A stretch of DNA of 64,000 nt from Owenia fusiformis (lineage: Eukaryota). Position numbers and translations under genes: made by a program. Shown one piece after another: positions 1 through 64,000 of this stretch. The notes below the pieces were generated by a model. That model did no database searches. It was given only the letters and a program-made list of their open reading frames with translations, and was not told the origin of the DNA. Each line of letters begins with the position of its first letter. Position 1 is the first letter of the stretch. The stretch covers positions 19,096,001 to 19,160,000 of the forward strand of contig CAIIXF020000001.1 in NCBI GenBank assembly GCA_903813345.2, in the 5' to 3' direction.

Positions 1-1001
1 TAAGAAATCTGAACATAACAAGCAAGCCTTTCCATTTACGAAAATAATTATAAACGGTTTAAAATGGTCGATTATCATTTTCGGTTCTTTTGTTGAAACA
101 TACCATTTTTAATAAACATAACAAATGATAGAAACCTAAAAAGATACGAGGAAAATATATATTCAGCATTATCACAACTAAGAGCTCTATTGTAAAGAGG
201 GCCTGAAGACACTCTGCCACCATGCTGCAAACATGTTGGCCTCAAATGAATCAGACAACATGAAAAAACATGAGGAAGGATTGATCTGCTCAATCTAAAG
301 TCACTCACTTTTTCAAGTAGATCAGAAACAAAGATGTACATACTTCAGAAAAGCACATATGCACTTTTTAAATGGGCAACTACAACTTTGAATGAGAAAA
401 GATATTAAGATGGATTTTAAGAATTTCATTCGATTCTGAAGAAGAGACAACCTGCAGTTTTATTCTGATAAGTTGTTTCTGCTGGCACTAAAATACTGAG
501 CAAGACAAATTATGGAATGAAGAATCGAGAGCCATATCATGTTTGGGGATGAAATAGAGATGCTGATTGTTCGTTGATGGAATCGATAGCAAGAAATGGT
601 ATTCAATCAGACCTAATTGGTAATTATCCAGTATAAGTAAATCTCAATTTCTTTTTGTAAGCTCAATTTCCTCAAAGAGACCTACAAAACAGATATTTAA
701 GAGATTCATTTCGCTGGCATCAGATATCATTTCTCTATTCCAAGCTCATCAGCTATTGCATCGTGATTTCTAATAATTACAGGTGACTTAAGCTTGCACC
801 CACATGAAAATCCATTTGCACTCACTTGAAAATGAATGAAATCATGAAAAAAAAATTAAAAATGAGAATACTGCATAGTGCAAACCCTTGTAAAAGAATC
901 CTGGCTGTATCAAAAAAAATCGTAGACACAAGCAAATATTTAGAAACTAATTTCTAGTCATGTTACTCCTGTTATCAATACTTCTTTAATGTAATACTTA
1001 C

Positions 1002-1141
1002 TGAAAGGAAGGGGGTCTACTGTCTCCAATGCCCCCCAGGCGTTCTGTTGGGGGTGGAGGCTGTGTAAGTGGGGCATCCCCGTGGTTGGAATCAGCACAT
1101 TGAGAACCATTGTCAGATGCACTGTTATCTGCAGCAACAAG
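1002..1141 (-). CDS. dvl: Dishevelled, coding exon 3
   Basis: TTCCAG acceptor, LVAADNSASDNGSQ...PPPPTERLGGIGDSRPPSF(H), donor GTAAGT. Contains the Dvl ERxGGIGDSRPPSFH motif. The rest of the gene lies outside the window. Confidence 0.95.
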
Positions 1142-1936
1142 CTGGAAATACAGAAAAACACAATTTATTAGATTCCACATTCATTATTCTTAAGAGGGTG
1201 GTTTCCTAAAGCCCATGGATGACTGATTTTGGTTTCAGTTTTGATGCTGTAATTTGTTTATTAAATATACAATATTTTTTTGGTGATTTCACATCCATAT
1301 ATCGTTAATATCTTTATACCTCATTAATACATAAATAGAGAATTAGCAGTAGAGTTTAAATAATACACTGGTAGAACATATCAATATTTATTTAGTGTTA
1401 GTAGTGTTTATTTCCCTGGTTATTTTGAAACTATAAGAAGTGAAGTTTCTTTGATGTTCACTGTTTTTTCAATAGTCATGGCCCAAGGAAATAGTATTAT
1501 TGATTATCTCTGCAAATACCCACCCCTGTAACAGCAGGTAAGGCAGGATTGAATTCTATAGATTTTAGAGAAATGTATAAAGCATGCATACTATTACATA
1601 CTTTTCACATTTTAAAGACACTCACAATTCAATTCTACAGTGCTATTAACAATCTTCAAAACACTAAAATGTGAATAACTTGAAACCTATTACATGTATG
1701 ATAAATCTGAATACATCTCATGTTATTTGATTCTGAAGAAGTGTGAACAGAGATATAAATACTCTAGATTTTACATGGAGTGTTTTTCCACATTTTTTGT
1801 CATTTATTAATGTTTTGAAGCACCCCTTATCATTAGAGAGTGGAATGTTGTTCAATAAGAACTATTACTTTTAAAGCTTAACTTCCCCTTAAGCATACAG
1901 GTATTCTCCCAAGTTTATTTCATCATACTGTTATTA

Positions 1937-2045
1937 TAGCCAAGCTACAAGCCCCCGTGACCCCCTCTCACTATTTGACTACACATCTTCTCACACAGGA
2001 GGGAGGGGTTTATTGGGGGGCTCACAAGGACTTGTAGCTAGGCTA
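1937..2045. mobile_element. Small TAG-terminated MITE (Academ-like ends)
   Basis: TAGCCAAGCTACAAG / CTTGTAGCTAGGCTA inverted ends. The same right end recurs at ~9720-9747 and ~16490-16516. Superfamily is tentative. Confidence 0.6.
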
Positions 2046-2679
2046 CTATTATTATAGCAAGCACCAAGACCCTGCCCCTCTCCCTCTCCCCCCTCCCTGT
2101 TATCTATTTCCCCACTCTTTCTCTATCATGGGTTAGGTGGAAGTAAGGAGCACAGACTTGACTAGATTAACCATATGACCATTAATTGAACCATTTGTAT
2201 AGCATGTCTTATATGTTTACTCCCAGGAAGCAATGTGAAGGAGCTACTTTAACTTACATGCAATAAATGAGGGGGTATCTTAGAAACCAGTTCATGTTAT
2301 ATAAACCAATGTCTTGAATAGTGAAAGTCAATGCGAACTATACACATTGAAAATTCAGACAGACCTATCATTTAACAATATGGTTAGATATATTTTCAAA
2401 GCATTTCATATACGTATATGTAACCAACTTTATATATCTGGTTTTATTTGCTCCAACTTAGTATAACTACCTTGAAAAATGCAATTTATTAGAGACAAAG
2501 CGAATACATATATCATTAATTCAGTATTCTTTCTTTCAAAACAAGTATGAAACCGGTGTCAACTGAATTCTACACATTTGTCAAAATATCTGTTTGCCTA
2601 TGTGTTTTGCAAAGTCTTGCTTCATGCCATTGTGACATGATGCAAGAGTACTACTGCAATAGTAGAAGTTATTGTACTG

Positions 2680-2860
2680 TACATCAAAACCTGTCTGATG
2701 AAATTCCTTTCTGTGAGGAACACCTCCTAGAAGGAACTTTTTTCATAAAAAACACACATTTTCCCATTGACTTACATAATGGCTCTCAGTAAGGAACACT
2801 TTACCTGGGAATAGTTTCAGCCAGTACAGAGGATGGTCCTTGTTCACAGGTTTTACTGTA
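2680..2860. mobile_element. pogo/Tigger-like MITE, degenerate
   Basis: TACATCAAAACCTGT ... ACAGGTTTTACTGTA ends. Confidence 0.6.
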
Positions 2861-4716
2861 TTCTCATAATAATAAGTAGTGATGAAGTGATAGAGAGTCC
2901 ATTTGTATATCAAGAATAATGATTAAGCACTATGTTAAGAAAAAATTCTGGAGACCACTGTATATTTTGTTTGTCATATAAGATGCAAGTAGCAACAGAT
3001 TATTTATTCTTGGACCAACTACCACTTGTGAAAAGAAGCTGCAGTTCGTCATCTTGTTTAGACGAAGCATTATTTCCCAATTGACAACATATCAGTTTAC
3101 TAATCATGTAGTAACTGAAATAATGAAGTTGATATGGAGGATTTTTGGGAAAGGTAAGAAGTGAGATACTGGAAGAATTATATACAAAAATATCTTCTGG
3201 ACTTCTCCATACTGTGTCAGAAATCTATTATTCTAGGGAATATCTAGTTTTTCCCATACATCAATTCGATGACTCATATGATAAATTACGGCCACTAATT
3301 AACTTCTATATTATACTCATAGACTCCTTCAGATTGTTCAGAAGAGGTTATTCCGTGACTTCTGATGCATGGGTTCAGCTTATCATAGCATAACACATTG
3401 TAATACAGTATCATGATGTAGGAGTGGCAACACCCTTTTGTCAGAGGTTGACTTTGTGTTACCAAAAGCATCTTTATCTATGAAGGCTAGACTGCTTTCT
3501 AAATGTGTCCAAAAGAGGCCCTTATCTATAAAATGTGGCAGTACTGTGATGGGTTTCATGGCATATGATTCCCAGGGGCATAATGGTAATAACAATCCAT
3601 AAATAGGTCATAGCCTCAATCATAATCAATTTGTCTTTCAAACCTGACAATGAAGAGATCATTTGTGCCTTAGAAAATGCTCTTTTGACATGAAACTATA
3701 GCACATAAATATCTACAAAAGGATGTTGAATTAATTATCTTGCACTGGGCCCTTGTAATCTGTCTCAAAAAATAAATTCAACACCAACCAGGGCTTTATG
3801 TAAGATGAGAAGTCAGTGCATTCAACAAGCAGGTTTTGCTAATTTTGCACCTTTATTCACCACTCATCCCTATCTGATTCCCGAAAAGTGAAAATGGAAG
3901 GAATAACACATGGTGTTGATGCAAGACTATCCAGGAAACAAAATTTCTCTTTACTCTATTGGAAGAACAAAGAAACTTGTGGTTGAGTAGTTCCTGAGCC
4001 TTGATCCAGATGATGACTTCCAGTGTTTCCATAAAGACAAGACAGATACATATAATTTACATGGCCCTTGATACAAGTACCAATCAGTACACAAGACCAA
4101 TACCTCATTCCCTGATTGCTTATGAATTAATACTTAATGATGGATGTCATCTCCAGCTTCTTGCTTCATTGCCACCGATTCATTATGACATAATAATACT
4201 GGCTATGACACCCCCAATGTGCCTGTAATTTCCATAGACACAACATAATAGTCATATTGCAAATATCATTTCCATCAAGCCAAATTACTATCCATCTCTC
4301 TTGAGAATGGCAGCTAAATATTAGCTATAGGATGAAGATTGATATATTTGTACGGGGTTAACATGAGTCATCCATCTGTAGATTTATCCTATATTATGAT
4401 CTAGGTACTGTATAGGTACTACCTACTAGGTAGAGTAGCACTACAGTGCAATTTGATCTATGTTGATCAGGAATCAGTATTTTCAATACTTGATGTATAC
4501 CTTTGAAAGGTGAGGGTGAGGACATCTACCAATCGCCAATGCTTTCATTAAATGTGGCACAGGTGTGTTTGATCACACATGAGAGAGAGAGGTTCGCTTC
4601 CTAGCTAGACAGCAACAATTATGTAATTTGGTTTAATTGAATTATCATGTTTTATAGACTCATGATCAGGGAAGCGAAAGTAACATATGTTTTTGGGCAT
4701 CTTGGGGCACTTATAA

Positions 4717-4886
4717 CAGTAGAACCTGTATAAGAGGAACATCCCTGGGCCCACAAAGTGTTCAAATTACTAGGTATTTCACTTACTAAGGTTCACTTAA
4801 GCATGGAGTCAATGGACTGCAGGACTTCAAAAAACTGTTCAACTTGTGAGGTATTCTACTTAAGAGATGTTCCACAGTTTCTACTG
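4717..4886. mobile_element. pogo/Tigger-like MITE, degenerate
   Basis: CAGTAGAACCTGT ... ACAGTTTCTACTG ends. Confidence 0.6.
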
Positions 4887-4990
4887 TGCTTTGCTTTGGA
4901 TAGTCCCTTACCATAAAGAATTGGAGAGTTCAAAGGTAATACTGGTGAAACTTTTCAATCCTTATCGACAACATGAAAAGCACAAAGTAA

Positions 4991-5798
4991 CCCTACTATC
5001 ACACCAAACTAGTTCTCACTAAGTTCTCGAAAACGGGCTTCAACTGTGTACGAATGGAGTAGACGTACTTAGAACCGTTTGGGGTCTATTTACAAACTCC
5101 ATCGAACGTACTTGAACGGGTAGGTCCTCTAGAACTTAGAACATGCTCAAAATACTCTCGTGGTCGCCACGTTCTACAATTAGAATGAGTGACAATGTAA
5201 TAATGACGAGCTGGACGTACTACGAAAGGAACCGTCGTACTTCAATCCTACTAGGGACGTTTTTACAAAGAGTTGAACTGTCTGAGGACGTATTGAGAAC
5301 GAGGTAGAACAAATTGCAAACGGGTTTGAACTGATTAAGAACGTATTAAAGACTGCTTATGAACCTGTTAGCAAAAATATAGCTATCACACCAAACAAGT
5401 TGCCACTGCGTTCTTCAAAACTGGTTTTAAACTGTGTGCGATCAGAATGAACGTAGCTGCAACTTTCTAAGGACTATTTACAAACTTCATGAACGTTCTA
5501 AGACGGGAAGGTGATTTTAGAATTTTGAAATGATTCAAAATTCGATGGCGACCATACCGTTCTGTAATCAGGTCTCGATGACCTTCTAGACTAAGGGATG
5601 CGTTATACGACGTTGCACACCGACGTGGTGCGACCTGAACGAACTGCGAATGAGATGGACGTATTGAAGACTGTTTATGAACGAAGTAGCTAATTATTTT
5701 AGACATATTTCCCGACCACAGCCAGATTGAGCCCATTTAACGATGTTTTCGGAGGACTGGCAAGAATGGGTAAGAACTAGTTTGGTGTGATAGGGGGG
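4991..5798. mobile_element. PIF/Harbinger-like non-autonomous element (composite, with a second left end at ~5382)
   Basis: TIRs containing CTATCACACCAAACTAGTTCT, TAA on both flanks (4988-4990, 5799-5801), CpG-rich interior. Confidence 0.8.
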
Positions 5799-8700
5799 TA
5801 AGGAGTCGATTGACATATAAACATTATGTAACTAGAGAACTTTAACCTCTCCACAAGCCTTGGGAAGACTGATGCATATAAAATACCAACACTGACAACC
5901 AAAATTCATGTATATATAAAATATCTCATTTTGGCAGCAGACCATAAAACATACAGCCATTTTACAACTGTCACCATACCACAAACAAAATATTTGGCAA
6001 TTATTATTAAATGTCATAACACAACAATAGTCAGTGTCAAAATATTTTGTAATATGTTTTATATCGGTTTACTGCAGTGATGATTTCATGTGATTGTGAG
6101 ATTAAATTGGCCCCGAATTATATACCCCAAGTAGAGGGTACAAACTCGAGAGTATATTATTTTCCTTTGAATGATAACAGGATTGTGAGACTGACTGTCT
6201 TACATTCATTTATATTGCAGGTGAAGCTTGAGAAGCAGAATCAAACTACTGTACTGAAGAGGGTACAAAAATGGCAAAATATTTGTAACAAAGGGGGGAG
6301 GGGTGATCAAATTTTGAGCCACAAAAAATTGGGGGGGGAGAAACGAAAATTGGGTCCATATTTTCAAAAAGTGAAGGCCCATTTTTTGATAGAGGGGGAG
6401 GGGCATAAAAAGGCCTAAAAAGGCAACAACAATAGATGTGATATATGTCTTCATCCTTCAAGAAAGTAATCCTGTGCTTGGGTTGACCAGTGCCCAGTGG
6501 TCCATAGAACATATTGAAAGAGAGCAGATGCAATATGACCTTATTATGGGTTTTGAGGATAACATCCTATGTATCTACTCTCTTCAGAGGTCAGATATCC
6601 CCTGAAGACCAATTAGTAAAGGAAGGTGTGAGTTATGTAGAAAGACCATAATGTTCCATCAGTACATTCCTATCAGTCACATGATAGATCAAGATACAAA
6701 TCATACAGAGAAAACTATATTGAACTAGCTTGGAAAATCTTAAACATATTGAGCAGTAGTCCAGTACTTATTTCAGTATTTCATATGAATGAGCTGGAAT
6801 AAGGCTGACACTGACACTCACTTCTGGCTACTTTGAATACTAGTGAAGTACTTCCAAAAATAACAGCAGATAAGTTCCTTCAAGATCCAACTTGAGTAAA
6901 TAATATCATTGGATGGATCCAAATAGAAACTACATACCTAGCAACTAAAGGGAGACCAAGAATGATTTGTAAGCATTAAATATATTCATTTGAACAAATG
7001 AATTTTCAAAATAATCTCAGAAAATCATGGTCTACTTCTTTCATTTAGTATATCACATTCATTCATCACCTCAGTGATATTCATTTAATACTGCCAACTG
7101 TTGATGCTTTTGACATTTCTTTAAATCTACATCTTTTTTGTTTTTATTTTATTTTGAATAGTGTCTCATAAATTCTACCATTACAAGTGACATGCCACCA
7201 ACAGCTGGTACCCAAGGTCATCCAGTAGGCCAGTATATCATTCTAAACACCCTGGATCCCCACCAGATAACCATACATCCCTCTGACTACAACAGACAAC
7301 TTTAGTTTTGAAACTAATAAGATCTTCAGAGTATTATAGCATTATGATTTTCTGGTATCTAGTTTGATTACCGATGCATACGATTCTTGTCATCCATGTT
7401 GATATGTGTAGTAGGGTCATCAACAACTTCATTTGCCAGACTCAATTGTCCATAAAGAGGCGAGATGCCTACTTGGAGCATGTTTTGTTAGGTAAAGTAG
7501 TTTTTTACTCAATAGGCAGATTATCATCAAACATTCGCAACAAAATTCACATTGAATGAACTTAATACTGAAATTGCAAGGCAGAATGCAATATGCAACT
7601 TTTATTTTCTTCGGTCCTGTTATATGAACACTCTGTATTTCATTAGAGAATCCCCTCCTTTTGTCGTTGATATGTTTTCGACATTTTGATACGACCTAGA
7701 TTACTTGATGACATCTACTTTGGCATACTAAACCAGCTTCCGAGTTTCACCATTGATATGGCATATAATGGCATATGTGTATGAAACTAATATGTGGTTT
7801 CCTCTATTTGTAAAAATGATATGTTTATAATAGAACCACGACAGCTTGATGAAATGTCTTGGCTCCTGCACAGCCACAATCCAGTCACTCTGACCGTATG
7901 CATGCCATAAAGACCTACATATACTCTGTTTAATACAAATATATAACATGCAAGCATGTCAGGGTCTTTAAAAATCTGAATTGATTTTAAGATAAAATAA
8001 GGCATTGATATGACAAAATTCAACCACCTGGTAAGTTATTGCAAAAGGTTAAAGAAGTGCCCATTGACACACATCAAACCCTGGCCTAAAAAAGGCTGTG
8101 TTGTAATAATATTACTGGTCAACAAAAAGAAAAGGTGAAAATGTATAAGTCTGCTGAAACAATAAAAGAGAAGTGAACCGTAAACTGAATCTAAAAGTTA
8201 TAATATTGTTATTTATACTCAGAAAAACACTGAAAAGATGATCCTAATAGAACAATATTGGGGTATCAGCAGAGACCAATTGCCCACAAGCAATCCTCTA
8301 CATATCAACATGGTCAGTTTGCAGGACTTTTATGGAGCTGTCCATGTGACTAACTAGAGAGAAACCAGACCTCAACTGGGACAAGTGGCTCATTCATCTT
8401 GCAAGAATGTAATACACTACCCTATAACTGGTAACACCAACAGGCACTATCAAATTAGTATAAGCTAACTGACCTATTATGGATATGCTGTATATGTTTT
8501 TGATCAACACAAGATGGGGTTTCTCAAAACAAATGATATTTGTCAGAAAGTTCATGATAATTATTCATACACTCAAGCCCACTCTCCATGTTTTGATTTA
8601 TGGTATCTCTTAAAAGCACATCAAATAGTTGTTTTACTGGGAATCATTTCCTGAGAAAACACAAGTACCATGTCAAAACATCCTTTCCTATAACAACCCC

Positions 8701-9890
8701 AAGATCTCTAGCAATAACCACCCGCTGTATCATTTATTTATACATGTAGTATTGTCCATCAAAATGATATAATCAATCACAGATGACCTTACAAGATTAT
8801 TGAAAAGAAGGAAACCTGTTCAAACTCCTCAACCAGACCGATTCAAAACTGTTTTACCAGTCCTAATTTTGATTAGATTTCCACCCCCCCCCTCAACCTT
8901 CATAGCTGATTTTCAAAAATGTGACTGGAAAAAGACACATGTGCAGTAAAGAATATTGTACCTGCTTCCAGTTTGATTACCAAAGCTTGAAACCTTGGAT
9001 AACCAAAATGCACTGAATAGCCTGAATCTTTGATTTGAAACATATTTATTCTGGCTAGCTCTATCATTGCACTTTTGTAAAGAGACACAGCTTCATTTGT
9101 TGAATGGTAGCCTCAGCATTTTGGGTACTGTGTGCATGGACACCAATAGACTAATTTAGATTTTACTTTACTTTCAGATTTTTGGAATCTGTATCAGAAC
9201 AAAATCATGGAAAAATATAAATCATTCACAAAATAGGATTGACACAAAGGCCGGGAAAATTGCACGAATGCCACAATAATTCAGGATGATGTCATTTCAT
9301 TGTAGAACAAAAGCCATTTGTTTGAATATTTAATCGGGAATCTGACAATAAATCTTATTTTTTATGTCATTTATTAGTTGTTAGTCATAGGTTTCTCATA
9401 TTGAACAATATATCACTAGTAGAACCATATGTGTGTTAATCCAAAAGGACAATGATGTTGATTTACAGGTTGTCTGAAAACAGTAGAAAACGGTAATAAT
9501 GCTTGAGCAGAATTACAAAATACTATGTATTAAGACAGTTCTTGATGGAATCTCATGAACCAGAAAATGTTTGCTGGCAGATAGATCATTGCTGAAGTTT
9601 TCTCATATAAACTGAAGGTAATTGTAGTCTTGCTTTAAAACTGGACTATACCCCCCACCTTATATACTATCTACTTCACCAACATATTGTGGGGAGGTGT
9701 ATAGTGGTTGGGAGGGGGGGGGCTCACAAGGGCTTGTAGCTAGACTAAGATAATGGCAAGAGTAAGGCTAATATAGACGTAATATTTACATTGAGGGGGT
9801 TGGGATAATATTTGAGAATAAATAATCAAACATATCAAAGAGCCATCAAACCCACTTTAACACTACCTACGTGAACTATTTTGGAACATA

Positions 9891-10074
9891 CAGTGAAATC
9901 AGTATATCCCAACAGCTCTCTACTGAACACCCCTTAGTATGAAAATTTGGTCAAAATTTTTGGGTTATTCCCTGCGTTGACTCACATGTTTATAAAACCT
10001 TGGAATGTGAACACCTGCTAATCTGAACACTTTTAGGCAGTTCCAGAGACATTCAGATTAGACAGGTTTTATTG
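9891..10074. mobile_element. pogo/Tigger-like MITE, degenerate
   Basis: TA-CAGTGAAATC ... CAGGTTTTATTG-TA ends. Confidence 0.55.
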
Positions 10075-10429
10075 TATTGCTATCATGCTTAGGTATGATT
10101 CATGAGAGAATCTACCTATCATCAACAACCATGCCTGGCCCAACTGAATATAATTGAACACAGTGATCTGACCACAAAAAACCTCAAATGTAGCATTGAA
10201 TAAAAGTAAGCCATGTATTATTTCCATAAAAGCACAGCACTGCTACAGTCTCCTAAGTCCTACACTCATAAAAATAGTCTCTTTAAGGATAATCCTCAAA
10301 TGAGAATGAAATGAGACATTGTCAGCCCAAAGATAAAACTTATGTATAATACTTGGTCTTTCCCCTTTTTCAATTACCCATTTCTATGTTAAGCACCTCC
10401 TCTGTATACACGGCCTATGGAGTAATTAA

Positions 10430-11124
10430 CCTTTAGCGTGCTGCCGGCGGACGAGTCCGCCGAGACTAAAATGTCTCTCACAACTGCCGGCGGACCCGTA
10501 CGCCCGATTTCAAACTTTTAAAAACTTTACTTTTTCGCGCCATTCGTATTGTCCAATTAGATTGCCCGATTTATTCAGTGCCTAACATGACTTCCTGTTG
10601 ACCTAGAAATGGCGATATTTCGAAAAATAATTCTCAATTCAACAATTTAAACAGTGTTTTAGTCGTTTTTAGTGAACGAATCGTACAAAATGGTGGACAA
10701 ATACGATCACAACGAAAATGTGGAGGAAATGGATTACGATTTCGAGCTCTTTAGGCTCTTGGAAGCCGATAACGGTCATCGAAAAAAAAACTAGAATATT
10801 TTCTGAATTGAAAAATTGAACATTCGAATCGCTGCAAATTCAGATTTGGATTCTGACCAGACGAAGAGGCGGAGCGGCGGATTCCGGAGGAGTATTCATG
10901 GTATATTTATGCCCAGTCGTGTTAATGTACGAAAAAATTCATGAGAACATTTTTTTTCATGAGCCAGGCCACTGTATCTTCCCTTTGTGAAAATTTTATC
11001 CAGATTCATTCGGTAGTTATTGAGATATTAATTATTTAGTCCAGGCATATCATTTTTTGCACTCTTTGAAAAATAAGCCAGTTGCGTGGGATATATTTGC
11101 TGAAATAAGGCAGCATGGTAAAGG
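10430..11124. mobile_element. piggyBac-type non-autonomous element
   Basis: TTAA on both flanks (10426-10429, 11125-11128). TIRs CCTTTAGCGTGCTGCC / CCTTTACCATGCTGCC (14/16). Short acidic ORF start (MVDKYDHNENVEEMDYDF) resembling a transposase N-terminus. Confidence 0.88.
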
Positions 11125-11141
11125 TTAATGTGTGTACTTAC

Positions 11142-11211
11142 CCATGATACAACTCTGCCATTAAAACATGGCAGATGAGCTTCTTCATCTACAATTTCTT
11201 CTTTTACCACC
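11142..11211 (-). CDS. dvl: Dishevelled, coding exon 2 (DIX domain C-half)
   Basis: TTTCAG acceptor, 70 bp, (G)[23 protein letters not shown], donor GTAAGT. Phase joins exon 1 (2) and exon 3 (0). Confidence 0.96.
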
Positions 11212-12449
11212 CTGAAACACAAAAATGAACACACGTTTAGTATACAAATATGGTTATACATCAAGATAATGAACTCTATTCTCTCTCCATCTCTATTCCA
11301 TTGTTAGGCTGGGGTTTGTTTTTGGAATGGTTGTAACTTACGATTTGGTTGAAAGTCAATGTTTGTCAAAAAGTAGACAATGATTTCCTGGAATTGTTCG
11401 CTAAGATTTTAACGAAAACTAACCCCTGAGTAAATGAGAAGAGAAAGAAAGGGTAAAGGAAAGGAGTTTGATGCAAGACAAATTATACTTATATCTGACT
11501 GACCAGACTTAATGTAAGACTATTAAATATTTGACCAGTGTTAGATTCCGTTCCATGGAGTAAAAAATCCTCAGAGAAACACTTATATCATTGAAGACGT
11601 TTGATGTTGAAGCCTGAGTGACAAATCAGGGGTATCCAGGCCACACATAAACATGCAATAAAAATAAGTTTATCAGTATCTTCATTGATGTCTTATTTTC
11701 AAAGTTCTTATCTTGCAATAAAACTATCACAACAAGGAGACACAATAATGATAGTACCTGGCCTGGATATAAGTTTCATATCAGAGAAGGTCAAATCTGA
11801 ATGAACAAGTGTATTGATTTCAAATAAAGGGAAAGCTATCAAATCAGTAACCACAATCTACCTCTCTAGTGAAGTTCCTACAGAAAAGACAGTTAGTACA
11901 CTCCCATAAATATGGAGTTTTTTGCTTTTAATATTTTCTACTCGCCAAAACAACAGTCCCACGATTTAAACCTCTCAAAATCTTAAGTTGAGTAGTTTCT
12001 TAGAATGCGGTGACTTTAGATCTTGAATAGCTTTGCATAGTGAGGATAGTTCAGTACTATCAAGACCTGCGGAGCCACCTACCCTCACATTCGTAGAGTC
12101 TAAGCACCAGTTCACTGGACAAGTCTCAAAAATATCATTGAGTTAAGTTATCTGAAAGGTCTGACAAAAATCAAACAATTTGTTATATACTGCTATACAG
12201 CATTTTCTTATTGCTGATATGAATATGCATTGCTCTGGACAACTCAATGAAATCTGATTGAAAGAATAAAAGGAAAGTTGAAAGGCATGAAGTAACTGAC
12301 TGACAGGCTGAGGTCAGAAATCTGGCCAAACATCAACACTAAAATGTACCCTGGAGTCAACATCAAGTGTACTACCCTCTTACAAAGACCAATACTTTTA
12401 CAACTTGCCATTCAATCCTTTGCCCTGAGCTCACCACTAGAATACTTAT

Positions 12450-12805
12450 CTCTAAGGACCAATGTAGACTAGATACGAGAAGAAATATTCTTGATTTAAG
12501 TTATTAAATATTCAAAATTCAGTCAAAATGATGTTATATTTGAAATCTACATGTAAAGGTACATGTAGAAATATGAAAATTGTTTATCAACTTTGAAAAT
12601 TTAATTTTTTTTGAAAATGTGACTTCTAGTTAAAGGAGATTCCCCATAGACCCCCATGTTATTGTCACAAAAAGTGAAATGTCTCTTCTTGTATTGGAAG
12701 ATACATTTTTTTCTTTTACTGGACATATTCTAATTTGCATAACTATTAGATGAAAATTGAACCACTAAAACAGATGAATATCTAAGTTAAAGGGAACTTT
12801 CTACT
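12450..12805 (+). repeat. Dispersed repeat (copy 1); inverted copy at ~31730-32085
   Basis: Shared blocks such as TTTTACTGGACATATTCTAA and TTGAACCACTAAAAC...AAGGGAACTTTCTA appear reverse-complemented at 31730-31840. Class uncertain. Confidence 0.7.
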
Positions 12806-15800
12806 ATACCCGCCATGTTATCTGACCTGAACGAGCCACCCGACGGTAAAACTGTAACTACTTGCTCGCTTCTGAGTTATTATTTTATAGTTCGGCATTC
12901 AACCCTTTATCCTGAGGGTTGGAACTGAACTCCTTGGATTTTTCTTTTTCAGAAATAAAATTACTATTGAAAGGGTCCCAACCAGCCAGTCTGTAGCACA
13001 GCAATCTCACTGTGATTTGTTTACTTTTTCAATGACTGGCTCTGAATTGTCACAGTCAATTTTGCTGTTAATCGTTTAAATAAAGAGTGTAAGGTGAAAT
13101 CAATCACTCTGGCAAAGGGTTATGCAAACCAACAAAATATCATCATTTCAACAACTTGCTAGCAGCTATCAAGAAACAAAAAATTACTTTGAAATCTTTT
13201 TTGATGATTCTGTTTGAAAGAAATCGTTTGATGCTCAGAATTCTACCAAAGGTCAACACAGAAGATGCAACATCAGAAAATATGCCCTAATTAACCTGTT
13301 AATTACTGGAGAGGGAACATGAAAGAGATTTTTGGTAGATTAACACCGCCTTACATAAACAAGTTACAGAAATCCTTACATATGCAGATATCCTTATATA
13401 CACAACGCTAATCATTTCCAAAACAATCAAGTAGCCTACATAACTTTAATGTAACTTATGAAGAGAATATATACTTTAATAGGTCAGTTCAATGATCTCC
13501 ACAAGATTTAAGTGGGTGCAAATAGATTCTCAGGTGGGTGCAAGCATATTATCAGAATCTCAGGTGGGTGATGCGCCCTCTTGCTTTAATCACTGCAGTT
13601 ATTCATGATCTTGGTATTGTTTGAGAATTGTTATATGAGAAAAACAAACTGTAAAATTAATAATCATAATACATCACTGGCTTCATTTGAAAATCTTTAC
13701 AATCTGGGAATATCTACGGGGGGAGGTGGATCCCTAACAATAACTTTTTATTTATTTTCAAAGCCTGTGCACCTCACATTTGGGAGGGGGCTCATACCAT
13801 ATGTTTATATGCCTAAATCTTCATTAGAAATTCTTATACATTATATAACCTTATGTTTTTTGAAACTATACAAAATGCCACTGTTAAACTTATATCTGCA
13901 ATTATCAATTGTAACAAAATTAATCCTTCAACATGTTACTCAGAACTTAATGGTTAACTTGGTTTCACTGTATACATTGAAATCTGAGAAATTATGGAGA
14001 TTACAGGCAGTTATCAAATGGTTTAACACATTCCTGTTGGTTTTATAGATTAAAGTTCAGCTGGGTTTTCTATACAGATGTAATGTGAAGTTTTCATCCA
14101 GCTGTAACCAAGCTACATTCACAAAATTAAATTAAACAAGCTTGATTCTCTTTCCAAGGAAAGGCAATGGGTGCTCAGTATGTGAATATGGTACATGTTT
14201 ATCTGCTTCACATCTAGAACTTTCTCTCGTGAAAGTGAGGTTTTAAGAGGGAGAGAGGGTCACAATGTCGAAAATCAACAAGAACATGGTCCGGTAAAGG
14301 TAGCAGGCTAACTATGCTTAATCCTTCATTCTAGTGCCTTGTTGCAAACATGATGTAATGTCAGAACGATACAACATCTTGTTTTATTGTAAAAGCACCA
14401 TTAGTCTGTAAAATAACCCCTTTTTAGCTGTACCTATCCAAAAGTCCAAAAGAAGAAACAAAATCAAAATATTGAAAATGGTACTATTTAAATAAAATAA
14501 AGCATCAGTCTACAAAGGGATATCATGATACGAGCTTCTAGTAGTACCATAAATGAACTTTTTTTAAAGAACACAAAATTTTTGAAACGGGTACCAGATG
14601 CTAATAAATTACAAACAAATTCTATTTAGAGAGGATTATCACAGACCTGTGCCTCTCTACCAACTGCCCAAGATCAATAGTAATAAGAAGATCTCTAACT
14701 TTCTAATATATATTTTTCCCATGCGGCAAATCACTTTCCAATTAACTTAACAAATTCATTCATCAATAAACCATAAACCAACCATTTTTTCTATATATGA
14801 CCGTGCTTTTGGCTCCAACAAAAAAATCAGGGTCCATGACCCCAGTCATTCTGGAAAACTTCTTTCAAATATCACTGAGGAACAATCACCAAAAAATGTC
14901 TGCAATAGTTCAGATGATATACCACTATAAGGTCAAAAAGGTATCGAAACAAGAGAATACAACAACTCACGGTCTCACAATTTCCAAATAGAGAAACTTT
15001 TATTCTAAAACCTTTAAAACAAGATAAATATACAAATTGATGGCAACATAATTTGGTTGATTCTCATCAATTCAAGATTTCCCTTATCTTACAATGTGAT
15101 ACATATATAGGACTTAATACGGATCATTTTACCCTTTACAAAAGCAAGAATATGCTACTGTGGCTTTTGCCAATGGGAATTCAGGATATATCTCATCTCC
15201 TTAGTAAACTCATAATGGATGATCATATTACAGACACAGATCTCTTCATATGCAATAATAGAATTTATCATTATAATTACTGTACTTTAGTATAATTACA
15301 TTGAATTGTTAGTTCTGTGTTGTTCAAAATAGAGGAATTTTGTTATTAGACATGGGCGAATGATAATTTTTCATTGCATAATAGATCCTTATTAGTGTCA
15401 GATATACAGAGGAAATCAGATTATGGAATTGAACCCCCTGTAGGCAAGTTATTATCAATTTTCTTTATAACTGTCTTTCCAGACATTATAGAATAATATT
15501 GCAGATTCACCAACTGTATGATGTAATCATCTACCAGAAAACATTCACATAAACAGGCAATCGCTAACAGTACCGCATGGAATGATTTTGGCACATTTGT
15601 GAAATATGGTACCGTGTGGTATAGAAGACTAAAACAGTACCATGAACACTGTAAGGCATGAAAAGAAGGAAAGAAAGATAGGAAATTTGAGGATGGGTAA
15701 AATTTCACAAAAGTCTTACCAAAATAGAATGTACCTCAGGACAAAGAGAAATTAGATAAAATAGTTCATCACAATGATGCAATGGCAGACACTAAGAAAT

Positions 15801-17357
15801 GAAACACAACAGTCATGTATCTACAATATACAGCAATTATCACATAACTAAACCTTTTAAGCATGAGAAAGGGACCATATTGACCATTCATTTAGCAACC
15901 TTACTTGACATTTCCTCTCATTATACTAGGCAAATAATTAATCAGAATTCCATAATATCCAGTCAAATAGCTACTGTCTATATACCTGCAACAGCTAGAT
16001 CAATATAACCAGCCTCTGATAAGAATTCCTTTATACCCTGTGCAAGAGATTGGCTATGCTCATACTCTGGAATATTTAGAGATATTCATTTGAACCTACA
16101 TCTTAATAGACTATAAAAATATCAAGAAACTTCATTTTCATCTAAATGTCCCTCGTGCACATTAATTTCGTATTCAAACTCCTATAAAAGACTATGAAAG
16201 CTGCATTTGAGCTCGTTAAGATCATAAGAATATCAAAACAGAGGGTGGTATGACTTGACAATGGGGGTTCAGGGTAAAAGTTCTTGAAATGACACATTTC
16301 ACTGATATATCTAAGATCAATAGCCTACATATGATACATTTCCACAATCAACATATTGATTAGCTATCATAGTTGACGTCTCTGAATCTAACTTCATATG
16401 CCTGTCAGAGATGTTGATAATGAGAAGCTGAGAGGGGATTTTATTAGTACCATAATAGTGACAGTGTAGTTACAGGCCCTCGTGAGTGGGGATCACAGGG
16501 GCTTGTAGCTAGACTATGAGCATTGGTAATATAGCGTAGTATTGTAGAGTAGTAAAATTTGACAAAATTGATGTTAGCGTCTCCCATGTTTTGAAAATTA
16601 TCTTACATCCATCTTGAAACCTGCACATCTTGAAAACTGTCACAATAGGAAATCTTGCTCTTTACATGAAGATGAAGCTCCCTTTTAAGAGGCAAAGTCA
16701 AATAGATGGAAAGAGTATGCTGTAATAAGGTTTATCTTTTGTATTTTTCCTAATATTATGAAGAACCCAAAAATATAATAGAACATAGCGAAAAAAATAA
16801 TATCAAGATCTCAGAGTATACCATTCAAAACGAAAACAAACCCCAACTATCCCAAATGTTGATCCAAAGTAAAAAGAAACAATGTCTAATCAAGTACAAT
16901 TATCACAGTGTAATACCTAAGATATTTCATTCACTGTGAAGTCATTACAATACATGATTCTCAATGCATTGAAAAAAGTTGAAGATACTAGCATTCTTTC
17001 AAGATGAACCATTCAGTCTCAAATGATGTGGGACAGACAAATACAGTCTCTAGGTTCATAAGTGTATCAAAGGGGCAACATCCATCCGTAAAGAGATGGC
17101 ATAACACATAAAACAAAATATTTCAAAATGGTCATCAGGAGAAAACTATGGCTGATTTTGATACATACATCCATTCAGTAAAACAGGCAAATCAACCACT
17201 GTCACTTTGACCCATTGTTTTTAAAGAATACAGCAGCTGATTACCAATCACTTCTAATGATGCAGATTGATCCAGTGAGGTCTAGTATGTTAATCATTTG
17301 GCAATAAGTTAACAGTGTGTTGTTCACTTGGAATAGTGTACTAGAAACACAACGATA

Positions 17358-17506
17358 CAGTAAAACCTGTATAAATGAAAACCCTTGGTACCTAAAGAGT
17401 GTGTTTTACTTGCAAGGTGTTCTACTTGCAGGAGTTTGTTTTATATAATATTTTCATTTTGAAGGTGTTTTGTTTTAAGAAGTGTTCCAATAAACAGGTT
17501 TTACTT
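17358..17506. mobile_element. pogo/Tigger-like MITE
   Basis: TA-CAGTAAAACCTGT ... ACAGGTTTTACT ends. Another left end occurs at 47004. Confidence 0.65.
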
Positions 17507-17710
17507 TTTATGATGTGATAAGCAAAACATCTGATACTGTATGTAACATCTAAATTTGTTTTGTACCTAGCAACAGCAATAATGAAAAAAATAAAAGAGA
17601 TGGCATGGTTTATTATATGCAGCATCTACTTTTCTAAGGAGATAGACAAAAGGGTCAGAAAATCAGAATTCATGAGAATTGCAAGAATTCAAAGACTCGC
17701 TACATAACTA

Positions 17711-17866
17711 CAATGATCTCCAGAGGATTTTTTTCTCAAGCGGGTGCAATATTCTCATTTTCCGTGTACATGTAGGTGCAAATGAATTCTTGGGTGGGTG
17801 CAAGCCTTTTATCAAAATCTAAAGTGGGTGCTGCGCCCACTTGCGTTAATGCTGGGGAGATCATTG
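17711..17866. mobile_element. hAT-like MITE with 5-bp TSD
   Basis: TIR CAATGATCTCCC, TSD AACTA. Related sequence at ~13490-13600, ~790-830 and ~33190-33310. Confidence 0.8.
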
Positions 17867-19419
17867 AACTAAGACTTTTTACATAACATATAGACTTGTA
17901 CACTGATATTATCATGAGCAATCAGCCTTAATAACTCACTCTGATCTACTTGAGAAAGGGATTACAAAAATTTCAACATACATGTAGTTATATGTCACCT
18001 TACTAGACACTGTTATAACAACAAACACAGTAGGGAAACCTGGCCATGTGAATCAAATCATAAAGCATGAATTTTGTAAAATAACATTTTTACAACAATG
18101 TGCTTTTAAATTGGGATATTAAGATTGCATTGATCATGAAATGATACCTATTAGTACCATGACACAATGATTAGAGTGCACATTAAATCAGAACGAATAA
18201 TTTGATGTAATAAAATATTTTTTCCCTGCAGGCATTTTTATGACATATATGAAATACTGCTTCATATACATAGACTGAAATTGACTGTCCTTATCTAAAC
18301 CTGTTCCATTTGTTAAGTTGCACATTTGAAGTAATACAACCAACAGTTGGAAACATTCTTCGATGTTTGTTAGGAGCCCATGATAAAGTGACGTATCACT
18401 CTATACAAGAGAGAATATCTGCATAACATTTCTGTTTCCAAAATATCAATATGCCTTCTATAATGTAGATAGAAAGAATATGATCTTAAAAGATTATTAC
18501 CGGTATGTGTTATTGAGGTCTATGTGAATTCCTTATGACAAGAGATGGTTCAACAAGTTTCATCAATCACATATCTTTATTGATTATTATCTGAATAATT
18601 AAACCTGAACAAATCATTAATTCTGTAAACGTATCATCTTTGTCGCAAAATGTTATCTTTTATTTATTCATAAAGGTTTAATAAAAATTCTCTCATTGGC
18701 AATACATGTAATATACAGATAAATTCATCCATAGATCATAAATCAGTCAAACCAATTGTTGTACGAAACAAAAAACAAGCCAAGGTCTGCTGGGCTAATG
18801 ATACTTTGAACAAGACAAGGCTTTGATTATCTAACTATGAGACCAATCGGTACAGTTAAATTACCCTTTTACAGTCAGGAATATACTGATATAGGAAATA
18901 TTTGTCAGTTCTGCACGTTTCATACCCCCAAGAGAACCTTGATGAGAGATAATATATGCTTTGCGTTCTCAAGTAAGAAAACTGGAGCATGATAATGTAC
19001 ATGTATCAATTGCACTCACCCTACAGTATTTGAAAGACGTAACCAGTTTCTAAATAGACATACTGTTATCAGAGTTCTTTAGAAATTTTGAACTACAACT
19101 GGTACCAGCCTACAAGAATTGAAACATCACTGTTGATCAATTGTTGTTCAAATACAGATATTCACAAAAAGAGTTCACAGGATCAAAGTGAGTCATGCAA
19201 ATACAAATTATATAAATGCTAATGGTTTTGATATGTAGGCATACAGTTGTCTCAACTTTTGAGAAAAAATATCAAAATTTACCTTTACAAAAATGGTATA
19301 TCTTTTTAAATTACCAACCGATTCTGGTAGAATTTGTAATTTTAGCGGGTGGCCTTGTATCCCACATAATGGCACTCATATGAAAATAATAAACCCAGTT
19401 ATTTTAAAGATATTCTTAC

Positions 19420-19580
19420 CCAAAATCATCATCCATAGACTTGAAGAAAAATTTGTAATTCGGACGATTCAAAGCATTCTTTAAATCGCCTAAAGTAACC
19501 TTATCCGGTGGTTGTGAGAGTTTAATTAGGTATGGAGTATCCTCATCATCGATGTGGTATATGATCTTAGTTTCCTCCAT
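19420..19580 (-). CDS. dvl: Dishevelled, coding exon 1 (DIX domain N-half)
   Basis: Manual translation [53 protein letters not shown](G) matches the Dishevelled DIX N-terminus. Ends GG|GTAAG (phase 2). Not in the ORF track because it is short. Confidence 0.96.
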
Positions 19581-19599
19581 CCCGGGGGATGGGGTTAAA

Positions 19600-19680
19600 T
19601 CCTAAAAATTGACAATGAAGATTCACCGTCTTCCCAAAATGGCGTCTACCTATTCACGGTGTCTACTGTAATGTGGCTTT
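19600..19680. promoter_or_regulatory. Candidate dvl promoter/5'UTR with YY1-type motif
   Basis: CAAAATGGCG at ~19635-19644 and local CpG enrichment about 60 bp upstream of the dvl ATG. Confidence 0.4.
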
Positions 19681-22600
19681 AAAGTGCATGGCTGGTATTG
19701 ATAACGACATGTAAAAAATTGTTTATAGAAGTCCTTGAGCATACGCTTGTGTCAGATATTTATTTGATATCGGATTTCACTTTCTGCGACTAGAAGTTTA
19801 CTTTCAAAACTAAAATATGGATAATGTTGTCATCCGACATACAATTTTTGCTTTTGAGTCACCAATTCAATTAGTACAAAAATGCTGTTCTCTGTTATGT
19901 GCTTACAGCTTCATATCTTTTCATTAAATGTCGATGTCTTTGATAGAAAACTGAATACATTAATAAAATAGGACAGAAAAACATTATGTAAAATTATGTT
20001 TCATTTTTTAAACTCATAATATTTGGTATTATGAAAATAAATTTGTGAAATGAATATTTATGCATATTGGAAAACGACTCAATGTTTGCAAAATTGAACA
20101 GCCATAACAAACTTGGGGAGTATTCGTAATTGATTTTCAATTTTAGGTTGAGTACTTTGTATTGCTGATGTTCAGTTCAGAGACACTGGATGCACACCAT
20201 TATATGAAGGAAATTTGATGAGCAGTGTGTTAGGCTTTTCAAATTGACAATAGCTATATGTACAGGATGGGCCATAGAAATCAATCACCATCGGGTGTGT
20301 AGACTATATCCTCTAGTCTGATATAGACTAATCGGGTGTGGGGGGTTGGGGTAGTCTATATCCAACAGACTGAATTTCCTGAGAATTCAGTCTATTGATC
20401 ATTATGTCCCTCCTGTGGGAAAAAACAGGAAATTTCCTGCAAACAATTGTCAATTTTAGGAAACTTCACTTCCAAAAAATAAGCATTATGATAATTCAAT
20501 TAAGTAGTAAGGTACAGATAAAAGGTACTAATAAAATCCCCTCTCAGCTTCTCATTATCAACATATCTGACAGGCATATGAAGTTAGATTCAGAGACGTC
20601 AACTATGATAGCTAGGGGGCTAGGTGCGCGGCCTCCAGGATGGGCCTTGGGCTGAAAATGTGCCAAAAATGGAAAAAATACAGTGGCTGACATTTTTTGG
20701 GTACTGAATTTTATTTTCAATAGTTAACCTTAAACTCATAATCTAACTACATTGATGTATTCTTTGTGCTGAAAACTGAAAGATCCATATATGGAATGAG
20801 TTATGTGTTATGTCCAATCAGGGTATCCATAAAGTTTTTAAACATACAGAACTGCCTCAGATCACATAGATAAACCATGCGTAACATACTAAAAGAGGGG
20901 AAAATTACAACTTCTCTCATTAAATGTGAAGAAATCTATGAAAGCCCCATGGAAAATGTTCAATACTTCAATACCTTTATCAGCAATAATACCACTTTAA
21001 AATATGTACATTATTTATGCCATATTGAGATCTTTGCTATCATTTATGAGTTGTTTTATTTTTAAATTGTTTTAATTTACTGACATATAACTTGTTTATC
21101 TTTACACTTGTTTAAACACAGAAACCCAGTTTTAATTTCCCAATATTCCTTCCATACTTGGAGTAAATGATACTGAAATATATTAAAAAGTCACAATATT
21201 GATAAAATATGTTTTTTTAATTCAAAAAGGCTGCATGTGCTACTTATGACAATGATAGTGAGTAAAACCATGCATGTTTTCTGAAATTCAACAGGTCTGA
21301 CTTTATTTCAAGATGATCCTTCTACTTTTAAGGTACTCTGGCAAAGGTTTTGAAAAGAGGGTGTCCCCTTTTGCAATTCTAATGAATTTGGAAATTTTTG
21401 CATCTCATATCTCATTACCTGTAATTTGAATGTTTGATCTGATATCTATTATAATTTTTAGGGGGGCTAATCTTTAGGATTGTTAGGAATGCCTTTTGAA
21501 GATTGTTTGCATTTATTAATTATAGAAATGGTAATTGAATAATTTTAAAGATGGCAGGCCCCATATGAAAATGGAAAACTAGACACTCATTCATTTTCAA
21601 AAATCAAATGTTCGATTTAAGTGTTTTTTACCAAGTCAATCCCAAGAATAGTTTAACTTTTTTTTTTATTTATTGTGATGTATTAAACTTGCATTTTAGA
21701 ATGTTTGTCATAACCATTTCTTTGAATTGAATTTATTCACTCCTTGGAACAAAAGACAAATTTCAAAATGGTGGCAGGAGATTTTAAAATTCTCTCTCAC
21801 TTCTATTAGGATTACTCTTCTACAAGGGGTGAATCACCTTTAAAATTCAAGTAGGTATAAAATAAATGCATTTTTTGATTTAGTTCTGAATTAACTTTAC
21901 ATTTAACCGAAGATAAAGGGTAAATTTTGCTATAATGCCTTGAAATTGACTTATATTTTTCTGACTTCTCCATTTTCAAGCATAGGCCCAGGAACATGTA
22001 TAGTTAATTTCAAATCGAGAAGTTTGTTTCTCTCTGGCTGAGAGAAGAAAAATTTCTTTGGTAGCATCTGGAGAAAAAGTTTGTGAAAAAGCCCAAAATT
22101 AATCCTGACAATGATTATTGCTTGCCAAGAGAAAGGGACTAAACTTAGAGGAAATATAGAATGTCACCCTACTTTTTGGTGATATTGAAGTCATGTCTGC
22201 GCTTCACAGTTCAAAATCAACTTCTATAGTAATTTGACACCACCTTCTAATTTGCTTCACTGATTTCTCAAAACAGATTCCCTCAAAATCAGGAAATTGT
22301 GATGAGCAGGGAAATTCTGTAGGTAAATTGCACAGAGCATTGACAATCACGGACATCTAATACGTTCTTCGAATTGCCCTGGAACTATATTTATACCAGG
22401 ACTGGCATCCAGATCCAAGTATTTTTTAAGACCGCCGACTCTCGTTGGGCTATTTATCCCTATTGACTCAGTTGTTCATATAAATTTACGTACCTTAGAT
22501 GCTTTGTAATCGACGTAGATAGAAAATATTGTTTCCTAAATTGTTCTGGAAAGCGATAATTATAACTAAATGTACTTTGAACAGGTCGACTGACAAAAAA

Positions 22601-22717
22601 GCCGGGCTTCTGGCACGTCTCGTTCTCGCTCTCAAACAAAACGTGAAGAACGTGACGTCACTTCCGAATCATAGCATTCAAAATAAGTAGCGTTTAAATC
22701 CCAAAACCGTATGTGAT

Positions 22718-22802
22718 ATATCGGTGGTCTAGGGGGAGAATCCTTGCTTAGCACGCTGGAGGCCCGGGTTCGAATCCGGTACTCGCTCTTTTGTTTTTTT
22801 TC
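22718..22802 (+). other. tRNA-derived Pol III unit (pseudo-tRNA or SINE head)
   Basis: A box TGGTCTAGGGG (22725-22735), AGC in the anticodon position (22750-22752), B box GGTTCGAATCC (22767-22777), then T-runs. The acceptor stem does not pair. Confidence 0.7.
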
Positions 22803-24338
22803 GAGGTCGTTATCTTCATCGTCTAGTTTACGAATACCAAATGTCGATGTGATGTTTTAATTGATAAATACGAATTCCTTACACATTTCGTTATCTTATT
22901 GTGAAATAGCAAACTAAGAGATATCTTAAGTCGCTAGGAATTAACATAATATTATTTGAAGCGATTTTAGAAAATTTTGAAACCGCCATCTTGGTAATAT
23001 TGATGACGTGATCACCATCGGTCAAGGTCAGGTCAAAAGTCATCCATCTTGCCATTTGCCCGGCGTGTTCTTACCAGTCGACAAAAAACGATGAAATCAC
23101 GTTGAAAATAAAATATACACTTTAAAATTGAGGCTGATCGAATATGACAAGACTCCATTGAATACAGCTGTGCAATTTACAGTCACCAAGATGAGCTAAT
23201 TTCGGAGAGATTCGGGAATTAAAAAAGGTAAGCACTTCCGGTTTCCCAACTTAAAAGTATTTGAAGTCCCAGAATTTCGCCAGAAACATTCTCTCTGACT
23301 GTGTTGACAATAGACCACTCAGACATTTGATGCCAGCTCAATGCAATTTTATTGGTGATTAAAATGACTAGTGGTGGGACTCGCCACCAAAATCTCTCCT
23401 CGAGTAGAATGATAAATTTGACGAGCGAGTAGAGAATTTTGGCGATTATTTTTTTTTTAAATTGAGAAAATTAGAACACCTGGAAATTCAAGGCATTTGT
23501 CACTACTTACATGGACTTTTGGTTTAATGACCATTCAATGATGCAGTTCTGGATGGATTGAGTTCTGTTTTGGATGTTTTAGACTCACATTTACCATATA
23601 TTAGCAATGATATAAGCCTTTTGGATTTTTTCGACTTTGAAATCCCCACTTCCATTAAAATACATATGCGCATAATCTTGCTTTGTGTCTCGTTGTTGAT
23701 TGTGGTACAAGTATGTGTAAAAAGTGAAATTCTTGCTTAAATCAATAATTTTCACCACAAAATAAACAATTCTTAAAATCTACTCATGCTGCTTATTATT
23801 CACTGATAATGGACAACTAGTACTACAGTAATAACACCAGATGCAATGTTAATTAATTAGCGACAAAACTTACCAAATGCTCACTAGTGAACTATCACGA
23901 AATTCAAGATCAATATGCAGGGAATTCAGATGTCGTCTATTTAGTATTTACATATGAGGAAGTAAAACGAAAGAAGAAGCATGATTTATTGCATTAGAAT
24001 ACAATAGAATACAATATTAGACATATTATTGCAAAACAATTACGAGGGACAGTCATTGGTTTCAAATTTCGTGATTATGTTAGACACAGTCTTACCTCTA
24101 AGTGCAAAGGCGAAAGTTCGAGAATTTGAAACAGATTTCAGATTTCCTCTTGAAAATCTTACAAAACACAAGTATTAGAGGCTGACGGTAATTCCGGTTA
24201 TACGGTTTCGGTACGGAATTGAGCATTTACCGGTATTGAAATTATTAACCGGTTAACCGACGATAATCCCCGGGGAAATAAAAGACACGTCGTTTTTTTA
24301 ACTATTTCGTTTAATTTCCACTTTCACGATGCGTACAT

Positions 24339-24707
24339 TTACATAGACATTAAGATGTCCATGTTTGGCAGTTCAGGTGTGATTTCCATGTTTCGCAGTT
24401 CAGGTGTTGTAGCTTCATGCTGAGGCTCAGATTTGGTTGTAGTTATGTTTGGCAGTTCCGGTGTAGTTGTAGTGTCAACGTCAGATCCAGAAACTGAATT
24501 ATGTTTGTAATAGTCATTTACGAACAACAAGGCATTGACAACCTCAGGTTGAAATCGTGCCCGTTTGAAAGTGATGGTGTTGCCAGCTGCACTGAACTGG
24601 CGTTCACTTGACACGGATGACGCAGGAATAGCATGATATGTTTCAGCCAAACTCGCCACATCAGGATATTTTCCTCCGTTCACTTTCCAGAACTCAAGAC
24701 AGTCAAT
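24339..24707 (-). pseudogene. hAT transposase C-terminal dimerisation-domain remnant
   Basis: IDCLEFWKVNGGKYPDVASLAETYHAIPASSVSSERQFSAAGNTITFKRARFQPEVVNALLFV matches the hAT dimerisation-domain pattern. Confidence 0.9.
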
Positions 24708-24905
24708 TTTTTTTTTTTAACATATTATTTATTTCCTTCATAATCAAAAAATACACAAAATATCTACTACCAATCGCCATAGGCATTCTAGGTAGTTTAA
24801 ATTACAATAGAGGATTAATTACAGTAATCATAGATGGTTTATTGGTAATGTGAGAGGTTGGGAGGGAGGGGGGGGGGTTGTCACAAGATACAAATGAGAA
24901 AAACA

Positions 24906-27900
24906 TTAATTTGATGGAAACTTATAACAGGCCTGTACAAATTGCATCACTATATCTATCAGGATTTTCTGAGAATCAATAGTGAGTTCATTTTCATAAA
25001 TTAAGTATTTGACCTGTTCTGTCTTACTAGAAATAAGTTGAGTATCAAACAATAAATTTTGTTCACGAAGTGCAGTCATCATTTTATTACGTTCATGGGT
25101 ATGGCGAGGGCAGGTTAGAATGAAATGCTTTGTATCTTCAGTAGAGCCGCAGAGGCATTTGTTGTCAATTATTCCAGTAAAATTATGAGTAAAGAAATGG
25201 TCTTTAAGGGCAAAATCAACTCGAAGCCTATTTAGCAGTTTTTCGTTGGTTCTACTTAAATTTAGTTTTGTAGTTGGTATAAAGTTTGAAATAGGGATAA
25301 ATATCTGTTTAATAGAGCTTTTGAATCTAGAAATGGTTTGAATTTCACGAAAAGTCTGGCTTAGCTGGTTCCAATCATTTATAAGTTTTAAAACTGGTGC
25401 TTTGGAGAGTCTCATTGAAATATTTCTTGGGCAGGAAAAGGGTAAAGAGTGTCTTAAAATTCTAGTTGCTTGGTTGCGATGTTGGTCAAAAAGACTATGG
25501 ACATAATAAGGCACTTCCTTTCTTACAATTTTGAACATCAGTCTTAGATTTTTTTCGTGTCTTTTGTCAGTAAGCGATTTCCACTGTAAACATTTTAAAG
25601 TTTTTGAGGTGTTAGAGCCATGCAGTACCCCAGCACATATAACAGCAGCTTGGTAGTGGATTTTATCAAGCTTTGACAAGGCCGCCAAGGATGACGATCC
25701 GTAAATGGAGCTACAATAGTCAAAATGAGACGCCAAATATGAATTATACATTATTTCAAGATGGTGCGACTGTATTTTGTTTGATATGAGCTTCAAAGGA
25801 TTTAACAGCTTTTGAACTTTATTAGACAGATAGTTTATATGATCATTAAAAGTCAAATTCTCATCTAAGATGAAACCCAGGTGCTTATGTGATTGCTTTT
25901 GGGGGATCATTTCACCATCAAAGTAAAGCGGAGACATTTGAATATTTTTTTGACGGGTTGAGCGAAAAACTAAATGAGCACTTTTAGATGCTTTAAATTT
26001 CAATTGCCAGGTTCTAGACCATGCACTTAAAAGATTTAGGTCATTTTGGAGTTGGCCAGTTTGATTACCAGAAGGGTGAAAGAAAGAGTATAAGGAGGTA
26101 TCATCTGCATAGATAAAAGTTTTCGAGGTCAGAGTGTCAGGGAGGTCATTTATGTATATCAGAAACATCAGGGGTCCGATTATGGAGCCCTGAGGCACAC
26201 CGGAGTTTATGAAGTGGTCAGGAGAGAAGTTTGATGTGTGATCATCTACAGTGACACAGACTTTTCGATTTTCTAAGTAAGAAGAGCAGAGGTCGGCTAA
26301 TTTACCTTGAATTCCATATGATTTCATCTTGTGAATGAGTAAGTTATGCGGTACAGTATCAAAAGCAGACGCCACGTCTAAATAAACAGAATTAACACAG
26401 TTACCTTTTTCCATTTCGTTAAAGATATAGTCAGTTATTGCTAAAAGTTGTAGCTCAGTGTTGTGTCCTGGAAGAAATCCAGATTGAAATTGATAAAGAA
26501 GGTTATTTTCAAGTAGATGCGTTAAAATGCGATTATGCACAACTTTTTCAAAAATTTTGGAAAAAGTGCTTAGCAAAGTAATCGGTCTATAATTCTCAAC
26601 TTGAGATCTATCAGACTTCTTATAAATTGGAGAAATGTTTCCAAGTTTCCAGCAACTAGGAAATTGGCCACATGCAAAAATCATGTTAAACAATTTTGAT
26701 AACTGGAAGGATAATGCTTCCTGGGCTATTTTTGTCATTCTGTTATTAATTTTGTCAAGACCACAGGCTTTATCACGATCAAAGGACTGGATTATTTGAA
26801 GAATTTCATCTGGATTGGTAGATAAATGGTCAATTGATATTCCAGTTCTATTTGGAAAATGTGGAAGTGCATCGTTATCCACTTGGTTTAAATTATGATA
26901 TTTTGAAGAAAAAAAGTTAAGGAAACACTCAGCTTTTTCACCCTCAGTTGTAGCTATGTGATCTGAAAAATTGCACTTCAAACTAGGGAGTAAAGCATGA
27001 AAAGTTCTGGATAGAAAAGAATTGACTATGTTCCAGTACTGTTTTCCTTTACAGGTTGATTCATTAATCTGTTTTACAATATTTTCCTGGTAATTTAATT
27101 TTGCCTCTTTTATTAAGGATTTGACCTTTTCAGCTTGAGCAGTGTAGTTGTCAAAAATAGTTGTGTCATTTTTTGATTTGGTTTTCCGATAAAGTCGTTC
27201 TTTCTTATTGATTTCGCGTTTAATTTTTGAGTTCATCCAAGGTTGATCATTTGCATTTAAAATTGTTGTTTTTTGAGGAATGTATTTTGAAAATATGTCA
27301 AAAATATGACAAGAAAAGCTTTCAGTTGTAACATTAATGTCTCTATTACTCTGATTATATAGTTCAGTCAGGTCAAAATTACGAATGTTGGAATTTATAC
27401 CCTCAATATCAGCCTGGTCATATTTCCAAATGGTTTTCTTTAATTTGTGTCTCTTACTGAGTTTTAACAGAAGAGTGGTCAAAATAGTAGAGTGGTCAGT
27501 ATTACCAATAGGGTCAGAAACAACCAATTCCCTTACAAGAAAAGGCTTGTTTGTAATAGAAAGGTCAATGCAGGTTCTTGAGTTTCTTGTTATTCTGGAA
27601 GGCTCTTTTACTAACTGGATAAGATTTAAGTTGGATAAAATAGAGTCAAGTTTATTGCCTCTCGAGTCAGTAGTACCTTCAGGCCACCATTTTTGATGCT
27701 TGGAATTGAAATCACCGTTTATAATTAGGTGGTCACATTTTATCTTGGATGCTTTGGAGAGATTTTCCCTTAGATGGTCAAAATAAACATTTTCCTCATT
27801 TACATTCATACTAGGAGAGCGATAATGTACACCAAATAGTATTGAAGTATTTCTAACTTTGATATTAACCCAAAGACTGTTATCAGTATTCAAATCCGGC

Positions 27901-28616
27901 ATGGGAATGTAGGTAAGGTCAGATTTAATGTATATCATGAGCCCTCTACCCCCTTGATGATAAAGGGGAGAGTGATAGTCAGGAAGTAAGTAGTTTTCAG
28001 AAATAATCTTGTCATTCAAATTGCCTACTTCACAGAGTCCAGCTACCGATACCCCATGTTTTCTTAATCTATGTTTAAAACTTTCAAACCTGATACCTTC
28101 CCCACTGCTTATGCTGTTAATGTTTGAGAAAAGGAACTTGAGATCATGCTGCATGGTACATGTAGAGTGAGGACCAGGATGAGTTTCAATGTCGCCGGCC
28201 TGCAAGATTAAATCACTTTGGTCAAAAATGTAGACTGAAGTTTGAAAAATCAAGACAGTGAGTGTGAAATTGTCAAAAATATTTGCATATTTTACATTGC
28301 CTATAAGCTTCATAAGCATTTGCATTGACATAAATAATGTAACAAACATGACTGTTAACAAGTAGATTATGACCACAATAGCCATGAGCCTAGTTAATTC
28401 ATTAAAGAGTTTATTGTAATTATTTGTCAAATCAATGCAGGAAATTATATCTAAGGTGAGTAGAATAAGGTATATAAGTATTAAGACTGTTACAAAACTT
28501 GGACTTGACATTTGCCTCTTAGTACCATTGTTTTTGATTCTCAAACCTGGTATTTTGATTCTCGAGTTAAAAATTCCAATTCTGCTTCGCCACGACTGAA
28601 TGTCGACTGCACCCAT
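24906..28616 (-). CDS. LINE ORF2: hydrophobic leader, 2A-like motif, APE endonuclease, reverse transcriptase, C-terminal CCHC finger
   Basis: 1236 aa. APE motifs NINS, GLCE, YRSP, GDFN, CIDL, TDH. RT motifs YRPITLL, QSGF, LDVASAFD, GVPQGS, YADD, HLG. C-terminal CLCGSTEDTKHFILTC. Confidence 0.97.
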   Translation of the reverse strand: MGAVDIQSWRSRIGIFNSRIKIPGLRIKNNGTKRQMSSPSFVTVLILIYLILLTLDIISCIDLTNNYNKLFNELTRLMAIVVIIYLLTVMFVTLFMSMQMLMKLIGNVKYANIFDNFTLTVLIFQTSVYIFDQSDLILQAGDIETHPGPHSTCTMQHDLKFLFSNINSISSGEGIRFESFKHRLRKHGVSVAGLCEVGNLNDKIISENYLLPDYHSPLYHQGGRGLMIYIKSDLTYIPMPDLNTDNSLWVNIKVRNTSILFGVHYRSPSMNVNEENVYFDHLRENLSKASKIKCDHLIINGDFNSKHQKWWPEGTTDSRGNKLDSILSNLNLIQLVKEPSRITRNSRTCIDLSITNKPFLVRELVVSDPIGNTDHSTILTTLLLKLSKRHKLKKTIWKYDQADIEGINSNIRNFDLTELYNQSNRDINVTTESFSCHIFDIFSKYIPQKTTILNANDQPWMNSKIKREINKKERLYRKTKSKNDTTIFDNYTAQAEKVKSLIKEAKLNYQENIVKQINESTCKGKQYWNIVNSFLSRTFHALLPSLKCNFSDHIATTEGEKAECFLNFFSSKYHNLNQVDNDALPHFPNRTGISIDHLSTNPDEILQIIQSFDRDKACGLDKINNRMTKIAQEALSFQLSKLFNMIFACGQFPSCWKLGNISPIYKKSDRSQVENYRPITLLSTFSKIFEKVVHNRILTHLLENNLLYQFQSGFLPGHNTELQLLAITDYIFNEMEKGNCVNSVYLDVASAFDTVPHNLLIHKMKSYGIQGKLADLCSSYLENRKVCVTVDDHTSNFSPDHFINSGVPQGSIIGPLMFLIYINDLPDTLTSKTFIYADDTSLYSFFHPSGNQTGQLQNDLNLLSAWSRTWQLKFKASKSAHLVFRSTRQKNIQMSPLYFDGEMIPQKQSHKHLGFILDENLTFNDHINYLSNKVQKLLNPLKLISNKIQSHHLEIMYNSYLASHFDYCSSIYGSSSLAALSKLDKIHYQAAVICAGVLHGSNTSKTLKCLQWKSLTDKRHEKNLRLMFKIVRKEVPYYVHSLFDQHRNQATRILRHSLPFSCPRNISMRLSKAPVLKLINDWNQLSQTFREIQTISRFKSSIKQIFIPISNFIPTTKLNLSRTNEKLLNRLRVDFALKDHFFTHNFTGIIDNKCLCGSTEDTKHFILTCPRHTHERNKMMTALREQNLLFDTQLISSKTEQVKYLIYENELTIDSQKILIDIVMQFVQACYKFPSN

Positions 28617-29599
28617 TAACCTATGCCTGACTTGACTGCACTGTTGGTTAACTGAAAGGTATATATGCTAGTAACAAATGGTAAAAAGCTAAGTAAACAG
28701 TATTTAGAAATGTAAAAGTAATCCCCATCCCCAACCCAACCTCTATGATTGATAATTTCCAAAAGTATGCACACATGTAGTGTGTGCATGACAATAAGGA
28801 ATATGGGTACATTACACATGGTGTTATGCAACAAAGGTTTTTTGATGCAAAGATATAGGAAGTACAACTCAGTTATGGAATCATAATTACAGTAGCAAAG
28901 TACCAATTTCAGGATAAAAAGTAGCCTGGTAGCCAGCAAAATGGACTACATGACACATGAAATACAATGGGCAGCAATATTAAAACAAAAACAAAAACAG
29001 TAATACATGGCAACAATACAAAACTTGCTTGCGATTCATCATAATCATAGTATATGCTTGCAAGCTACTATAACATTTATACATTACAGTATATAGACTC
29101 TAATAGAGTAATACATACTGGAGAAAAATAAATCTAAATAGTAAAATGTTAGTCAGGCTCGTATATAAAATTCGAAAAACGAACTTCTCCAGTAGTTCTA
29201 TTTACAAAGGTGTTCGTTGAGAACATCATTATATACAGAAGGAAAAAGAACTCACCGTGTTTTTAGATTCAAAAGACAGAAACGTGAAATATAAATTTGA
29301 TAAAAGCACACTTCCGGTTTCCGGAAGGTCAAATAGTCACGTGACAGAGAGATGTAAACAAAACAACTGGAGAAAATCGTCAAGTTTAGCACGAGCAGCA
29401 GCTCATTAAGACGTTCATTTGTCAGTGAGGAAAGTTATGTTCGGTTATTTTAGGAATCTATATTGATAGTTTATACACTGATGTTACTTTCTGCATGGTG
29501 ACCAGCGTTTTCTATAACTTAAATCAACAAGGGTAACAGTGGTGAGTGAGGGAATGTTCACGAGAAAGTTATGGCAATCGTCCAAGCACACCAAGGTAA

Positions 29600-30565
29600 T
29601 TAAGACCTGGCAATGACAGAGTCAATGTTATCGTTGATTGAGAATACTTTGATTGTACCAGATTTGAGTTTACCATACACTTTCATGTTATTGTACCATG
29701 CTTGATCAATATCGTTGTGCTGCTTGACATCTTTCAGTAGTACTCTGTTTCTCGGACTGAGATCATGGTAAATTCTCACATTGGTGCCTTTTAGGTGGCG
29801 CTTGTTTGACATTACTTTGTCCTTAACAAGTCGGTCAAAGAATTTGGCTATGATTTGTCGTGGCTTCCCATCTCTTCCAGGCAAACGGTGGGCAATTTCA
29901 ATGTGATCAGGTTCAATCATAGCTCCTGCAGGCAGGTGATCATTTAGGGTTTTACAGAGAGTGTCAATACACTTTTCAACAGACTCATTTTTGTCATCAG
30001 CGATCCCAACGGCACGTAATGTGGATTTCCTGCTGTATTGAGCATTATGATTTACCTCAAGGGCTAGCTGATCTTGCTTAACAGTCATATCAGTATGGGA
30101 TTTCTCCAATATCATGATTCTGGACTTCAGAGTGTCATTTTCTTCACGAAGTTGTTTTAGATCAGTAGATAGCTTTATCGTGGATTTTTCAATTTCATGC
30201 TTCACCATATCACGGATTTGAGACATTATCTGGGTGTTATTTTCATTAAGTAATGTTCTCATAACGGTAGTAAGAGAGAGGATAGTTACCGGTTGCTCAG
30301 AATCCATATCATGTGGATCGTCTGTGGTGCATGTACCTGAGGATGCTTCACCGAGAGCTTTCTCAAAAACGTCATCGTACGGTACTGGCGAAGTTTCACT
30401 GTCCTTACTTGGGAACCCCGCTTCACGTCTATTTCGCTTCACGGGTATAGTTATCGAGGATGGCTTATCAAAGTCCTGTGCAAGTTGTCCACCATCTTGG
30501 TTTTTATCAGCACGAATTTTGACGAAGTCAGTAATCGCCGGTTGGTTGTCCTGTAGTTTGGACAT
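29600..30565 (-). CDS. LINE ORF1 (coiled coil, RRM and CTD; L1/Transposase_22-like)
   Basis: 321 aa. Heptad-rich region followed by QYSRKSTLRAVGI, IEIAHRL, PRQIIAKF and VRIYHDLS motifs typical of this ORF1 class. Lies inside the TSDs. Confidence 0.9.
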   Translation of the reverse strand: MSKLQDNQPAITDFVKIRADKNQDGGQLAQDFDKPSSITIPVKRNRREAGFPSKDSETSPVPYDDVFEKALGEASSGTCTTDDPHDMDSEQPVTILSLTTVMRTLLNENNTQIMSQIRDMVKHEIEKSTIKLSTDLKQLREENDTLKSRIMILEKSHTDMTVKQDQLALEVNHNAQYSRKSTLRAVGIADDKNESVEKCIDTLCKTLNDHLPAGAMIEPDHIEIAHRLPGRDGKPRQIIAKFFDRLVKDKVMSNKRHLKGTNVRIYHDLSPRNRVLLKDVKQHNDIDQAWYNNMKVYGKLKSGTIKVFSINDNIDSVIARS

Positions 30566-31729
30566 GGTCTCAACTAATCCGCTGTATATCGTCTATAGAT
30601 ATTTATAAATGTTTTAGATTACGATAAATCGGCACAAATGTAGATATTATCACGTAAACTGAGTAATTACTCCTAGTCTTTTACAACGTGTTATTTGTTC
30701 TTGGCGCCATCTATCAAGACAGTCAATAAAATCTATTTTACCTACCCCACCCCCATGTATACTGCACGTCGCTTGCTATTGATACAGTTGAGAAATGGTT
30801 TGAAATGTGTAATACTGGCATTTAATTTAAAACTAAAAATACATCTTGATTCGTAAGATAGTTACATTCTATTTCGTGAAGTTCATCAGTATGGGTTCAA
30901 ATCGATCTTGCACCATGTATGCATATAGACTTGAGAAGCTACGAAGAGAGTTCGGAACAAAGTGGGGGTGGCAGCGCATTGGCATTTTATCTTACATATC
31001 TTTACCGGTATTTCGGTAACGGTACGGTTATTAGCGTGACGGTTACCGGTACTGGTTTTCAGTACCGTTGCGACCTCTAACAAGTATCTGACAACAAACA
31101 AGCGGAGTCTTTGGGTGTTTAGGTGGGTGAAGAATATGAGATGACTGGAAAAATCATGTTTTCTGCGAAATTCTGTGCCAAAACAAAAATTCTGCAAAAA
31201 ATGAAAATGAAAATTTTCTGCGGTTTTTCTGCGGCGAAGCGGAATCACGGAATACTAGTATGAGTGGTTGCTGTTCTCTGATTATATTGCATAGAGCAAT
31301 ATCTTGAGTATGTAATTATTGTCATGTTAAGGCAGTATAGTTATTACATCTTCAATCCCTCTACCTCATCATGGAATAATCCCTTGTCTCTTCTACCAAA
31401 AATTACTTTTTTTTGAATTAAGAATTACTTTGGACCTGAAAATTTTTGCATGTGAGATATTTTCCTGAGTATGTATCTTATATTTTGCAAAATTAAAATT
31501 TTGGGAAATAAAATATATACGAAAATAAATAGCAGGGAAGAGCTTGATGTAATATTATCAAAAATGAATAGATCAGAACATAAAAAATCTATAATGGAAC
31601 ATCTTGAGGTTTATTAGGGACTCAAACAAAGGGATGCAAAGTGTGTATAATAACCATGTTAGAGTAGGACAAGGTAGTTACAGTTTCACCACCAGGTGGC
31701 TAATTCAGGGCAGATAACATCTGGCAGGG

Positions 31730-32085
31730 TATTAGAAAGTTCCCTTAAACTTGAACATTCATCAGTTTTAGTGGTTCAACTTTCATATTACCCTTATGTA
31801 ACTGATAGTTATACAAGTTAGAATATGTCCAGTAAAAGAAAATATTATCTGTCGAATATAAGAAAGATATTTCACTTTTTGTGATTTTATAACGGGGGAT
31901 CTCCCTGACCTTGAAGTCACATATTCAAAGAAAAGGTTTTTTTTTCAAAGTAGATAAGTAGATAAACACTTTTTAAAACCACTTTTCTCGATGTAATTTT
32001 ATGTGTAGATTTCAAATCACTTTGACTGAATTTTGACTTTTTTACAACGTAAACCAAGATTATCTCTACTTACATCTGGTCTATT
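31730..32085 (-). repeat. Dispersed repeat (copy 2 of the 12450-12805 family)
   Basis: Reverse-complement similarity to 12450-12805. Confidence 0.7.
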
Positions 32086-32515
32086 GTTATTGATATAGAC
32101 CCAAACCATGATCTAAATTGACATCATTATTAACTATTTGTCAAAGAATCATGAATATCTGTTTTTATGAAAAATTGGGTATAAATCTGAAAATCATATA
32201 AAATATGATCTGATTATGAAAGTAGGTGAAATCACAAAATTTAATCATGCAAACTATTTTAGATTAACAGTAATGCATAGATATGAGTAAGTCTTTAAGA
32301 CCCTTAAAGGCCAACCTGCCAAGTTAAGTATGTCCAAAGCAGTCAGCTTCAGTGAACTTCATTCTATTCTCATAAATTTTCTGTCAGAATGAATGAATGA
32401 TCACCTGTCAATTCTGCTCGCCTTCTTAAATTCTTGTTATTAACAAGCATATGCGATTTCTGCTTTCAGGTCTACAGCTCAAAAGGGGTGGCTGGAGACG
32501 AAAACAATTCCAGAA

Positions 32516-32738
32516 ATGGAAGTGGGATTACGTGTTGTACGGGGGCCTGATTGGAAATGGGGAAATCAAGATGAAGGCGAGGGTCACCTTGGCACAGTAG
32601 TGGAGATCGGAAAGCCTGGTAGCTCAACATCCCCTGATAAGACTGTGGTTGTGCAGTGGGATAATGGAACACGTACCAACTATAGAGTGGGCTACCAGGG
32701 ATCACATGACCTCAGAATAATCGACAATGCACCTATTG
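32516..32738 (+). CDS. mib2: E3 ubiquitin ligase MIB2, exon with first Mib/Herc2 domain (exon begins at 32470)
   Basis: [19 protein letters not shown]...[36 protein letters not shown] is MIB2-type rather than MIB1-type. TTTCAG acceptor at 32469, donor G|GTAAGT. The frame is open back to the acceptor, so a short N-terminal extension is possible. Confidence 0.95.
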
Positions 32739-34488
32739 GTAAGTAGTAACAGAAACATTAAATGGCCAGAATTTCATATTCTTACATAAACACTGTATCA
32801 GTTCTTCTTTTCATTATATTGACTTTCCGGTATTGACTTATCAAATTGAAGATGCAAATTCTTCCCTTCATTTAAGTAAATGAATACTAAAAATATTTTT
32901 TTATTTTCTTCCTTAAATTTTTTCTATAAATATTGTTTTATATATCCATTGCATGAAAGATGTTCCCTCCCCAAAAACCCTGTGGCAAATGCTGTTTGTT
33001 GGTCTTTTGTTAACCTCTGGCCATTAAACTACTCATAGAGTAAATTAATTACAGTTAATGCTGCTAATCTTATCAATAAAAGGGAATTGAAAATCAGTCT
33101 GTGATCTGAAAATAATGTAGACAGGATTTCTCGCTGTACATCCCTGTTTTTGGAAAAAATGCATTTCTATACTTGTATTCTCCACTGAACTTTTTTTTTC
33201 AAATAAGTGCAAATTTTTGATTCTGTTGAAAAATTGTCAAACTGTGCCAATATTTCAACATTTTCAGGTGGGTCTGAGTCTATTTCCTAATTCTCAAGTG
33301 GGTGTAGCAATCTATGCACTGACAAAATTTTGTTTTGTCAAAAAGTGTTAATTCATCTAACTGCCACATGGGTTGAGAGAACTTCTTTTCTCAAAAATAA
33401 ACATAAAAACATGAATCAGTTTATGTGTTTAATATGTTAAACGCATTTTTCATAATTTATATGAATATTGCTCGAGGTAATATGTATGTTCAATTCTAAT
33501 GCATAGAACACAAATAATGCATATAAATTGACTATTGTTGAAGCCTATAATTGAGAATTTACGTTTTAAAATAACGAATTTCAATTTAAGATTTAATAAA
33601 ATTTAGAAAGGTTGTTTAACGTTTATACACAATACACATACCATTACATGAAAACCATGTATTTTTTATAAGACATCCCAGCTTGCATGTTTCTGGGGTA
33701 TTCATCTCCCTACCTCTGTGTTACTTCCTTGCTTCCCCATTGATTAGCCGTTCTACCCTCTGGGTACGATATATGGTTTTACAATAGCCTTCTAATGATC
33801 TCGAATAGAGTTTTCTTGGAGTTTTAATTATATTTTGATTACTGGCTGAATCAGTAAGTTTTCTCATTTGAGGACAATGTACAAATTTGGACTCTTTTGA
33901 AGAGTTTTCCATACTCTGGTTCAAAAGTTAGAACTTATAAGGAAAAAGCTCTGTTCAATGAGAAAAAATCAATGCCTTATTGACTCAAAGTACATTTAGA
34001 ACAATCTATAAGGTTGTATTAAAGAGATGGATTGTACATTTCTTATTAAAAGAAGGAAATACTTCAAGCTGTTAAACTTGACCTCATTACAAATGCAATT
34101 TTTATTTGCCTAGTATATTTATAAGTGTCCACAAGTAGAAATCAAAAGCATTTTATCAACCATTGAAATAATTGCAATACTTCCTTCCTTGTTTGGTTTT
34201 TAGATAAGTTTGATCTTTCCTTGAACTTACTATAATCTCTTTGAAATGATTGCACCATTTTATTTCCTTGTATAAAAGCTCTTATTAAGATATTCATATC
34301 ACATTTAAAAAAGAAAATATAGGGTTTGGGGGAATGGGGATATAGCAAATTGCCAAACTAATTTTGGGAGATTTTCTTTTTTCTAATTTTAATTTTTAAA
34401 GTTTGAAAGGAAAACCCCTATATCCCACACTTACAACTCTGTTACATCCCTAAAAAATTATTAACTATGGGATAACACTTTTTTGTAG

Positions 34489-34660
34489 GTGTGAAACATC
34501 CCAACATTATATGTGATGCCTGTAAGAAGCAAGGGGTGATGGGAATGCGTTGGAAATGTACAAAATGCTTCGACTTTGACCTTTGCACCCAATGCTACAT
34601 GGCCGATCAACATGATCTGACACATTCATTTCTGAGGTTTGATTCGGCCTCACACCAAGG
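34489..34660 (+). CDS. mib2: MIB2 exon, ZZ zinc finger
   Basis: (G)VKHPNIICDACKKQGVMGMRWKCTKCFDFDLCTQCYMADQHDLTHSFLRFDSASHQ(G). TGTAG acceptor, GTGAGT donor, phases 1/2 consistent with neighbours. Confidence 0.96.
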
Positions 34661-35059
34661 GTGAGTGATTCGATTAATTGTTTGTATCAAAAGAGATTAT
34701 TTTTAGTAAATATTTTGATGAATAATTTCAATTGGAAATAAAATAAGTGAGAATTAATTATGAAAATTACAACTTAAAATAAATTTTCATTCAGGCAAAT
34801 TAATTACTGGGAGGTCACATTTCACCTGTTTCTTTTCTTAAAATGTCACTTGTTATTTTTTGGATTTGCTTACTGCCTCCAATGTAAAGTTATGTACTAA
34901 TTTCCTGTTCTAAGCCTATTTTACTTTTTCTGATTCATACTATTGAAACTGAACCATATATTTTTTTGCTCATATGTTGAGCAATTGCAATCACTCATTT
35001 GTCCACTTGTTTTGTAGAATGTAGAAATATCACTTTTGTCGATATTGCATAGGCAGCTG

Positions 35060-35460
35060 AATGTATACAGTAGCTTCTTCTCACTATAAGGCATGGTCAT
35101 CCATCTTTCTTTGTCTCTCTGTATGTCTCATCTCTGAGACCACGGGTCATCATACTTGTGCTACATACTTTAAGTGGGTCAATTGGTATTCTACGAAGGT
35201 CAAGAGTATTTCAAGGTCAAATGTCAATATTTAGGTATATGGCATTTTAAGGCATTTGGAGGCTACTGTGTCAAGATGTCAACTTTATGGGTCAAGGTCA
35301 TTCTAAAGTCAAAGGTCAGTATCTAGGAATTTGGCATTTTAAGGCTTTTTGGAGCTGCTGTGACCCTTGGTGACCCATGATTAGGTGACCTGAGGTCAAG
35401 GTTAACTTTTATGAATCAAACTCGAAAGGGTGGATTGCAAGTAACAATAATGTCTAGAAG
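35060..35460 (+). repeat. Old HINE-like repeat with internal tandem units
   Basis: Decayed microsatellite followed by repeated GGTCAA/AAGGTCA and GGCATTTTAAGGC blocks. Confidence 0.45.
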
Positions 35461-35708
35461 TCTTATCAAAATATCTCCTGAAATTTTAAATGACCACAAC
35501 TTCTAATATGAAAAAATCATGTATTTTGATCAAAATGGCTTGTACGTCATCATTAAGATCTGAAGTTTTTGCAAAATATAGTATATCTAACAAATTAAAA
35601 ATGGTCCTCACATTGTTGAAATATAACATTGTGTCATTAGTTTTAATATTTTATAGTTTTTTTTAAAAAAAGTTGAAAATTGCATAGTATTTTTACTATA
35701 ATTTTTAG

Positions 35709-35815
35709 CCACAAAGTGCCAAAAAGAGTGAATGCTGCAAAGATCCCAACCAAAGGTATCCTGCAGGGGGCCAAGGTAGTAAGAGGCCCAGACTGGGATT
35801 GGGGAAATCAAGATG
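35709..35815 (+). CDS. mib2: MIB2 exon, start of second Mib/Herc2 domain
   Basis: HKVPKRVNAAKIPTKGILQGAKVVRGPDWDWGNQD(G). TTTTAG acceptor, GTAAGT donor, phases 2/1. Confidence 0.95.
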
Positions 35816-38006
35816 GTAAGTTGAACACCAGTTTTAACAGAAATGGATTTTAGTTCTAGGCCTAAAGGGCCAAGTAGTAATGTTTTTTTTGTTTGGTGAC
35901 CTAATTTGAAAAGTGGCTTTGACCTTCTATCCTAATGCAATATAATACAATATAGTCTCCAACTTTTTTTTCGATGGTGTTTGGTGTTCAGTGTTTGTTG
36001 GTTGGTATCTGTAACAAATGGCAGGTAGTGACATTTTGCTCGTTAATGCCTTGTTTTCTATATGAGAACATTGCTTTTTACCTTTCATTTATGTCACTAA
36101 AACTTTCTCAGGTACATGTACTTAATTTCATTCATTGACAGCACCTTAACTTAGTCCATCTTTATTTCAAAATAATCAGAGTACAGAAATAAATCTGTAC
36201 ATATGTTCTTGTAATATACATAATTCTGCATACTGAGAAGGCTGCATGAAGACAATGTTATTATGAACATTGTGTGATTTAGTACTCTGTATCTACCTGT
36301 GAAAGGTCAGGGGGTGAGATAAGGTAAGCAAAAATCATGTTTCGTTAATTAACACTCAGATGAAGATTTTCATACTTTAGAATCAGAGTGCGTGAGCATT
36401 GATGAGAATGAATTACTTAATGGGAGTAAAGTAGTTGCAACAAAGAACACATTTAAGTATCTGTCTATCAATACATTAGTCGTATCTGGCATTTTTCCTA
36501 TTCATGAAGACTCAGTAATTCATCTAATACAATATTTTTAGCTCAACCGTAAAATTTATAAATTGTCTCGCTGTAGATCTACGAAAGCTGATTCTTGAGG
36601 GACGTAGCTAGTTAATGATAAATTCTCGCTGTTACATCCTGGGAAATATGTGAACTCTCTTAATAATAAAATACGCAGTTGACGAGTTTGTTGCAATCTT
36701 CTTTTATTAGGCCATAGGAATTGATAGAATGTTAAGCAAATTGAATCTGCATAATAAACAAGGTTCATGAATATATCAGTTTTGGAAAAATTATGTGGTT
36801 ATTTGAAATATACATAATTGGCATGATCTATGATTGATAAATTTCATTTCCTTCTAAAAACATAAATGTAATCATAGCTATATAGAATTTGATTGCTGTA
36901 GCATTACTTTCCAAGGGTTGAACTCCACAAACCCAATTGAATTTGTATTTTCTAATACTGTACGATTAAGCCATGATCTGAACAATCACTGCAATATTTA
37001 AGCAAGTTAGTACCAATAAAAGATATATTTATAATACAGCACAAATTTGAGATAAACATATGTAATGTGAGTACCTTACTTCGCTGTGTAATTTAATTCT
37101 AGCTCTGCATATTTGGCAAATTGTTTTTTAAGTCTGTATATGTTTACTATTTGTTTTTACTGAGGGGTGTTCAAAGTGGTCCCAAACATTAGATTTTCTA
37201 TTTGGGGGTGTTATGATATCACAGCTATCCATGCCTGATACCTGACAGGACAGTAATTATATCAAATATCAAGACTTTCAAAAAGTTCCAATGTTCAACA
37301 ATAATTCTCTGTAATTCAAAACGCAAAAAGTGTACTTTTTTTTATAAAAGTTATGAATTCTATAAAAATTTTCAAAGCTAGAATGATTTATTAGAAATGT
37401 TTCTTAACTAGACATTGTATTTTATCTTGCAGACTATGATTTACAATCTTATGGTTGTAACTGTCCCAAAGTTTCTCTCCAAAATTTCTCAGTTTCACCC
37501 TTTGCCTTTTTTAAATGAATGACCTTCTTCATTTTCTGTCATTTGTACACAGTTTGGACTGATGACTTTATGCCTATTAAATCAATTCTTGATAATTCCG
37601 CTTAATTATGCTTTGTTTTTCAATTTGCAGCACAACCATCATGAAGATTTTTTCCCTGGCTCCCTTATGTTAAGATGACTTAGATTAATGTATACTGGAT
37701 TAATATTGCTTTTAACTTAAAAGCTAGCTATTTACTTAGTACATAATCCCTTAGGATTAGAGAAACAACAAGTAGGAATAAATCATCACGGTATAAGGTC
37801 AATAAATTGTGATCTTTTTCATTGTTATGTAATCAATTTTTATTAAAAAATTGTGAGGTACTTGCATTGAAATCAAAACCTGTTAGAGAGCATTAGATGT
37901 CTTCACCCTTTTAGTAGTAAGTACTTTTCATAGTGCTGCAAAATACAAACACACAACCACAGCAAACACATTCTTTTTAAGCAAGCCATTTTCAACTCAT
38001 GATATG

Positions 38007-38543
38007 CACTGGTGATCCACTCGATTACGCTGGTTACCAAAACGGTTCGTTTTGGTAACAAAATGTCGGAACATCGAAGGTACGATTTTTCTCGTTTCCT
38101 TATTTTACACGTTGTAGGCAGAATTCCCACGACATTTTTTAACACAAACGTGTATCAGTATCATATGTTTAAGAAATTGTACATATTTGCGAACAAATAG
38201 TTCAGAAGACAACAGAATCGTCGATTTACTTCCTCACTTAAGTTACATAAACGGTTTCGGTTAAAAGTGCAGATCTTAACTGTTTTTCGAAAAAACCGTT
38301 TATGTAACTTAAGTGAGGAAGTAAATCGACGATTCTGTTGTCTTCTGAGCTATTTTTTTCGCAAACATTTACATTTTCTAAAATATATGATACTGATGCA
38401 CGTTCTGAGAAAAAAAGTCATGGGGATTCTGCCTACAACGCGTGAAATAAGGAAAAGAGAAAAATCGTGCCTTTGACGTTCCGACATTTTGTTACCAAAA
38501 CGGTTCGTTTTGGTAACCAGCGTAATCGAGTGGATCACCAGTG
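38007..38543. mobile_element. Palindromic (foldback) Transib-like MITE
   Basis: CACTGGTG...CACCAGTG termini, ~250-bp inverted arms, 5-bp TSD ATATG (38002-38006, 38544-38548). Confidence 0.85.
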
Positions 38544-38636
38544 ATATGGCCACCTCAAGCATACTCTTAGCTATTCTCAACACATGCATATGTCAAATAT
38601 ATTCTTCCTCTTTCTCACTGCATGGTTACTTTAAAC

Positions 38637-41600
38637 GTACTCTTAGCCATTCTCAGTGCATGTCCACATCATACATAGTCTTGAACATTCTCAATGTATT
38701 GCCACATCAAACATACTCTTAGCCATTCTCAGTGCATGTCTACATCAAACATAGTCTTGAACATTCTCAATGCATTGCCACATCAAACATAGTCTTGAAC
38801 ATTCTCAATGCATTGCCACATCAAACATACTCTTAGCCATTCTCAGTGCATGTCTACATCATACATAGTCTTGAACATTCTCAATGTATTGCCACATCAA
38901 ACATACTCTTAGCCATTCTCAGTGCATGTCTACATCATACATAGTCTTGAACATTCTCAATGCATGGCCACATCAAACATAGTCTTGAACATTCTCAATG
39001 CATTGCCACATCAAACATACTCTTAGCCATTCTCAGTGCATGTCTACATCAAACATAGTCTTGAACATTCTCAATGCATTGCCACATCAAACATAGTCTT
39101 GAACATTCTCAATGCATTGCCACATCAAACATAGTCTTAGCCATTCTCAGTGCATGTCTACATCAAACATAGTCTTGAACATTCTCAATGCATGGCCACA
39201 TCAAACATAGTCTTGAACATTCTCAATGCATTGCCACATCAAACATAGTCTTGAACATTCTCAATGCATTGCCACATCAAACATAGTCTTGAACATTCTC
39301 AATGCATTGCCACATCAAACATAGTCTTGAACATTCTCAATGCATTGCCACATCAAACATAGTCTTAGCCATTCTCAGTGCATGTCTACATCATACATAG
39401 TCTTGAACATTCTCAATGCATGGCCACATCAAACATAGTCTTGAACATTCTCAATGCATTGCCACATCAAACATAGTCTTGAACATTCTCAATGCATTGC
39501 CACATCAAACATAGTCTTAGCCATTCTCAGTGCATGTCTACATCATACATAGTCTTGAACATTCTCAATGCATGGCCACATCAAACATAGTCTTGAACAT
39601 TCTCAATGCATTGCCACATCAAACATAGTCTTGAACATTCTCAATGCATTGCCACATCAAACATACTCTTAGCCATTCTCAGTGCATGTCTACATCAAAC
39701 ATAGTCTTGAACATTCTCAATGCATTGCCACATCAAACATAGTCTTAGCCATTCTCAGTGCATGTCCACATCATACATAGTCTTGAACATTCTCAATGCA
39801 TTGCCACATCAAACATAGTATTGAACATTCTCAATGCATTGCCACATCATACATAGTCTTGAACATTCTCAATGCATTGCCACATCAAACATACTCTTAG
39901 CCTTTCTCAGTGCATGTTCACATCATACATAGTATTGAACATTCTCAATGCATTGCCACATCAAACATACTCTTAGCCTTTCTCAGTGCATGTCCACATC
40001 ATACATAGTCTTGAACATTCTCAATGCATTGCCACATCATACATAGTCTTGAACATTCTCAATGCATTGCCACATCAAACATAGTATTGAACATTCTCAA
40101 TGCATTGCCACATCAAACATAGTATTGAACATTCTCAATGCATTGCCACATCATACATAGTCTTGAACATTCTCAATGCATTGCCACATCAAACATACTC
40201 TTAGCCTTTCTCAGTGCATGTTCACATCATACATAGTATTGAACATTCTCAATGCATTGCCACATCAAACATACTCTTAGCCTTTCTCAGTGCATGTCCA
40301 CATCAAACATAGTCTTGAACATTCTCAATGCATTGCCACATCAAACATACTCTTAGCCTTTCTCAGTGCATGTTCACATCATACATAGTATTGAACATTC
40401 TCAATGCATTGCCACATCAAACATACTCTTAGCCTTTCTCAGTGCATGTCCACATCATACATAGTCTTGAACATTCTCAATGCATTGCCACATCAAACAT
40501 ACTCTTAGCCTTTCTCAGTGCATGTTCACATCATACATAGTATTGAACATTCTCAATGCATTGCCACATCAAACATACTCTTAGCCTTTCTCAGTGCATG
40601 TCCACATCAAACATAGTCTTGAACATTCTCAATGCATTGCCACATCAAACATAGTATTGAACATTCTCAATGCATTGCCACATCATACATAGTCTTGAAC
40701 ATTCTCAATGCATTGCCACATCAAACATACTCTTAGCCTTTCTCAGTGCATGTTCACATCATACATAGTATTGAACATTCTCAATGCATTGCCACATCAT
40801 ACATAGTCTTGAACATTCTCAATGCATTGCCACATCAAACATAGTATTGAACATTCTCAATGCATTGCCACATCAAACATAGTATTGAACATTCTCAATG
40901 CATTGCCACATCATACATAGTCTTGAACATTCTCAATGCATTGCCACATCAAACATACTCTTAGCCTTTCTCAGTGCATGTTCACATCATACATAGTATT
41001 GAACATTCTCAATGCATTGCCACATCAAACATACTCTTAGCCTTTCTCAGTGCATGTCCACATCAAACATAGTCTTGAACATTCTCAATGCATTGCCACA
41101 TCAAACATACTCTTAGCCTTTCTCAGTGCATGTTCACATCATACATAGTATTGAACATTCTCAATGCATTGCCACATCAAACATACTCTTAGCCTTTCTC
41201 AGTGCATGTCCACATCATACATAGTCTTGAACATTCTCAATGCATTGCCACATCAAACATACTCTTAGCCTTTCTCAGTGCATGTTCACATCATACATAG
41301 TATTGAACATTCTCAATGCATTGCCACATCAAACATACTCTTAGCCTTTCTCAGTGCATGTCCACATCAAACATAGTCTTGAACATTCTCAATGCATTGC
41401 CACATCAAACATAGTATTGAACATTCTCAATGCATTGCCACATCAAACATAGTATTGAACATTCTCAATGCATTGCCACATCAAACATACTCTTAGCCTT
41501 TCTCAGTGCATGTTCACATCATACATAGTCTTGAACATTCTCAATGCATTGCCACATCAAACATACTCTTAGCCATTCTCAGTGCATGTCCACATCAAAC

Positions 41601-43917
41601 ATAGTCTTGAACATTCTCAATGCATTGCCACATCAAACATAGTATTGAACATTCTCAATGCATTGCCACATCAAACATAGTATTGAACATTCTCAATGCA
41701 TTGCCACATCAAACATACTCTTAGCCTTTCTCAGTGCATGTCCACATCATACATAGTCTTGAACATTCTCAATGCATTGCCACATCAAACATACTCTTAG
41801 CCTTTCTCAGTGCATGTTCACATCATACATAGTATTGAACATTCTCAATGCATTGCCACATCAAACATACTCTTAGCCTTTCTCAGTGCATGTTCACATC
41901 ATACATAGTATTGAACATTCTCAATGCATTGCCACATCAAACATACTCTTAGCCTTTCTCAGTGCATGTCCACATCAAACATAGTCTTGAACATTCTCAA
42001 TGCATTGCCACATCAAACATACTCTTAGCCTTTCTCAGTGCATGTTCACATCATACATAGTATTGAACATTCTCAATGCATTGCCACATCAAACATACTC
42101 TTAGCCTTTCTCAGTGCATGTCCACATCATACATAGTCTTGAACATTCTCAATGCATTGCCACATCAAACATACTCTTAGCCTTTCTCAGTGCATGTTCA
42201 CATCAAACATAGTCTTGAACATTCTCAATGCATTGCCACATCAAACATACTCTTAGCCTTTCTCAGTGCATGTTCACATCATACATAGTCTTGAACATTC
42301 TCAATGCATTGCCACATCAAACATACTCTTAGCCTTTCTCAGTGCATGTCCACATCATACATAGTCTTGAACATTCTCAATGCATTGCCACATCAAACAT
42401 ACTCTTAGCCTTTCTCAGTGCATGTTCACATCATACATAGTCTTGAACATTCTCAATGCATTGCCACATCAAACATACTCTTAGCCTTTCTCAGTGCATG
42501 TTCACATCATACATAGTATTGAACATTCTCAATGCATTGCCACATCAAACATACTCTTAGCCTTTCTCAGTGCATGTCCACATCATACATAGTCTTGAAC
42601 ATTCTCAATGCATTGCCACATCAAACATAGTATTGAACATTCTCAATGCATTGCCACATCATACATAGTCTTGAACATTCTCAATGCATTGCCACATCAA
42701 ACATACTCTTAGCCTTTCTCAGTGCATGTTCACATCATACATAGTCTTGAACATTCTCAATGCATTGCCACATCAAACATACTCTTAGCCTTTCTCAGTG
42801 CATGTTCACATCATACATAGTCTTGAACATTCTCAATGCATTGCCACATCAAACATACTCTTAGCCATTCTCAGTGCATGTTCACATCATACATAGTATT
42901 GAACATTCTCAATGCATTGCCACATCAAACATACTCTTAGCCTTTCTCAGTGCATGTTCACATCATACATAGTCTTGAACATTCTCAATGCATTGCCACA
43001 TCAAACATACTCTTAGCCTTTCTCAGTGCATGTCCACATCATACATAGTCTTGAACATTCTCAATGCATTGCCACATCAAACATACTCTTAGCCTTTCTC
43101 AGTGCATGTTCACATCATACATAGTCTTGAACATTCTCAATGCATTGCCACATCAAACATACTCTTAGCCTTTCTCAGTGCATGTTCACATCATACATAG
43201 TATTGAACATTCTCAATGCATTGCCACATCAAACATACTCTTAGCCTTTCTCAGTGCATGTTCACATCATACATAGTATTGAACATTCTCAATGCATTGC
43301 CACATCAAACATACTCTTAGCCTTTCTCAGTGCATGTTCACATCATACATAGTATTGAACATTCTCAATGCATTGCCACATCAAACATACTCTTAGCCTT
43401 TCTCAGTGCATGTCTACATCATACATAGTCTTGAACATTCTCAATGCATTGCCACATCAAACATACTCTTAGCCTTTCTCAGTGCATGTTCACATCATAC
43501 ATAGTCTTGAACATTCTCAATGCATTGCCACATCAAACATACTCTTAGCCTTTCTCAGTGCATGTTCACATCATACATAGTCTTGAACATTCTCAATGCA
43601 TTGCCACATCAAACATACTCTTAGCCTTTCTCAGTGCATGTTCACATCATACATAGTATTGAACATTCTCAATGCATTGCCACATCAAACATACTCTTAG
43701 CCTTTCTCAGTGCATGTTCACATCATACATAGTATTGAACATTCTCAATGCATTGCCACATCAAACATACTCTTAGCCTTTCTCAGTGCATGTTCACATC
43801 ATACATAGTATTGAACATTCTCAATGCATTGCCACATCAAACATACTCTTAGCCTTTCTCAGTGCATGTTCACATCATACATAGTATTGAACATTCTCAA
43901 TGCATTGCCACATCAAA
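38637..43917. repeat. 38-bp satellite/minisatellite, about 139 units, two variants often forming 76-bp dimers
   Basis: Variant A: CATCAAACATAGTCTTGAACATTCTCAATGCATTGCCA. Variant B: CATCAAACATACTCTTAGCC(A/T)TTCTCAGTGCATGT(CT/CC/TC)A. Unit count is estimated as length divided by 38. Confidence 0.98.
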
Positions 43918-44431
43918 AATTCCCTTTGCAGTGCACAAAATGTGGCTGAACCAAATCACTTTTAGCACTTTACCAGTTCTCAACACATGGCTTCATAAAA
44001 TACTCTTAATTTAGTGTACACTAAACTCTATCCCTAACTAAGGTCACCGTATTCTCTATAATGCACTCTAGGTACTAGGTTATTTGCCTGGGAATTATGG
44101 AAGTATAGCTCTTACTTGTACCTACTTCCTATTAATTTGCCTGGAACAGGGGATTTGGTTTAAAAATACTGCAAACAAATCAACCGAGAATATTGTATTC
44201 AATATTCACAGTACATCAATGATATGGAAATAATGCAATGCTTTATATACAGTTGATTCACTGCAACTGAAATCTGATGAATGATTTATAACTATTATAT
44301 TGAAATGAATTGTATCTTTGGTAATAACTGATGAACAATGACAAAAAATAAGATGAGCAGTAAATGTATCAATGTTTTGAGGCAGAATTTAGTGATGCTC
44401 TTTCAGTGTACTTTGAAGTATTTTCACCTTA

Positions 44432-44530
44432 ATTATCCCACCGAACTATAAAGGGATATAGAGAAGACATCCATCTGTCTTTTCATCTGTCCTTTCGTCT
44501 ATTTGTTTGCCGGATAACTCAAATACTCTT
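44432..44530 (+). mobile_element. Degenerate 5' fragment of the same HINE family
   Basis: TTATCCCACCGAAC...GGGATATAG, decayed microsatellite, CCGGATAACTCAAATAC, collinear with 58085-58210. Confidence 0.65.
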
Positions 44531-47380
44531 ATTTTATTTGTGAAAATTTTCTGACAAGTTTTCTTCTTGGTCGGGTTATTGCAAAAGTTTTATAACCCAA
44601 GTGAACTCATATTCTCGAAAACATGTCTGGTACATCCAGACCATTGCTATGAATGTAAACTTAATCAAATCAATATAATTTAATAATATAAAATAATCTA
44701 ATCATGCAATAATATATCATCCGACCTGTTTCTCCAGTAATGTTAAACACTAAAAGTAGATGGTGTGCTGTAGAATAAATCTTCATTTGTGTCAATTTTA
44801 CAGCCTCTAAATGTCATCAATGCTGAGGTTTATCCTAGTGTTGTACGCCTTATCTCATAGACCTGGATACTTTTAGGGGCAATCTGTACTCTATACTCTG
44901 TATATCAAGGCATATTTTTAATATGTATAAATCATTCACAAGGGGTTACATTAATAAGCAGATTTAGTGAAGAAATATTCTTTACTCCCATCAACTCCTC
45001 AAACATACCCAGGCACATCTTTTTTTACCGAATCACTAACCATTTTTGAGAAATTGAAAACTTGAAATCACGATCTACAGTTTATTATGTCACCACCACA
45101 AGTGGTAACATATTGTTATAATCTCCAACGTTTTTGTGGCGGCCAGTGTGCGGCATTAAACATCTATAACAAATAGCAGGTGGTGAGATTTTGCATATTA
45201 GCCTTGTTTGATATCCAGTCTCCAGAATCATTGTTCTGAAATAGGTAGAACCTAGGAAAGTATTGACTTGGATTAAAGTTATACCATACAACTTGAGAGT
45301 GAAGCACAATAGATAATACATTGCATGCTAGTATATTATTCTCTGCAGTAAGCGATTGTCAGAAATCATCAAAGGATTCTTGAGGATGGTAATTGCTTCT
45401 ACAGTATATAATTCCAGAATATATACAGTACTTATCTTTTATTCATGATCAATCATGGTCACATCAGAGAGAAAAATTCTTCATGAAGTGATTGTTGCAT
45501 AGTGTCTCATCTATAGGTGGATTGCCTCTGCGTTCCAGTGAAGCTATTCATTACAGCCTTTTGAAGTGGGATGAGTAACTTCACATAATGAATGACTTTG
45601 TTATTATATAGATGCTGTCAATTAATTGCAGCAATTTAACTCTTCCCTTCTTGTTCAAGCTGTTCACTGTACTTATCCCATTAATACTCCCTTGTGATAT
45701 ATCTTTTTTGAATTATCAATTGAAATGCCTCATTTTCTGGTATTTATTTTACATTTCAGTTTCATCTTTACTCCTGTTTATTTCTTTCATTGCTGATTCC
45801 TTGTTTTCTTACTCTATTTTATAGTTTAATGCTTCGCCACTGTGATATTTTTCTCACTGGGATGAGATCGTCAGACCTTAGTGAATTTTGTCTTTCTTAA
45901 GATTTCCAAAACAAAGATTTCCAAAACGGACTTACCAACTTACACATGGACCATAATATTTAAGTTTTTCTGAAAAAATTTCAAGCTATCATTACATATA
46001 TTTTAGTCTAACTTTGAGGTTGGCAAGGATGAAAAAGGTAGAGACAAAAATGTAAACTTCTTAAAATTTTCCTGGAATTAGGTTTTGGGGACTTTTTGGA
46101 AATAACATGGGAAGAAATGTTTTGAGCCAAAAACATTCCATACTCACTTAACGGTTGATTGATTTCAATGAACTCAATGTAAAATACATTATGATACTGT
46201 ATAGGTTATATAATTACTTTTTGACATCCTTGAGGATAATAGTTTAATGATTTCTGAAACCTATAAATCACATTCTCTGTGGATATCTTTGTTTCCTTTG
46301 TTCTATAGTTATTTAAAGAACTATTTACGAACAACTCAGCGTTACTGATCAATTAAATCTATCACGGAAGTCGAGATGTAGGACCTGCGTCACATTCCAA
46401 ACAGTTTAGTATCTGGACTCAACACAGTGATGTTGGTCTTCATACAAAAATGTTAAGTTTTAACCTAAAATGATTATTATACCACACACTGTTTTGTTTC
46501 TGGCTTATAATTTGTGTTGATATTGGCATTTTTGAATAGTCAGGCCTATTACATGGACTTAGATTCATTGTTAAATTGTTGTTTCATTTATTTCTTTGGA
46601 ACAATTACTAAGTGTTTGTTAAACAAAAATCAAAATGTTACACCGATTTCCAATGTCTGTACTCTTTGCATTCATTCAATTTCGCTTCCTAAAAGAGAGC
46701 TTCATCGTATTTTAGAACTTACTCTCTGTGCAAGGTACACTGTCTGCTATTCCAGTCAGATTCAGTAATGTATCAATTAATCAGAAATATGTGTTTATGC
46801 ATGAGTTATCAAATGAGTTTAGAATAAGTTTTCATTATTGATTACAGGCAGCGTGTTTCCTGTCTATATATCTCATCTTCAAACAGGTACTGTGTATAGT
46901 TTAGCTAATTAGAGAACGCACCTGACAGTCTGACTTGCATTTCAAGATTGTTCCCTGGTGAAGCTCTTCTCTCAATTAGGAAGGTGACAACGATGAACTT
47001 GTACAGTGAAACCTGTAAAGTGGAACACTTCTAGAAGTGGAATACCTCTGTTAGTGGAACACTTCTCAGAGTCCCAAGACCAATTGACTTAATGCGAAAT
47101 GACCATCTATAAATATTTGGAAGTTTATTTGGAAGTTCGACTCTCACCACTGATAATAACCTCAGTCTTAATATTTGATTCGATTGTGATTGGTTCTTTG
47201 AAAGTAACAGAACTTACTGTTCCTCACTCATAATATATTCTTGGTAGCATTTTAGCAAAAAGAGTTGGTATACTGGTATATGATATGTACTGATATTTTA
47301 TTAACATCAACAACTATTACCTTGGGGTTGTCAATTTGGTATATACTTTGAACAGTTGACCTCAAGAGCAGTCAACAATT

Positions 47381-47583
47381 CAGTGATCTCCCCAACATTA
47401 GAGCAAGTGGGCGTAGCACTCACCCTAGATTTTGTTAATAAGCTTGCACCCACCTAAGAATCCATCTGCATCCATTTGAAAATGAGAAAAATCATGAAAA
47501 ATAGGTATTTGACCAATTTTGGTATGAAATTTGAAAATGAAAAATTTGCATCTAAGCTGAAAAAAATCCTTTGGAGATCATTG
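47381..47583. mobile_element. hAT-like MITE with 5-bp TSD (same family as 17711, opposite orientation)
   Basis: TIR CA(G/A)TGATCTCC, TSD CAATT. Confidence 0.8.
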
Positions 47584-49473
47584 CAATTGTATATTGTCCT
47601 GAGTAGAGATCCTATGAGTTTCCTGGAAATGGCAAGATAATAAAATACTAATGAAAATTTGGAACTATTTCACTTATGAAGAAGGAGATCTTTTCAAGAT
47701 TTGTACGAAATATTATGATCATCAATCGATTTTCTTTTCGTTATGATTTTCGACATTGGCTATCCAAGATGACAACCAGGGGGAATAACTGGGGCATAGT
47801 AGACAACATAATACTTTTTAGAATTCATTTTCTGAAAAAGGAATTTTACTTTCATTACCTAATGGTGACAGTCAGTAAAAGAACATTTCAAAAAAATTAG
47901 TGCGCTCATGTTCTGGGATAGACTAGAACAAAGATTTAGGTTGAATTGTTGATTTTGAATTTTCGACAAAATCAAGAAATTCAACTCAGCAAAATACTTC
48001 ATCAGAGCAAATATCCACATGCTGAATGCTAAGTGTCTCTTAACTGAACCTACAGATCCTACATATACCTTCAGCATCAGCTTAACAAAAATAGTTTTCG
48101 ACAAATCATCAAAGCTCTTATGTCTGGGTCTCCCTCTTATCATACTCTATTACTCTATTACATCATTGTCTAAGTTTATCGATTTTGGAAGGATTGTTTC
48201 TTATTTTCTAGCTCTTTATCCGATTAAAAACCCAAGAGTCTGTTTTAAAGGTGATAACAATTGCTCATGTAACATCCATGGCATACCTTGTTGCCATTTT
48301 GTTTTGATAAATGGTTGTACTACATGTAATGGTTAGACTGCACCAACCGTTGGTTATATTAACCTGCAATTAGTCGTAATTATATAGGTCATGATGACTG
48401 AGTTGGGATTCAATTAGAGAAAATACAAGCTGAAGTGTCTTATTCACAATTGGCATGTGACAGATGGCTTTTTCTTGTGATAACTTTAAAGCTTGGAGAA
48501 CCTGACTTCCTCTATCGATAAAGCATTGGAATATTGAAACCCATGTGATTTGTCTTTTCATTCATAAGACACATGCTATCTTTGATCCCTAAATTATTGT
48601 GCATATAAATATCATTCCCATATTAGAAAAACTGATGAATTCGAATCAATTAAAACAAATACTCTGGTTTTTAGTGATTTCCTTCAGAAGCAACTTGGAT
48701 TAGTTTCTATGGCAACATAGACATTTCAGTCACATAACTAGTTATTAACTGATAATGGAATGGCCGCTATCTTGTATATTAGTTATGATGTCATAACGAT
48801 CGCTCTACCTGATTGAATTTGTTGTCATCATTTGGATATAAATACCACATTGTGTATTTAGCGGTAAATGCCTGCGGTTCTCTAATCTCGGAAGATTTGA
48901 TTTGTCTAATTTAAACAGAATGTCCTAATATTTCTTTGAATTGACTATTGGTATTGCAGGTGCATGCAATGTTAGGTGATTAGACTTCACAATCCATTAG
49001 GATCTTAAACTTTGCTCATCAATTAGCCAAATTAATTGTTATTTCATTTGGTTTGAGACAGGGAAAGGATCTAGGTTTATTAACAGATTTCATGGTTTGA
49101 TTTCTAAATAGTAAATCTCGGAGAACCCGGTTGACCTGGAAAATCTGAAAATAACATGAATATGTTTTAAGATAGAAGTGCTTTGTAAGTCTGTTTATAA
49201 AGAAGTGCTAGAATTTCGTCATGTGGTTTTCTTGAGAAACTAGCATGTGAAAGAATCAGGGGTTGAATGATGAAAACATTGGATTAAGTTCATGTAAACG
49301 TTCGTCAATGTGAGATAATAGAGATAATTTGGACCTACTGTCATGATTGAAATTACATTTTCTTTTGGCTAACCTAATAGTTTTGACTTTGGAATCCTCA
49401 TTATTTAATTTTTGGAGAAATATCGTCAGTTGTTTCGAGGAGTTGCACCCATAGGATAGATATATTTCCCACT

Positions 49474-49522
49474 ATGGAAATCGCTGGGAAGATTAAACGT
49501 CTTTTTCGCAGTAAATCTGAAG
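49474..49522 (+). CDS. Candidate alternative first coding exon of MIB2 (MEIAGKIKRLFRSKSE-G)
   Basis: Strong Kozak context actATGg, 16 codons plus 1 nt, donor AG|GTAAGA. Phase 1 matches the 61062 exon. Confidence 0.4.
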
Positions 49523-51090
49523 GTAAGAGTCAATAAATATTCTTCATTTAATGCTTTACCAAAATCATTTATGTTTGGGGAATTTAATATTCTGGTACTA
49601 CCCCAATATTGATAAAATGATTACAGTAGTTGCCCGGATTTCATCTTCATACATAATTTGTAGGAGACATATTGATGTTATGATGGGAACTTATCCAGGA
49701 TGTCATTTCCAATTAATATTTCACTGGTTAGAATATATATGAACTTTCTCAGGTCAAACAACCTGGATGCCTCAAATATTATAAATAATACATCATGTAT
49801 TCCCATTAGGAGGATTTGTTAAATAAACTTGTAGATCTAAGATATGTTTCACATTGATTTTGATGTCAATTGCTCATAAAATGTATCTAAAGATGGAATA
49901 TACCTTATATTAAAATATGTGCAAAGTCTGAGGTCTTATAAACAGTGCTAAATATGCATTTTAGCAAGTGTTCTGTTCTGGAATAAATACTTAAGCTGTA
50001 GATATACATGAGAATTCAACCAATGTCAAAATACTTCATCGCCAATCAGAATTACACTGCCTCGATTATGTGTTTTCTTAGTAAACATAAGTTGTGTATT
50101 TATGATATGTGGGAAAGAAAATATGTGTAATGAAGTAGTTAGTTCAGCATGTGTAGATTTCTTATTTTATCTCCATGGCATTTTTGGCAAGGTAACCATG
50201 ATATATTTTTGAGTGTTGAAGCATGAATTGCCTGATTTATATGCATGAATCTACTGGATATATATTTGGGCGACTTTAGAAGTATAAATATCAAGTTATG
50301 GAAGAATGGGAGAGTGGGAGGAGTAAGCAATGATTTTGGATATTTGATTTTTGAACCATTACAAAATTAACTTAGTTTTTCACAAATTGATGATATTTAG
50401 ACATTATCTTAAAGGTTTCTAAAATGTTTCGCTAAACTGACTCAAGAATGAGTTGAATGTATAATTTATAAGTTGTTAAGATCTGTTTTATTGGTTGTAT
50501 AATACACCAAATTATTGCACCCTAAAGTGACATTGACCAATATAAGATAGTCGCCATGGCAAAACAAATCATGCTTATCTTCTTAAATTGAATTCCTTAT
50601 TTCATGTAGATGCTCTAGTTCCCTTATTCTTTGTTAGGACTGTATCTTGTTCTATAAGGGCATTATGATAACGTCTGTCACTCATGTTGCGAGTTGAAAT
50701 GAAGATATGATGACTATCAAAATATATCATATTCCTTTTTCTATCTTGAGAATACATAAAACTTGAGAATACACAAGCAGATAATAAATGTACGTGTATA
50801 TCTCATAAAAAAGCCCCTACCTTGAACAGAAAGATTCATCAAATAAATCAGAATATCCCAATAAAGTTCTCAACTTTTACTATTTTCAAATTGTGCCATG
50901 CTCTGTAATGATTACACCTGTTGTTTTGTTGCCTTAAAACAACTGCTATAGCAGAACTGGTAGTCATGTTATGCCTCACTGTTTTCTTGAATTAATCTCA
51001 AGAGATGAGCCACGAGCCTCTTTATCTCCATTTGAATCAATTCAAAGTTCTTAACTTTTAGTATATACATTATACCAAGTGCTATAATGT

Positions 51091-51302
51091 CAGGCCCGTA
51101 GCCAGGATTTGCCAAGTAGGGTTTACTTTTTGAAAATTTCCAGGGGGGGGTTCACTTTTGACAATTTTGGTTCAAAAATGGCCAAAATCACTTAAAATGT
51201 GCTCAGAATGATGAAAAACTGCATGATTTTGAAGAATTTTTGACCAGGGAGGGGGGGGGGAATTCACTCGAACTCATGGAACCCCCCCTGGCTACGGGCC
51301 TG
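51091..51302. mobile_element. hAT-like MITE with 5-bp TSD (second family)
   Basis: Perfect TIR CAGGCCCGTAGCCAGG, TSD AATGT. Confidence 0.85.
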
Positions 51303-52109
51303 AATGTTAACACCTGTTGTTGTTTTGTTTCTATGGCATTGAGGCTTAAAGAAAGGAATGAGCAAATTGTGGCTTGCTTCAGCAGGCATGTGATTAGAAG
51401 TCTCCTTGTTGTTTTATCAATGAAGCCGTTTTGTAACACTCTACTGCCCAAGATGATTTGATTAGGGCATAAAGATAAATAAAAGAGATATTTCCAAAGA
51501 AAAAAGTTCTATGCTTTTATAGATCTTTAGATTTTAGATTTTGGAAAGTTTTTTGAGAGAGTACAGACCATGGTGCTACATTTCTGTTCAATTGTTTAAA
51601 TGTCTATTTTGGATATAGGAATAAAAAATTATGTAACATATGTATTAATCAATTAGAAATTGATTTTGCCGATCCTTGTCATGGAAACCTTGCATGTGAG
51701 TTTCTTGTCATGACATGTTGGCTGCAGAATTGATAGCAACATAGATTAACACACATTTTTATGTCTTCTCTTTATCGAAATTGATAATATTGCAAGTCAA
51801 TAAACTTCCTCTGTGATCATACGATATCTTGTTTTATATTTATGTTGACTTGTTCAACGGCAAGTGCTTAACTATCAAGCCCATAAACGTAATAGGAAGC
51901 AATATTTCATCACTGCTTTATAATAAGACAGCCCATAAGAAGATTGCCTTGTGATGATCACTTTTCTTATTATCACTTTTAAAAAGTGCTATATTATGAT
52001 AAGTTCTTGCTGTTATGTGGGTGGGTGAGTGGGTAGGAGAGACAGTGAATGCCCTCGCATTTAGAGGTCCCAAGAAAGGAGTATGCCTCACAGAGCAATT
52101 TTACCTGCT

Positions 52110-52365
52110 ATGTAAGTCATATATCTTCGATGAGAGAGAATGTCATCTTCAATGAAAGTAATAGCATCTTCCAAAGTAATATCACTTTGAATACAATGAA
52201 TACCTTTGATAAAAGTACTGCCACCTTCGATGAAGCAATATCACATTTGATGAAAATAATATCACATTTGATGAAAGTAATATCCTCAAGTAATACACCT
52301 CAACCTTTGATTAAAGTAACATCACCTTTGATGAAATAAATATCACCTTATTTGAAAGTAATTTT
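52110..52365. repeat. Degenerate ~21-bp minisatellite
   Basis: Recurrent ATATCAC(A/C)TTTGATGAAA(G/A)TA units. Confidence 0.7.
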
Positions 52366-52683
52366 ACTCATCATTATAAGCACACCTTCTAATCTACTAT
52401 CGAGCATACCTTAGCGCCATTACCATGCTCAATATGTTCAATATTTGGTTCATTCGTCATTTTTTAATTGAATAAAAAAGCCGATCATTTTGCTGTAAGA
52501 GTCAGTGTGATAAATTATCTGTCAGTCCAACCTTCTACACAATATGCTTATCTGCTTCTTCCAGTGAGTCATGCAACCACCAACCATGCTAGTCACTACA
52601 TTATTGAGATGAATTGAAGGTTTTTTGTCAGATTACAAGTATCATAGGTCAATGTAACTTTGATTGGGTAGAAAGATATACGT

Positions 52684-54765
52684 ATTTATCCCATACTTGG
52701 ACGTGTTACAGGTACATAAAGCCGGTTTGTAAAATCTTTTATCCCATACTTGGACGTGTTATAGGTACATAAAGCCGGTTTGTAAAAACTTATATTTTCA
52801 TCAGCGGGCAGATATAGCTTTACGTCCCACTCCGAGCGGGCAGATATAGTATATCTACGCTACGTCATAATCGCCGCTCGCATATTTGTTCATAATTTGT
52901 AACAATATGGCCAATATAATATATTTTCCCTCGGGACCTGCGGCCCTCGGGCAAATATATTATATTTGCCTTGGGATAATCCCAATATCCTGAACCTCAT
53001 ATAGGATAATCTCTATATATTTTCATCAGCGGGCAGATATAGCTTTATGTCCCGCTCCGAGCGGGCAGATATAGTACAGGGTGACCGGAAAAAAGGAGAC
53101 CATTGAAATAGGCAATATCTCCTAAAATAGACTAGTGACATCAATGAAATTTTGCATACATCAGGACAGTTCTATGGAAATTTGTTCCTGAAAGTGTCAA
53201 TACAAGCAGTCAACTGGTTCAGGAGCTATGATCATTTACATAACATGCTCCAAATAGGCGCAATTGAGACCAACGCAGAGCTGGATACATTTGGCAAATA
53301 CCCTTACATATTCCGACCTTGTTATGGCATTACATTTAGCATTTATTGCCACCTTTAGGTCAGCAATTGTCTCAGGATTGTTTTGGTACACATTGTCTTT
53401 CAAATTGCCCCACAAAAAGAAATCAGGTGGATTCAAATTTGAGGTGTATGGAGACGAAGCTTATCTGACCTATGGCTTCTGACTCAGTGGTCCCACTCAG
53501 TTACAGTATCATCCTAAGGAGGTTTTGGGCAGCCCTTGGTTTTCATATGGGATTTAATTGTGCCATATAGTGGTTTTAGTAACATGGCACTATGCCCAAT
53601 ACCTAAAGTGACTCTTAAGATTTGGTAAATCAGCACTTTGGCAACAGGATGATGAACCACATGTCAGATAACCCTTCATTGCCATTACAGCCTAGACTTG
53701 AATCCTGCTGATTTCTTTTTGTATGGATATTTGAAAGACAATCTATACCAAAACAATCCTCAGACTATTGTTGACCTAAAGAAGGCAATCACTGCTATAT
53801 GTAATGCCATAATAATGCCATAGAGGGCAGAACATGTAAGGGTAGTTTGCCATATGAATCCAACTCTGCGTTGGTCTCAATTGTGCCTATTTGGAGCATG
53901 TTATGTAAATGATCATAGCTCCTGAACCAGTTGAATGCTTGTATTGAAACCTTCAGTAACAAATTTCCATATAACTGTTCCAGTGTATGCAAAATTTCAT
54001 TGATGGCACTTGTCTAGTTTAGGAGAAATTGATTACTTCAATGGTCTCCTTTTTTTCCGGTCACCCTGTATATCTGCCCGCTACGTCATAATCACCGCTC
54101 GCATATTTGTTCATAATTTGTAACTTTCGCGTAATGACTGTAAACGACAATGGAGAAAACACAGACTATCGGGATCTGTTTGATGGTCTAAAAAAGAGAA
54201 GGAGCATCCTCTTAATCAATCAAAAGATTCGAGAAAATAAATGTGGGAATATTTGAGAGAACAGGAAAATCCTCCTACGGCCAAGAAAACAAAACTGGAC
54301 ATGAATATTCTAAAATATTTCCACGATTGAACAATGTGAACCAGATGACCAAGATTGTTATGGGATAAACATATTATCCTATACCTGCGGCCCTCGGGCA
54401 AATATATTATATTGGCCAAGGGATAATCCCAATATCCTGAACCGACTATAGGATAATCTCTATTTATCCTATGGATACGAAATATATGGGGATAACAACA
54501 CAAGATAATTTTGGTATGCACCACTAAAATCGTATCCGACTGATATGACGTGATATCCAATCGTATCTGATGGATACTATTTTTTCATTAGTTTTGAATT
54601 TAGCGCCAAAAATTGTTTGACAAATAGCAGCCTTGCCTAATTGCCTAACTTCCAGAATATAGTTCCAAACATTATGTGCTCATTAAAGTGATGTAAATGT
54701 TTTCATGCAATCACTTTATTCCTCACTTTATCCCTCAAAAATCATAGGATATCCTCTATATCTAT
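52684..54765 (+). mobile_element. Tandem Crypton-like non-autonomous units (host of the Tc1 element)
   Basis: Repeated ends TATTTATCC(C/T)ATA ... ATAGGATAATCTCTA, hairpin around CCTGCGGCCCTCGGG (~52910-52970, partial copy ~54385-54420), and a peptide remnant EYLREQENPPTAKKTKLDMNILKYF at 54247-54321 resembling Crypton recombinase N-termini. Family call rests on recalled patterns. Confidence 0.55.
53077..54068. mobile_element. Tc1/mariner (DD37D/maT-like) non-autonomous element with long inverted arms
   Basis: TIR CAGGGTGACCGGAAAAAAGGAGACCATTGAA..., TA TSD. Transposase C-terminal remnants (LNPPDFFLWGNLKDNVY on minus, SLDLNPADFFLYGYLKDNLY on plus), one in each arm. Confidence 0.92.
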
Positions 54766-57700
54766 ATATCTAAAAATACCATACTCTCTTGTGTTTGCTG
54801 CTTAGAAAGAGAATCTTAGATTTACATGCTATTGTCATGCATGATCAATTAGGTCTAACTGTCATCCTTATGCCCTCCTAAACCCAAAGTGTATTTTAGA
54901 TTCAAACATGACCATGCTCTAATTGAATTTTTCAATCAATCAGAATGCAGCATAGCCAATAATGAAAGTTCTCTATTCATCCATAGATGCCCCGATCTTG
55001 CTCTATTCAATCATCTTGGTATCTATATATTGTGACGTCACACCTATGAGTGGTGAAACAAACAGCAAGTTTGGTTATTTTATAGACCCCCAATCTCCAA
55101 TTCTCTGAACAATGTTTTCATTTTTATGTTTGAATCGGAATAAATATTGGTAGGCCATTCAATATGGTGAAATTTTACACTTGTTAAACAGAATGTCGGT
55201 ACAAATGCACTCACCCTCGGTTCGTGCTTTGTACGACTTTCTGTCCAACTTGTGCCAAATTTCACCATATTTCACCATTATTTATTCCTTAAATCACCTT
55301 TTGAGACTTACAGGTCACAGTTTGATGAAGGAGTGTGCTTCTATGAGTACATGTCAGTTAACTTCCTTTGGTTTGTTTTGACTTTGAGTCATTTGATCAA
55401 CTTGTTTTGATATCGTTCTTCAGAGTGCTCAAGAACTCATCCAAAAGGAAATGGAAGTACAAAGGGCTGTTCTGCTTCCAATACATACATGTACATGTAT
55501 ATTTGCCCCTTTAATCTAAAGATCATTTTTTTGATTGAGATTACATTAAATCAGAAAATGTTGTTAGTAGTTGATGACATAGATTTTTTGTATATAAGTA
55601 ACTAACATTTACCCAGGACAATCGCAAAAAAATAGTTCTACTAATGACGTCACATGGACCATAAACGTAACATATACTATGAAGTACATTGCATAACATT
55701 GTATATGTTCCTGAAGTGGCAGATTTACATAAAGGAAGCATCTGTTACAAATTTCATGTAAAAATAATAAAATCTCTTCTCTCGAGAAGAAAGTCTTTTT
55801 AAACGACCCTATCACTTTCATCTGTAAAAAGGATATTAATAGCTCTCTAGAGTCTTGTGTGTTGAGGAAATTGGATGACCTTTTCTTGAAGCAAGCTCAA
55901 AGTAATGATGCAATTTTCTGTGCTATACTTATACTTTGCTTCAAATCATTCTGGTCTGTTGTAAATCAAAGTCGCTTGATAAAATAAAAAATAAAATTAA
56001 TCGAGATATCTAATAAATTATGTATGGATTTATAGTTGTATCCACTACAGTGATATAAATCATTGAACTTTGATTCATCCTCTTAGGAATTACTGACCCA
56101 TTTTTCCATTCTATTTCTTGATGAAAATCAGCGATGTTCATTTTATTTTATTGTTACTGCTGCAAACTCTTTTCAGATAATGGTACACTCCTCACCATCC
56201 CAGTGAATCTAATATGAATGCAAGATGTCATTGGGTAAACACTTTAGAAACTAATTTTATCATTTCCTAATGAATTTATTTTTAATGTAAATGTTATGAG
56301 TTTATGGTACTTTTAGTGAAGAAATGACGATATGATACTGAAATACAGAGTTTTAGAGAGTTGAGACTGGAGAGGGGTTCAGCACAGCAAAAAATAATGA
56401 GTTGAAATCGTTATAATATTTTTATCACTTACACCAATATAGAACTGATGAAGAGATATTGTGATGTGCCAATCAGGCTTTAATAGAAGATGATGTATGT
56501 TCATTGATCAAAGTCCGAAAATCAACCTGGAAATAGAATTCTGAGAAAAAACATATTTCCCGTGATCTTATTAATTTAATCCTACTTTCATGAGGATGAA
56601 TATTTTTCTATGAAAATACTATTTCAATATTGGCGCAGGCATCACTCGCACATTCTTTCACTAATTTGATTAGCATTCCCATTAAACTGCAGTAAATCAT
56701 GATTAACGCTGAAATCAGTTTATAAAGAAGAAGTAAATGCCAGGCAATATTTATTGAAAATCAGTGTTCTCGACAACCCTTTTGATTTGTTCCGTATTTC
56801 TTGTTCTGTATCATAGAATAAAGAAAAGGGTAACTTCTTTTTTGTTGTTTTCGAAACACATAAGTGAAAACTGTTTTTGGACTGTATTGGACAGTTGTAT
56901 GGTTTCCCGTTTCTGGTGTTTAAAAAATCAAAAGGATCAAGAAATTACATGGCTGTCGAAGCATTTTATATGAGAGCAAGAGAAGCATGATGTTTTTGTC
57001 TGAGGCCCATCTGGTTTATATTGAAGTTCTTCATCTGTGCTGTGAAATGGCAGGTAGACTCATGCACCTTACTGGGTTACTTCCGTGTCCTACATTTTCT
57101 TGATACATATCTGTATGATATAGTATATGTACAAGTTGCTGGATAAGATACATCCCAGGCTATCACTTCGAAATAAATTTAAAATCTTGAAATTTGTTTA
57201 AGAAATTAATTTATGAGTTATATTGGTGGCTTAACAAGATTGCCTCTTTTATTTTTAAATGTTGGATCTGGGTATCTTGATCTATTGAGGCATTTTATGA
57301 CCGCACGAAATGGTAGATGAGGTAGTATTGGCTGGTTGCCTTCTGGTCCTGTCATGGTGTTTCATGCAACTACATCCACATATGTATTGTGTATATTTTT
57401 AAGGCAAGAGGTGAATGTTTTAAAAATATACCTGAATACTTCTTATTTTGGAAAGACTGTGAGTTGTCTTTATAGACTCCACTTTATTGAGGCAAGACTC
57501 TGTATCATACCCACCTTTATAATCGGGACAAGTTAATGGTTTGATTCTGAGAGTTTCATCAACTAGGCTTTGGACCCATTCTTATTGGTAAATCTTACAT
57601 CTTTTACTTATATATTTCCTATAATTGTTTATCTACATCAACTTGTTGGGTTTTCCTTGAGTCAGCTACATGTAACATTGCATTTATGAATTGATTTTTA

Positions 57701-58081
57701 GATTTCTGAGAATATTAGATATACAGTTTATGCACAGTTGTCATTAAGACAAATAATGTTATTTCAGATGTTTCTTATGCAAACTTTTCCCATTCAAAAT
57801 CAATTTGATATTAGTTAGTTTCTTGAAAAGGTAATCTATCAGTACTGACAGAATATGGATTTACTTAAAATGATAATTCAAGGGTTTTACATTATTGAAT
57901 TAGAACCTCCAGTTAATGAATGAAGGCAGTATCATTATTACCATCTTAAGTGGTGACATGTTTTATAGCCACCATTTTTGTGACAGGCATTCAGGGTCAG
58001 TGTTTGGCATTGGTATCTGTAACAAATTGTTACACTTTTTATAAGTGTAACCAGGTAGTGACACTGGGTAATGGTAGTGTA

Positions 58082-58935
58082 TTATTATCCCATCGAACGA
58101 AGTTCGGAGGGATATAGGGAACGCCTCCGTCCGTCCGTCCGTACGTACGTACGTACGTCCGTACGTACATCTGTACGTCCGTCCGTCCGTCCGGGCAATA
58201 ACTCAAATACCATTGGCCCGATTTTACTCATATTTTGTACACATATACCCTATGGGGGTAGAAGTTCTGCTGGAAAGCTGATTTGCAAAATGGCCGCTCA
58301 TTTAAAAATGGTGGCCATTTTAGTGCCGATTTTACAGTAATTTAGGTGCAATATGTAAAACTGTAATAGCAATATGTTTTAAATGTAAAAAAATTATATA
58401 GGACATTAATAAAGCTAGAAATGTAGATATTAAAAAAGCACATGGCAGCCATCTTGAAAAATGGCGGCCTTTACTCGTTATTTTACGATTTTTGCTGTAA
58501 CTCGAAAAGTAGTGGAGCGACTTTGTTCATATTTGGTATGTGAATACTATAGGTATGGCACACTGTCTAATGACACTTTTGGTAGAAGGCGGCCATTTTG
58601 AAAAATGGCGGACATTTTGAAAAATGGCTGCCATTTTAACTTATTTTACTATAATTCGAAAAGTAGTGGAGCGATTTTGTTCATATTTGGTACGTGAATA
58701 CGTTTCAGCATGGCACACTGTCTAATGACACTTTTGGTAGAAGGCGGCCATTTTTCAAAATGGCCGCCATTTTAACGTTTTTTACTATAACTCGAAAAGT
58801 AGTGGAGCGATTTTGTTCATATTTGGTATGTGAATATTATAAGCATGGCACACTGTCTAATGTCACTTTTGGTAATAGGTGCCCATTTTGAAAAATGTTC
58901 GATGGGATTCGCTACGCTTTGGCGTTGCTGTTGTT
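58082..58935 (+). mobile_element. Helentron-associated interspersed element (HINE/DINE-1-like)
   Basis: subTIRs ATCCCATCGAAC (58087-58098) and GTTCGATGGGAT (58897-58908), inner inverted repeat, (CCGT/ACGT)n microsatellite, three internal ~140-150-bp repeats, 3' stem-loop and T-rich end. Confidence 0.85.
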
Positions 58936-61061
58936 CTGGTTCTGTCTATAAAACTGAAGGTTGAGAAGACCTGTTATAACACTGATTCTATTCCGTAAAT
59001 GCAAACAATTTCAGCCTGTTATATCATGGATTATCACTTTTTCCTGACCATGAAGACAAGCATCTTGATTCATTCATTAACTCAAAGAAAAGAATGTACA
59101 TGTTCAATAATAATTAAGTCAATTGGACTTGAGGGTGTGAGGGTGGGGTGCAATCAATCTATCAACATACTTTTTCAATGACGTTTTTACAATTTCTAAT
59201 TGGCGCGAAAACTTTATTCTGTTCATTGCTAAAAGATCGAATTTGGTCTAATAAGATAAGTTTCAATTTCTGGGTATATCACCAGTTGTTTCAATACCAA
59301 GAGATATATCAGTGACGGTTTTATCCAACTGAATGAGGTAGAGAGTACAATGTTTTAGTACTTACGGAGAGGAATTGAAGAATAGATCAAGCCATTCTCT
59401 ATAATAAAGGCCATTCAATGAACGTACAAGTATTGCAATTGGAGGGTTAATATGATGCTTCATGTACAACTGACACTAATGTATGATATGCTTTTAGGCA
59501 AATGTAGAACAATAGGACAAGTAGAGTATCACTGGCATGATATCGAACAATCCTTTTAATTGTAATTATTGTGTCAATAGCAGCTTGAAACCGCCAATAT
59601 TTGTATTTTCTCCTGGCAGTGGTTTATTATTCTGTTTAGTTCAGTCAACTTGGTAACAATTCATCTACATTGTATTTGTTGCATCAAAAGCAGTTAGAAA
59701 GGAACAAGATTAATGCTCTTGGGGCAAGGGATCGTTCATTAATGCTTTCATTATTTCCTGTACAAGTGCTAAATTATGATTGTTTTGTGCCACTGGGTAG
59801 GGTAGTTGGAAGATGGTTAATCATGCTTGTTAAAAATCCATGCCTAAATACAAACAAACCATTCTAGAGATTCCAGGAATGAAATTTCAAACCAGCTACG
59901 ATTATTTAGCATGTTAATTGTTAGGTAAATCAGGGATGCTTGTTCGTAAAAAATCGAGGCCTCATTATATGTGCTTAAAGTGTAATATTTATCACTCTCT
60001 GTCTTGATTAGCTCTTGTTAAGCTAAATTCAGTAAATCTTAGAAATTGGTCTATTTCGAGCTACAGGAACTCATAAACGTAGTGTAATATGTAATAGTAA
60101 CGAGGCTTTTCAGGAAAGAGACTACAGCGAGAAATTGCTCGCGAGAGACATAATGGCCCTCGGTTGATCCAGCACAGATTAAAGGCCAATTGTTATTGCT
60201 CTTTTGTGTGAGCCTCTTGAATTAAAGATGCTCATTCCAAGAGAATGAAAGAAATTAGGTGTATTTATTGATCAAATCAGCCTAGAAACACTAAAAAGTG
60301 CCTTAATGTTTCATCATGTTTAGATAACTGCTTGATATTTATAATAAGGAAAAGGTATCACTTTCACTTGTTTTGTTTATCATATAGATTGAATTTGTAT
60401 TATTAGAAGTGCATCAAAAGAAACAACGCCCTGCTGAAGAATTGAATTAGAATGATATATTCGCTTTCATCATTGTTTTATTGATATTTCATGTGTTTAA
60501 TTCAGTATAAATTGGTAACCTTTGGCGCCTTTGGGTTATGGTGGGTATTGAAATATCTAAATGATGCTACCTAAAATACATGTGTTCTGATTGAATATTA
60601 TATCAACTATTATAAAAAGGACAAGTTTCTGGTTTGGTTCTGGTTTTCCCACTTCCTATACATGTCATGAAATACATGTTTGCTTCACTCGTTGATGTAA
60701 TTTTTACCCTGGTAAACCATTGTGGAAAATCCTGGCTAACCAAAAGATATCTTTCATAGAGGCTTCTTCATATAAAGAAGTAAAGAAAAACATTGGCTTC
60801 AATGACCACTGCTGAGTCAAGGGAAACTAACAGTTTTCACATTAACATTAACATGTTGTTTGTATGTAACCATGGAAATCAATATGTTTTCCATAAGAGA
60901 ACTGAAAAACTTAAATTGTTGGAATGTTTACTTTTAGAGAGCTGATAACATCTAAGTATCTCAATGCCAAATGTCATTGAAGAAATAATGAATAGTTAGG
61001 AAGATAAACTGTTTTTTATGTAACTTCTGTATTTTACTATTCAATTTTATTTTATTTTCAG

Positions 61062-61256
61062 GTGGTGATGGGAAGATCGGCAAAGTTCTGGATATCAGGG
61101 GTTGGGACACAGAATCAGGTCGAAGTGTCGCTAATGTCACATGGGCTTCAGGCTCTACCAATGTATATAGGCTTGGTCACAAAGGCAAGGTTGACATCAA
61201 ATACGTACAGGAAGCCACAGGGGGAACATATTATAAGGACCATCTTCCTGTATTAG
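61062..61256 (+). CDS. mib2: MIB2 exon, remainder of second Mib/Herc2 domain
   Basis: (G)GDGKIGKVLDIRGWDTESGRSVANVTWASGSTNVYRLGHKGKVDIKYVQEATGGTYYKDHLPVL(G). TTTCAG acceptor, GTGAGT donor, phase 1. The ORF track shows a different frame. The preceding intron is 25.2 kb. Confidence 0.96.
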   Translation: MVMGRSAKFWISGVGTQNQVEVSLMSHGLQALPMYIGLVTKARLTSNTYRKPQGEHIIRTIFLY

Positions 61257-61282
61257 GTGAGTAGATTTGAAATCAATTACTG

Positions 61283-61414
61283 TTTTTTATGTCACCACTT
61301 TAAGTGTTGACATATCGTTATGGTCTCCATCTTTTTTCTGACAGCATATGATGGTGGGTGGCCGGTGCCTGTAACAAATGGCAGGTTGTGACATTTTGTA
61401 TGTTAATGCCTTGT
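61283..61414 (+). mobile_element. Minimal ~130-bp HINE-like repeat; related copies at ~35945-36054 and ~57935-58064
   Basis: 5' hairpin ATGTCACCAC..GTGTTGACAT and shared core CTGTAACAAATGGCAGGT(A/T)GTGACATTTTG...TTAATGCCTTGT. Confidence 0.6.
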
Positions 61415-61487
61415 CTTTCTTGTCAGTATGTTATGTTGTGTTATCTTCTTTATTTTTTCTAAAAGGTATTCAACAAATAATTACTTA

Positions 61488-61758
61488 TGTCAGGTAAATG
61501 ACACTTTAATGAATGTTAATTCACGGGAATGTAAAAATATGATAGAAACATCATCCACATTCTGTAGAATTGTAGAATTCCTGAATTTTGTTTTTCCTAG
61601 ATAAACATTTAGATTCTTATGGCTATTCAACAGATATTTACTAATGTCAGATAAATGACACTTTAATGAATATATAATTGACATGACCTTTTTAAAGAAT
61701 AGATAGAGACCGGCACATTCTGTAGAAATTCTGAATTTGTTTTCCTTGATAAACATTT
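61488..61758. repeat. Imperfect tandem duplication (~155-bp period)
   Basis: ATGTCAG(G/A)TAAATGACACTTTAATGAAT...CACATTCTGTAGAA...GATAAACATTT occurs twice. Confidence 0.75.
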
Positions 61759-64000
61759 TTAAGCTCCCTCTTTATATTAGATACTTAATATTCTCAATCA
61801 TTAATCTCCCCAGGTTTTTCCTTAGCAGGGTGGAAAAAATTCTATTTAAACTTTCTAATTTAAATTCTAATTTAAACTGTATTAATAAAATATCTTGATA
61901 TGACAGGTTACAAACATATTTTGAACAGGGTGGCCTGTAAATTACATATTTTCAACATGGTGCTGCAGCACCTAATGGACTAAATGTGAGAGGAAATAAT
62001 CTTGATTTATGTGATTATATATTCAAAATTTATTCAAAGTGATGTCATATTTTAAATATACTGTATAAATACTGTTTTAAATACATTGTATAAATCTATA
62101 GCATTGCGTTTTTTCTTCCGATTATATAGCAATATATGTCAACCATACCCTGTAATCAAGAAACATCATCATGATAAACAGAACCATTCACTTTCTTTTC
62201 AAGTCAGGAGATAATGAGTTTTTCCCAATCGGAGACATTGGAAAATCCTACAAAATTAGCTTTTTGATCACATGGGTAATAAAACTTCAGAGTTGTTAGC
62301 AGCCTCTCTAATGAAATAAATGTTACAGAATATAGCGGCCTTTATGTGAGATGAAAGTATTTCTGAGAATTTCATAATGATTTTAACATCCCCAGTGATC
62401 TAAGTACCCTGCTTGGGCTCAGGGCAGTAAATTTTAGGCCCCTTGCCGAGCTGATCTTCGTCATAACTCAAAAAGTATTCCATCAGTCTATATACATGTA
62501 TATAAATATATATGGTATCCTTATAGTGTTATTATAGTGTTAAAGTGTTATTACTAACTGACAAAATCTGATCCATTTCTTGCAGAAAACAAGACATTTA
62601 ATTCAAAGGAGCTGGACACTCAAGTAGTATTGATACATTCAATATACGTCATTCACATGAACCATAATATGTACATATACTAAAATCTCTAAATGGATAT
62701 ATGTAAGGTAGATAAATAATGGTAATTGGATTCGGCACTTACGCCTACATAACCATAAGTCAAGTAGGCTAACAATTAGTAGACTACTGACTGCACTGCA
62801 TATAACAAAAAGAGACAGATAGAATGAGTTGTCTATGTAATACAAGGACAGATGTTGAATTTCTTAGACTGGAGTCAAAGTATTTACAAGGTCTCCAAAA
62901 AGGTGTATTATGTGTATATGAGCTCATTTAGAAAAGGCAAAAAAGATTATTACTTCTAATCATTTTCTTTCTTTTACCTAGTAACATCTTACAAGAGGAA
63001 GAATTTTGACTGAGTCTAATGTTCAATTAAATCTTTGAGTGAAATTATCTGAATATCTATTTGGAGATGTAATTGCTATTTGTAGAGTAAATGTCAAGTA
63101 TAGGATGAAGTAGACAGAAACACTAATTTCCTTATAGAACTGTTCCATTTGTAAGAATATGCATTATACATTTGAGGCTTAATCTATAGCTTATATTCAG
63201 CAGGACTTTGAAGTTATCAGGAAAAAACAAATCAATTATCTTCGAAAAACCATTGTTCAGGACCCTTAACCTCAACACATTTTTCTGTAAGACTTGTTTT
63301 TTTAAAAGAGGACCTTTTTTATTTTTACCATAGCAATTGTTTCTTCTGAACTGTTTTTGGTAACTTCTGAGAGGGGAAAGAATGATGGAGTTTTATAAAG
63401 TAGAAAACAAAATATCCCATGTTATTTTCCCATAGGGAAAACTCATGCTCTCCATTGTTTTCAAGTTACCAATATTTATATTATAATATTCTCCAAATTA
63501 GACTGTAAATCATTTGTAATAGTCGCAGCATAGTGTAGATAAATGGGAATTATCTTAGATTATATTATTAGGACTCCCAAACAAAAATTAAATTTTTTAA
63601 ATATTAATAGATGACATGATGTATCAACATCTTGGTTTGATATCAGATCAGATGATGAATATTTAAAACGTTATCTAATAGATGGCATTATATGTCTTAC
63701 ATGAAGATGGCTTATTGTGTTGAAAGTTCAGAACTTATTAACTAATAGATGGCACTTATTGTCTTGAATAAAATACTCTAGTCGTGTTTCCATGGTATTT
63801 CTCTATTTGAACACAAGAATTAACATATGAATGCAATCTGTATGCAACTGGAGCAACTTATACAGATTTCTGTCGTTTTATAGATGTGATGTAGGTTTCA
63901 CTAGTTGATATTATTTGTACAAGATTTATTTTATTTAAACATATTTAGTCAATTATATAACTTAAAACCAATTCAGATCTTTAAGGTTGAATGGCATGTT

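Follow-up and report, generated by a model that had tools for sequence, protein, structure and literature searches.

A membrane-protein-like leader ending in a variant 2A peptide in ORF2 of a LINE from Owenia fusiformis

A full-length LINE and its two reading frames

The window analysed here is the whole 64,000-nucleotide stretch of Owenia fusiformis DNA (contig CAIIXF020000001.1, positions 19,096,001 to 19,160,000), and all positions refer to its first letter. Its minus strand carries, at 24708..30713, a full-length LINE of about 6.0 kb, composed of 5' UTR, ORF1, spacer, ORF2, 3' UTR and poly(A), with identical 14-bp direct repeats at both ends. The target-site duplication was located at 24694..24707 on the element's 3' side (TCAAGACAGTCAAT on the plus strand) and, as an identical 14-bp repeat, at 30714..30727 on its 5' side; the poly(A) tail (24707..24718, minus strand) is a run of 12 A, as read along the element, and shares its first A with the duplication. 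The corresponding empty site was also detected: one DNA contig of X10, as well as RNA reads from X22 and X23, contain a joint 24693->30714, with 6020 letters skipped and 14 letters fitting both sides. Word depth in the DNA data drops from 33,325 over the element's 3' end to 362-446 over its 5' end, and this depth profile of 5'-truncated copies adds to the duplication and the A12 tail as a hallmark of LINE insertion. No second copy of the element was found within the window by blastn or tblastn.

The first reading frame, ORF1 (29600..30565, minus strand, 321 aa), is enclosed by the same target-site duplications as ORF2. It matches no family in Pfam, and its residues 159-271 are weakly similar to human LINE-1 ORF1p (2ykp, E 0.05). 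An inter-ORF spacer of 983 nt (28617..29599, minus strand), containing 20 ATGs, separates the two frames; as it is also spanned by a 1533-nt contig from another copy, it belongs to the family. Promoter- and intron-like features were observed in this spacer: CACGTG at 29343, CCGGAAGT at 29317 and a putative splice from 29256 to 28652. When both strands of three RNA-seq runs are summed, depth does not exceed about 0.7 per bin over the leader of ORF2 (28187-28608), is zero at 28609-29030, again stays within about 0.7 per bin through ORF1 (29031-30507) and is mostly about 5-14 per bin, with both strands represented, in the 3' part of the element; these depths carry no information on full-length RNA expression, splicing or a spacer-internal promoter.

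The second frame, ORF2 (24906..28616, minus strand), encodes 1236 aa, arranged as leader, 2A peptide, APE endonuclease, reverse transcriptase and a C-terminal CxCx7Hx4C region. Pfam identified the endonuclease at 27492..28088 on the minus strand (Exo_endo_phos, aa 177-375, E 2e-10; Exo_endo_phos_2, aa 264-378, E 8.9e-14) and the reverse transcriptase at 25869..26621 on the same strand (RVT_1, aa 666-916, E 1.8e-31). The presence of both domains within one ORF characterizes an APE-type non-LTR retrotransposon and bears out the initial annotation, in which the frame had been recognized as a LINE ORF2. The C-terminal RLRxxxxL...CxCx7Hx4C region we take to be like the CR1/Jockey/I-type tail and unlike that of L1. 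The first residue of ORF2 is encoded by the first ATG past an in-frame stop located 18 codons upstream; translation of positions 28170-28616 on the minus strand yields the first 149 residues of the protein, ending in DLILQAGDIETHPGP with G148/P149. The element, which differs by about 1% from another copy, is an APE-type LINE with two ORFs and a poly(A) tail, young and intact.

Hydrophobic segments, constraint and inheritance of the leader

The leader, i.e. the product predicted to be released by StopGo, corresponds to aa 1-148 (28173..28616, minus strand). Hydrophobicity was evaluated over the whole 1236-aa ORF2 by the Kyte-Doolittle (KD) scale, in windows of 19 residues. Two regions alone exceed 1.6, aa 35-65 with a maximum of 2.61 and aa 70-105 with a maximum of 2.84; they contain hydrophobic helix 1 (aa 41-62, 28431..28496, minus strand) and helix 2 (aa 77-102, 28311..28388, minus strand). 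A weak third segment (aa 113-131, 28224..28280, minus strand) peaks at 1.37 in this copy, against 1.74-2.53 for the matching peak in relatives. Translation and hydropathy thus agree with the arrangement first noted before the endonuclease domain, namely two hydrophobic stretches, a weaker third and a G148/P149 junction.

The hydrophobic segments are not explained by chance. A KD of 2.6 was reached by none of the 33,060 stop-free windows taken in six frames outside the element, while at least two non-overlapping windows at or above this value were obtained in only one of 5000 residue shuffles of the leader and in none of 5000 random ORFs having its base composition. At codon position 2, T has a frequency of 0.46 within the leader, compared to 0.30 in the rest of ORF2, and in each of its remaining five frames the leader DNA is interrupted by 6-19 stops.

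Residues 1-39, polar and basic in character, include the motif W9-R-S-R-I-G14 (28575..28592, minus strand), for which relatives have [YWH][RH]xx[IVAT]G at residue 7-9. Positive (K/R) and negative (D/E) residues number 8 and 1 in the N-terminal tail, 2 and 2 in the first loop, 2 and 0 in the second; among all eight leaders of the clade described below, K/R counts in the same three regions are 4-8, 0-2 and 1-4. The AlphaFold2 model of the leader (mean pLDDT 70.7) contains helices at residues 6-16, 41-62, 69-105 and 108-140. Hydropathy, charge distribution and this model were combined to call transmembrane (TM) segments, and at least two TM-length hydrophobic helices with positive-inside flanks are predicted, as in a multi-pass membrane protein. 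Together with the controls for chance, hydropathy and modelled helices make the leader appear membrane-protein-like, in line with the initial annotation; membrane insertion, ribosomal skipping and a membrane-tethered EN-RT would be predictions from its sequence, and the link to vesicle packaging suggested in that annotation is purely speculative.

Comparison with another copy, contained in the 1533-nt X10 contig, indicates how the leader has changed within the family. The contig carries 12 differences in all, 11 of them among those listed, and the leader differs at four sites (V121V, L70L, L74F and I46M), all at codon position 3, these four substitutions being the whole of the within-family evidence on the leader. 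Third positions also account for 6 of the 7 differences in ORF1 relative to another copy and, among the differences listed, for 25 of the 29 found in ORF1 and ORF2 together. A metagenome scan provided no member of the close three-helix clade, the best match being 30% identical, and the dN/dS estimates at the DNA level lie outside this clade, in a related family of five lineages whose leader is exactly 111 aa long, free of indels. Here dN/dS is 0.16-0.26 for the leader (6 of 10 pairs estimable) versus 0.06-0.09 for the body (4 of 10 pairs), values which refer to a different family, 28% identical, and to dS near saturation. Wherever measurable, by third-position differences or by the low dN/dS of the related family, the leader appears neither frameshifted nor neutral, as the first interpretation of the locus presupposed, and these patterns indicate that it is under coding constraint.

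Relatives were collected through the EN-RT body of ORF2, not through the leader. In a tree built without the leader, the ORF2 of the window falls, with support 100, inside a clade of 12 rows. All seven full-length relatives in this clade (P0003-P0009, 1218-1245 aa), 36-39% identical to it in the EN-RT body, share the motif [YWH]RxxxG, located at residue 8, then three peaks of hydrophobicity that start at 40-48, 63-69 and 96-109, and a D[IV]xxNPGP sequence ending at aa 136-151. The remaining four rows are shorter (763-1149 aa): P0002 and P0010 begin within the leader, P0011 and P0012 are devoid of both leader and 2A. M1, R10, G14, D142, P147, G148 and P149 are invariant in the alignment. Sister clades have the same motif and 2A, accompanied by 0-3 hydrophobic peaks. 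Overall, the N-terminal motif was found in 13 of 30 relatives containing a 2A and in 0 of 90 devoid of it, the number expected by chance being 0.13. The succession WRxRIG-TM-2A, whose conservation the initial annotation had proposed to examine, recurs in all seven full-length clade relatives, with shorter forms in sister clades; alignment and tree together support the leader as an inherited module of a LINE clade. Its sequence identity within the clade is 19-44%, versus 36-70% for the body.

Searches based on the leader itself were blank, since the leader is short, of low complexity and fast-evolving. A word-indexed search with residues 1-175 returned 308 candidates, none at E <= 0.001; phmmer comparison of the leader alone against 1.84 billion representatives gave 0 matches, the ESM Atlas provided no usable match, and Pfam no family. 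Foldseek comparison of the AlphaFold2 model to the PDB likewise gave nothing at E <= 0.001; its highest-ranking rows are generic TM bundles of no meaning. At 13 of 13 more distant 2A-bearing loci, for which 660-3760 bp of upstream sequence were available, no upstream ORF of at least 120 aa was found.

Two further ideas on the leader were considered. N-myristoylation of its MG start was dropped, as most relatives begin with MP, MN or MT. Capture from the 5' end of a host gene, suggested by the promoter- and intron-like features of the spacer, was rejected because motif and 2A recur in LINE relatives from other sources.

The 2A peptide and the possible role of the leader

A class-A-type 2A/StopGo peptide, IFDQSDLILQAGDIETHPG|P, corresponds to aa 130-149 (28170..28229, minus strand), with a predicted break at G148/P149. 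The end of the leader thus reads LILQAGDIETHPG/P and lies about 10 residues ahead of the APE domain; the 2A ends at aa 148, conserved residues of the APE region start from N165 and the Pfam match from aa 177. In the core, DIETHPGP, the residues D, I, E, P, G and P are kept and N is replaced by H, a departure from the canonical class A form D[V/I]ExNPG|P. The replaced residue, His146, is encoded by CAT (28179..28181, minus strand); Asn occupies its place in 30 of 30 2A-bearing protein relatives. Directly upstream of the core lies a helical Leu-rich tract: SDLILQAG precedes the core, the modelled helix 108-140 continues into it, and the tracts of relatives are of the LLILLS or LLLQAG type. At the His codon no difference was found in the contig of the other copy, among those listed, and H at this position may be shared within the family.

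The peptide was treated as a variant, rather than a canonical class A 2A, because the N-to-H change is a documented form of reduced activity. In T. cruzi L1Tc, -DIEQHPGP- is reported in 20% of the copies, and the same change is described as lowering, without abolishing, cleavage in both FMDV 2A and L1Tc (Odon 2013, PMC3708506), a direct precedent that, by analogy, favours the partial skipping initially proposed for the His form. Among class B 2A peptides, N forms are reported to be more active than H forms, some of the latter having lost all detectable activity (PMC12338488); N16A abolishes StopGo in FMDV (PMC12846837). A Leu-rich helix upstream of the core is reported to drive skipping (bioRxiv 10.64898/2026.06.17.732966).

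The reading that best accounts for these observations, to which a probability of roughly 0.6 is assigned, is that of an inherited leader module (motif helix, basic linker, TM-length helices, 2A), which would release a membrane peptide and a free EN-RT. The parts would be ordered as a [YW]RxRIG helix, a basic linker, two strong and one weak hydrophobic helices and a class-A 2A. During ORF2 translation, helix 1, on emerging, would bring ribosome and LINE mRNA to the ER membrane, which helices 1 and 2 would enter as a hairpin, leaving the N-terminus on the cytosolic side. By skipping one peptide bond at G148/P149, the ribosome would release a small membrane peptide, the leader of 148 aa, and then go on to make a free EN-RT from Pro149. 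Skipping is probably incomplete, because His stands where relatives have Asn; the unskipped product would stay fused to the hydrophobic leader, lost to retrotransposition, so that the module would determine where ORF2p is synthesized as well as its dose.

A wider scheme may be advanced only tentatively: an invertebrate LINE clade could have a dedicated small multi-pass membrane protein, the helix 1 of which recruits SRP and leads the LINE mRNA to the ER and nuclear envelope, where ORF2p would be made in cis. StopGo would then keep the EN-RT cytosolic, the last helix would thread or tether unskipped chains, and the [YW]RxRIG helix would be cytosolic, where it might hold, for example, the RNP or ORF1p. 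If true, this scheme would provide the element with a built-in control of location and dose, through the removal of unskipped chains.

It is unlikely that the leader acts as a translational attenuator only, the hydrophobic Leu/Ile-rich context of the 2A lowering ORF2p while the released peptide is degraded, with no membrane role. The ribosome tunnel contains roughly the last 30-40 residues of the nascent chain; the helices at aa 41-62 and 77-102 and the motif at aa 9-14 are outside it when G148 is decoded, and therefore cannot act on the peptidyl-transferase centre. Helix and motif positions are kept in 8 of 8 clade members, and the loops between helices follow a positive-inside pattern. Attenuation would fit the poor sequence conservation of the leader, as well as literature data: a poly-Leu helix N-terminal to GDxExNPGP is reported to drive both skipping and lower protein abundance, and of the ORF2p-associated 2A-like peptides assayed, 59% are assigned to a 'reduction' class (bioRxiv 10.64898/2026.06.17.732966), while a down-regulation of ORF2 by 2A was argued by Luke et al. 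2013 (PMC3894237).

Less likely still, the 2A could be dead in this copy or in its family, HPGP allowing no skipping and ORF2p being a membrane-anchored fusion, a crippled descendant of NPGP ancestors. Such decay would fit the Asn of all 30 protein relatives, the H variants of other peptides lacking detectable activity (PMC12338488), and the occurrence of H in single copies of other families (L005, L094), next to further core defects such as NPGD (L081). However, the copy is young and otherwise intact, with a perfect 14-bp duplication, both ORFs open and about 1% divergence from another copy, in whose contig none of the listed differences falls at the His codon, and HPGP is reported to retain reduced activity in FMDV 2A and L1Tc (PMC3708506). 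A chance extension of the ORF, in which an AT-rich 5' region is open and hydrophobic by accident and the true start is a downstream Met, would agree with the AT-rich window (GC 0.345) and the blank leader-only searches, but is very improbable, being contradicted by the shuffle, six-frame and random-ORF controls, by relatives from other sources, in which start position, motif, location of the helices and 2A are all conserved, and by the third-position location of all four leader differences.

The peptide upstream of the 2A is here a conserved, constrained module of membrane type, having its own motif and standing beside a retained ORF1. Under the preferred reading, that of an inherited module releasing a membrane peptide, it would point to where ORF2p is made, and not only to how much of it, while published proposals see the LINE 2A as a down-regulator of ORF2 or a substitute for ORF1. 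Leaders of this kind offer natural multi-helix contexts, HPGP form included, for StopGo work at the translocon, and a leader-2A-reporter fusion is a concrete, testable construct.

Comparison with known systems

Both the location of a 2A at the N-terminus of a LINE ORF2 (Odon 2013) and the N-to-H variant (L1Tc) are already known; the occurrence of 2A motifs upstream of APE domains in some non-LTR elements, given in the initial annotation as established, was described in publications of 2006 and 2013. APE-type non-LTR elements described as bearing a 2A include Rex1, Crack, L2, L2A, CR1 and Ingi/L1Tc (PMC3708506; Heras et al. 2006 cited there), and 2A peptides from the N-terminal ORF2p of Rex1, Crack, L2, CR1 and Ingi LINEs are reported to be active in vitro (PMC3708506). 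The elements of Odon et al. 2013, which occur in marine invertebrates, molluscs included, likewise have a D[V/I]ExNPGP-type peptide in the N-terminal part of ORF2p, upstream of APE, with core-motif variants among copies (PMC3708506). In them the 2A is described at about 40-80 aa from the N-terminus, and most are without ORF1 (PMC3708506). The present LINE shares the N-terminal position upstream of APE, but its 2A ends at aa 148, after two to three TM-length helices and an N-terminal motif, and, unlike most of those elements, it is not confined to a single ORF, keeping a separate ORF1 of 321 aa. The terms transmembrane, hydrophobic, membrane and signal sequence have 0 occurrences in the main text of Odon 2013 (PMC3708506). 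Neither a multi-helix membrane-like leader nor the N-terminal motif was found in print, a statement on which the supplementary alignment of that paper and Tables S1 and S2 of PMC12338488, with class A peptides containing His, may bear.

The L1Tc sequence -DIEQHPGP- likewise departs from the canonical core by a single N-to-H change (PMC3708506), but L1Tc belongs to a different clade and host, is a single-ORF element, and no multi-helix leader is described for it. Sea-urchin NLR proteins, too, combine a hydrophobic N-terminal element with StopGo in their 2A-like signal sequences (Roulston et al. 2016, PMC4981915), and two fates of the ORF are reported for them, fusion leading to the exocytic pathway or release to the cytosol. 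There, a host immune protein begins with a 26-aa 2A that is itself a cleavable signal peptide, whereas in the retrotransposon leader the helices are separate from the 2A and follow a 39-residue basic N-terminal tail, the 2A lying downstream of them at aa 130-149.

Other links to membranes involve different proteins and mechanisms, with no ORF2 leader or StopGo: a lipid-binding esterase domain is described in CR1/L2-type ORF1p (PMC3905857), LINE retrotransposition is reported to depend on ESCRT (PMC5478143), and Ty1 RNA to undergo SRP/ER-localised translation (PMC3945221). These cases indicate that the assembly of retrotransposon RNPs can be influenced by membranes or by ER-located translation, and the leader would add to the few known links of non-LTR retrotransposition with membranes.

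The element and its insertion site

The reading frame under study (ORF2, 1236 aa; 24906-28616, minus strand) encodes an APE domain at aa 177-375 and an RT domain at aa 666-916, as detected with Pfam. A second frame of the element, ORF1 (321 aa; 29600-30565, minus strand), lies 983 nt upstream; it matched no Pfam family and resembles human LINE-1 ORF1p only weakly (2ykp, E 0.05). Perfect 14-bp direct repeats (24694-24707 and 30714-30727) bound the whole unit, the 3' terminus of which is A12. The empty site was seen in reads, as a joint of 24693 to 30714 at which 6020 bases are skipped and 14 letters fit both sides, in one contig of the DNA run X10 and also in reads of the RNA runs X22 and X23. 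Word depth in X10 drops from 33,325 at the LINE's 3' end to 362-446 in its 5' half, as is typical when LINE copies are truncated at the 5' end. Because of the two ORFs, the repeat, the A12 terminus, the empty site and this fall in depth, the element is identified as a young two-ORF LINE, full-length at about 6.0 kb.

The LINE lies within the remnant of a hAT transposon (24342-24716, minus strand, and flanks; Dimer_Tnp_hAT, E 5.5e-19), and its flanks are highly repeated in X10 (word depth 11,710-33,325), where LINE-free copies are seen. A 27-bp tandem repeat is found at 24354-24407. An open stretch at 32444-32743 (plus strand) contains a MIB_HERC2 domain (E 5.3e-29) and probably represents an exon from an E3 ligase gene of the mind-bomb or HERC2 type, and the transposons may therefore sit in an intron of that gene.

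The spacer between ORF1 and ORF2 (28617-29599, minus strand; 983 nt) contains 20 ATGs, an expected barrier to scanning or reinitiation. Read along the element strand, it has CACGTG (29343), an ETS-like CCGGAAGT (29317) and a strong donor-like GGTGAGT (29256), followed by an acceptor-like CCTTTCAG whose last base is at 28652, 36 nt upstream of the ORF2 ATG. Judged by these motifs, the spacer may provide a candidate internal promoter and 5'-UTR intron for ORF2, or may derive from the 5' UTR of an ancestor that had a single ORF; across the spacer, RNA depth is about 0.

Anatomy, conservation and constraint of the leader

Translation of 28170-28616 (minus strand) returned the same 149 residues as reported in the initial annotation, opening the 1236-aa APE-RT frame. 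Kyte-Doolittle hydropathy, computed in 19-residue windows over all 1236 aa, exceeds 1.6 in two places, aa 35-65 (peak 2.61) and aa 70-105 (peak 2.84), and nowhere else; both lie within the 148-aa leader, in which a third segment peaks at 1.37. None of 33,060 stop-free six-frame windows outside the element reaches 2.6; two such windows arose in 1 of 5000 shuffles of the leader residues, and never in 5000 random ORFs matched to it in base composition. In each of its other five frames, the leader DNA has 6-19 stops. The hydrophobicity is thus not a chance feature, and the description of the leader as membrane-protein-like is supported. An AlphaFold2 model, based on a 13-row alignment (A1), has a mean pLDDT of 70.7, with helices at 6-16, 41-62, 69-105 and 108-140.

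Searches with the leader alone detected no relatives. A search with the EN-RT body gathered 131 proteins, the best 120 of which were analyzed. The full-length members of the closest group (P0003-P0009; 1218-1245 aa, body identity 36-39%) all share, in 7/7 cases, a start made of M plus six residues followed, at residue 8, by [YH]Rxx[IAT]G; a set of three hydrophobic peaks (starts at 40-48, 63-69 and 96-109); and a D[IV]xxNPGP core ending at aa 136-151. The invariant leader residues, in a second alignment (A2), are M1, R10, G14, D142, P147, G148 and P149. Among the best 120 of 131, NPGP occurs in the first 420 residues of 30 proteins, and [NH]PGP was never found past residue 420, in 68,851 residues; the N-terminal motif (W9-R-S-R-I-G14 in the window) is present in 13 of these 30 vs none of the 90 others, with 0.13 expected by chance.

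A FastTree tree was built from bodies only, leaders removed, on 59 rows: the window and P0002-P0065, minus P0038-P0043 (near-duplicates of P0037), P0066-P0121 also being left out. The window falls inside a 12-row clade (support 100), whose members without a full leader are four shorter proteins (763-1149 aa): P0002 and P0010 start within the leader, P0011 and P0012 have neither leader nor 2A. The same motif and 2A recur in the sister group and in a second, 15-row clade, where leader length ranges from 21 to 323 aa and the number of hydrophobic peaks from 0 to 3. The conserved motif-TM-2A module suggested initially was therefore recovered entire in the full-length close relatives, and as motif plus 2A in sister clades; on these alignments, the leader is an inherited module.

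Additional DNA loci were collected from metagenomes and from contigs under bacterial MAG titles. Among L001-L080, many LINE-bearing contigs are titled as bacterial or archaeal MAGs (e.g. Thiodiazotropha and Sedimenticola bins); since APE-RT LINEs are eukaryotic, these are presumably host DNA binned by mistake. The N-terminal motif is found in L004, L013, L014, L081 and L102, and as FRMRIG in L007. L004 (ORF from 1481) carries two tandem 2A cores, the first terminating at aa 52 and the second at aa 90; HPGP occurs in L005 (DIHPHPGP) and L094 (DVNLHPGP), and L081 has lost the final Pro (DIELNPGD). For 13 more distant 2A loci (L001, L004-L007, L010-L016, L018), 660-3760 bp of sequence upstream was available, and in none of them did it contain a same-strand ORF of at least 120 aa or a tblastn match to the window's ORF1; these look like single-ORF elements, while the window's element keeps ORF1.

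Another copy of the element (X10 record 6; 1533 nt, 27925-29456) shows 12 letter changes and one gap relative to the window. Among the differences listed (11 of these 12, 66 further rows lying beyond), all four within the leader are at third codon positions (V121V, L70L, L74F, I46M; chance (1/3)^4, about 0.012), as are 25 of the 29 listed for ORF1 and ORF2 together. In a related family of five lineages (L003, L006, L009, L016, L025), chosen from 17 2A-motif hits at 16 loci for their common leader type, all five leaders measure exactly 111 aa and have no indel; leader dN/dS is 0.16-0.26 (6 of 10 pairs with estimable dS), and that of the body 0.06-0.09 (4 of 10 pairs), values which are rough because dS is at least 1.1 throughout. 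Within the window's clade, identity is 19-44% in the leader vs 36-70% in the body. A frameshifted or neutral leader, which would have counted against the original proposal, is not what these data indicate: third-position differences, low dN/dS in the related family and the identity pattern show that the leader is coding and constrained, mainly in architecture and hydrophobicity and more loosely than the enzyme.

The His variant and a proposed mechanism

The 2A core of this copy, DIETHPGP, has His146 in place of Asn. The His codon is without any difference among those listed for X10 record 6, and H is therefore probably common to at least one other copy. According to Odon et al. (PMC3708506), -DIEQHPGP- occurs in 20% of L1Tc copies, and this N-to-H substitution reduces cleavage both in FMDV 2A and in L1Tc. 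Rao et al. (PMC12338488) describe H as rare in class A 2A peptides and, in class B, N forms as more active than H forms, some of which are inactive; FMDV StopGo is reported to be abolished by N16A (PMC12846837). By analogy with these results, partial skipping is most likely in this copy; complete loss is a possible but less likely alternative.

K/R counts in 8/8 leaders (N-tail 4-8, loop 1 0-2, loop 2 1-4; tail acidic) fit a topology with the N-terminus cytosolic, loop 1 outside and loop 2 cytosolic. The ribosome tunnel spans roughly the last 30-40 residues; helices 1 and 2 would therefore be outside the ribosome, and the third helix and the 2A inside, when G148 is decoded. In the simplest reading, helix 1 would target translation co-translationally to the ER, StopGo would free a 148-aa hairpin peptide, and synthesis would go on at the ER surface, yielding free EN-RT from Pro149. 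If the third helix is strong, which it is in the relatives, a chain made without skipping would be threaded or tethered, and skipping is therefore proposed as the step keeping EN-RT usable. Membrane insertion and skipping by the predicted leader-2A are plausible; vesicle packaging, also suggested initially, finds no support.

Comparison with published systems

Published work has established that LINE ORF2p can carry a 2A at its N-terminus (PMC3708506, PMC3894237), and recent screens of non-LTR-like contigs add hundreds of further cases (bioRxiv 10.64898/2026.09.24.754024; bioRxiv 10.64898/2026.06.17.732966); both the 2A in LINE ORF2p and its His variant are of already known kinds. Neither Odon 2013 (PMC3708506) nor Luke 2013 (PMC3894237) uses the terms transmembrane, hydrophobic, membrane or signal sequence in its main text, and 'transmembrane' is likewise missing from the main texts of PMC12338488, PMC12846837 and bioRxiv 10.64898/2026.09.24.754024; bioRxiv 10.64898/2026.06.17.732966 has it in the title of a reference and nowhere else. 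In the literature retrieved on retrotransposon 2A-like peptides with transmembrane segments, supplements aside, no such LINE leader was found. We could not find in print a multi-helix, membrane-like leader with the N-terminal motif in an ORF1-keeping LINE, and this combination appears to be new. As described in the LINE-2A papers (including PMC3708506), where dose control is discussed, the 2A lies 40-80 aa from the N-terminus and most elements are without ORF1, whereas the window's element has a 148-aa leader and keeps ORF1. The nearest functional analogue of the leader is the 2A-like signal sequence of sea-urchin NLR proteins; unlike in the LINE, the 2A reported there is itself the signal peptide, and belongs to a host protein (PMC4981915).

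Follow-up and report, generated by a model that had tools for sequence, protein, structure and literature searches.

How the second open reading frame (ORF2) of a LINE is expressed across a long intergenic region is treated as an open question in the available parts of two earlier studies (PMC3708506, PMC3894237). The same question is raised by the element found in the 64,000-nt stretch of DNA analysed here (the window), where a 983-nt spacer (29599..28617) separates ORF1 from ORF2. An earlier note on this DNA had described the spacer as unusually long (~980 bp), which the measured length bears out, and had proposed that it holds an internal promoter and an intron that together feed ORF2. The promoter half of this proposal is plausible, given the motifs present, their CpG content and the E-boxes found in related elements, while the intron half is without direct support.

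Organization of the element

The window contains a full-length LINE that sits within a hAT transposon and whose features are listed in Table 1. The hallmarks of a LINE are all present: a 14-bp target-site duplication, a 3' A run, and 5'-truncated genomic copies as judged from contig depth. In contig run X8, depth along the element increases ~50-fold, from 521.7 (5' part) to 28,623 (3' end), and therefore follows the usual 5'-truncation profile. Copies of the family differ by about 0.9% in the sequencing runs, and no second copy was detected in the window, as a self-BLAST of 24001-31500 returned only itself. The LINE is a young, intact, two-ORF element, and the 983-nt gap is an integral part of it. 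The first bases of the 5'UTR presumably resemble a YY1 box. Apart from the (AAAACA)3 run, near which a 4-nt deletion (29023), several short contigs and reads cut at 28972-29008 were found, no tandem monomers are present in the window spacer. A coding role for the spacer was considered and rejected, with none seen and the ORF2 stop-to-stop frame opening only at 28667.

The ORF1 protein is of the L1 type by its likeness to the solved L1 ORF1p structures: a profile built from ORF1 and five relatives matches human L1 ORF1p 2ykp at E=7.6e-9 (about 8e-9 for 2ykp/2yko, 8.5e-5 for mouse 2ldy). The single ORF1 protein has no Pfam match, and the family Transposase_22 is touched at 0.0053 by two of the six aligned ORF1 members.

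Table 1. Features of the LINE and its flanks, in window coordinates (a slash marks a putative splice point; a dot, no strand)
Feature	Position	Strand	Remarks
Full-length LINE, about 6.0 kb	24708..30713	-	order: 5'UTR, ORF1, spacer, ORF2, 3'UTR, poly-A
5' target-site duplication	30714..30727	.	ATTGACTGTCTTGA (element-strand reading); same 14-mer after poly-A tail
3' target-site duplication	24694..24707	.	first A ambiguous with poly-A tail
5'UTR, 148 nt	30566..30713	-	begins TAGATGGCGCC; CpG o/e 1.73
ORF1, 321 aa	29600..30565	-	L1-ORF1p-like (coiled coil, RRM, C-terminal domain)
Inter-ORF spacer, 983 nt	28617..29599	-	20 ATGs
Inverted repeat, 28 nt, left arm	29353..29380	-	includes TGTTTAC forkhead-like site
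Forkhead-like site	29354..29361	-	TTGTTTAC; + strand GTAAACAA
Palindromic E-box	29336..29345	.	GTCACGTGAC on + strand; sole CACGTG in 64-kb window
Inverted pair of ETS-type sites, CTTCCGG-AAA-CCGGAAG(TG)	29309..29327	.	+ strand CACTTCCGGTTTCCGGAAG; perfect 7-bp hairpin, 3-nt loop
Donor-like G/GTGAGT	29250..29256	-	spacer's only GTRAGT
Putative intron, 604 nt	28652..29255	-	T-rich on element strand, CpG-poor, 17 ATGs
Inverted repeat, 28 nt, right arm	29179..29206	-	49-76 nt inside putative intron
Microsatellite (AAAACA)3	28982..28999	.	variation hot spot among copies
Acceptor-like CCTTTCAG/	28652..28659	-	35 nt before ORF2 ATG
ORF2, 1236 aa	24906..28616	-	leader, 2A-like motif, APE, RT, C-terminal Cys/His motif
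ORF2 leader	28197..28616	-	N-terminus M..DI..W/YR.RIG.FNS, then hydrophobic stretches (alignment, hydropathy)
2A-like motif GDIETHPGP	28170..28196	-	H codon CAT at 28179-28181
3'UTR and poly-A tail	24708..24905	-	A run 24708-24718

The ORF2 start, leader and 2A-like motif

The ORF2 protein contains an APE endonuclease at residues 177-375 and a reverse transcriptase at residues 666-916 (Pfam Exo_endo_phos, E=2e-10; Exo_endo_phos_2, E=8.9e-14; RVT_1, E=1.8e-31), and this APE-then-RT order in one long ORF identifies the element as an APE-type non-LTR retrotransposon. The leader that precedes these domains matched no Pfam family above its cut-off. Its N-terminal motif recurs in five of the six aligned relatives (25-36% identity), and a 2A-like motif follows the leader in the same five. 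The conservation of the leader indicates that the ATG at 28616 is the real ORF2 start, in which case translation of ORF2 from a full-length RNA must pass the 20 ATGs of the spacer. The 2A-like motif agrees with the canonical pattern -GD(V/I)ExNPGP- in its position and in the residues GDIET, but the window copy reads HPGP, where NPGP is present in five of the six aligned relatives. Among the sequencing-run differences listed there is no variation at the H codon, and the available parts of the two 2A papers (including PMC3708506) make no mention of an HPGP form. The conserved leader and its 2A-like motif constitute a new point that the earlier note had missed.

A motif cluster in the inter-ORF spacer

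Upon recomputation of the positions, the paired ETS sites, the palindromic E-box and the forkhead site previously reported in the spacer were all recovered where they had been placed, and we take them to be ETS, E-box and forkhead consensus sites. The TGTTTAC heptamer is common in the window (9 sites, both strands). CACGTG is found only once in 64 kb and CCGGAAG only three times on both strands, and as the sole CACGTG and two of the three CCGGAAG sites are packed within 37 nt, the E-box/paired-ETS cluster is not a chance event. GC-rich palindromes as a class are only mildly enriched, with 3 in the spacer vs 0.94 per kb in the window. The region is also rich in CpG (o/e 1.47 for 29256-29365, on a small count of 5 CpGs in 110 nt, and 1.26 for 29179-29380, the part bounded by the inverted repeat), with values of 0.42 for the window and 0.55 for the whole element; only this region and the 5'UTR exceed 1 among the parts measured.

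The possibility that the cluster is a nested repeat or MITE was rejected, as no target-site duplication flanks the inverted repeat and the contig across the unit is unbroken and of flat depth. Single contigs run through the entire inverted-repeat-bounded unit in both contig runs (X8, 29073-30570, depth 521.7; X2, 29045-29903, depth 43.9). No step in genomic depth occurs at 29300-29400, and with the contig unbroken, copies that lack ORF1 and begin at this point accordingly do not stand out as a class. Given a copy divergence of only ~0.9%, retention of the motifs within the family is uninformative on constraint.

Inverted repeat and RNA folding

The cluster and the donor-like site are bracketed by a 28-nt inverted repeat, also missed previously, whose arms are 82% complementary and separated by 146 nt. 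The corresponding stem is present in both the MFE and the centroid folds, and it recurs when the entire spacer is folded. For the 301 nt of 29100-29400 the z is -3.49 (0 of 100 shuffles as good), and for the whole spacer it is -2.50 (0 of 20 shuffles). In a scan of 39 segments along the element (mean z 0.11, sd 1.12), the segment 29360..29061 was the most negative at -2.78, and a second one, located inside the coding leader, reached -2.76. At E<=1, a search of Rfam 15 with the element returned a single chance-level match, to GlmZ (E=0.71), elsewhere in ORF2, and the spacers of four relatives yielded no hairpin homologous to this one.

The putative intron

The donor G/GTGAGT and the acceptor that had been proposed on the element strand were both confirmed (first intron base 29255, last intron base 28652), as were the 604-nt interval between them and the distance of 35 nt from the acceptor to the ORF2 ATG (28616). 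The interval has the GT...AG ends with consensus flanks expected of a spliceosomal intron, and its donor lies 54 nt downstream of the ETS pair. Taken singly, such sites are ordinary (0.45 GTRAGT and 0.85 Y5CAG per kb per strand in the window); their placement is less so. In 20,000 random 983-nt segments of the window, a GTRAGT was present in 32%, a Y5CAG in the last 60 nt in 5.1%, and both in order in 0.67%, by criteria chosen after the site had been seen. The T content of the interval on the element strand is 0.61-0.62, vs 0.41-0.47 in the ORFs, and its CpG o/e is 0.22-0.32 (0.22 for the part outside the cluster region). The suggestion that the intron serves to remove upstream ATGs agrees with their distribution, since the interval takes in 17 of the spacer's 20 ATGs and none is found between the ETS pair and the donor or after the acceptor, but splicing itself is without direct support.

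Four sequencing runs were available, two of raw RNA (X22 and X24; same species label, 2026) and two of contigs (X8 and X2). None of the four shows a 29256/28651 joint, the two RNA runs having next to no reads on 27932-30730: depth was zero in all 14 bins over this interval in X22, and at most 0.75, in 6 of the 14 bins, in X24. No places where many molecules begin or end were listed for this region, which had no RNA depth in these runs. The RNA reads are confined to the 3' 3.2 kb of the LINE, occur in both orientations, and in a share of 0.29-0.32 continue into unlike sequence. This pattern suggests read-through of truncated copies, and the reads are uninformative on the spacer. As coverage of the 5' 2.8 kb in the RNA runs is minimal, the missing joint does not carry the weight that the earlier note had given to such an absence "while the element is expressed". 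The intron-less insertions that it had suggested looking for were not among the X8 and X2 contigs listed, in which both splice sites are bridged unspliced and the putative intron is present at about ORF1 depth, although contigs can hide rare variants such as intron-less copies. Use of the GT...AG pair is unproven, and by default rare or absent.

Related elements

The comparison set comprised 160 related loci, with the closer relatives P0003 and P0004 (36% identical in the alignment) not among them. An ORF1-like ORF is located upstream of ORF2 in 12 of the 160, five of these 12 having trained the ORF1 HMM. Where ORF2 is of the 2A type, the gaps between ORF1 and ORF2 are 829, 1441 and 1962 nt, with a doubtful one of 5407 nt; relatives with an intact, non-2A ORF2 have gaps of -10, 18, 46, 51, 393 and 443 nt, and two further loci with a broken ORF2 have gaps of 685 and 2189 nt. 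CACGTG occurs 7 times in the 12.2 kb upstream of ORF2 of 10 elements (present in 6 of the 10), as compared to background rates of 0.106 per kb over all loci and 0.062 per kb over the ORF2 parts, and none of 500 shuffles reached 7. The long (0.8-2 kb), E-box-enriched spacers of the 2A-type relatives that keep ORF1 are, on this comparison, another new point.

None of the 160 loci resembles the window spacer itself. Conservation of the motifs in relatives, proposed earlier as a check, gives a mixed picture: only the E-box recurs, at variable distances, and the ETS pair is absent from the upstream regions of all nine relatives. The splice sites are not kept, as none of nine relatives has a Y5CAG in the last 60 nt before the ORF2 ATG and a GTRAGT is present in two of nine. 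ATGs are found upstream of ORF2 in all relatives at 13-32 per kb, and those located 10-69 nt upstream of the ORF2 ATG are tolerated. In one relative (L121), the spacer between ORF1 and ORF2 contains about three tandem copies of a ~366-nt unit, which we take to resemble LINE promoter monomers; two of the three carry CACGTG adjoining TGTTTAC, and the third carries CATGTG. In another (L022), part of the spacer length comes from a nested MITE, which has inverted ends flanked by TTAA and is also present in six other loci. In a third (L089), a T30 run beside a YY1-like/E-box group was considered as an element 5' end and rejected, as diverged repeats are present on both sides.

Interpretation of the spacer

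The reading that we tentatively prefer, while holding it at somewhat below an even chance, is that the cluster at 29309-29361 is a real transcription-factor-binding island that would be bound by protein and act as an internal Pol II promoter or enhancer for the ORF2 module. Such an island would be located in sequence corresponding to the 5' untranslated region of that module, and would most likely start or boost transcripts that contain ORF2 and lack ORF1; it could also fire antisense, because its core motifs are palindromic. The direction of transcription and any subgenomic RNA are likewise conjectural. The published 2A-type relatives mostly lack ORF1, and their ORF2 must therefore be driven from the sequence just ahead of it. 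Splicing at the GT...AG pair would aid an island transcript through the removal of 17 upstream ATGs. Several results count against the island: the two RNA runs show neither a transcript start nor appreciable depth there, genomic depth has no step at 29300-29400, the nine relatives lack the ETS pair, the CpG counts are small, GC-rich palindromes as a class are only mildly enriched, and part of the L022 spacer length is owed to its nested MITE.

The motif palindromes lie in strongly folding RNA (z -3.49), and a role at the RNA level would explain them equally well. As an alternative, the cluster may act as RNA, with the 202-nt unit 29179-29380 forming a structured element of a bicistronic RNA that holds a CUUCCGG-AAA-CCGGAAG hairpin and the self-complementary GUCACGUGAC; it might allow internal ribosome entry or shunting past the 20 upstream AUGs, for example, or serve as a binding or dimerisation site for an element protein. 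We consider this unlikely, if by no means far-fetched. The low z of 29100-29400 and of the whole spacer, the long stem in the MFE and centroid folds and the first rank of 29360..29061 among the 39 scanned segments all argue for it, as does the abundance of ATGs upstream of ORF2 in all relatives, which suggests that the clade in general reaches the ORF2 AUG by some means other than scanning; an IRES has also been proposed for the long intergenic regions of LINEs (PMC3894237). However, a distance of 560-760 nt between the structure and the downstream ORF2 AUG is large for an entry site, a z near -3 is modest and nearly equalled in the coding leader, the one Rfam match falls outside the unit and the four relatives' spacers lack the hairpin; moreover, structure leaves both the transcription-factor consensus matches and the CpG richness unexplained. 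It is rather unlikely that, as the earlier note had it, an internal promoter with starts near 29300 is coupled to a functional intron (29255-28652) to yield two RNA classes, an arrangement that would produce an ~80-nt ATG-free leader before ORF2 and leave the intron in the full-length genomic RNA. The placement of donor and acceptor, matched by so few random segments, the confinement of 17 of the 20 ATGs to the intron with none in either "exon" part, and the T-rich, CpG-poor character of the interval are consistent with this model, for which the ORF2-only spliced RNA of human L1 (SpORF2, PMC2896524) is a precedent; in addition, the left arm of the inverted repeat would lie upstream of the proposed start, so that a donor-enclosing stem might form only in full-length RNA and could keep the intron in the genomic RNA. 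Set against these points are the missing joint in all four runs, the contigs that bridge the splice sites unspliced at about ORF1 depth, chance criteria fixed post hoc, and relatives that lack the acceptor, mostly lack the donor and tolerate upstream ATGs close to the ORF2 ATG. Furthermore, a spliced full-length RNA would keep both ORFs and the 5' promoter and should thus seed an intron-less subfamily, and none was seen.

The cluster might also be an inert passenger, a fragment of a host promoter or another repeat caught by the master copy via template switching or nested insertion, with splice-like sites that arose by chance. This appears improbable. LINE 5' regions and spacers do turn over fast, as the MITE nested in the L022 spacer illustrates, the unit is bracketed by an inverted repeat, the ETS pair is absent from nine of nine relatives, and a family diverged by about 0.9% is too young for a useless insert to have visibly decayed. 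The inverted repeat nonetheless lacks a flanking target-site duplication, the unit is not repeated elsewhere at visible copy number (unbroken contig, flat depth), the spacer resembles none of the 160 related loci, and the clade-wide E-box enrichment and CpG richness point to a recurring, maintained feature. Similarly improbable is an arrangement of two transcription units in which a full-length RNA from the 5'UTR promoter would serve as ORF1 messenger and retrotransposition template, a spliced ORF2 messenger would arise from the island, and the 28-nt stem would keep the intron in the genomic RNA. The stem (29353-29380/29179-29206) would enclose the donor and would form only if the upstream arm were transcribed, so that splicing in this non-LTR retrotransposon would be switched by RNA structure and by the choice of promoter. 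Being intact, young and multi-copy, the element is well suited to the promoter question.

Comparison with known elements

The 5'UTRs of mouse L1 carry tandem promoter monomers. L121 likewise has tandem ~366-nt monomers upstream of ORF2, two of three with an E-box and a forkhead-like site, but its array is placed between ORF1 and ORF2 rather than at the 5' end, and the window spacer has no monomers. Functional introns or spliced subgenomic RNAs occur in Penelope-like elements, copia, Ogre and BARE, and in retroviruses as the env mRNA, all with the same logic of two RNA classes (unspliced genomic, spliced messenger) as proposed for the window LINE; to our knowledge, there is no APE-type LINE among them whose inter-ORF spacer carries an intron. 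The intron, if real alongside the promoter island, would make this LINE a counterpart of the retroviral division into genomic and subgenomic RNA; otherwise the LINE is young and ordinary, apart from the unusual density of motifs in its spacer.

In human L1, splicing that generates SpORF2 (Belancio et al. 2010, PMC2896524) likewise removes sequence upstream of ORF2 and leaves a translatable ORF2-only mRNA; as the available parts of that paper describe it, this transcript starts at the 5'UTR promoter and has ORF1 spliced out, whereas the window LINE would use an internal promoter and a spacer-only intron. SpIREs (Larson et al. 2018, PMC5860796) are retrotransposed copies of spliced L1 RNAs, recognizable by a precise GT/AG internal deletion, and no such deleted copies of the window family are listed in the two contig runs. 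The Drosophila TART element (Maxwell et al. 2006, PMC1636488) is a non-LTR element with several transcription starts, among them a major sense one well inside its 5' region, and with introns in some transcripts. It is the antisense transcripts of TART that carry these introns, and its internal start belongs to the 5'UTR, whereas the arrangement proposed here is between ORF1 and ORF2.

The closest parallels to the ORF2 protein are found among the 2A-bearing APE-type clades Rex1, Crack, L2, CR1 and Ingi (Odon et al. 2013, PMC3708506), with which the window protein shares an N-terminal 2A-like motif just before the APE domain, the window copy having HPGP instead of NPGP. According to the available parts of that study, most 2A-bearing non-LTR elements lack ORF1; the window element retains it, as do the rare two-ORF members CR1-26_BF, CR1-53_BF and CR1-1_LG, and its ORF1 is L1-ORF1p-like, not of the PHD/esterase type given for neighbouring elements in PMC3708506. 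The long spacer, the motif cluster and the conserved N-terminal leader motif are not described in those parts. A full-text literature search listed no paper on an inter-ORF promoter for the ORF2 of a non-LTR element. How ORF2 protein is obtained from a bicistronic LINE RNA is an old question, to which reinitiation, an IRES and the spliced SpORF2 have been proposed as answers (PMC3708506, PMC3894237, PMC2896524), and a promoter island in the spacer, if true, would be a transcriptional one. In the clade, long spacers rich in E-boxes go together with ORF2s that carry a 2A-type leader, and such an island, if true, would explain how ORF1 is gained or lost as a module in 2A-type elements.

Organization of the LINE and its ORF2 leader

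The LINE on the minus strand is complete. Its limits (24708-30713) are set by the 14-mer ATTGACTGTCTTGA, which flanks the element at 30714-30727 and again at 24694-24707, immediately past an A run (24708-24718). The element lies within a hAT transposon (24480-24707 and 30714 onward, minus strand) whose frame runs on across the target-site duplication, and it interrupts the hAT transposase C-terminal dimerisation domain (Pfam Dimer_Tnp_hAT, E=3.9e-17, 3' flank). No second copy was found within the 64-kb window. A profile built from its ORF1 and those of five relatives matched the solved human L1 ORF1p (E=7.6e-9), and its 5'UTR opens with TAGATGGCGCC, which may resemble the YY1 box at the human L1 5' end.

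Features of the LINE and its inter-ORF spacer, with observed/expected CpG
Feature	Coordinates	Strand	Size or remark	CpG o/e
Whole window				0.42
Whole element	24708-30713	minus		0.55
5'UTR	30566-30713	minus	148 nt; most CpG-rich part of element	1.73
ORF1	30565..29600	minus	321 aa	
Inter-ORF spacer	between ORF1 and ORF2	minus	983 nt	
28-nt inverted repeat	29353-29380 / 29179-29206		82% complementary	
Forkhead-like TTGTTTAC	29354-29361			
E-box GTCACGTGAC	29336-29345			
Inverted ETS pair	29309-29327			
Cluster plus 'exon 1'	29256-29365			1.47
Donor-like G/GTGAGT	29255 (first intron base)	minus		
Rest of putative intron	28652-29178			0.22
Acceptor-like CCTTTCAG	ends 28652	minus	35 nt ahead of ORF2 ATG	
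ORF2	28616..24906	minus	1236 aa; APE endonuclease and RT domains	
3'UTR	downstream of ORF2	minus	about 190 nt	

The nearest database relatives show 36% identity in alignment. When ORF2 was aligned with its relatives (alignment A1), its N terminus (MGAVDIQSWRSRIGIFNS...) was found to recur as M..DI..YR.RIG.F in five of six relatives, followed by hydrophobic stretches in five of the six proteins tested and, past these and directly ahead of the endonuclease domain, by a 2A-type motif, GD(I/V)E.NPGP. Because these three features recur, the ATG at 28616 is, on the aligned sequences, the true ORF2 start. The leader and the 2A-like motif were missed by the earlier note. The leader spans about 140 aa (28170-28616, minus) and has no Pfam family above the cut-off; relatives of 25-36% identity share the pattern M..DI..W/YR.RIG.FNS of its opening 18 residues. 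In the window copy the motif reads GDIETHPGP, with H replacing N, and the term 'HPGP' was not found in the 2A papers searched, PMC3708506 among them. The element probably groups with the APE-type non-LTR retrotransposons carrying 2A motifs that Odon et al. 2013 describe (PMC3708506); according to that paper, ORF1 is absent from most of them, and three keeping one are named. We classify the window copy as a 2A-bearing type of LINE whose ORF1 is L1-like.

Related elements

Searching genome and metagenome contigs yielded 160 related loci (21-42% identity), many of them on contigs of eukaryotic DNA that had been binned with bivalve and gastropod symbionts. Among loci L001-L080, from the genome contigs, animal-type LINEs are encoded on many contigs filed as bacterial symbiont MAGs (Thiodiazotropha, Sedimenticola, SUP05, a Sulfurimonas endosymbiont and others); these contigs have the look of host sequence that ended up in the symbiont bin. 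An ORF1 HMM detected an ORF1-like frame upstream of ORF2 at 12 of the 160 loci, five of the 12 being training sequences. In 2A-type elements the ORF1-ORF2 gap measures 829 nt (L156, 1260-2090), 1441 nt (L121, 1232-2674), 1962 nt (L022, 1862-3825, part of it a nested MITE) and a doubtful 5407 nt (L019, whose ORF1 is a fragment lying at the edge of the locus), against 983 nt in the window element; at six non-2A loci with intact ORF2 it measures -10, 18, 46, 51, 393 and 443 nt (four at 51 nt or less), and at two with broken ORF2, 685 and 2189 nt. These lengths suggest, in a small sample, that long spacers go with the 2A-type ORF2. The insert in L022 (3306-3549) is a ~243-nt repeat with inverted ends starting TTAACCCTTTCAACGCC, presumably a piggyBac-like MITE by its appearance; it recurs in L010 (twice), L024, L007, L026, L029 and L019.

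The motif cluster

On re-reading the sequence and recomputing positions, the forkhead-like, E-box and paired ETS motifs described in the earlier note, together with its donor and acceptor, were all recovered at its coordinates. The cluster is beyond chance, since CACGTG occurs only once in 64 kb, as the E-box of the cluster, and two of the three CCGGAAG in the window (both strands together) fall within it. GC-rich palindromes as a class are only mildly enriched (3 in the spacer vs 0.94 per kb in the window); what matters is which motifs are present. CRE-type palindromes GTGACGTCAC, TGTGACGTCACA and TGACGTCA and an (ACGT)n run occur elsewhere in the window (22652, 55031, 55645, 58140-58170).

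Upstream of ORF2, CACGTG occurs seven times in 12.2 kb from 10 elements (present in six), a count reached by 0/500 shuffles; the background per kb is 0.106 over all loci and 0.062 within their ORF2 parts. Part of the L121 spacer is made up of some three monomers in tandem, each of roughly 366 nt, two having CACGTG followed 4 nt on by TGTTTAC and the third CATGTG. None of nine relatives has the ETS pair, none has Y5CAG within 60 nt of the ORF2 ATG, and two have GTRAGT; in most of the nine the nearest upstream ATGs lie 10-69 nt from the ORF2 ATG. The window spacer has no DNA-level match among the 160 loci.

The putative intron

Splice-like sites are common singly (GTRAGT 0.45, Y5CAG 0.85 per kb per strand), and their placement is rarer: when 20,000 segments of 983 nt were drawn at random from the window, 0.67% showed GTRAGT followed by Y5CAG in the last 60 nt, by criteria chosen only once the site had been seen. 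The spacer holds 20 ATGs, three upstream of the cluster and 17 within the putative intron, with none between the ETS pair and the donor or past the acceptor. On the element strand the T content of the putative intron is 0.61-0.62, vs 0.41-0.47 in the ORFs.

Positions 24700-30730 were compared with two raw RNA-seq runs bearing the same species label (X22, X24) and with two contig runs, guessed to derive from RNA (X2) and DNA (X8). The matching RNA reads (139 and 129, respectively) lie in both orientations and are confined to 24700-27931, a share of 0.29-0.32 continuing into unlike sequence; over 27932-30730 depth is zero in 14/14 bins of X22 and at most 0.75, in 6/14 bins, of X24. These samples are thus all but silent over the element's 5' half, which voids the RNA test of splicing or internal start. 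The 29256/28651 joint is listed in 0/4 runs, X22 and X24 having near-zero depth there; X8 supplies the sole joint listed, at which 212 nt within ORF2 are skipped. Across the acceptor, contigs run on unspliced (X2 27549-29074, X8 28255-28806), as they do across the donor, cluster and ORF1 (X2 29045-29903, X8 29073-30570), at depths like that of ORF1 (43.9-55.6 in X2, 521.7-625.3 in X8), so full-length copies of the family carry the spacer together with its 'intron'. The intron-less insertions proposed as a check did not appear among the X2 and X8 contigs, which can hide rare variants, and depth in these contigs shows no step at 29300-29400 marking copies begun at an internal promoter. Divergence between the family copies and the window is about 0.9% (13/1499 and 14/1526 letters), so motif retention within the family is uninformative.

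RNA structure around the cluster

The 28-nt inverted repeat encloses the E-box, ETS pair and donor, and forms the dominant stem of the MFE and centroid folds. A 301-nt stretch folds with z -3.49 (0/100 shuffles as good) and the whole spacer with z -2.50 (0/20). When the element was scanned in 39 windows (mean z 0.11, sd 1.12), the lowest value, -2.78 at 29360..29061, was practically tied with the second most structured 300-nt window, 28460..28161 (minus, -2.76), which falls in coding sequence of the leader, a short way upstream of the 2A-like motif. Rfam returned no family matches. The 11-mer TTTTCTCCAGT occurs twice on the element strand with its complement once between the copies (29116-29127, 29185-29194, 29366-29376), so that the long stem's right arm can pair with either of two stretches, one upstream and one downstream.

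Interpretation of the spacer

The best-supported explanation of the cluster, and quite possibly the right one, is a candidate transcription-factor-binding island (internal promoter or enhancer), which would occupy what in ORF1-less relatives is the region upstream of the sole ORF. It is supported by the rarity of the motifs, by a CpG richness shared only with the 5'UTR among the parts measured, by long E-box-rich spacers across the clade, and by the L121 monomers; against it, neither transcripts nor copies starting at the cluster were seen in the runs compared, the ETS pair is clade-specific, and an RNA hairpin accounts for the cluster equally well. That alternative, a structured, IRES-like RNA element, draws on the fold statistics and the many upstream ATGs throughout the clade, and we consider it rather unlikely.

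The earlier note read the spacer as an internal promoter plus an intron feeding ORF2, with two RNA classes. Its non-random cluster stands, and the intron is unproven: its neat, statistically uncommon geometry is not matched by a junction or intron-less copy in the runs compared, nor by conservation in relatives, and the full model is unlikely. Speculatively, the donor-enclosing stem would reconcile intron retention with splicing if formed only in full-length RNA, as its upstream arm precedes the proposed internal start. It is improbable that the cluster is an inert captured fragment, a reading helped by a family too young for the decay of a useless insert to show. Compared with these, the binding island remains the preferred reading.

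Comparison with known systems

Among the papers listed by a full-text literature search, none describes a promoter placed between the ORFs of a non-LTR element and serving its ORF2. We regard the spacer's putative promoter island as a candidate new variant. The human L1 transcript giving the spliced SpORF2 mRNA begins at the 5'UTR, and splicing removes ORF1 (PMC2896524); SpIREs are the genomic trace of LINE splicing (PMC5860796), and none was seen for the window family in the X2 and X8 contigs. TART has several starts, and its introns are in antisense transcripts (PMC1636488). 2A-type non-LTR elements carry the motif at the start of ORF2p, the same position as in the window element (PMC3708506), and the long intergenic regions for which an IRES has been proposed (PMC3894237) raise the same question of ORF2 translation.
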